The position numbers and the translations under genes were made by a program. From an uncultured Nitrospirota bacterium (lineage in GTDB: Bacteria > Nitrospirota > Nitrospiria > SBBL01 > JAADHI01), in the NCBI GenBank assembly GCA_964604255.1, contig CAZRYI010000001.1:1-30492 (forward strand): 30,492 nt of DNA, given 5' to 3'. Numbering within the stretch: position 1 is the stretch's first letter; the number at the start of each line of letters is the position of its first letter. Below the pieces are notes generated by a model. That model saw only the letters and a list, made by a program, of their open reading frames with translations. It did no database searches and had not been told where the DNA came from. Shown here in pieces: positions 1 through 30,492 of the stretch.

Positions 1-899
1 GAAGGTGTTTTGATGACGACCTTTTCTTTTGTCTCGCGATCCATCGCAAGATAGATTTGCGTCTGCTTGCTGGAATGCAATTCCCGGATAATGCGAAAAC
101 CGTCCAAAACCATCTCTGCGGCAAGCGGCGGCGGAAAGGGCAGTTCGGTTAATTTTTGGTAAAGGTCGGCTTTGTTATGAATGGGCAGTTGTTCGACGAG
201 GACGATTTGAGCGGTGAGGTTGTCGTGGCTCCCGTTTTCTGCGGCGAGACGGACTATCTCGTGAGCAGTTTTTTCAGGATCATTCCCCTTTTGAAGCAGG
301 GCGATTATCTCTTTTCGACTGAGGTATTCGTGTACGCCGTCGGTGAGCAAGAGGTATAAATCTCCTGCTTCGACGGGCAGACTTTTGTAATCAATCTGAA
401 GGTCAACATCAATGCCCATTGCTCTGGCAAGATAGGCTTTGTCTTTGCTCACCACGACTCGGTGGTCGCGAGTGAGACATTCCAGATCACCCCCGCGCAT
501 CCGATAAATCCGAGTGTCGCCGACATGAAGCAGGTGGGCTGTGGCCGATTTGATGATGAGCGCGCTCAGGGTGGTGACCATGCCCTTCGACGAGCCGTAG
601 ACTTCCTGGCCCTGCCCGCAGAGCCAACGGTTGAGCGCCCCCAGGACGACACCTCCCGATTTTTTGACGGTCCAGGATTCAGGTGTGCTGAAATAATCGG
701 ATAAAAACCCCAGAACACAGGCTTCGGCGGCTTCCTTGCCACCATCACTTCCGCTCATACCGTCGGCAATGACGGCGGCAATGCCTTTGTTGGTGAGCAA
801 GGTGCCTTCGGGAATGCGAATGCCGTGGGAATCTTCGTTGCTGGCTTTGAGCCCTGCTTCGCTATGTTGTCCTGTTTTAACTTTGAGCATTGCAGTCAT
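1..899 (-). CDS. Bifunctional PP2C-type phosphatase / Ser-Thr protein kinase (partial, runs off the window start)
   Basis: Absent from the ORF track. Hand translation from ATG 899 is open to base 1: MTAMLKVKTGQHSEAG...NEDSHG...IADGMSGS...DYFSTPESWTVKKS...HVGDTRIY...LTRDH...LLTDGVH...HDNLTAQ (PP2C motifs), then ...FRIIRELHSSKQTQIYLAMDRETKEKVVIKTP (kinase subdomains I-II). Confidence 0.87.
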   Translation of the reverse strand, partial: MTAMLKVKTGQHSEAGLKASNEDSHGIRIPEGTLLTNKGIAAVIADGMSGSDGGKEAAEACVLGFLSDYFSTPESWTVKKSGGVVLGALNRWLCGQGQEVYGSSKGMVTTLSALIIKSATAHLLHVGDTRIYRMRGGDLECLTRDHRVVVSKDKAYLARAMGIDVDLQIDYKSLPVEAGDLYLLLTDGVHEYLSRKEIIALLQKGNDPEKTAHEIVRLAAENGSHDNLTAQIVLVEQLPIHNKADLYQKLTELPFPPPLAAEMVLDGFRIIRELHSSKQTQIYLAMDRETKEKVVIKTP

Positions 900-926
900 G
901 GCCCTACACTCTCACAATGCGCTTAG

Positions 927-2396
927 TTACGCTACTTCGATGATTTGCACTGTGCCGTCCGGTAGCACTTCAGCCATTGTTGCTGACGGTTCTTCCATGA
1001 TGAAAATAACCGATAAAAGGACCAGTACGGCAGAGCCTGCAATCACCATAAAAAAGAGTTCGGGTGTGACGAAGGAGAGAATGGTCAAATAAGCGACTGC
1101 ACCCACGTTGCCATAGGCGCCCGCCATGCCGGCCACTTGTCCGGTGAGACGTCGTTTCACCAGGGGCACGACGGCAAAAATAGCGCCGGTGGCGGAATTG
1201 ACGATGACCGAGCAGGCCATGGTGATCAGGAAGGCTAAGATCAGAGGCCAGCTTGCATTCATTTGGGCCATCAAAAAATAACCGCCGATCAGTCCAACCA
1301 TGTGGTAAATCAAGACCCGTTTTCGACCGTACTTGTCACTGAGCAGTCCCCCTAAAGGCCGGGCAAAAACATTTGTGAAAGCATAAGCCGAGGCGAGCAG
1401 TCCCGCCGCCATCTGGGAAACCTCAAAGGTCTCTAAAAAAAAGAGGGGAAGCATTGAAATGACGGCCAGCTCGGAACCAAAAGCCACCATGTAACTTAGA
1501 TTGAGCACCACGACCTGCTTGAATTGATAGCGTTCGATGGCGGGCACTTCTCCCTCAAAGACATGTTTGTTGATCTGATAGATGCGAAAGGCTTGAAGCA
1601 GGTAGATGCCTGTGAGCAGGGCGTAGATCATCATATTGACTGTCCCGCTTAACATGCCGAGGTTTTCAGGCCCCAGTTTCCAGGCCAGCACCGCAAGGGT
1701 CAAGAGCATCGGAATATTGGTGAGCAAGTAGAGGATGAAATCGCCCTTGCTGGTCACTTCCATCGCACCGCCTTTTTTGGGTTTGAAATAGGTGGAGCCT
1801 TTGGGAGTATCCGTTACTGAAAAATAGTAGATCACACCGTAGATGAGGCAAAGCACTCCGGTGAAAGCGATGGCATAGCGCCAGCCATTTTCACCCCCGA
1901 TGGCCAATGCAAAAGCAGGCAGTGTGATGGCTGCGGCTGCGGCCCCGAAGTTACCCCATCCGCCGTAAATCCCTTCTGCCAGTCCGACCTGTTTTGCGGG
2001 AAACCATTCGCTCACCATGCGAATACCAATGACAAAACCCGCCCCGACAAAACCTAAAAGAAAGCGCATCAGGGCGAGTGTCTGAAAATCGTCAGCCATT
2101 GCAAAACCAAAACAGAGCAAGCTGGAAACAAGCAGCAGGGCCGAGTAGAGACGGCGTGGCCCCAGTGAATCGACCAGCATTCCGATGACGATCCGCGCCG
2201 GTATTGTGAGGGCGACGTTGAGAATCAGCAGTACCTTGATCTGTTGATCGCTCAGATTCAGGCTATCGCGAATGGAGATCAGCAAAGGGGCATGATTGAA
2301 CCAGACATAAAAGCTCAGAAAGAAGGCAAACCAGGTGAGGTGCAGGATGCGCATCTTTCCTTTGAAGGAAAATAGTTTAAATTCGATATCATTCAT
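927..2396 (-). CDS. narK: NarK/NasA/NrtP-family MFS nitrate/nitrite transporter
   Basis: 489 aa with about 12 hydrophobic segments; nitrate-signature-like GAGFVIGIRMVSEWFPAKQVGLAEGIYGGWGNFG; also FARPLGGLLSDKYG and GQVAGMAGAYGNVG; SD-like AAGGA upstream. Confidence 0.92.
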   Translation of the reverse strand: MNDIEFKLFSFKGKMRILHLTWFAFFLSFYVWFNHAPLLISIRDSLNLSDQQIKVLLILNVALTIPARIVIGMLVDSLGPRRLYSALLLVSSLLCFGFAMADDFQTLALMRFLLGFVGAGFVIGIRMVSEWFPAKQVGLAEGIYGGWGNFGAAAAAITLPAFALAIGGENGWRYAIAFTGVLCLIYGVIYYFSVTDTPKGSTYFKPKKGGAMEVTSKGDFILYLLTNIPMLLTLAVLAWKLGPENLGMLSGTVNMMIYALLTGIYLLQAFRIYQINKHVFEGEVPAIERYQFKQVVVLNLSYMVAFGSELAVISMLPLFFLETFEVSQMAAGLLASAYAFTNVFARPLGGLLSDKYGRKRVLIYHMVGLIGGYFLMAQMNASWPLILAFLITMACSVIVNSATGAIFAVVPLVKRRLTGQVAGMAGAYGNVGAVAYLTILSFVTPELFFMVIAGSAVLVLLSVIFIMEEPSATMAEVLPDGTVQIIEVA

Positions 2397-2452
2397 TAGG
2401 GTTGTTCCTTGTTGTTGATCAGGGTAAATCTAAGGCGCATCTGCTCGCTTAT

Positions 2453-2469
2453 AGCAAAATAGGGGCCAA
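2453..2469 (-). promoter_or_regulatory. Sigma54 (-24/-12) promoter of the nitrate transporter operon
   Basis: Minus strand reads TTGGCCCCTATTTTGCT: GG at 2467-2466, 10-nt spacer, GC at 2455-2454; about 55 nt upstream of the ATG at 2396. Confidence 0.75.
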
Positions 2470-2553
2470 CAATGATGTGCGCATTTTTATCGAATAAAAA
2501 CAGTGGTTTAAACCGTGATTTGTGCGATAGACTTCTGAGAGAAATGATGGGCG

Positions 2554-2590
2554 GCACGACAAGTTCTTCTGTCATGCGACAAAATTGTAG
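2554..2590. promoter_or_regulatory. Candidate upstream activator sites for a sigma54 enhancer-binding protein
   Basis: Inverted repeat GCACGACA-N8-TGTCATGC (2554-2577, one mismatch) and CGACAA-AA-TTGTAG (2577-2590). The two CGACAA copies lie about 20 bp apart, roughly 85-120 bp upstream of the -24 element. Confidence 0.45.
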
Positions 2591-2595
2591 GGTTT

Positions 2596-3279
2596 TTATT
2601 CCAGATTATCCAGTAATTCCTGTTTTTGTTTTGTTCTCGCGTTGACCTGATCAATGATGTCTTGTGTTTTTTTCAACATTTCTGCGGGTGTTGTCAGCTC
2701 GCTGGATGCACCTGTTCTTCCTGTGCCGCCAGGGCCGAAATTCAAGATGTTTTTATTCATGTAGGAAAGATACCAGTAATAAGCACCGCAAAACAGGGCG
2801 GTGACAAAAACCATTTTAAAGATGATTTTTTTGAGCAGCCCGCCGCCCAGGTTTTTGAGCAGCCTGGACAGAAAGACAAACAAGATGATGCCGGTAATGA
2901 CATAACCGCTGAGCAGGACGATTTCATCCTTTAAAAACGAAGTGAGTGCGGCTTTTCCTTTTTGTACCTGTTTTTCACCCAGGCTCAGGAGCTGCTCAGG
3001 GTTTTTAACACTTTCCAAGACGCTTGAGACATTGCCCTCGTCCGAGTTGTCATCCGATGTTTTGCCAGACCTGTTGCCCGGCAGTGTGATTTTTTCAACC
3101 TTGTCCATCAATTCTGTCGGCACTGTTGATAAATCTTCCGTAAAAACCAGGGTGCCATTGTGATCCAGATATTTATAAAAATCGGCGGCATGGCCCGAAA
3201 TAAGCCAAATGCCAGTAGGGCCGCCTAGAGTGCCAATGACAAAAACGGTGGTCATGCAAATACGAAGCAAAAAAGACAT
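2596..3279 (-). CDS. Membrane protein with DUF4124-like domain
   Basis: N-terminal signal or TM segment; YKYLDHNGTLVFTED resembles the DUF4124 YxWxDxxGxxHFxD motif; two further TM helices; GAGG SD upstream. Confidence 0.6.
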   Translation of the reverse strand: MSFLLRICMTTVFVIGTLGGPTGIWLISGHAADFYKYLDHNGTLVFTEDLSTVPTELMDKVEKITLPGNRSGKTSDDNSDEGNVSSVLESVKNPEQLLSLGEKQVQKGKAALTSFLKDEIVLLSGYVITGIILFVFLSRLLKNLGGGLLKKIIFKMVFVTALFCGAYYWYLSYMNKNILNFGPGGTGRTGASSELTTPAEMLKKTQDIIDQVNARTKQKQELLDNLE

Positions 3280-3384
3280 AACTACCTCATCGGCGTTTTA
3301 ATTAAAAACTTGAATGACAGGGGCGAGTATCGCCCGATATTGGCAATTTTGATGCAAAGCCAGATCAGGCATATTCACCCAATA

Positions 3385-3393
3385 TGTTATAAT
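3385..3393 (+). promoter_or_regulatory. Extended -10 sigma70 promoter candidate for the pdh operon
   Basis: TGTTATAAT (TGn-TATAAT) about 65 nt upstream of the pdhA ATG; GGAG SD at the expected distance from that ATG. Confidence 0.5.
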
Positions 3394-3457
3394 GGTGTAG
3401 TTCAAATATTATTTCCAGTGAAAATTTCCAGGGATAATCTCAAGGAGATGCTGAGCG

Positions 3458-4573
3458 ATGCCGAAGCGGATTTTGGAGGAATTCAAGGTCGAATGGTTTC
3501 AGCTTTTAGACGAGCAAGGCAGGCTTGACGCATCGCTTCTTTCCCACTTACTGGGCCCCACCGAAAAAATCACACCAAAAGAAATCCAGGCTTTTTACGA
3601 ATCAATGGTGCTGATTCGTGCTTTTGATAAAAAAGCCTTAAAACTTCAGCGAATGGGGCGACTTGGCACCTATCCCGCCATTGAAGGTCAGGAGGCAATA
3701 CAGGTCGGCTGTGCTGCCGCACTCAAGTCTTCAGACTGGTTTTTTCCGGCTTTTAGAGAAACGGGGATTTCTATTTTACGGGGCTTGCCGATGAAAACAC
3801 TCTACCAATATTGGTCGGGTGACGAACGCGGCAACGTCGTGCCTGAAACACAAAATGACTTTCCCGTTTCCATCCCCGTGGGCACACATATTCCTCATGC
3901 GGTGGGTGCAGCCTGGGCGGCAAAATACAAACAAGATAAAATTGCTGTGCTCACGACTTTTGGTGACGGTGCAACTTCCAAGGGCGATTTCCATGAAGGG
4001 CTCAACTTTGCGGGGGTTTTCAGCCTGCCTGTTGTCTTTCTCTGCCAAAACAATCAATGGGCCATTTCCGTTCCGGTCTCCCGTCAAACGGCATCAAAGA
4101 CCCTCGCCCAAAAAGCGATTGCCTATGGTTTTCCCGGCATTCAGGTGGACGGCAACGACGTCATTGCGGTCTATCTTGCGGTAAAAAGGGCGCTTGAATC
4201 TGCAAGACAAGGCAAAGGGCCAACCCTGATTGAATGTCTCACTTATCGGCTGAGCGATCATACGACCGCTGACGATGCTTCCCGGTATCGCTCAGAAGAA
4301 GAAGTGGCACAGTGGCGTTTAAAAGATCCGATGCGCCGTTTAAAAAGCTATTTGGAAAAGAACGACTTTTGGTCGGCAGAACAGGAAGAAGCACTTCAGC
4401 AGGGGGTAGAAGCGCGTATTTCAGCAGCCGTAGAGGACTACGAATCTGCAGGACCGATGGACCCTTTACAAATATTTGACTCACTTTTTGAGAGCCTTCC
4501 AAATGACTTGTTGCCTCAGAGAGCGGCACTTGCACGCCGTATCAAAAAAGAGAAAGAAGAGGCCCCACATTGA
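3458..4573 (+). CDS. pdhA: Pyruvate (2-oxoacid) dehydrogenase E1 alpha subunit
   Basis: GRLGTY...GQEA, TPP-binding GDGATSKGDFHEGLNFA...QNNQWAIS, YRLSDHTTADD; first gene of a three-gene E1a-E1b-E2 cluster. Substrate specificity (pyruvate vs branched-chain) is not provable from sequence. Confidence 0.88.
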   Translation: MPKRILEEFKVEWFQLLDEQGRLDASLLSHLLGPTEKITPKEIQAFYESMVLIRAFDKKALKLQRMGRLGTYPAIEGQEAIQVGCAAALKSSDWFFPAFRETGISILRGLPMKTLYQYWSGDERGNVVPETQNDFPVSIPVGTHIPHAVGAAWAAKYKQDKIAVLTTFGDGATSKGDFHEGLNFAGVFSLPVVFLCQNNQWAISVPVSRQTASKTLAQKAIAYGFPGIQVDGNDVIAVYLAVKRALESARQGKGPTLIECLTYRLSDHTTADDASRYRSEEEVAQWRLKDPMRRLKSYLEKNDFWSAEQEEALQQGVEARISAAVEDYESAGPMDPLQIFDSLFESLPNDLLPQRAALARRIKKEKEEAPH

Positions 4574-5547
4574 ACAAACTCACACTTGTTCAGGCAGTGA
4601 ATCAGGCCCTTTCTTATGAAATGGCCCTGAACGAAAACATGGTGATTCTGGGTGAAGATGTGGGCGCAGATGGCGGTGTTTTTCGTGCAACGGACGGTTT
4701 AATCGACACTTTTGGTGCATCACGGGTGGTGGATACCCCGCTTTCCGAATCGGCCATCATCGGCACGGCCATCGGTATGGCGGCTTATGGTTTGAGGCCG
4801 GTTGCCGAAATTCAGTTCATGGGTTTTCTTTACGGGGCAATGGAACAGTTGGTCTGTCATGCTGCAAGACTACGCAGCCGCACACGAGGCCGTTATACTT
4901 GTCCGCTCGTAGTGCGAGCGCCCTATGGCGGCGGCATCCACGCACCCGAACTGCATTCTGAAAGCACAGAAGCTTTTTTTGTCCATACGCCGGGTTTAAA
5001 GGTCGTGATGCCCTCAACACCGGCGGAAGCCAAGGGTTTATTACTGTCCGCACTGAGAGACCCTGATCCGGTTATTTTTCTGGAACCCTCAAAAATTTAT
5101 CGGGCCATTAAAGAAGAAGTGCCTGACGAAGCCCTGCTCATTCCCTTGGGGCAGGCAAGATTGGTCGCAGAGGGTGACAAGGCGACCCTGATTACCTGGG
5201 GGGCCATGCTGCATCCAACCCTGAAAGCAGCGGCGAGCATGATTGAGCAAGGGGTGCATTGCGACATCATTGATTTAAGAACGCTTTCGCCGCTGGACAG
5301 CGACACGATCATACAATCCATTGAAAAAACCGGACGTGCTGTCATTATTCATGAAGCGGCAAGGAGCTGCGGACTCGGAGCCGAGATTGCTGCTCAAATT
5401 TCAGAGAAAGCCTTGTTATCACTGAAAGCCCCGATTGTCCGTGTGACAGGCTTTGACACGGGCGTGCCCTTACCCAAACTGGAACACTATTATTTCCCGG
5501 ACGAAGCGCAAATCGTCGAAGCCATTCAAGAGGTTGTCCACTTTTAA
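4570..5547 (+). CDS. pdhB: Pyruvate (2-oxoacid) dehydrogenase E1 beta subunit
   Basis: GEDVG..GGVFRATDGL, DTPLSESAIIG, EIQF, GGGIHAPELHSES; TTG start overlaps the pdhA stop. Confidence 0.9.
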   Translation: MNKLTLVQAVNQALSYEMALNENMVILGEDVGADGGVFRATDGLIDTFGASRVVDTPLSESAIIGTAIGMAAYGLRPVAEIQFMGFLYGAMEQLVCHAARLRSRTRGRYTCPLVVRAPYGGGIHAPELHSESTEAFFVHTPGLKVVMPSTPAEAKGLLLSALRDPDPVIFLEPSKIYRAIKEEVPDEALLIPLGQARLVAEGDKATLITWGAMLHPTLKAAASMIEQGVHCDIIDLRTLSPLDSDTIIQSIEKTGRAVIIHEAARSCGLGAEIAAQISEKALLSLKAPIVRVTGFDTGVPLPKLEHYYFPDEAQIVEAIQEVVHF

Positions 5548-5549
5548 AT

Positions 5550-6845
5550 ATGGAAAAAGTCTTTACATTTCCAGATGTCGGCGAAGGCATCGCCGAAGGT
5601 GAGATTGTGGCCTGGCTTGTTCACAAAGGTGATTTCGTCAAAGAAGATCAGCCTGTTATTGAGGTTGAAACGGATAAAGCCCTTGTCAGTTTGCCCTCAC
5701 CCTATACCGGTCAGATTGTGTCTCTGAAGGGAGAGGTCGGTCAAATCATTGAAGTTGGTACCAAGCTGTTTACAGTGGAAACCACGCCAGAGACTTCTCA
5801 AAAAAATGAAGTGCAAAAAAAGAAAGACGGTGGATCGGTTGTCGGCATCTTGCAGGAATCGGAGGAAGAATTTGTGCTTCCGATACAGTCAAAAACAAAA
5901 CAAGTCCCCACCGCTTCAGTCTCCCCAGACCCTTTCTCGGAAAAACGTCCATCAGCGTTTCCTAACAAATCTTCCGCAAAAGTACGGGCCATTCCATCGG
6001 TTCGAGCCTATGCAAAATCGCTGGATATTGATCTAAACACCATTGAAGGCAGCGGCCCCGAGGGTCGTATTTTGCGGGTGGATGTGGAACGATCTCTTGC
6101 AAAAAAGGCCGATGCAGGCCCAAGCGATATCAGAATGCAGGGCCCGGTGGAGCGCATTCCTTTCAGGGGTGTGCGACGGAGCGGGGGCAAGCGGGTGGCG
6201 GAGTCTTCTGAAAAAGTGGCCGCGGTCACCTTTGTGGATGATGCGGATATCACAAAACTCGAAAAGGTGAGGCTCAATAAAAAAGATCTGGCGGAAGAGA
6301 AAGGCTTTAATCTGACCTACCTGCCTTTTATCATCAAGGCCCTGGTTTCCGGTTTAAAAACCTATCCTTTTTTGAATGCCATGCTGGACGAAACAAAGGA
6401 AGAAATCATCCTGAAAAAGTATTACAATGTCGGCATTGCTGTCGATACACCCAAAGGCCTGATGGTGCTAGTAATCAAAGAGGCCGACCAAAAGTCCATC
6501 CTGGACTTGGCTCAGGAAATCTCGGTGCTGACTGAAAAAGCCCTGTCTCGTAGTATCGTGCTTTCGGAATTAAAGGGCAGCACCTTTACACTGACCAACT
6601 ACGGTGTGATTGGCGGCATCTATGGCACACCCATTATCAACTACCCTGAAGTCGGTATTTTAGGATTGGGTAAAATTGCGGATCGGGCCGTCGTTCGCTC
6701 AGGAGAAATTGTCATCAGAAAAATCCTGCCGCTCTCACTCACCTTTGATCATCGAGTGATTTACGGCGCAGAGGCCGCCCGATTTATGAATACCGTCATT
6801 GAACATCTGGAAGATCCTGATTTAATGTTGATTGAAGGAAAGTAG
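5550..6845 (+). CDS. pdhC: Dihydrolipoamide acyltransferase E2 (one lipoyl domain)
   Basis: Lipoyl EVETDKA, E3-binding domain PSVRAYAKSLDIDL...GSGPEGRI, catalytic domain TPIINYPEVGILG and FDHRVIYG. Confidence 0.9.
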   Translation: MEKVFTFPDVGEGIAEGEIVAWLVHKGDFVKEDQPVIEVETDKALVSLPSPYTGQIVSLKGEVGQIIEVGTKLFTVETTPETSQKNEVQKKKDGGSVVGILQESEEEFVLPIQSKTKQVPTASVSPDPFSEKRPSAFPNKSSAKVRAIPSVRAYAKSLDIDLNTIEGSGPEGRILRVDVERSLAKKADAGPSDIRMQGPVERIPFRGVRRSGGKRVAESSEKVAAVTFVDDADITKLEKVRLNKKDLAEEKGFNLTYLPFIIKALVSGLKTYPFLNAMLDETKEEIILKKYYNVGIAVDTPKGLMVLVIKEADQKSILDLAQEISVLTEKALSRSIVLSELKGSTFTLTNYGVIGGIYGTPIINYPEVGILGLGKIADRAVVRSGEIVIRKILPLSLTFDHRVIYGAEAARFMNTVIEHLEDPDLMLIEGK

Positions 6846-6879
6846 TCGTTTTGCTGCCCATCTTGAGAGTCGCGTATTC

Positions 6880-8763
6880 ATGGTTTTATTAGCCCTGGAT
6901 TTATTTAATATCCCGCCATTCGGACGATCCAAAAGAATCTCTTTTGCGCCGGGACTGAACTGTGTTGTCGGGCCAAACGGCTCCGGCAAAACAAGGATCT
7001 ACCAGATCCTTTCTTCCATCCTTTTTAATACCGAAGCTTTATTTGACAATGAATTGGCTCAGGTCGCCTTGACCCTTCGTACCCCTCAGGCAGATATTTT
7101 TCGCATTGCGCGCTTTTATCAAAAGCAGGCCTGGGATCTCTCCCGCATGACAGCCGAAACAAAAAAATTTACCACCATCGAAACCGATCAGGCACTTATC
7201 CAAGGCTGGTTCCGTAAAGAAGCGGGTGGTCTTGCCGATAAAGATCGTCACCTGCTTTTTTTGCTGGATCAATTTCGCCTGCCCTCACAAGTGCTGCAAT
7301 CGGGAAGCGACGCCGTACTGCCAGTGCCCCACTTTAATTCAGATGAAATGCAGGCCTCGCTCGATCTAAAAAAAGACCCTCTTTTTAGTCCTCAGAAAAA
7401 GGAGGAGACACAAAGCCTTAACCCAGAAACAGAAATAGAATTGGCGCTCAAAGTGGCGGAAGCAAAACTTGAGGCGATGGAGGAGGAGAGCGATTCACTG
7501 CTTCAAAAACAGGATCAAATCGCTTCGCTTAAAAAGCGGGTGGCACAATATCAGGAAATTGAACTGAAACTAAGCCAAATAGAAGAAACAGAGGCAAAAA
7601 AATATGCCCTCTTTGCCTCACAAAAACCGCTTGAAGCGACCCTGATTCAAGACTACGAAGCAAGTGAGAAATTGCTTGCGCAGACACTTGCAGAAATCGA
7701 CGAAGCGCGGGAAAATCTTCAGTCTGATCTCGACATGATCATTGAAGTCCCTCTTGCAAAAGACCGCCTGATTTTAGCTGGCTTGGGCCTGTTTGTATTT
7801 TCCTTCTTGCTGCCCTTTATTGTGACTTTGGCTGGATCACTGCGTTACCTTTTTTTAGCCGGTGTCGTGATTGGCAGCGGACTTGCCGCTTTTGCATATT
7901 ACAAACGAATGCGTCGTGCTGCCGTCAAAAAGACACTGCGTCGCAAGCAGGCAGCATTGGAACAAAAAGCGCAAGATGCAAAAAATCGCTTTGAAACGGA
8001 GCATAAAACGCTTGTCGATTTCATGCAGATGCTGTGTGTTGAAAATCTTGCCGAGCTCAAAAAAATACTATCGGCTCACGCAAATCTTCTGAAAAAGAAA
8101 ACTTCGGTACAATCTGAAAAAGAACATTTTTTGAAGAAGCAGTCGATTGAAGAAATGAATGTAGTGCTCAGTGGATTGGAAAAAGACGCCGCTGCCTTAG
8201 AGGAAAAACTTGTATCGCTGGGGTCAGTTTCTCAAGAGGTTTATCGGCTTCGGGAGGAAATCAGGGAAGGCGATGCCTCTGATGATCCCTTGGAAGATAG
8301 CATTCTGCCGCTTTCAGGTTTTGCTGCACCGAACGAAGCGGTCAATCTGAGTTTTTTTTCAACACTGCTTGCCATCGCAAAAAGCGCTGGTGGGCGGCCC
8401 GACCGCCAGCGCCTTCAGCAGAATGCCGGTCAGGTCTTTCGCTACTTTCAATCGGGAACAGCCGAAACCATTCACCTTGAAGAAAATGGTGAAGTTTTTG
8501 TGGGTAAAACGCCTCTCAACCGTCTCAGTGCGGGCATTGCCGATCAGGTCTTTTTTTCTCTGGTGCTGTCCTCGCTGGAGCAGTTTAAAGAAGTGCCGAT
8601 GCCATTTTTGCTGGATGATCCTTTTGCGCGTTTTGATGCCCGTTCAAAATTGCTCGCCGGGAAAATCCTCCAGGAAATTTCAAAAAAACGTCAGGTCATT
8701 CTCTTCACCGCCGATGCCCTCTCCTCCTGCAACACCGCCCGCTTTGTCAACCTCGACAGTTAA
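6880..8763 (+). CDS. SMC/Rad50-like ATPase with central transmembrane hairpin (SbcE/YhaN-like)
   Basis: Walker A GPNGSGKT, coiled coils flanking two hydrophobic helices, signature LSAG, Walker B/D-loop LLDDPFARFD. Start moved to ATG 6880 because the track start 6832 lies inside pdhC. Confidence 0.72.
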   Translation: MVLLALDLFNIPPFGRSKRISFAPGLNCVVGPNGSGKTRIYQILSSILFNTEALFDNELAQVALTLRTPQADIFRIARFYQKQAWDLSRMTAETKKFTTIETDQALIQGWFRKEAGGLADKDRHLLFLLDQFRLPSQVLQSGSDAVLPVPHFNSDEMQASLDLKKDPLFSPQKKEETQSLNPETEIELALKVAEAKLEAMEEESDSLLQKQDQIASLKKRVAQYQEIELKLSQIEETEAKKYALFASQKPLEATLIQDYEASEKLLAQTLAEIDEARENLQSDLDMIIEVPLAKDRLILAGLGLFVFSFLLPFIVTLAGSLRYLFLAGVVIGSGLAAFAYYKRMRRAAVKKTLRRKQAALEQKAQDAKNRFETEHKTLVDFMQMLCVENLAELKKILSAHANLLKKKTSVQSEKEHFLKKQSIEEMNVVLSGLEKDAAALEEKLVSLGSVSQEVYRLREEIREGDASDDPLEDSILPLSGFAAPNEAVNLSFFSTLLAIAKSAGGRPDRQRLQQNAGQVFRYFQSGTAETIHLEENGEVFVGKTPLNRLSAGIADQVFFSLVLSSLEQFKEVPMPFLLDDPFARFDARSKLLAGKILQEISKKRQVILFTADALSSCNTARFVNLDS

Positions 8764-8784
8764 GAACCCACAAGAGCCGCTTCC

Positions 8785-9081
8785 GTGACACCCTCCGCAC
8801 TTGAAGAAAGCAAACATATTTCAGCGCGTCACTTGAAAGAAAAACAGGGCTTCCCCTGGGAGGTCATTCTTTTTAACGATGAAGTGCACAGTTGTGATGA
8901 GGTTGTTTTTCAAATTCAAAAAGCCACAGGCGTAGGACTTGAGGCCGCAACACAAGTGATGATGAAAGTCCATCTCGAAGGTCTTGCGATTTGTTATGCC
9001 GGCCCACTCGAAAAATGTGAGCGTGTCGCGCTGGTTTTACGTGAGATCAGTTTGATTGTTGAGGTCTTACGGGGAAATTAA
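8785..9081 (+). CDS. clpS: ClpS-family N-degron adaptor (atypical)
   Basis: 98 aa; WEVILFNDEVHSCDEVV...A..MMKVHLEGLAIC fits the ClpS fold pattern (ND motif plus conserved His). No clpA adjacent. Confidence 0.75.
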   Translation: MTPSALEESKHISARHLKEKQGFPWEVILFNDEVHSCDEVVFQIQKATGVGLEAATQVMMKVHLEGLAICYAGPLEKCERVALVLREISLIVEVLRGN

Positions 9082-9101
9082 AACGAAGGGGTGACGATCC
9101 G

Positions 9102-10094
9102 TTAATGGTCTCTTTGTACAACGTAGTCGGCAATGGCAGTGAGGGCTTGCCGATGCTGAGAGTCGCCAAAAGAGTTCAGATCTCTTTTTGCGGTATCCGA
9201 AAAACTTTGGGCGCGTTTCAGGGCGTAGTCAGTCGAGCCGTAGGCGATCATCAAGTCGATGACCTTCGTCAGGTCATCGGGCAGAAAATCGTCCCCGCTG
9301 ATCAATTTTTCGAGCCAGATGCGTTCTGAGTCATTGCAATGCTGCAAGAGGTGGATTAAGGGTAGGGTGATTTTACCCTCCTTCAAGTCTTCCCCGAGTG
9401 ATTTCCCCAGCCTATCGTCATCAGCAATGTAGTCGAGTGTGTCATCGGCCACCTGAAAAGCGATCCCGAGGTTTTTGCCATAAGAGCGGAGTGCTTCTTT
9501 TTCCACTTCCGGCGCATCTGCGATAATCGCCCCGAAAAGACAACTGGTCGAGATGAGAGAGGCTGTTTTATATTCGATAATTTGAAGATAGGTCTCTTCG
9601 GAAAGGTGGAGGTTGTTGTTGTGATTGAGCTGCAACATCTCCCCTTCCGCCATTCTGAGACAGGTGTTGGCAAGCAGGTTGTTGATTTCTAGTTTGTCGA
9701 TTTTAACGGTCAGGGAAAGGGCCAGGGTGTAAAGATAATCTCCGACCAGAATACTGGCCTGATTGCCCCACAACACCCGCGCGGGTGAAATGCCCCTGCG
9801 GATTTCTGCATTGTCGATGACATCGTCGTGCAGTAGCGTGGCCGTATGAATAAACTCAACAATGCTGCCGCCCATATTGATGAATTTTTTGTTGACACCA
9901 TCACAAAGGTGGGCGCTGATGATCAGCAGCAGCGGTCGAATCCGTTTTCCACCGCTGTCGATAATATACTGGGCGACCTTGTTCACAAGCTCGACTTCTG
10001 AACGCAGTTCCCGGCGAATTTCGGCCTCAACTTCACTCAGGAGCGTTTTATGCTCCGACCAGACCTGCTCCATATCGACCATGTTCTGTATCAC
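9102..10094 (-). CDS. ispB: Long-chain polyprenyl diphosphate synthase (IspB-like)
   Basis: GGKRIRP, LLHDDVID...RRG (FARM), YKTASL, GIAFQVADD (SARM), GEDLKEGKITLP. ATG 10082 is an equally plausible start. Confidence 0.88.
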   Translation of the reverse strand: MIQNMVDMEQVWSEHKTLLSEVEAEIRRELRSEVELVNKVAQYIIDSGGKRIRPLLLIISAHLCDGVNKKFINMGGSIVEFIHTATLLHDDVIDNAEIRRGISPARVLWGNQASILVGDYLYTLALSLTVKIDKLEINNLLANTCLRMAEGEMLQLNHNNNLHLSEETYLQIIEYKTASLISTSCLFGAIIADAPEVEKEALRSYGKNLGIAFQVADDTLDYIADDDRLGKSLGEDLKEGKITLPLIHLLQHCNDSERIWLEKLISGDDFLPDDLTKVIDLMIAYGSTDYALKRAQSFSDTAKRDLNSFGDSQHRQALTAIADYVVQRDH

Positions 10095-10117
10095 CTAGGC
10101 TCCCCAAAAAGAACAGA

Positions 10118-10146
10118 ATAGTAGGGGAAGCCGTATTCTATGTCAA
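10118..10146 (-). promoter_or_regulatory. Sigma70 promoter for the polyprenyl synthase gene
   Basis: TTGACA (10146-10141), 17-nt spacer, TACTAT (10123-10118). Confidence 0.75.
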
Positions 10147-10225
10147 GACCAAGTCAGGACTGGCAGTGAGGGCTTTTTACCCCCTCTTGTTCTGCTTGCA
10201 TGCTTCTGATAGTTTGCCCGCAATT

Positions 10226-10894
10226 ATGAATGAAAATGCCTCCGCTCCTGATATCAACATCATCATGCCCCTGCTTACAGCAGAGGCCCGTCGGCTGAAA
10301 GTGCCGGTTGTGGGTGTTATTGCACAGGAGACAAATGACCCTTTTCAGGTGCTCATTTCCTGCCTGCTGAGTCTTCGTACCCGAGATGAAACGACCTTTG
10401 CGGCCTCAAAGCGACTCTTTAAACTTGCGAATGAACCTTCCAGTATGATGAAGCTCAGAACTGAAACCATCGAATCGGCGATTTATCCAGTGTCATTTTA
10501 TCGCAATAAAACGGCGCAAATCCTTAAAATTTGTCAGCGCTTGCTGACCGTTTATGAAGGCAAGGTACCCGATACAATTGATCAACTTTTGACCCTATCC
10601 GGCGTGGGCCGAAAGACTGCGAACCTCGTGGTGAGTGTGGCCTACCATCTTCCGGCAATTTGTGTTGATACCCATGTGCACCGAATTTCGAACCGTTTTG
10701 GCTTGATCAAGACCTCGGCTGCCGACGAAAGTGAGCAGGTCTTACGGAAGAAACTACCCAAGACATATTGGATTCACTATAACGATGTGCTGGTGCCCTT
10801 CGGGCAATTTGTCTGCACACCCATTTCCCCTTTTTGTAGCCGATGTGTCATCCAGCATCTTTGCCCTCAACGCGGGGTGATTAAAAAGCGCTAG
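10226..10894 (+). CDS. nth: Endonuclease III (HhH-GPD DNA glycosylase with 4Fe-4S cluster)
   Basis: LLSLRTRDE, HhH LSGVGRKTANLV, VDTHVHRI, C-x6-C-x2-C-x5-C (CTPISPFCSRCVIQHLC). Start set to ATG 10226; the track start is 10166. Confidence 0.92.
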   Translation: MNENASAPDINIIMPLLTAEARRLKVPVVGVIAQETNDPFQVLISCLLSLRTRDETTFAASKRLFKLANEPSSMMKLRTETIESAIYPVSFYRNKTAQILKICQRLLTVYEGKVPDTIDQLLTLSGVGRKTANLVVSVAYHLPAICVDTHVHRISNRFGLIKTSAADESEQVLRKKLPKTYWIHYNDVLVPFGQFVCTPISPFCSRCVIQHLCPQRGVIKKR

Positions 10895-10924
10895 GACTTG
10901 ACCTGAATGCCAGCGTCTTCACAT

Positions 10925-10953
10925 TTGACAGTATGCATGGTATTCAATATGCT
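10925..10953 (+). promoter_or_regulatory. Sigma70 promoter, probably yielding a leaderless mRNA
   Basis: TTGACA (10925-10930), 17 nt, TATGCT (10948-10953), then 7 nt to ATG 10961; no SD sequence. Confidence 0.65.
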
Positions 10954-10960
10954 TCGCGCC

Positions 10961-11965
10961 ATGATGAATCCAAAAAAATCGTTTAATAAATTCTCGCCGC
11001 TTCTGAGCTTGCTGCTGGCCGCACTCTTCATTCTATTTCCCATTGTTTCTGATGCAAGTGCGGAAGCTCAACTAGGTGTCTTGCGGGGTCAAGTCACCAT
11101 TAACGGAGAAAAAGTGGCTCATGCAGTCGTTGCCCTCGCGAATCAAGACGGCTCAGCTTTTCCCCCCTCTCCGATGGAAACAACCATCGTCCAGGAAGAA
11201 CTTCAATTTTCTCCGGCTTTCAGTATTGTGACACCGGGTACGACCATTTCTTTTGAAAACCGGGACGATAATATTCACAACGTGTGGTCGCGAAGCCCAT
11301 CGAACCCTTTTGATATTGGCTCCCACCTGCCTAAAACGGTTAAACAAGTCCTCCTGAAAAATAGAGGCGCTGTTTCCCTGCACTGTAAAGTACACGTCGA
11401 AATGAGTGCTTTGGTTTATGTTTCACCCTCTCCCTTTTTTGCCATGACCGACAAACAGGGACATTTTGAAATCAAAGACATTCCTTTTGGCGCTTATGCT
11501 ATTGAAACCTGGCACGCAAGCCTCGCCCCAAAAGAAATGTTAGCGGGAAAACAGCTGGTAGAGATTGTACAAAAAACCGGAGCAGTTCATCTTGATCTCA
11601 AGTCCAAAGCTGGTACAGCTCGGAATTTGATAGACATTTCAGCGCAAGACTGGCTGCCGACGATTCAAGAGATCGAAGTCGCATTGACAAAGGCCTTCTC
11701 AAGCTGGCAGAAAAAACGAATGACCTCGGCGGCAAGCAAGGTCATGACCAGTCAGTCCCGCTTATATCGTGGTTCGGGTTTGAGGGATGCCATTGCAAAT
11801 ACCCTGGGAGAACCGCGTGCTTTAGACCATGAATTGCGTTTTGACATGATCCGAAAATGGGTACAGGGCATCACAAAACCGGTAACACCCTCTGAAGTCA
11901 AACAAGCCATTGAATCTTTAGTGACTGACCTGAGAAAAGATGTCGAGGTGCTTGAAGGACTCTAG
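10961..11965 (+). CDS. Exported cupredoxin-like protein with prealbumin/carboxypeptidase-regulatory-like segment and a C-terminal helical domain
   Basis: Signal peptide (MMNPKK...LLLAALFILFPIVSDASA); FSP...V..GTTISFEN.D..IHNV and HCKVHVEM supply His plus Cys-x2-His-x2-Met type-1 copper ligands; TDKQGHFEIKDIPFGAY.I.TWH. Confidence 0.7.
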   Translation: MMNPKKSFNKFSPLLSLLLAALFILFPIVSDASAEAQLGVLRGQVTINGEKVAHAVVALANQDGSAFPPSPMETTIVQEELQFSPAFSIVTPGTTISFENRDDNIHNVWSRSPSNPFDIGSHLPKTVKQVLLKNRGAVSLHCKVHVEMSALVYVSPSPFFAMTDKQGHFEIKDIPFGAYAIETWHASLAPKEMLAGKQLVEIVQKTGAVHLDLKSKAGTARNLIDISAQDWLPTIQEIEVALTKAFSSWQKKRMTSAASKVMTSQSRLYRGSGLRDAIANTLGEPRALDHELRFDMIRKWVQGITKPVTPSEVKQAIESLVTDLRKDVEVLEGL

Positions 11966-12005
11966 CAAAGCGCCTCAACTCCTGGCTTGAAGCCACTGTG
12001 AAGAG

Positions 12006-12356
12006 ATGCAGCGTCGCAGAACCTACTTAAGAATTCCCCTGGCAACAGTGGTTGAACTCAGCCTGGGGACGAAGGAAAACAGCGAAGTCTTTGTTCGCGA
12101 TTTGTCTATTTACGGCATGGGCGGGTATGTTGATCGTGACTACCAAATCGGACAAAGTGTTCTGGTGCGCCTCAATCTCACCACAGCCGATAAAGAAATG
12201 ATTGAAGAATCCATCATGGCGCAAGTGCGCTGGTCGAAGCGCCTGGAGGGCAAAAACAACTTTGCCCTGGGTCTCATCTTTCATGAAATGGCAGAACGGC
12301 AGACAAAACTTTACAACTACCTTCGAGAGTTGGAAGCGCTGGCTTATATTGTTTAA
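12006..12356 (+). CDS. PilZ-domain (c-di-GMP receptor) protein
   Basis: RxxxR (RRRTYLR) and D/NxSxxG (DLSIYG) motifs in a 116-aa stand-alone domain. Confidence 0.8.
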   Translation: MQRRRTYLRIPLATVVELSLGTKENSEVFVRDLSIYGMGGYVDRDYQIGQSVLVRLNLTTADKEMIEESIMAQVRWSKRLEGKNNFALGLIFHEMAERQTKLYNYLRELEALAYIV

Positions 12357-12408
12357 GCGAGTGCTCTCCGTTTAAACTGGTTCTCCCAAGTGTCACGGCG
12401 GCAATCTC

Positions 12409-14055
12409 TTATTGACGCCCTCTTCCGCTACGCTCTTTAAACATCTTTAAAATAAAACCGATCTCCTCACTTTTCAAAAGGAACTGCACTGCGAAGTAGC
12501 CGAAGATGCTGCTACCGATTGCTGTGGCCAGACTGAGTGTTTTGAGCGTCCACGCACCCTCCGATTGCCAGATCGGCTGCCCTGCGAGTAAATAAGCGGG
12601 CAGGATCATGATCAATGAAGAAAAGCCCACCTTGAGATAGCTAGAGACAATTTGTCGAACATCCAGGCTGGGGATTCTCCCTCTTATCATCCAAAGCAAG
12701 GCTAAAAAATTGAAGATGGCAGCGAGCGAGGTTGCGAGTGCAAGCCCTCGGTGCTGCATCGGTTCCATTAAGGCCAGGTTGAGCAGCAGGTTTAAAACCA
12801 TCGAAACGACGGCAATCTTTGCGGGGGTTTTGGTATCTTGCAGGGCATAATAAACCGGCACAACGATCCGAATTCCTGCAAAAGCCCAAAGCCCGACAGC
12901 ATAAAAAAGAACAGCATCGGCGGTACCGGCAGTTGCAGCCGCATCAAATTTTCCGTGTTCAAAAAGCAGATGAACGATGGGTACACGAAAGAGAATAAGA
13001 CCGAGCAAGGCGGGAAAAGTGATAAAAAATACCAGTTTCAGGCCAAAAGAAAAGGATCGCTTCAAAGCCTCAAGATCGCCTCGCGCCGCTTGAGAAGAGA
13101 GCGTAGGCAACAAGGCGGTGGAGAGGGCGACGGCAAAAATACCGAGCGGAAAATGGATGAGTCGCATTCCGTAGTAGAGGTAACTGATGCTACCCAAGGG
13201 TAAAAATGAGGCCAAAAACGTATTCACCAGGAGATTGATCTGAGTAACGGAGAGCCCTAACATCGTCGGTAATATGAGGCGCCCCATCTTCTTGACCCCT
13301 TGATGAATGGGGCGAAGCGGCCTCTGCAAAGCAAGCGAAAAGCCCTCCCGGTGCAAGCTGGGAAGCTGCATCAGAAATTGCGCTAAACCACCCAAGGTCA
13401 CACCAATGGCCGCAGCAAAAACGGGGTGTTCCAATTGGGGCGCCAAGACAAGCAGCATCACAATATTCACGATGTTATAGACTGCCGTTGAAAATGCGGG
13501 TGGGCCGAAACGGCGCAGACTATTGAGCATGCCCATCGTCAATGCTGCAAAGGAAATAAACAGCAGGAAGGGAAACATGATTCGGGCCAGTTCGGCGGTC
13601 AGTGCAAGTTTCTCCGGGTCTTCCATAAAACCGGGTGCGATGAGGCTGACAATCTGAGTCGAAAAAAAGATGCCGGGCAGCACAATCAAAGAAACGATGA
13701 GCAGCAAGACTGTAAAAGTGGCTCGGGCGAGGATTTTTGCTTCGGTTTTTCCTTTTTTTGTCAGCGTTTCTGTAAAGACCGGAACAAAGGCCGCCGACAT
13801 CGATCCTTCGGCGAAAAGTTCACGCAGCAAGTTTGGAATTCGGAAAGCGACATAGAAGGCATCGGCAGTCAAGGAGGCGCCAAAAATCCCTGCCAGAATC
13901 ACATCCCGAATAAAACCTAATATCCGACTTGAGAATGTTCCAATGGAGACAATGCCCGCCGAAGCAATAATGGATTTTTCTGCCCCCTGCTCTTCTGCCT
14001 CTTGCGCTACTTTAAGCTCAGGCTGTGGGCTTTTTTCTTGATTATTTTTTTTCAC
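12409..14055 (-). CDS. murJ: Lipid II flippase MurJ (MviN)
   Basis: SRILGFIRD, ADAFYVAFRIPNLLRELFAEGS, PVYYALQDTKTP; about 14 TM segments; divergent from rpsT. Exact start uncertain. Confidence 0.95.
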   Translation of the reverse strand: MKKNNQEKSPQPELKVAQEAEEQGAEKSIIASAGIVSIGTFSSRILGFIRDVILAGIFGASLTADAFYVAFRIPNLLRELFAEGSMSAAFVPVFTETLTKKGKTEAKILARATFTVLLLIVSLIVLPGIFFSTQIVSLIAPGFMEDPEKLALTAELARIMFPFLLFISFAALTMGMLNSLRRFGPPAFSTAVYNIVNIVMLLVLAPQLEHPVFAAAIGVTLGGLAQFLMQLPSLHREGFSLALQRPLRPIHQGVKKMGRLILPTMLGLSVTQINLLVNTFLASFLPLGSISYLYYGMRLIHFPLGIFAVALSTALLPTLSSQAARGDLEALKRSFSFGLKLVFFITFPALLGLILFRVPIVHLLFEHGKFDAAATAGTADAVLFYAVGLWAFAGIRIVVPVYYALQDTKTPAKIAVVSMVLNLLLNLALMEPMQHRGLALATSLAAIFNFLALLWMIRGRIPSLDVRQIVSSYLKVGFSSLIMILPAYLLAGQPIWQSEGAWTLKTLSLATAIGSSIFGYFAVQFLLKSEEIGFILKMFKERSGRGRQ

Positions 14056-14085
14056 TTGACTTCTTGTTGAATCACGTATTATAAA
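14056..14085 (+). promoter_or_regulatory. Sigma70 promoter for rpsT
   Basis: TTGACT (14056-14061), 18 nt, TATAAA (14080-14085); SD AGGAGG at 14101-14106. Confidence 0.6.
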
Positions 14086-14113
14086 TTTCTGTTCATTTTA
14101 AGGAGGTAAGATC

Positions 14114-14401
14114 TTGGCAAATCATCCATCAGCACTAAAACGGGTACGGCAATCTGAGAAACGACGGAAAAGAAATCGCGCCGTTGCCTCGACTGTTAGA
14201 ACTGAAATCAAAAAACTAAATACCTCCGTCTTGGAAGAAGCGAGTGAGCCTATCAAAAATCACTTGCAGTCGGCAATATCAACACTCGACCGCGCTGGCT
14301 CAAAGGGTGTGATCCCGAAAAAAAGAGCCTCTCGTAAAATTTCCCGCCTCACCAAGATGGCAAATAAAGCACTCAGTACAGACAACACAGAGTCCAGCTA
14401 A
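14114..14401 (+). CDS. rpsT: 30S ribosomal protein S20
   Basis: MANHPSALKRVRQSEKRRKRNR...KGVIPKKRASRKISRL; TTG start with a strong SD. Confidence 0.96.
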   Translation: MANHPSALKRVRQSEKRRKRNRAVASTVRTEIKKLNTSVLEEASEPIKNHLQSAISTLDRAGSKGVIPKKRASRKISRLTKMANKALSTDNTESS

Positions 14402-14428
14402 CACCTACTGTTCTTGCATCACAATAGA

Positions 14429-14473
14429 AAAGCCCCTGTTCCAAGAAACAATGGACAGGGGCTTTCTTTGTTT
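14429..14473 (+). terminator. Intrinsic terminator between convergent rpsT and holA (possibly bidirectional)
   Basis: Stem AAAGCCCCTGT (14429-14439) / ACAGGGGCTTT (14455-14465) followed by CTTTGTTT; A-run on the 5' side. Confidence 0.8.
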
Positions 14474-14506
14474 CAAGACTTCAGGAAGGCAATCACACCT
14501 GTCTCT

Positions 14507-15568
14507 TCAAACAAGCTGTGCATGAAACGGGAGGGTATAATCTGCTCTGGTTTTTTCAGCATTGGCGGGACGACACAAGTCCAGAAGCAGTGCTTCCAGA
14601 ACAAAACCAGCAGAGAGGCCGCCCCCTTTTAATTGAGAATCGGCTGAGAGGGCGTGCGCAAAGGCCTCTTGAATTTCTTCTGATTGCCATAAGCGGAGTT
14701 GTTGCAGGAAGCGCCTGAAAAGACCGGGCGGCATCGGCACTTTTTTGGATATGGCAGATTCCGCTTGACCCGCGTCCAACACAGCCCTGGCCAGCGCGAA
14801 CTGCCGCCATTGCCGTGTTAACATCGTTAGGATATAGAGCGGATGCAGACCTTCCGATAGTAGATGGTTGAGCAGGCGAATCGCCTGGGTGATGTCTTTA
14901 TCGCCCACAGCATTGGTTAATTCAAAAATAGAATGGCTGCGTCCGCCACCCACAACCCGCTGCACAAGAGAACCTGCGACTTCTTCCTCGGAGCCGGAAG
15001 TCTCTCCCGCAGCATACAAGCAGACTTTTTCAATTTCTCGCTGCAATGCAGTCAAATCCCTGCCGATATGCTCTTTTAAAAACCAGATGGCCTCTTGTGA
15101 AAGGTTTAAGCCTTTTTGCCTGGCTTCCTGTGCGATCCAGGCGGGAATCTCACGATCATAAAGACGCGGGCAAGTGAAGAGGGTCGCGCGTTTTTTTAAA
15201 GTCGCAAACAGTTTTTTTCGCATGTCCAGTTTCTGAGCAACAAAAACAAGGACGGTCGATTCAGAGGGATCGTTGAGATAGCTCAGAAAATCCCCGCGCT
15301 CGTCTTTAATCTGATCCGCATTTTGAACGATTAACATTCTCCGGGAACTGAACACGGGAAAAGTATTTGCAATGGAAATGACTTCAGCCGAAAGCAGCGA
15401 TTCGCCCTGAAAACGATGAAGATTAAAGTCAGCCGTGGCGGGATCAATGGCTTTTTCCAGAAAATGTGTCAGGAGTTGTTCCACTAAAAAAGATTCTTCC
15501 CCTGTGATCAGATAGCAGGAAGCATACTTCTCTTGGCTCAGGTGACGCATCCCTTCCTGAAAGTTCAC
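14507..15568 (-). CDS. holA: DNA polymerase III delta subunit
   Basis: YLITGEESFL, FNLHRFQG, TFPVFSSRRMLIV, IFELTNAVG; typical leuS-lptE-holA order. Confidence 0.92.
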   Translation of the reverse strand: MNFQEGMRHLSQEKYASCYLITGEESFLVEQLLTHFLEKAIDPATADFNLHRFQGESLLSAEVISIANTFPVFSSRRMLIVQNADQIKDERGDFLSYLNDPSESTVLVFVAQKLDMRKKLFATLKKRATLFTCPRLYDREIPAWIAQEARQKGLNLSQEAIWFLKEHIGRDLTALQREIEKVCLYAAGETSGSEEEVAGSLVQRVVGGGRSHSIFELTNAVGDKDITQAIRLLNHLLSEGLHPLYILTMLTRQWRQFALARAVLDAGQAESAISKKVPMPPGLFRRFLQQLRLWQSEEIQEAFAHALSADSQLKGGGLSAGFVLEALLLDLCRPANAEKTRADYTLPFHAQLV

Positions 15569-16173
15569 TGTGTCCCTTCCTTTTCCGGGTTTTGTGCAGC
15601 TTGAAGCAAATCAGCTTGCATCAAAACCAGTAGGCGATGGGCCATGTCTCGCCCTGCTTCTCGAATGGCCCGATCCTTTGCGGTACGATCTTCCTCGGAA
15701 CCGGGCCGCGCAATGTATTCTGCCTCCCCCTCAATGAGTTTGGAAAAGCGTTCTGCCCCGTCTTTTGATTTCAAAAGCGTGACTTTCAAAGTGATGTTGA
15801 TGCGATACTCCCGGGCCCGACCGATTTGATCTAAAGAGATGGGCTTCCGCCCGAAACTTGTAATCCGCCCGATCAGTACTTTCGATTTTTCCTGAGCATC
15901 ATCCTGTGCTGAAGCGCCTGCATTCACCTGCCAGCCCTGCTCATAGAGTGTCGTTTTAAAAATCGACGTCAGCGTTTTCTCCAGCAAAGGTTCAAAGGTG
16001 GCATTTTGAAATAAAGGGACAGATAGGTTTGAGAACGGTGCGTTGAGTGCAATCGGCCTCGGATAAACACATCCTGAAAACCCGAGTAAAACACTTAGCA
16101 TCAGCAGTGGAAAGAGAGGGATTCGGTCATGCTGAGGGTGAGGATGAAGGACTTTATGCAATGGATTGGGCAT
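15565..16173 (-). CDS. lptE: LPS assembly lipoprotein LptE
   Basis: Lipobox FSGC, VPLFQNATFEP, AREYRINITLKV; located between leuS and holA. Confidence 0.8.
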   Translation of the reverse strand: MPNPLHKVLHPHPQHDRIPLFPLLMLSVLLGFSGCVYPRPIALNAPFSNLSVPLFQNATFEPLLEKTLTSIFKTTLYEQGWQVNAGASAQDDAQEKSKVLIGRITSFGRKPISLDQIGRAREYRINITLKVTLLKSKDGAERFSKLIEGEAEYIARPGSEEDRTAKDRAIREAGRDMAHRLLVLMQADLLQAAQNPEKEGTQ

Positions 16174-16176
16174 CGC

Positions 16177-18675
16177 TTAGACGACAATATTGACTAATCT
16201 TCCCTTGATGACAAAGATTTTTTTAATCTGTTTTTCTGCAATCCAGGATTGTGTTTTTTCGTCGGCAAGCGCACGTTGCCGGAGGACTTCATCTTCAAGC
16301 CCGGCAGCAGCTGAAAAACGACTGCGCACTTTGCCATTGATCTGAATGACGACCTCTATCTGTGCTGCCACAATCAAGCTCGGGTCATAGACGGGCCATG
16401 ACACATCAAGCATGGAGGAATCATGGCCCAGGGACTGCCAAAGCGACTCCGCCATGTGAGGTGCAAAAGGGGAAATCAGCAGCACCAAGGTCTCGATTGC
16501 CTCTGAAAATGCCGCATCGTAGCTCAAATCCTCGGTGGCCTCGGTTTGCAAGCTGGCCCACTCCCGGCTGAGTCCATTATAAAAAGTCATTAAAGCAGCA
16601 ATGGCCGTATTGAATTTATAGCCTTCTTCAATATCAGCCGTGACTTTACGAATAGCCTGATGGCTCATACGTCGGAGACCACTCACACGCGCAGAGGCAT
16701 TTGAAAAATCAAAGTCGTCCTTATATTCCCTCATGCGTCCCGAAGTTAAAAAGTCGTGAAGCAATCGCCAAACCCGCTGAAGAAAGCGAAAGCTGCCCTG
16801 CACACCTTCATCACTCCATTCCAGGTCTTTTTCAGGTGGCGCAGCGAATAGTGAAAAAAGCCGGGCCGTATCGGCACCATAGGTTTCGATCAGTTCATTG
16901 GGATCAACAACGTTGCCCTTTGACTTGGACATTTTTGCCCCGTTTTTAATCACCATGCCCTGGGTCAGCAGATTTTTAAAGGGCTCGTCAACCTGGGTCA
17001 GTCCAATATCCCGCATGACCTTGGTGAAAAAACGGGCATAAAGCAGGTGCAATACCGCATGTTCGACCCCTCCGACGTATTGATCCACCGGCATCCAGTC
17101 GCTAGCCAGCTTCGGGTTCACGGGGCCGTCAGTCGTTTTTGGCGAAGTATAACGGAGGAAATACCAGGAAGAATCGACAAAAGTGTCCATCGTATCGGTT
17201 TCACGGCGGGCGACTCCCTGACATTTGGGGCAGATCGCCTCAAGAAAATCAGTGTCCTCCAAAAGCGGATTGCTGCCGTCTTTTGGAGAAAGTGTGTCCG
17301 GCAATTTAACGGGCAGCTCAGATTTTGGCACCGGGACGACACCACAGGCATCGCAATAGAGGATTGGAATCGGGGTGCCCCAGTAACGCTGCCTTGAAAT
17401 ACCCCAGTCCCGAAGGCGATAGTGGACTTTCTTTTTTCCAAGACCTTTGGCTTCAACAAAGTCGATGATGGCTGTTTGTGCCTCAAGGGGAGGCAAAGTA
17501 CTAAATTGATCGGAATCAACAAGTGATCCCTTTGTTTCGGTATAAGCGGCGGACAAAGGCACAACAAGATCGCCCGCTGGGTTTTGGATCACCAGGCGAA
17601 TTGCTAGCCCATATTGCTGAGCAAATTCAAAATCACGCTGATCATGTGCCGGTACGGCCATCACAATGCCGGTGCCATATTCCATCAAAACAAAGTTGGC
17701 AACCCAGATCGGGATTTTTTCTCCACTTAAGGGGTGCGTCGCATAGGCTCCGGTGAACACCCCTTCTTTTTCCTGTTCCAGGGCAGTGCGAACCGTTTTA
17801 TCCTGATTTTTGATTTTTTCAATAAATGCCTCGACTGCCGGGGCTTCAGGCCTGCCCTTGATGAGTTCAGGCAGTAGCGGATGTTCCGCAGCAATACTCA
17901 TAAAAGTGACGCCGTAGAGGGTGTCGGGGCGGGTTGTAAAAATGCTCAGCGTCGAGGATCGCTCGATCACTTTAAAGCTCAGCTCGACGCCGCAGCTTTT
18001 GCCGATCCAGTTGCGTTGCATGGTCAGGACACGGTCGGGCCAGCCGGAGAGTTGATCCAAACTGGAGAGCAGTTCTTCGGCATAGGCGGTAATGCGGAAA
18101 AACCATTGCCTCAAGGCTTTTTGTTTTACGGAAGCATCACAGCGCCAGCAGAGGCCATCAATCACTTGTTCGTTTGCGAGGACGGTGACACATTCCGGGC
18201 ACCAGTTGACCGTGGCCTCTTTACGATAGGCCAGGCCGCGTTCAAACATAAGGATAAAAAGCCACTGGTTCCAGCGATAATAATCGGGACGGCAGGTGGC
18301 AAGCTCTCTCGACCAATCATAGGAAAGCCCCAGCTTTTTAAGCTGTTGCTGCATGTCCAGAATGTTCTGGGCTGTCCAGGCGGCCGGTTGCACACCTCTT
18401 TTAATCGCCGCATTTTCAGCAGGCAAACCGAAGGCATCCCAACCCATCGGATGCAGCACTTTAAATCCCCGCATCCGCTTAAAACGCGCAATCACATCCC
18501 CGATGGCATAGACACGCACATGCCCCATATGAATGCGCCCGGAAGGATAGGGAAACATCTCAAGGATGTAGTATTTTTCCTGATCTGCGGCGTCATCAAC
18601 ACAAAAGATCCGGTTGTTTTCCCAGAGCTTTTGCCAGTAAGGTTCGATTTTTTGGGGAGAGTAAGCGGCTTCCAT
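16177..18675 (-). CDS. leuS: Leucine--tRNA ligase
   Basis: MFPYPSGRIHMGH (HIGH), FTTRPDT editing domain, KMSKS. Start set at MEAAYSPQKIEPYWQ (18675); the track start is 18735. Confidence 0.97.
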   Translation of the reverse strand: MEAAYSPQKIEPYWQKLWENNRIFCVDDAADQEKYYILEMFPYPSGRIHMGHVRVYAIGDVIARFKRMRGFKVLHPMGWDAFGLPAENAAIKRGVQPAAWTAQNILDMQQQLKKLGLSYDWSRELATCRPDYYRWNQWLFILMFERGLAYRKEATVNWCPECVTVLANEQVIDGLCWRCDASVKQKALRQWFFRITAYAEELLSSLDQLSGWPDRVLTMQRNWIGKSCGVELSFKVIERSSTLSIFTTRPDTLYGVTFMSIAAEHPLLPELIKGRPEAPAVEAFIEKIKNQDKTVRTALEQEKEGVFTGAYATHPLSGEKIPIWVANFVLMEYGTGIVMAVPAHDQRDFEFAQQYGLAIRLVIQNPAGDLVVPLSAAYTETKGSLVDSDQFSTLPPLEAQTAIIDFVEAKGLGKKKVHYRLRDWGISRQRYWGTPIPILYCDACGVVPVPKSELPVKLPDTLSPKDGSNPLLEDTDFLEAICPKCQGVARRETDTMDTFVDSSWYFLRYTSPKTTDGPVNPKLASDWMPVDQYVGGVEHAVLHLLYARFFTKVMRDIGLTQVDEPFKNLLTQGMVIKNGAKMSKSKGNVVDPNELIETYGADTARLFSLFAAPPEKDLEWSDEGVQGSFRFLQRVWRLLHDFLTSGRMREYKDDFDFSNASARVSGLRRMSHQAIRKVTADIEEGYKFNTAIAALMTFYNGLSREWASLQTEATEDLSYDAAFSEAIETLVLLISPFAPHMAESLWQSLGHDSSMLDVSWPVYDPSLIVAAQIEVVIQINGKVRSRFSAAAGLEDEVLRQRALADEKTQSWIAEKQIKKIFVIKGRLVNIVV

Positions 18676-18820
18676 TTCGGCAGAGGAAGTTATCATAGGC
18701 ACCCGCTTTTCGCAAGGCAGCCTCCTGGAGATCATTTTGTTTTTGAAAGAGGCTGCCGCTTGACTTCCATTGAGAGCCTCTGGAATAATCGCCCTCGCTT
18801 AAAATGGATTTATCAGGATT

Positions 18821-19189
18821 ATGATGCGAAAGTTTTTAAGCTTTGTTTTATTGACAGTCGTCGCTTTCCAGTTTGTTGCCTCAGGATGGTTGGGTATTCT
18901 GGTTCAGGATCTCACCCCGGATCTGGCAGCGCGTTACCGCCTTTCTAGCACCGCTGAGGGAGTGTTGGTAACGCGTGTTGAGTTTGGCAGTCCGGCAATG
19001 AAAGCAGGGCTGAAAGAAGGAGATTTGATTATTTCACTTAACAATAACAAAATTTCTGATTCAGCAGCTTTAGTCAAAGAGGTTTCAAAACTTTTTCCTG
19101 GCGATGAAGTACCGATGACGATCATTCGCAAGCGCGGGACAAAGAATCTAAGCATTCTTCTGGGATCTGCGCATCGCTTTACTGCTTAA
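18821..19189 (+). CDS. Secreted single-PDZ-domain protein (DegP/DegQ-type PDZ, no protease domain)
   Basis: Signal peptide followed by GWLGILVQDLTPDLA...GVLVTRVEFGSPAMKAGLKEGDLIISLN. Confidence 0.75.
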   Translation: MMRKFLSFVLLTVVAFQFVASGWLGILVQDLTPDLAARYRLSSTAEGVLVTRVEFGSPAMKAGLKEGDLIISLNNNKISDSAALVKEVSKLFPGDEVPMTIIRKRGTKNLSILLGSAHRFTA

Positions 19190-19228
19190 TTAGAGCTTCC
19201 TTAACCCTTTATTTACACCGGAAAAAAA

Positions 19229-19363
19229 TTGAGTCGAAAAAGAGGCCGAAAAGCCGCAATACAAGAAGGAGCGGCGGCAACCAATCGTTACGGCTGTGGA
19301 TGTGTCATCTTTTCCTTAATTGGATTGGTGATTGCCATGATGGCCGCTGCTTTAATGCAATAG
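19229..19363 (+). CDS. Small membrane protein, 44 aa (not in ORF track)
   Basis: TTG start to TAG: MSRKRGRKAAIQEGAAATNRYGCGCVIFSLIGLVIAMMAAALMQ. Basic N-terminus, GCGC, one TM helix; fills the gap between the PDZ gene and comEC on the same strand. Confidence 0.55.
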   Translation: MSRKRGRKAAIQEGAAATNRYGCGCVIFSLIGLVIAMMAAALMQ

Positions 19364-19436
19364 TTCGTCATCCGTCTGACTGCCACGATTTACAATTGAT
19401 CTGAACTTCCTGAAACCCTTTTTTTAGAGGCGATCA

Positions 19437-21959
19437 ATGGGAAAGAGACCCTTGGTGTTCTTTACCCTTGCCCTGCTCGGTGGCCTCTTTTTCAGCGAAG
19501 CGTTTCTCTACTTCCCGCTTGCACTCAGCCTTTCTGTTTTGATCCTTCTTTTTGTCGAAGGGGTCTTTTTTCGTGGACGCCTTCTATCATTTCCCCTCTT
19601 CCTTGTGGGACTGCTTGCTTTTCTGATCCATCAGATCAGTGCGGTGCCTTTTTCCGACCGAGACCTACAACATTATATTGACGGACACACGATCCGAATC
19701 GTTGCTCAGGTTTCCGGTCCTCTACGTCACGATCCAAGACGTGTGCGCCTCCAGATGAAGGCACAGACCATTTACATTGCAGACAAAACACTGCCGCTTC
19801 GGGGCGATTTCCATCTCAATATCTGGGAAAAGGAAATTCCTTTTGAATATGGGGATTCCCTGGAAATGCAGATCAAACTACGTCGTCCCGGACAGTTTCA
19901 AAACGAAGGGGCTTTTCAATATGCGGATTACCGAGAACGCACAGGCTGGAGCGGTGTGGCCAACCTTTCAAATCTGGATCGGATTAAAAAGGTGGGCGAG
20001 GGTGGCAACCCGGTTTTGAAGCACATTTTTCGCTGGCGAGATGAAATTCGAAAACGCATTCTGAGTGCATTTGCCCCTCCAAGTGGCGCATTGCTCATGG
20101 CCCTGGTTATTGGAGAAACGGGCTATCTGCCAGATGAAGTTCGGGAGCATTTTGCCGCTTCGGGCACGGCTCATCTGCTGGCGGTTTCCGGTGCCCATCT
20201 TGCCTTCGTTTCTTTGTTTGTTTTTGGTTTCGTCCGATATCTGCTCTTGAAACTGCCTGAAGCCCTCTTGTTACGGCTCACACTCTGGAAAATGCCCTCA
20301 CAATGGGCGGCCTTATTCACTGCCGGAGCAGCCATTTTTTACACTTTTTTTGCGGGTGCAAAAATCGGAACCCTGCGCGCATTGAGCATGATATTGATCT
20401 ACCTGCTTTCAATCTGGCTCGGCAGAAATCGGGATGCGATGACGGCTTTGGCCCTTGCGGCCCTCTTCATTATTCTTTTTGAAATAAGGGCGGTTTTTGA
20501 AATCTCCTTTCAGCTCTCTTTTTTATCTGTCCTCTTTATTCTTCTGATGATGTCATGGCAACAAAAACAAGACGATCTCGATAGTGATGATGGGCTCGAA
20601 GATGGGCCTTCTTTTTATCAAAAATTCGTTGCAGGCCCGGCCTCCCTGATGATGACCTCAACAATCGGGGCGATTATCGGTACTGCGCCGCTCGTCCTTT
20701 ATTATTTCCACCAATTTTCCTGGGTCGCGCTCTTCAGCAACCTGATTGTATTACCGCTTGTGGGTTGGTTAGTGGTTCCCATCGGCCTGCTCATTTCTCT
20801 GGGGGCTTTACTTTTTTCTAAAGGTTTCCCCTTTGCCGATGTGCTTGAAGCAGGTTTGTCTTACTTTTACGCATTGGTTTCATTTTTTGCCGAGCTGCCG
20901 GGGGCCAATTTTCACTTTGCTGCGCCTCCCTTATGGCTGATCATTCTTTATTACATCGTCTTTTCAGCGATTTTTATTCTCAAAAAACCGCGATCTTGGC
21001 TCTTGTTTTCTCTGCTGAGTTTCGGACTTCTTTTTTTTGGCTGGGGAGGCATTCGCATCGCACCCGCGCATCTCCGCGTGACTTTTTTAGATGTTGCACA
21101 AGGAGATGCGACCTTGATTGAGTTTGCAAATGGCAAAACCCTGCTGATTGACGGTGGCACAAAAACGGCTGGAAAGTTTGGTGTTGCGCCCTATCTTTGG
21201 CAGCACCGAATCAGGACGATTGATATGTTACTTGCGACCCATCCGCAGTTTGATCACATGGGCGGACTGCCCTATCTCATTCGAGCATTCAATGTGGGTA
21301 CAGTTTGGAGCAATGGCCGGGAAAATAAGGCAGCACATTATCGGGATTTCCAAAAGGCGCTGAAATCAAAAGGACTTGAGCCGCGTATCATCAACAATCA
21401 GAGTCCGCCCTTGATGATTGACAATTGCAGGCTTTCATTTTTAAATCCAGGTATAAAAGACGGGCTTGTGCCACGGAAGTCCAATAACGACTCCATTGTG
21501 CTGCATCTCTCCTGCCTCACTCCGGGAGAAAAAATGCTGTCCTTTCTTTTTACGGGAGACATTGAAGCTGAGGCCGAAACCGTACTGCTCGAAAGTGCTG
21601 CCGACTTGAAGAGCCATATTCTGAAAGTCCCCCACCATGGCAGCCGAAGCTCCTCCGGTGAAAGCTTCATCTCTGCTATTTCTCCGAATTTTGCGATTAT
21701 TTCAGCCGGTCGGAAAAATCGTTATCACCACCCTCACAAGGAGGTGCTGGCAGTTTATGCATCACAGGGGATTAAAATTTATCGAAGCGACCAGGAAGGA
21801 GCGATTACCTTTGTTATCAAGCCGGATCAGGAAGACTCAGTGTTGCCCCTGCAAGTTTCATCCTACCGTGATAGCAAAATAAAAAGGATTCTCTGGTCGG
21901 ATGAGGTGGCGACGCAGGAGTGGGAAAACATCAAGGCTTTTTTTCGGCCCTTAAGTTGA
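19437..21959 (+). CDS. comEC: DNA internalization competence protein ComEC/Rec2
   Basis: OB-like N-domain, Competence domain (SGTAHLLAVSGAH), beta-lactamase-like domain (FLDVAQGDA, THPQFDH, FTGDIE, KVPHHGS, NRYHHPH). Confidence 0.93.
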   Translation: MGKRPLVFFTLALLGGLFFSEAFLYFPLALSLSVLILLFVEGVFFRGRLLSFPLFLVGLLAFLIHQISAVPFSDRDLQHYIDGHTIRIVAQVSGPLRHDPRRVRLQMKAQTIYIADKTLPLRGDFHLNIWEKEIPFEYGDSLEMQIKLRRPGQFQNEGAFQYADYRERTGWSGVANLSNLDRIKKVGEGGNPVLKHIFRWRDEIRKRILSAFAPPSGALLMALVIGETGYLPDEVREHFAASGTAHLLAVSGAHLAFVSLFVFGFVRYLLLKLPEALLLRLTLWKMPSQWAALFTAGAAIFYTFFAGAKIGTLRALSMILIYLLSIWLGRNRDAMTALALAALFIILFEIRAVFEISFQLSFLSVLFILLMMSWQQKQDDLDSDDGLEDGPSFYQKFVAGPASLMMTSTIGAIIGTAPLVLYYFHQFSWVALFSNLIVLPLVGWLVVPIGLLISLGALLFSKGFPFADVLEAGLSYFYALVSFFAELPGANFHFAAPPLWLIILYYIVFSAIFILKKPRSWLLFSLLSFGLLFFGWGGIRIAPAHLRVTFLDVAQGDATLIEFANGKTLLIDGGTKTAGKFGVAPYLWQHRIRTIDMLLATHPQFDHMGGLPYLIRAFNVGTVWSNGRENKAAHYRDFQKALKSKGLEPRIINNQSPPLMIDNCRLSFLNPGIKDGLVPRKSNNDSIVLHLSCLTPGEKMLSFLFTGDIEAEAETVLLESAADLKSHILKVPHHGSRSSSGESFISAISPNFAIISAGRKNRYHHPHKEVLAVYASQGIKIYRSDQEGAITFVIKPDQEDSVLPLQVSSYRDSKIKRILWSDEVATQEWENIKAFFRPLS

Positions 21960-22772
21960 CGGAGTGAGATTGAGGTCTCGTGCGATTTCCTGGATCATTT
22001 TTTCGTCGATGAGTTCTTTTTTGATGAGGAAACCTTCAAACAGGGCATTGTCACAAAGGGTGTTGATGAGGCGTGGAATGCCTTCTGAATATTGATGAAT
22101 TGCCGCAAGTGCCTTCCCTGAAAAAAGAGGTTTTTGCGCTCCTGCGATCTCCAGTCGGCACTTGATATATTCATGGGTCACCGCTTCGGGAAAGGAGCGG
22201 AGCGGATAACGAATCGCAACGCGTTGCTGAAGCGGTTTGTCGAGCGCCATGGCTTCATCCAATTCAGAAAGGCCGAAAAAAATGAAGGTGATCAGTTTTT
22301 GGCTGTCGTATTCAATATTCAGGATGCCCCTGAATTCCTCCATGATTTCTTTATTGTGCAGCATCTGCGCTTCATCTACCAAAACAACCGCTTTTTTCCC
22401 CGACTCATGAATCGTGATTAGGCGTTTGTAGAGCTGGCTTAACAAATCTGCTTTGATTTCGGAAGGTGCTTCAACGCCGAGTTGCACGGCAATTTTCCTT
22501 AAAAGCCATTCAGAGCTGATAGAGGTATGGATGACGACCAGCAGCGCCGATTCGTATTGGTCCTCGTCAAGTTCATCTAACATTCTTCGGGCGAGCGTGG
22601 TTTTTCCGGTGCCGACATTACCGACAATAACGGCCAAACCCTTACGATGTTCCACGGCATATTTTAATCGCAGCAGGGCTTCGGAATGTTGCTGACTGTT
22701 AAAATAGAAACGATTGTCCACCGAGATCGAAAAGGGCTGTTCTCTCAACTGATAAAATTTAAGATGATCCAT
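21951..22772 (-). CDS. ExeA/GspA-family AAA ATPase
   Basis: FYQLREQPFS, Walker A GNVGTGKTT, Walker B VLVDEAQ, GIPRLINTLCDNAL; GGAGG SD. No peptidoglycan-binding C-terminal domain. Confidence 0.85.
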   Translation of the reverse strand: MDHLKFYQLREQPFSISVDNRFYFNSQQHSEALLRLKYAVEHRKGLAVIVGNVGTGKTTLARRMLDELDEDQYESALLVVIHTSISSEWLLRKIAVQLGVEAPSEIKADLLSQLYKRLITIHESGKKAVVLVDEAQMLHNKEIMEEFRGILNIEYDSQKLITFIFFGLSELDEAMALDKPLQQRVAIRYPLRSFPEAVTHEYIKCRLEIAGAQKPLFSGKALAAIHQYSEGIPRLINTLCDNALFEGFLIKKELIDEKMIQEIARDLNLTPST

Positions 22773-22784
22773 TCATCCTCCAAG

Positions 22785-25040
22785 TTAGAGGTAGGAAACC
22801 CGGTCTTTTTTCTTTTGGGGTTTGTCTTCTGTGTCCACAAAATATTCATCTGAGGCAGGAGGCGGCGCAGCAAGGCTCTCTTCATGTGCCTGTTCCCTTT
22901 TTTGGGCGACCTCCCGATAATTCGGGTCAATCTCAAAGATTGCGTCGTATAAAAAGGCGGCCTTTTCGGTTGCGCCTTGCGCTTCCTGTAGAAGGGCTAA
23001 CTCATATTTCAGGGCGATGGTCACGCTTTGATCAGATGTGTTTCTGTTTAAGCCCTGTTCAAGGGCGGTAATGGCCTGATCAATTGATCCGCGTTCACGA
23101 TGGCAGATTGTCAGCATGGTCAGTGCATCTTTAAAGCGAGATGCACCCTGAGAGGCATTTTCAAAGGCTTTGATCGCTTCAGAAAGCATGCCCATTTCTC
23201 GATAGGCGATGCCAAGATCGTATTCGGTTTCAAGTGCCTCCGGCTGAAGATCTTCCTGATGTTTGTCTTGCACTGAGCGGATTGCCCGCTCAAGGCTCGT
23301 TTGGTCTTCTTCCTCCGCTTCTTCAGGTTCCAGCTCGTCGGAAAAATAAGCTTGCAGATCAATGTAGTCTTCGTTTACTTCCTCTGCCGCTTTCTCCAGG
23401 TCTTCGCCACCTGAAGGGGGCTTTGGTATTTCAAGCGCTTCCAGGTTTATTTCGGCGGTTTCGATATCGGATGAAACGGGTGCACCAAGCGTGGGTTCAT
23501 CAAAATCAATGGCATAGGCTTCGTCTGCAAAATATGTTTCATTGGGTTCTTCGGACTCAGAATCGTCGAGATCAAAAAAGGGGTCATCCGATCGGGGCTT
23601 TGGCAGATTTCCTGGTTCTGTCGATGAACGCAGGGGGTCTTGCTCCAGCTCCGGGAGATCAACCTCGGCGATATCGTCAGAGGGAAGATAATCCAAATCG
23701 GGTGCTGGCGTTTGAGTCATTTCATTGTTGTCTGTGTCCTCACCGGAGGTATTGAGACTGTCTTCAAATGATTGTTCGTCGCCAAACAAACCTTTGGGGA
23801 ATGGATCTTTTGCAAGCATCTCCTCCTCTACGGCGTCATCAGAGGGGATTTCTGGCGAGGAGGCAAATTGTGCTGAGTCTTGCATTGCCCTCAAGGCTGC
23901 AAGCATCGCCTGCGATTTTTCTGCATCGCCAGCGCTTTGATAAAGCGCTGACAGACTCTGCAAGGTCTCAATCTGTTGTCTGGTGTCGCCCTGTTGCTCG
24001 TAGAGCTCTTTCAGCTTTAACAGTGGAGCAGGTTCTCTGGGAAATTGTACTGCGGCGCCTTGCAATTGCTCAATCGCCTTATCAAAAAGCTCATGTTGAA
24101 TGTAGACTTCGGCTTCTGTCAGTCGGGCTTCCAGGGTCTTGTCATCGCATTCAGCTTGTACATCGTCAAGGTGAAATGAGCCTTCTACGGCGTAAATCGT
24201 CTGTTCATCTGTCATTAACTCCGATTCGGGTTCAAAGAATTCCGATGAGGTCTGTTCAGATTGGGCTTCGTCAAAAGGTTCCGGTTCTTGGAAATTTTCC
24301 GCTTCCGGGAAATCTGAATGGATGTCGTCATTTGTACTACCTGGGATTTCTTCTTTCAGAGATTCGGTCGGCAGAGATTCAGGTGAAAATGCTTCGACAG
24401 GTGCTTCAGGGACTGCTGGCTGATTTTTATTTTGCGCGGCGTAAGAGGGGTCGAGTGCAATTATTTTTTGAAGGATTGCTTCTGCTTCGGAAGGCCGATT
24501 GTTTTCTTCAAAAAAGGATCTTAGTTTTTTATACTCTTCAATTGCATTTTCATTATGCCCTTCCTTCTGGCACATTTCAGCAACTTCCAGCAGGATGTCA
24601 ACATTTTCCGGATCGAGATCTGAAATTTTTCTGTAGACGGATAGGGAGGCTTCGAAGTTTCCCTGATTTAAGTAGGCTTTTGCTGCTTGCAGGTAATCAC
24701 CAATTGCATTGCCAATCAATCCACGATCAGCATAAACACCCGCGAGCTTTTCGCTGATTTCTATCCGTGTCGGATCAACCTTCAAGGCTTTTTTAAAAAC
24801 GGCAATGCTTTTGAGTTCAAAACCCTCTGATTGAAAGGCTTCGGCAGCTTTTATAAAAAAATCAGTGGCTTGTTCTTGTTGTCCATCTTTTAGGTGGAGG
24901 TCTCCTATGGCATTGTAGATATTCCCGTCGTCGGGCAGCGTGGCAATCAGCTTTTTCCACTCCCCGATTGCCTGTTTAAACTGCCCTTTTGACGCGAATT
25001 TCTGGGCTTTTTCTATGATCTTACTCTTGCTTAAAGACAA
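22785..25040 (-). CDS. Cytoplasmic TPR protein with acidic linkers (FimV C-terminal / SgmX-like)
   Basis: N-terminal TPR array, central LTEAEVYIQHELFDKA repeat, long D/E-rich spacers, C-terminal ETEYDLGIAYREMGM TPRs. TTG 25040 follows the SD AAGGGGGGA; the track start is 25076. Confidence 0.75.
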   Translation of the reverse strand: MSLSKSKIIEKAQKFASKGQFKQAIGEWKKLIATLPDDGNIYNAIGDLHLKDGQQEQATDFFIKAAEAFQSEGFELKSIAVFKKALKVDPTRIEISEKLAGVYADRGLIGNAIGDYLQAAKAYLNQGNFEASLSVYRKISDLDPENVDILLEVAEMCQKEGHNENAIEEYKKLRSFFEENNRPSEAEAILQKIIALDPSYAAQNKNQPAVPEAPVEAFSPESLPTESLKEEIPGSTNDDIHSDFPEAENFQEPEPFDEAQSEQTSSEFFEPESELMTDEQTIYAVEGSFHLDDVQAECDDKTLEARLTEAEVYIQHELFDKAIEQLQGAAVQFPREPAPLLKLKELYEQQGDTRQQIETLQSLSALYQSAGDAEKSQAMLAALRAMQDSAQFASSPEIPSDDAVEEEMLAKDPFPKGLFGDEQSFEDSLNTSGEDTDNNEMTQTPAPDLDYLPSDDIAEVDLPELEQDPLRSSTEPGNLPKPRSDDPFFDLDDSESEEPNETYFADEAYAIDFDEPTLGAPVSSDIETAEINLEALEIPKPPSGGEDLEKAAEEVNEDYIDLQAYFSDELEPEEAEEEDQTSLERAIRSVQDKHQEDLQPEALETEYDLGIAYREMGMLSEAIKAFENASQGASRFKDALTMLTICHRERGSIDQAITALEQGLNRNTSDQSVTIALKYELALLQEAQGATEKAAFLYDAIFEIDPNYREVAQKREQAHEESLAAPPPASDEYFVDTEDKPQKKKDRVSYL

Positions 25041-25066
25041 AGGAATCCCCCCTTTTGCTCTTAAAA

Positions 25067-25095
25067 TTGATATCACAGGATCCAGAATGTGTCAA
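25067..25095 (-). promoter_or_regulatory. Sigma70 promoter candidate for the TPR-ExeA genes
   Basis: TTGACA (25095-25090), 17 nt, TATCAA (25072-25067) with TGn extension. It places the transcript start downstream of GTG 25076, which supports the TTG 25040 start. Confidence 0.5.
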
Positions 25096-25170
25096 GAAAA
25101 CGGAGGGACTATTTATTTTATTTTGGTATTTATTTGAGGCGGATATTTGATATTTATTTTGTTAATGTGG

Positions 25171-25716
25171 CTATTGATGTGGCTTATGAACCGCCGATTC
25201 GATTGCGCTCTTCCCTTCCCGCAACTCCGGGGGAATAAAATCGAGGCCTAAGATTGAAAAAAGTTCTTTTTCTTCCTGACAGGGTAACAAGTGGTCGTCT
25301 AAAAAAAGGCCGTAAGCACTGATTTTTATGCCGTATTGTTCTGCTCGCCTGGAAAGCGCTTCTAAAAAGTAATCGCTCCCCGTCACTTGCAAAAGAAGCA
25401 GGGCAAAATGGTTATCAGAGGTGATGTTTAAGCGAAGCGGAATCCCCTCAGCTAACACATAGTTGTAGAGATTGCTTTGTTCAGATATCGATGTTTCTTC
25501 TGGGGGGAAATCCTGGTTTAAGTTCGCAATGTTTGGAAAAATGCTGATCAGTGTCTTGGGCGAATCACTACTGACAAGGAGATCAATGCTGCTGACAGAT
25601 TCCTTCCCTCGTCTCAGGCCTCCGGCAAAACTTGCTCGCTTGACCTCTTTTCTACGAAGCAGTTTTTCGAGAATCTCTTCTCCGATAGTCCTAATGCGAT
25701 TAGAACGACGGGACAT
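25171..25716 (-). CDS. Stand-alone DNA polymerase X palm-thumb fragment with substituted catalytic aspartates
   Basis: AGGLRRGKESVSSIDLLV, VTGS, AYGLF, EEKELFSILGLDFIPPELREG match bacterial PolX palm and thumb motifs. No lyase, fingers or PHP domain; GGAGGT SD upstream. Confidence 0.75.
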   Translation of the reverse strand: MSRRSNRIRTIGEEILEKLLRRKEVKRASFAGGLRRGKESVSSIDLLVSSDSPKTLISIFPNIANLNQDFPPEETSISEQSNLYNYVLAEGIPLRLNITSDNHFALLLLQVTGSDYFLEALSRRAEQYGIKISAYGLFLDDHLLPCQEEKELFSILGLDFIPPELREGKSAIESAVHKPHQ

Positions 25717-25725
25717 AAACCTCCG

Positions 25726-25926
25726 TTATGACTGAAGTTTGTTCTTTTTATTTCGGCGAATCATCCAGCTGACGAGGCTGAATAAGAGATATCCACCAAA
25801 TAGGGTCCCCGTAATGAAATAGAAGTTTCCGATGATATGGGAATAGTTTTCGGCCAGATAAAAAAAGCCGGATAAAATAACGCTACAGGCAAAAACGAGT
25901 AGCCAGAGGCTAATCAATGGGTTCAT
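25726..25926 (-). CDS. Small two-TM membrane protein (66 aa)
   Basis: AAGGAG SD 5 nt before the ATG; two hydrophobic helices and a basic C-tail; stop lies 9 nt before the PolX-like start. Confidence 0.65.
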   Translation of the reverse strand: MNPLISLWLLVFACSVILSGFFYLAENYSHIIGNFYFITGTLFGGYLLFSLVSWMIRRNKKNKLQS

Positions 25927-25974
25927 TTAAGCTCCTTAAAGAAGACCGATTTTAATGAGACGGCGGTAGTCGGT

Positions 25975-26694
25975 CTAATAATCCTTCTCTGATACCGAGG
26001 CGAATGCAGATTGCCGGTCGATCTGCCCCGCATCGGCAAAACTAAAATAACTGTCACTCCCGATAATAACATGGTCTAAAACCGGTATGCCCAGCAGATG
26101 ACCGACGTCCACCAGTCGCTTGGTGATTGCCTGATCTTCCCGACTGGGCGAAGGGTCGCCACTGGGATGATTGTGTAAAAAAATAACCGATGCCGCGGAT
26201 TCCCGAAGCGCCGGACTGAAAACCTCTCTCGGGTGCACGATGGTTGATGTCAAACTGCCTTCTGAGATAGTGACATCCCGAATCACTTTGTTCTTTTGGT
26301 CGAGCAGAATGAGAACGAAAAATTCTTTTTTCGCACCCCTCAAACGTGGGGAAAAATATCCAAAGACCTGCTGGCTTTTGTTCATCTTCAGACCCTCCGA
26401 AAGCGGCAAGGATAAAAACCTTCGTCCCAATTCAAATGAGGCTTTCAGCTGGGCCGCTTTTGCTGGCCCGATGCCTCGGACAGAACAAAGCTCTGTGGTA
26501 CTGACATCGACCAAGCGAGAAAGTGGGTGAAATTTCTTCAAAAGATGCATCGCCAATTGCAGGGCATTTTCCTGGTCACTTCCGGTTCTGAGCAAAATGG
26601 CCAAAAGTTGTGCATCGGAAAGTGCCGCTGGCCCCTCTTTCAGCAAGCGTTCCCGCGGTCGCTCGGCTGTCGGCCAATCTTGGATATTTGACAT
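25975..26694 (-). CDS. radC: RadC / UPF0758 JAB-domain protein (full-length chromosomal type)
   Basis: ERPRERLL..GPAALSDAQLLAILLRTG, HhH GIGPAKA, VHPREVF, HNHPSGDPSPSRED, LDHVIIG. Confidence 0.93.
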   Translation of the reverse strand: MSNIQDWPTAERPRERLLKEGPAALSDAQLLAILLRTGSDQENALQLAMHLLKKFHPLSRLVDVSTTELCSVRGIGPAKAAQLKASFELGRRFLSLPLSEGLKMNKSQQVFGYFSPRLRGAKKEFFVLILLDQKNKVIRDVTISEGSLTSTIVHPREVFSPALRESAASVIFLHNHPSGDPSPSREDQAITKRLVDVGHLLGIPVLDHVIIGSDSYFSFADAGQIDRQSAFASVSEKDY

Positions 26695-26734
26695 GGCTTT
26701 CTCTCACGAAAGTGTCGCTATCTTTCTACAGCAG

Positions 26735-26793
26735 CGACAAAATAATGCCGGAGTGGAGTGACAATTTTTGTCTCGTTCGTCAAAAAAATGACG
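26735..26793. promoter_or_regulatory. Tandem palindromic enhancer-like sites upstream of a sigma54 promoter
   Basis: CGACA-N6-TGCCG (26735-26750), GACAA-N3-TTGTC (26760-26772) and perfect CGTCA-N6-TGACG (26778-26793). Confidence 0.55.
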
Positions 26794-26855
26794 TTTTTTG
26801 TAAATCAACAATTCAAAACCCCTCCTAAAACAGTACTTTAGATGTTTTAGTTCGT

Positions 26856-26872
26856 AAGGCATTCATATTGCA
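26856..26872 (+). promoter_or_regulatory. Sigma54 (-24/-12) promoter
   Basis: AAGGCATTCATATTGCA: GG at 26858-26859, 10-nt spacer, GC at 26870-26871; AAGGAGG SD downstream. Confidence 0.7.
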
Positions 26873-26914
26873 TTGTTAGAGAAATGTCATCAACGAATAA
26901 GGAGGAGACTAACA

Positions 26915-27088
26915 ATGGAATGTCCTAAATGTAGTGGATTAATGTATATGGAACGGCTGACAGATTTTTTTGTGATTTTCAATGTTTGGAAGTGTATTAA
27001 CTGCGGTGCGCTCATGGACAAGACCATCATTGAGAACCATCAGAAAAGTCTCGACGCTTTAGAGGCAGTTGGCAGTGCCTCAGGCTAG
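26915..27088 (+). CDS. Small zinc-ribbon-like protein (57 aa, two CxxC motifs)
   Basis: MECPKCSGLM...WKCINCGALMD; SD AAGGAGG before ATG 26915. The track start TTG 26873 has no SD and directly abuts the -12 element. Confidence 0.75.
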   Translation: MECPKCSGLMYMERLTDFFVIFNVWKCINCGALMDKTIIENHQKSLDALEAVGSASG

Positions 27089-27093
27089 TGAAA

Positions 27094-27699
27094 CTACTTG
27101 CATGAAAAATCGAAGGCCAAGGCCTTCTTTTTGCCCGTCTTGACGACACGAATGCCCTCAAGCTGCAATATGACTTTATTGCAGCGCTCTTTTTTCAACT
27201 TTTTAAAAAAAAGAATTCCTTTTCTTTGCTGCTCCGGTTGCAAGATCCCACCGGTCAAACGAGCAGCTTTGATCCGTTTCAGCTCCCGCGCCATCTTCTT
27301 TTCAGATTTAGGAAAGAGGATCAAGCGGGAAGGATCGTCTCCCACCCGGTAATATTCTTCCGTAGCGACCTCACTCAAAGCCTGAAGTTTTCCGTTGCCT
27401 TCAATTAGAAGGTAGGATTCGAGTGGTTTAAATGAGATTTCCCGTAAGGTATTGTTCGTCAAAGCAACCTCAAAGGCGGAAAAATAGGCAGAGAGATCAA
27501 CCCCCCACTGCTTTTCATCCTCCGAGGCAAAACCCTCTGTTGTGATCGGTTTGATAATCACATTGATCACTTCTTCTGTTTTAGCGCTCGGACCTTTTGC
27601 GCTGGGTTTCATCACGGGGGAAAAAGAAGTGCAACTGACAAGGGGAAAAAGCAGAACCAGCAGTATTATGAACCTGCGAATATGATGGCGGTTTTTCAT
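27094..27699 (-). CDS. Uncharacterised lipoprotein
   Basis: Basic N-terminus, hydrophobic stretch and lipobox LVSC; 201 aa. Confidence 0.7.
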   Translation of the reverse strand: MKNRHHIRRFIILLVLLFPLVSCTSFSPVMKPSAKGPSAKTEEVINVIIKPITTEGFASEDEKQWGVDLSAYFSAFEVALTNNTLREISFKPLESYLLIEGNGKLQALSEVATEEYYRVGDDPSRLILFPKSEKKMARELKRIKAARLTGGILQPEQQRKGILFFKKLKKERCNKVILQLEGIRVVKTGKKKALAFDFSCK

Positions 27700-27707
27700 C
27701 GGGGGTG

Positions 27708-27736
27708 ATTATAAGAAAGATGCGATTTAAAGTCAA
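27708..27736 (-). promoter_or_regulatory. Near-consensus sigma70 promoter, probably yielding a leaderless mRNA
   Basis: TTGACT (27736-27731), 17 nt, TATAAT (27713-27708), then 8 nt to ATG 27699; no SD. Confidence 0.75.
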
Positions 27737-27855
27737 AATGCAGCGCTTGTCACTTGGTCCCGAGTTTATCCTGCCGCTGATATTTCCAAAATGACCCTCA
27801 GCACAATAAATCAATTCATTAACAATGCAACACCCCCTTGTTCAGTAGAACCAGC

Positions 27856-29484
27856 TCATAATCCTTTGTGGTTCGCATACATCACAAATAATGTTCTCAC
27901 GAGGGCGATATATATTTTTGAACGTTCATCTTGTGAGAGGCCAGAAAAGCCACCCAGATTATGCGCTGAAAAGTTTCTTATAAGGTACGTGATGAGGAGA
28001 TGTTTTCCACAGCGCCTATCTTCTGGAATTTCTTTTGATTCCAATAGGCATTTTAGGTTTTGAATAAATTCGCCCATATTGTTTGGTTCAAGGCTTATCT
28101 TCCCTTTTTTTTGTCTTAATTTTTGATAGTCTTTTGCGCCAAATAATTCCTTAAAAATTCCCTCTAATTTCCTTTTTTTTCTGATCCAGTCCTTTCCATG
28201 ACCCTCAATGGAAATGGCAAGATCTGTGTAGCCGCTCCACATGTCATTTTCGCGCCACAATTCTTGCCCCCAATAGACCTTATTGATTTTACGAATTGCC
28301 GCAAGTGCAGTGCACTGAGGTGATTCACTTAGTTCATCGAAGAGCTGAAGGTAGAGAGATTCGGGTAGTCTCTCTTCTTCAATTAAATTGGCATTCAGTT
28401 CTTTTAAGTTCTCCTCAAGCATCCATTTGAAGTTTTTTTCAAGATCTCTTGTTTCGTCCAGGAAGAGTGTTTCTAAAGCTCCTTGGTAAATATCAACACC
28501 GTCCTCAGAACCACGACTAAGACTATTTTTGAATGGGCCAGCAACATCATCACAAATCTTCTGAAATGCATGGCCTGTCGCAAACCTCAAAAACCCAACT
28601 GTTCTTGCGATATAGGTCTCCGCTTCCAGGCTCAAAAGAATTTTTTCTAATTTTTTGCTTTTTTCATAAATTTCAATCAATTTTCTAAGAAAGCGAATCC
28701 AATTTTTGTAAGGAAAGGCTTGTAAATAATGCTCTGCGACAAGGGCCAGTTTTTTATCTGCACAATCCCAATCTTCTTTGCTATTTGCCTTTCTATCCAG
28801 ATATAGCCGATATAGATTTCTTCGATACGAAAAAAATCCGACTTTTTCAAAAAAAGGAATGAACTCGACCAATCTGGACTCAACGATACTACTATCAAAA
28901 ACTCCCCATCCTTTTTTGACTCCGGTTGCGCGATTGTGAGTATCAGTATTCTGCTGATCCAGCTCATGAAGAAAGAACACTTGCCAAGGGGCATAATAGT
29001 GCTCAGCCCTACTTTCTTTGCCTCTACTTGAGTCATCAATTATGACTTTATATCTTTTCCAAACCCTAAACCGTTGTTTTTGAGGGTTTAAAACAAAAGG
29101 CTGTAGATCATCCGAAAAATGTTGTTCTAAAGGATGTCCGTTTTCTAAGCATTCACTAAATGACTTGTCCATCCAATTTGAACAGTTGTGTATCGAATTT
29201 TCTAGAGATAACAGAGGTTGCCATTTGTCTAAAATTTTGTACTTCCGCTTGTTCGCAATGTAAACCGCCCGGTATCTTCTTCTCAGCAGTTCCCGAGGGT
29301 ACAGCAAGCGAATACAAGGGAAGAGTAACTTTCTTTTTTCATAAGTTTCCAATGCATACTCATTGACGTCCACTTTATTCGCTTTACAATACTTTATAAA
29401 TTCAGTGTGTTGGACATACGGGGTGTCATTTCTTGATCGGGCATGTGTTGGAATGTTTATAGAGATGTTCGCACTGTCGCTCAT
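27856..29484 (-). CDS. AT-rich hypothetical protein with C-terminal HEPN-like RNxxxH motif (candidate RNase)
   Basis: 542-aa open frame; YLIRNFSAHN at residues 500-509 in a predicted helical C-terminus; lower G+C than the neighbouring genes. The CDS is well supported; the function is inferred. Confidence 0.6.
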   Translation of the reverse strand: MSDSANISINIPTHARSRNDTPYVQHTEFIKYCKANKVDVNEYALETYEKRKLLFPCIRLLYPRELLRRRYRAVYIANKRKYKILDKWQPLLSLENSIHNCSNWMDKSFSECLENGHPLEQHFSDDLQPFVLNPQKQRFRVWKRYKVIIDDSSRGKESRAEHYYAPWQVFFLHELDQQNTDTHNRATGVKKGWGVFDSSIVESRLVEFIPFFEKVGFFSYRRNLYRLYLDRKANSKEDWDCADKKLALVAEHYLQAFPYKNWIRFLRKLIEIYEKSKKLEKILLSLEAETYIARTVGFLRFATGHAFQKICDDVAGPFKNSLSRGSEDGVDIYQGALETLFLDETRDLEKNFKWMLEENLKELNANLIEEERLPESLYLQLFDELSESPQCTALAAIRKINKVYWGQELWRENDMWSGYTDLAISIEGHGKDWIRKKRKLEGIFKELFGAKDYQKLRQKKGKISLEPNNMGEFIQNLKCLLESKEIPEDRRCGKHLLITYLIRNFSAHNLGGFSGLSQDERSKIYIALVRTLFVMYANHKGL

Positions 29485-29491
29485 AAGTTTT

Positions 29492-29530
29492 ATTCTAGGG
29501 TTTTTCTTGTTTTCTCAGTTATCCGAGAAA
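29492..29530 (-). promoter_or_regulatory. -10 element and overlapping palindrome upstream of the 542-aa gene
   Basis: TAGAAT (29497-29492) lies 7 nt before ATG 29484. Palindrome TTTCTCAG-TTAT-CCGAGAAA (29511-29530, one mismatch) covers the -35 position. Confidence 0.45.
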
Positions 29531-29560
29531 CAAAAAAGGGCGAACACAATGGCTCACCCT
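29528..29560 (-). terminator. Intrinsic terminator downstream of hisF
   Basis: Minus strand AGGGTGAGC-cattgt-GTTCGCCCT (two G-U pairs) followed by TTTTTGTTT. Confidence 0.75.
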
Positions 29561-29587
29561 CTTGAAAATATCCTGAAGACTACGCCA

Positions 29588-30352
29588 TCAAAGCCGAACT
29601 GGGACCCCTCGTTTTGCAAGATATACTTTTGCTTCATGGATGGAATAGGTTTGGTAGTGGAATATTGATGCGGCCAGTACTGCATCGGCTAAGCCGATGG
29701 TCACACCTTCATAGAGGTGTTCGAGTGTGCCGACACCACCGGAGGCGATGACGGGGATGTGGATCCGTTCGCAGACAGCGCGGGTGAGTTCGAGATCGTA
29801 ACCTGTGGTTTGCCCGTCCTGATCCATGCTGGTGAGCAGGATTTCTCCGGCACCGTAGGCTGCCATTTTTGCGGCCCATTCAATTGCATCAAGTCCGGTC
29901 GCATTACGTCCGCCGTGGGTATAGACTTCCCAGTGATTGTTTTTATCTTTAGAGCGTTTGGCATCAATCGCAACAACGATGGTGGAACTGCCGAATTGCC
30001 GTGAGGCTTCTCGCACAAATTCAGGACGCGTGATGGCAGCGGTATTGATTGCGACCTTGTCCGCCCCAGCGCTCAAGAGCATTTGCACATCCTCTACCTT
30101 GCGCACGCCGCCGCCGACGGTCACAGGCATCGAGACTTCATCCGCCGTGTGACGCACGATGTCGAGCAATATTTCTCGTTCATCAGAAGAGGCGGTGATA
30201 TCCAGAAAACAGAGTTCATCAGCCCCTTGCGCTTCATAGTTTTTTGCCACTTCGACGGGATCACCCGCATCTTTCAAATTGACAAAACTTACGCCTTTTA
30301 CGACGCGCCCCCCTTTCACATCTAAACAGGGGATGATACGTTTTGCGAGCAT
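29588..30352 (-). CDS. hisF: Imidazole glycerol phosphate synthase cyclase subunit
   Basis: [47 protein letters not shown]. Start set to ATG 30352; the track's 28-aa extension overlaps hisA. Confidence 0.97.
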
Positions 30353-30353
30353 T

Positions 30354-30492
30354 TTAAGCTTTGTCCTTTGTTGTCGCTGCGATGGCTTCGGGTAAGGAAA
30401 TTCGTCCTTCGTACAAGGCTTTTCCGATGATGGCACTTGAAATACCGGGCATAAGAGAAAGCTGCTGAATCTGCTGCAAGGTTGTGACGCCG
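30354..30492 (-). CDS. hisA: ProFAR isomerase HisA, C-terminal end (partial)
   Basis: Hand translation [45 protein letters not shown]; GKALYEG motif; stop 1 nt before the hisF ATG. Confidence 0.88.

Follow-up and report, generated by a model that had tools for sequence, protein, structure and literature searches.

A rare protein family combining a MerR-like N-terminal domain with a HEPN-like domain: a candidate single-gene immune effector downstream of hisF in an uncultured Nitrospirota bacterium

ApeA is reportedly a single-gene antiphage system of the HEPN type (Gao et al. 2020), represented in Pfam by the model PF18739 (HEPN_Apea). It is built as one polypeptide with an N-terminal domain, a Mid domain and a split HEPN domain, its HEPN dimers assemble into doughnut-shaped oligomers, and it cuts tRNA anticodon loops when activated by 5'-phosphorylated deoxydinucleotides (bioRxiv 10.64898/2026.01.26.701840). 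The same study describes the N-terminal region as a catenin-like helical domain followed by a PafA-like Mid domain and names HepT as the nearest solved relative (bioRxiv 10.64898/2026.01.26.701840). An alternative description assigns to the N-terminus a beta-rich domain, ApeA-NTD1, and reports that in some lineages ApeA is embedded in restriction-modification operons (PMC3710099). A precedent for a HEPN gene inside a defence operon is HEC-08, a HEPN defence of the zinc finger-bearing DUF3644 family that is embedded in an Hma system and whose protection depends on the motif histidine. Finally, a comparative genomics study of 2026 found standalone HEPN and TOPRIM/OLD nucleases inside BREX and BREX-related operons and termed them 'backup suicidal effectors'; neither ApeA nor an N-terminal domain of the MerR-like kind is mentioned in its main text (PMC12839542).

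Here we report the computational analysis of a gene from an uncultured Nitrospirota bacterium, located in a stretch of 30,492 nucleotides that we refer to as the window. The source genome is a 450-contig MAG, 88% complete, with a single copy of the gene. An initial annotation had read it, from the letters of the DNA, as a sensor-plus-HEPN effector. That reading is supported computationally, and none of the checks of residue conservation, fold, inheritance and defence context contradicted it. As the gene represents an unannotated family with MerR-like and HEPN domains that is often found inside restriction or BREX operons, we consider it a good candidate for a new single-gene immune effector. 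The explanation that we regard as probable, by analogy with ApeA, is that of a mobile, stand-alone sensor-plus-HEPN RNase acting as an immune or abortive-infection effector, an ApeA analogue that would constitute a new family and carry an N-terminal module that is likewise new. A literature search returned no description of an architecture joining a MerR-like wHTH to a HEPN domain.

The gene, its family and its predicted fold

The features of the locus are compiled in Table 1. Full-length homologues match the start of the open reading frame, since they begin at the same first position of the alignment. With 38.8% G+C (GC3 36.8%) the gene is poorer in G+C than its neighbours (41-52%; GC3 44-54%) and than the window as a whole (mean 47.8%), and a recount of the spot values initially reported, 16/60 and 19/60 in the gene and 34/60 in leuS, gave identical numbers. 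The gene had been placed between the terminator of hisF and a lipoprotein gene, and this placement holds: the upstream neighbour is hisF (PF00977, E 2e-85), which ends in a hairpin with a T-run, and the downstream neighbour is an open reading frame of 201 aa with an N-terminal lipobox, L-V-S-C. The lipoprotein gene has a promoter-like site of its own at 27736-27708 on the minus strand.

Table 1. Coordinates of the gene, its predicted domains and adjoining features in the window
Feature	Coordinates	Strand	Description
Complete CDS, 542 aa plus stop codon	27856..29484	minus	ATG start; predicted MerR-like wHTH / helical / HEPN protein
N-terminal domain, residues 1-200	28885..29484	minus	wHTH core with alpha/beta elaboration
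MerR-type winged HTH core, residues ~20-75	29260..29427	minus	from the model
Helical middle region, residues ~205-380	28345..28872	minus	model helices 206-366
C-terminal HEPN-like helical bundle, residues ~381-542	27859..28344	minus	from the model and fold matches
R503-N504-F-S-A-H508, candidate HEPN catalytic motif R-N-x3-H	27961..27978	minus	from invariance
Intrinsic-terminator-like hairpin of hisF	29534..29563	minus	12-pair stem with 5 G-C pairs, then T-run
Downstream intergenic region	27700..27855		holds the promoter-like site of the lipoprotein gene; homology to L004 stops here

No model of Pfam, NCBIfam, PADLOC or PHROGs matched the 542-aa protein, a Pfam scan of 57 family members returned nothing relevant, a search of PDB sequences with the family profile produced noise only, and feature and shape searches of the ESM Atlas gave no usable lead. 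The libraries being silent and a sequence-level link to any HEPN family being absent, no named family can be assigned, just as the initial annotation had stated. Relatives were nonetheless found. A word-indexed search returned 35, nearly all of them full-length, and those for which a source is named, from Nitrospirota and 'Deltaproteobacteria' MAGs, bear the label "hypothetical" without exception; an exhaustive HMMER search of metagenome proteins yielded 113 cluster representatives, mostly of 520-560 aa. The gene is thus a member of a rare, unannotated protein family.

Conservation within this family converges on the candidate catalytic motif. The codons of R503-N504-x3-H508 lie at 27978-27961, exactly as first claimed, and both R503 and H508 are invariant in the 32 close homologues and in the 57 more distant, full-length ones. 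Among the 32, the invariant residues include G493, H495, R503, N504 and H508, and across the 57, which share 16-57% identity, the sole invariant columns are P56, R503 and H508, with N504 retained in at least 90%. The invariant R503-x4-H508 conforms to the R-x4-6-H pattern of the HEPN superfamily. Across the family it is nevertheless the N-terminal domain (residues 1-200) that is most widely conserved; in it F29, C33, L45, E46, E49, R59, P63, P134, W142, Y164 and W167 are each retained in at least 90% of members.

An alignment-based AlphaFold (AF2) model of the protein reached a mean pLDDT of 83 and a pTM of 0.64. It predicts a four-helix up-down bundle at the C-terminus, whose penultimate core helix (494-507) bears the motif and is followed by one last helix (518-539); the initial annotation had announced one final amphipathic helix after the motif, and the model bears this out as far as the presence of the helix goes. 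Foldseek searches of the AFDB clusters retrieved an uncharacterised full-length relative (Q8TLC7, E 8e-18) and two clusters annotated 'Apea-like HEPN domain-containing protein' (E 2.4e-7 and 8.2e-6, probability 1.00), the second of which, A0A2S8B2R8, aligns with residues 213-541 (TM by hit 0.61). Of 23 VIA-align rows that span approximately residues 345-542, at least 12 belong to HEPN proteins. Among the best structural matches of the C-terminal region are the HEPN toxins HepT, SO_3166, RnlA and LsoA, and the HEPN domains of sacsin and kanamycin nucleotidyltransferase also occur among the matches. Folded alone, the N-terminal domain gave a pLDDT of 87 and a pTM of 0.81, and the top of its list of structural matches consists exclusively of MerR-type wHTH domains. 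Foldseek against the PDB returned no match at E <= 0.001, either for the whole model or for the N-terminal domain. On the strength of the AFDB cluster matches and the N-domain fold data, the two structural guesses made at the outset, a HEPN fold at about residues 390-542 and a MerR-type winged helix at residues 20-65, both hold, the core of the latter extending over approximately residues 20-75 in the model.

Several traits link the present family to ApeA. Each is a single, largely helical polypeptide of approximately 450-590 aa in which an N-terminal domain and a middle domain precede a C-terminal HEPN domain that carries insertions, and the R-N-x3-H form of the motif is found in genuine PF18739 proteins as well as here. 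The C-terminal 330 residues match the Apea-like AFDB clusters, so that in the predicted structures the middle region and the HEPN core resemble the Apea-like HEPN region, and for both families the closest solved structures are toxins of the HepT type, such as 5YEP. PF18739 finds genuine HEPN_Apea members in the same phylum, but it matched neither our protein at E <= 10 nor any of the 57 members at E <= 0.01. PADLOC, which we take to contain an ApeA model, likewise made no match to the protein. An hhalign comparison of the family profile with the HEPN_Apea profile gave a probability of 0.2%, a weak test considering that the ApeA profile consists of 5 divergent sequences. The N-terminal halves also differ, that of the present family being predicted as a MerR-type wHTH with an alpha/beta elaboration, whereas the N-termini of genuine PF18739 members look beta-stranded. 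The ligand pocket, the doughnut oligomers and the tRNA cleavage are traits of ApeA that the present family, known from sequences and models, may not share. Because PF18739 is silent and the hhalign probability is so low, the protein is not a demonstrable member of ApeA; by inference, it would work like one.

The N-terminal domain resembles MerR regulators in the predicted winged-HTH fold of residues ~20-75. The family consensus reads L-E-x-Y-E-K-x-G-L-L-x-P, which is similar to the MerR HTH signature, L-R-x-Y-E-x-x-G-L-L-x-P, and we treat this similarity as a lead only. The position of the signature arginine is, however, occupied in the present family by a nearly invariant glutamate, E46. Pfam MerR models matched neither the protein nor any of the 57 members, and where MerR regulators have a C-terminal coiled-coil dimerisation helix and an effector-binding domain, our protein has neither, its C-terminal 340 residues forming a helical middle region and a HEPN-like domain instead. 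A genuine MerR regulator was accordingly rejected, because HMM match, coiled coil and effector domain are all absent.

The C-terminal domain, in turn, shares with the toxins HepT/SO_3166-MNT, RnlA and LsoA and with the C-terminal HEPN domain of AbiA the HEPN fold and an R-x4-6-H motif on the penultimate core helix. In contrast to these toxins, the present protein is much larger, has a dedicated N-terminal wHTH module and is not accompanied by MNT, RnlB or another antitoxin partner. It also differs from HEC-08 in lacking the DUF3644 and zinc-finger architecture.

Genomic contexts of the gene and its homologues

The closest homologue, at the locus L004, is 66% identical and also lies directly after hisF. 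There it is followed by the pyruvate dehydrogenase E1/E2 genes, which in the window are 21 kb away. A blastn comparison of the window with L004 covered only 27875-30352; as homology stops at the 3' end of the gene, a boundary of rearrangement or insertion must fall in the intergenic region downstream of it (27700..27855). Between the two loci, hisF is 90% identical in protein and 78% in DNA sequence, and the gene under study 66% and 72%, respectively.

The sequence 3' of hisF differs among five related genomes. In G003 the gap between hisF and the PDH E1 alpha gene contains an 81-aa ORF and a DUF2283 ORF (E 6e-17), reminiscent of a toxin-antitoxin pair, together with a duplicated fragment of the 3' end of hisF. 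In G001 and G002 the contigs break approximately 320 bp past hisF, within sequence that is unrelated, and upstream of the lipoprotein gene G001 instead has rsmD-like and coaD-like ORFs. The flanks of the window gene contain no direct repeats, no duplicated hisF 3' end and no insertion scars. Given this variable content across related genomes, the site downstream of hisF is a variable cargo site, and the terminator-like hairpin, which parts hisF from the gene, is its upstream edge. In this Nitrospirota lineage the locus thereby stands out as a small hotspot for cargo.

Contexts were compared at 14 HEPN-type loci with usable flanks, the window included; P0065, P0057, P0040 and P0037 were left out, their contigs being too short to be informative. 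At 6/14 loci the gene lies immediately downstream of a DNA methyltransferase gene, in some cases with overlapping stop and start codons. Three of these (G030, L028 and L031) are type 3 BREX loci with the order BrxC-PglXI-[gene]-helicase-PglZ, in which PglXI precedes the gene and the SNF2 helicase, then PglZ, come after it; an overlap of stop and start codons was seen in G030. At another locus the gene comes directly after an Eco57I/MmeI-type methyltransferase and adjoins a PLD-SNF2 helicase and a PDC-M30A-like gene, at another it stands between a Type ISP enzyme (Type_ISP_C, E 3e-90) and an IS200-like transposase, and one divergent member with the motif LRNYFAHH follows an N6-methyltransferase and ResIII pair. 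In a tree of the family the copies linked to a methyltransferase occupy at least three distinct positions, which indicates that the linkage has arisen recurrently and is not the legacy of one inherited event.

Other defence-like neighbours were seen at 3/14 loci: MazF, PIN and a 1529-aa NTPase with a weak STAND/AAA-like match near one copy, a Gp49/HigB-like toxin near another, and a weak HSDR_N remnant with DUF2971 near a third. The window copy is flanked by housekeeping genes and has no defence genes alongside, and PglZ was not found in its own 88%-complete MAG. The expected association with defence genes is therefore borne out by homologues, which occur repeatedly in BREX, restriction-modification and toxin-antitoxin contexts, but not by the window copy itself. 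Placement inside a type 3 BREX operon, of the make-up BrxF/BrxC/PglXI/BrxH/PglZ, is in particular a trait of the distant subfamily of G030, L028 and L031 and not of the window gene.

These contexts bear on the comparison with the BREX 'backup' effectors. At three independent type 3 BREX loci the subfamily sits between PglXI and the SNF2 helicase, and the conserved N-terminal domain is found with either HEPN or an OLD-type TOPRIM (see below), that is, with both of the nuclease classes described in PMC12839542; the window copy differs from those effectors in having no link to BREX. The same contexts could also suit a protein that is no nuclease but regulates restriction-modification or BREX-type systems or serves as their specificity accessory; its wHTH would bind DNA and thereby control or target the methyltransferase next door, and its HEPN-like domain would be a binding site for a ligand or nucleotide. 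The fold of the N-terminal domain, that of a MerR-type DNA-binding domain, agrees with such a role, as do the adjacency to methyltransferase genes and the presence of the sacsin and kanamycin nucleotidyltransferase HEPN domains among the structural matches. We nevertheless judge it unlikely. The arginine and histidine of R-x4-H are the sole invariant residues in the C-terminal two thirds of the protein, a pattern expected of an active RNase rather than of a binding module. Many members, that of the window among them, are solitary and have neither a methyltransferase nor a BREX partner, the N-terminal domain's pairing with a TOPRIM nuclease better suits the logic of a sensor plus nuclease, and the silence of the Pfam MerR models counts in the same direction.

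A different function would be that of a toxin in an addiction or selfish-element module, which with an intramolecular or unrecognised antitoxin would serve to retain a DNA segment instead of defending against phages. HepT, SO_3166, RnlA and LsoA rank, as noted, with the best structural matches, toxin-antitoxin genes adjoin several homologues, the site downstream of hisF harbours a toxin-antitoxin-like cassette in G003, and two of the three BREX-embedded copies (L028 and L031) are carried on conjugative elements with Tra genes. Yet none of the 14 loci compared has a conserved small partner gene or an MNT beside the gene, the protein's length of 540 aa and its large, conserved N-terminal domain make it unlike the minimal HEPN toxins, and tblastn searches of sequenced plasmid and phage collections detected no similar gene. 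This function accordingly seems improbable to us. Its more specific form, a HEPN-MNT toxin-antitoxin pair, was rejected, because MNT and a conserved small partner are absent and the window gene is flanked by hisF and the lipoprotein gene.

Distribution and composition

Homologues are scarce among close and distant relatives alike. The gene was found in 3/61 relatives and in 0/3 genomes of the same genus, which are 95-99% complete, and these counts show that it is not passed on vertically in the lineage, as the initially proposed horizontal acquisition would have it. In profile searches it was carried by 2/401 sampled genomes of its own phylum and by 4/401 of the phylum of a Thermodesulfobacteriota carrier. 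MAGs of Nitrospirota, Thermodesulfobacteriota and 'delta proteobacterium' occur together in the well-supported clade to which the window copy belongs. Base composition points the same way: at every one of 16 loci the G+C content of the gene (34-42%) is below that of its own flanks (41-59%), by up to 22 points, and it stays low even within GC-rich BREX operons. Judged by this foreign composition and patchy distribution, the gene appears to be horizontally mobile.

An ordinary lineage-specific housekeeping or RNA-processing protein, for which low G+C and patchiness would be incidental, is in our opinion very improbable. It would accord with the conserved position after hisF in L004 and with the 5/14 loci at which all neighbours are housekeeping genes (the window, L004, L006, L017 and L030). 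Against it stand the absence of the gene from those nearly complete genomes of the same genus, a share of carriers of about 1% or fewer of the sampled genomes in two phyla, a clade that cuts across the groups named above, a G+C content steady at ~38% whatever the host, and a divergence faster than that of hisF.

Proposed mode of action and the shared N-terminal domain

For the sensor-plus-HEPN effector that we favour, a course of action can be proposed after the example of ApeA. In the uninfected cell the protein would be held inactive. Invasion by a phage or mobile element would provide a cue, conceivably a nucleic acid or a small ligand, that might be sensed through the N-terminal or the middle domain; HEPN domains from two subunits would then form a composite active site and cut cellular or invader RNA, for instance tRNA anticodon loops, whereupon translation would stop and the infection would abort. 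Relatives whose genes immediately follow the methyltransferase gene in BREX type 3, Type ISP, Eco57I-like or type III-like systems may act as a second-line ('backup') effector, and in the source genome the gene would act alone from the variable site downstream of hisF. RNase activity, dimerisation, trigger and abortive outcome are all features that we infer from this analogy.

If active, the protein would add a new compact, single-gene family of HEPN effectors to the prokaryotic immune repertoire, one that escapes Pfam, NCBIfam, PADLOC and PHROGs, and its activation logic could be compared with that of ApeA. Since a sensor module with two nuclease effectors is repeatedly nested in BREX and restriction-modification operons, the family, if active, would also offer a tractable system in which to study whether 'backup' abortive effectors are coupled to methylation-based defences or independent of them.

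The second nuclease occurs in two proteins, one of 601 aa in G805 and one of 610 aa in G006, that have the N-terminal domain alone in common with the family and carry an OLD-like TOPRIM in place of HEPN. In G805 the TOPRIM match to PF20469 scores 25.8 bits, above the cutoff of 23.2; in G006 the TOPRIM match is weaker and is accompanied by a GajA-like match. Effectors are thus swapped on one N-terminal domain, HEPN in the family described here and an OLD-type TOPRIM in these two proteins. We tentatively suggest, as a possibility going beyond the effector reading itself, that the N-terminal module of ~180 residues is an unrecognised infection-sensing domain, swapped between HEPN RNase and OLD-type TOPRIM effectors, which defines a new single-protein immune family lodged preferentially right behind the methyltransferase gene in BREX type 3, Type ISP and type III-like systems. 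Such a protein may fire upon bypass or inhibition of the first-line system, for instance when it senses a feature of phage DNA or an anti-restriction factor. Next to the TOPRIM protein, G805 encodes a KAP NTPase and HSDR_N, and G006 encodes PIN and DUF559.

The hisF-downstream site and a possible rearrangement

In the same-genus genome G003, the variable site downstream of hisF (locus L034) carries a toxin-antitoxin-like pair, beyond which a fragment of the hisF 3' end occurs a second time (79% identity across 87 nt), so that the gene order reads hisF, 81-aa ORF and DUF2283 ORF, duplicated hisF 3' fragment and then pyruvate dehydrogenase E1 alpha. The pair and the duplicated fragment together suggest that the hisF 3' end served as an integration point in G003, and that the hisF-downstream site is a small cargo hotspot of the window's lineage. 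In L004, the locus of the closest relative, the pyruvate dehydrogenase E1 alpha, E1 beta and E2 genes lie directly 3' of the HEPN gene, whereas in the window they are found about 21 kb from it and on the opposite strand. Either a rearrangement broke the gene order at the HEPN gene's 3' end or, conceivably, the difference is a join introduced in assembly of a metagenome-assembled genome (MAG).

Features of the window and of the compared loci
Feature	Location	Strand	Remark
Pyruvate dehydrogenase E1 alpha, E1 beta and E2 genes	window 3458-6845		counterpart L004:9776-13123
273-aa AAA_22 ATPase, then 763-aa multi-TPR protein	window 21951-25076	-	closely spaced
181-aa ORF	window 25171-25716	-	thumb domain of DNA polymerase beta/X (PF14791, E 1e-16)
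RadC-like JAB gene	window 25975-26694		adjoins 181-aa ORF
71-aa ORF	window 26873-27088	+	two CxxC pairs (zinc-ribbon-like pattern); between radC and lipoprotein gene
Toxin-antitoxin-like pair	L034 (G003:C27) 849-1439		81-aa ORF and DUF2283 ORF (E 6e-17); adjoins hisF
hisF	L034 (G003:C27) 1494-2258		
Further embedded BREX-operon genes	L031:5586-7013, L031:11673-12044, L028:6594-7217		
601-aa protein	L046:4023-5828 (G805)		family MerR-like N-domain and OLD-like TOPRIM nuclease
610-aa protein	L045:8226-10058 (G006)		family MerR-like N-domain and OLD-like TOPRIM nuclease

Other ORFs of the window

A PADLOC search with the AAA_22 ATPase returned nothing beyond weak generic P-loop matches, and no family match was found for the 71-aa ORF. 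The thumb domain is the sole match of the 181-aa ORF, which may represent a PolX fragment, either truncated or stand-alone.

Homologues and N-domain relatives at other loci

One close homologue (58% identity; locus L013) is encoded on a 2.6-kb contig, QIJL01000646.1, binned as Flavobacteriales, while the remaining close relatives all come from Nitrospirota or Desulfobacterota-like MAGs; either the L013 contig was assigned to the wrong bin or the gene was transferred between phyla. Alongside the homologue, its type 3 BREX operons (L031 and L028) harbor additional embedded genes, comprising across the two loci an SLFN/AlbA_2-HATPase_c_4 protein, a DUF433 protein and an unannotated 207-aa ORF, and there appear to have been multiple independent cargo insertions within a single BREX operon. 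In two unannotated proteins that share the N-domain of the family, an OLD-like TOPRIM nuclease takes the place of HEPN at the C-terminus. Both are likewise candidate defence proteins; that of G805 is flanked by KAP NTPase and HSDR_N genes and that of G006 by PIN and DUF559 genes.
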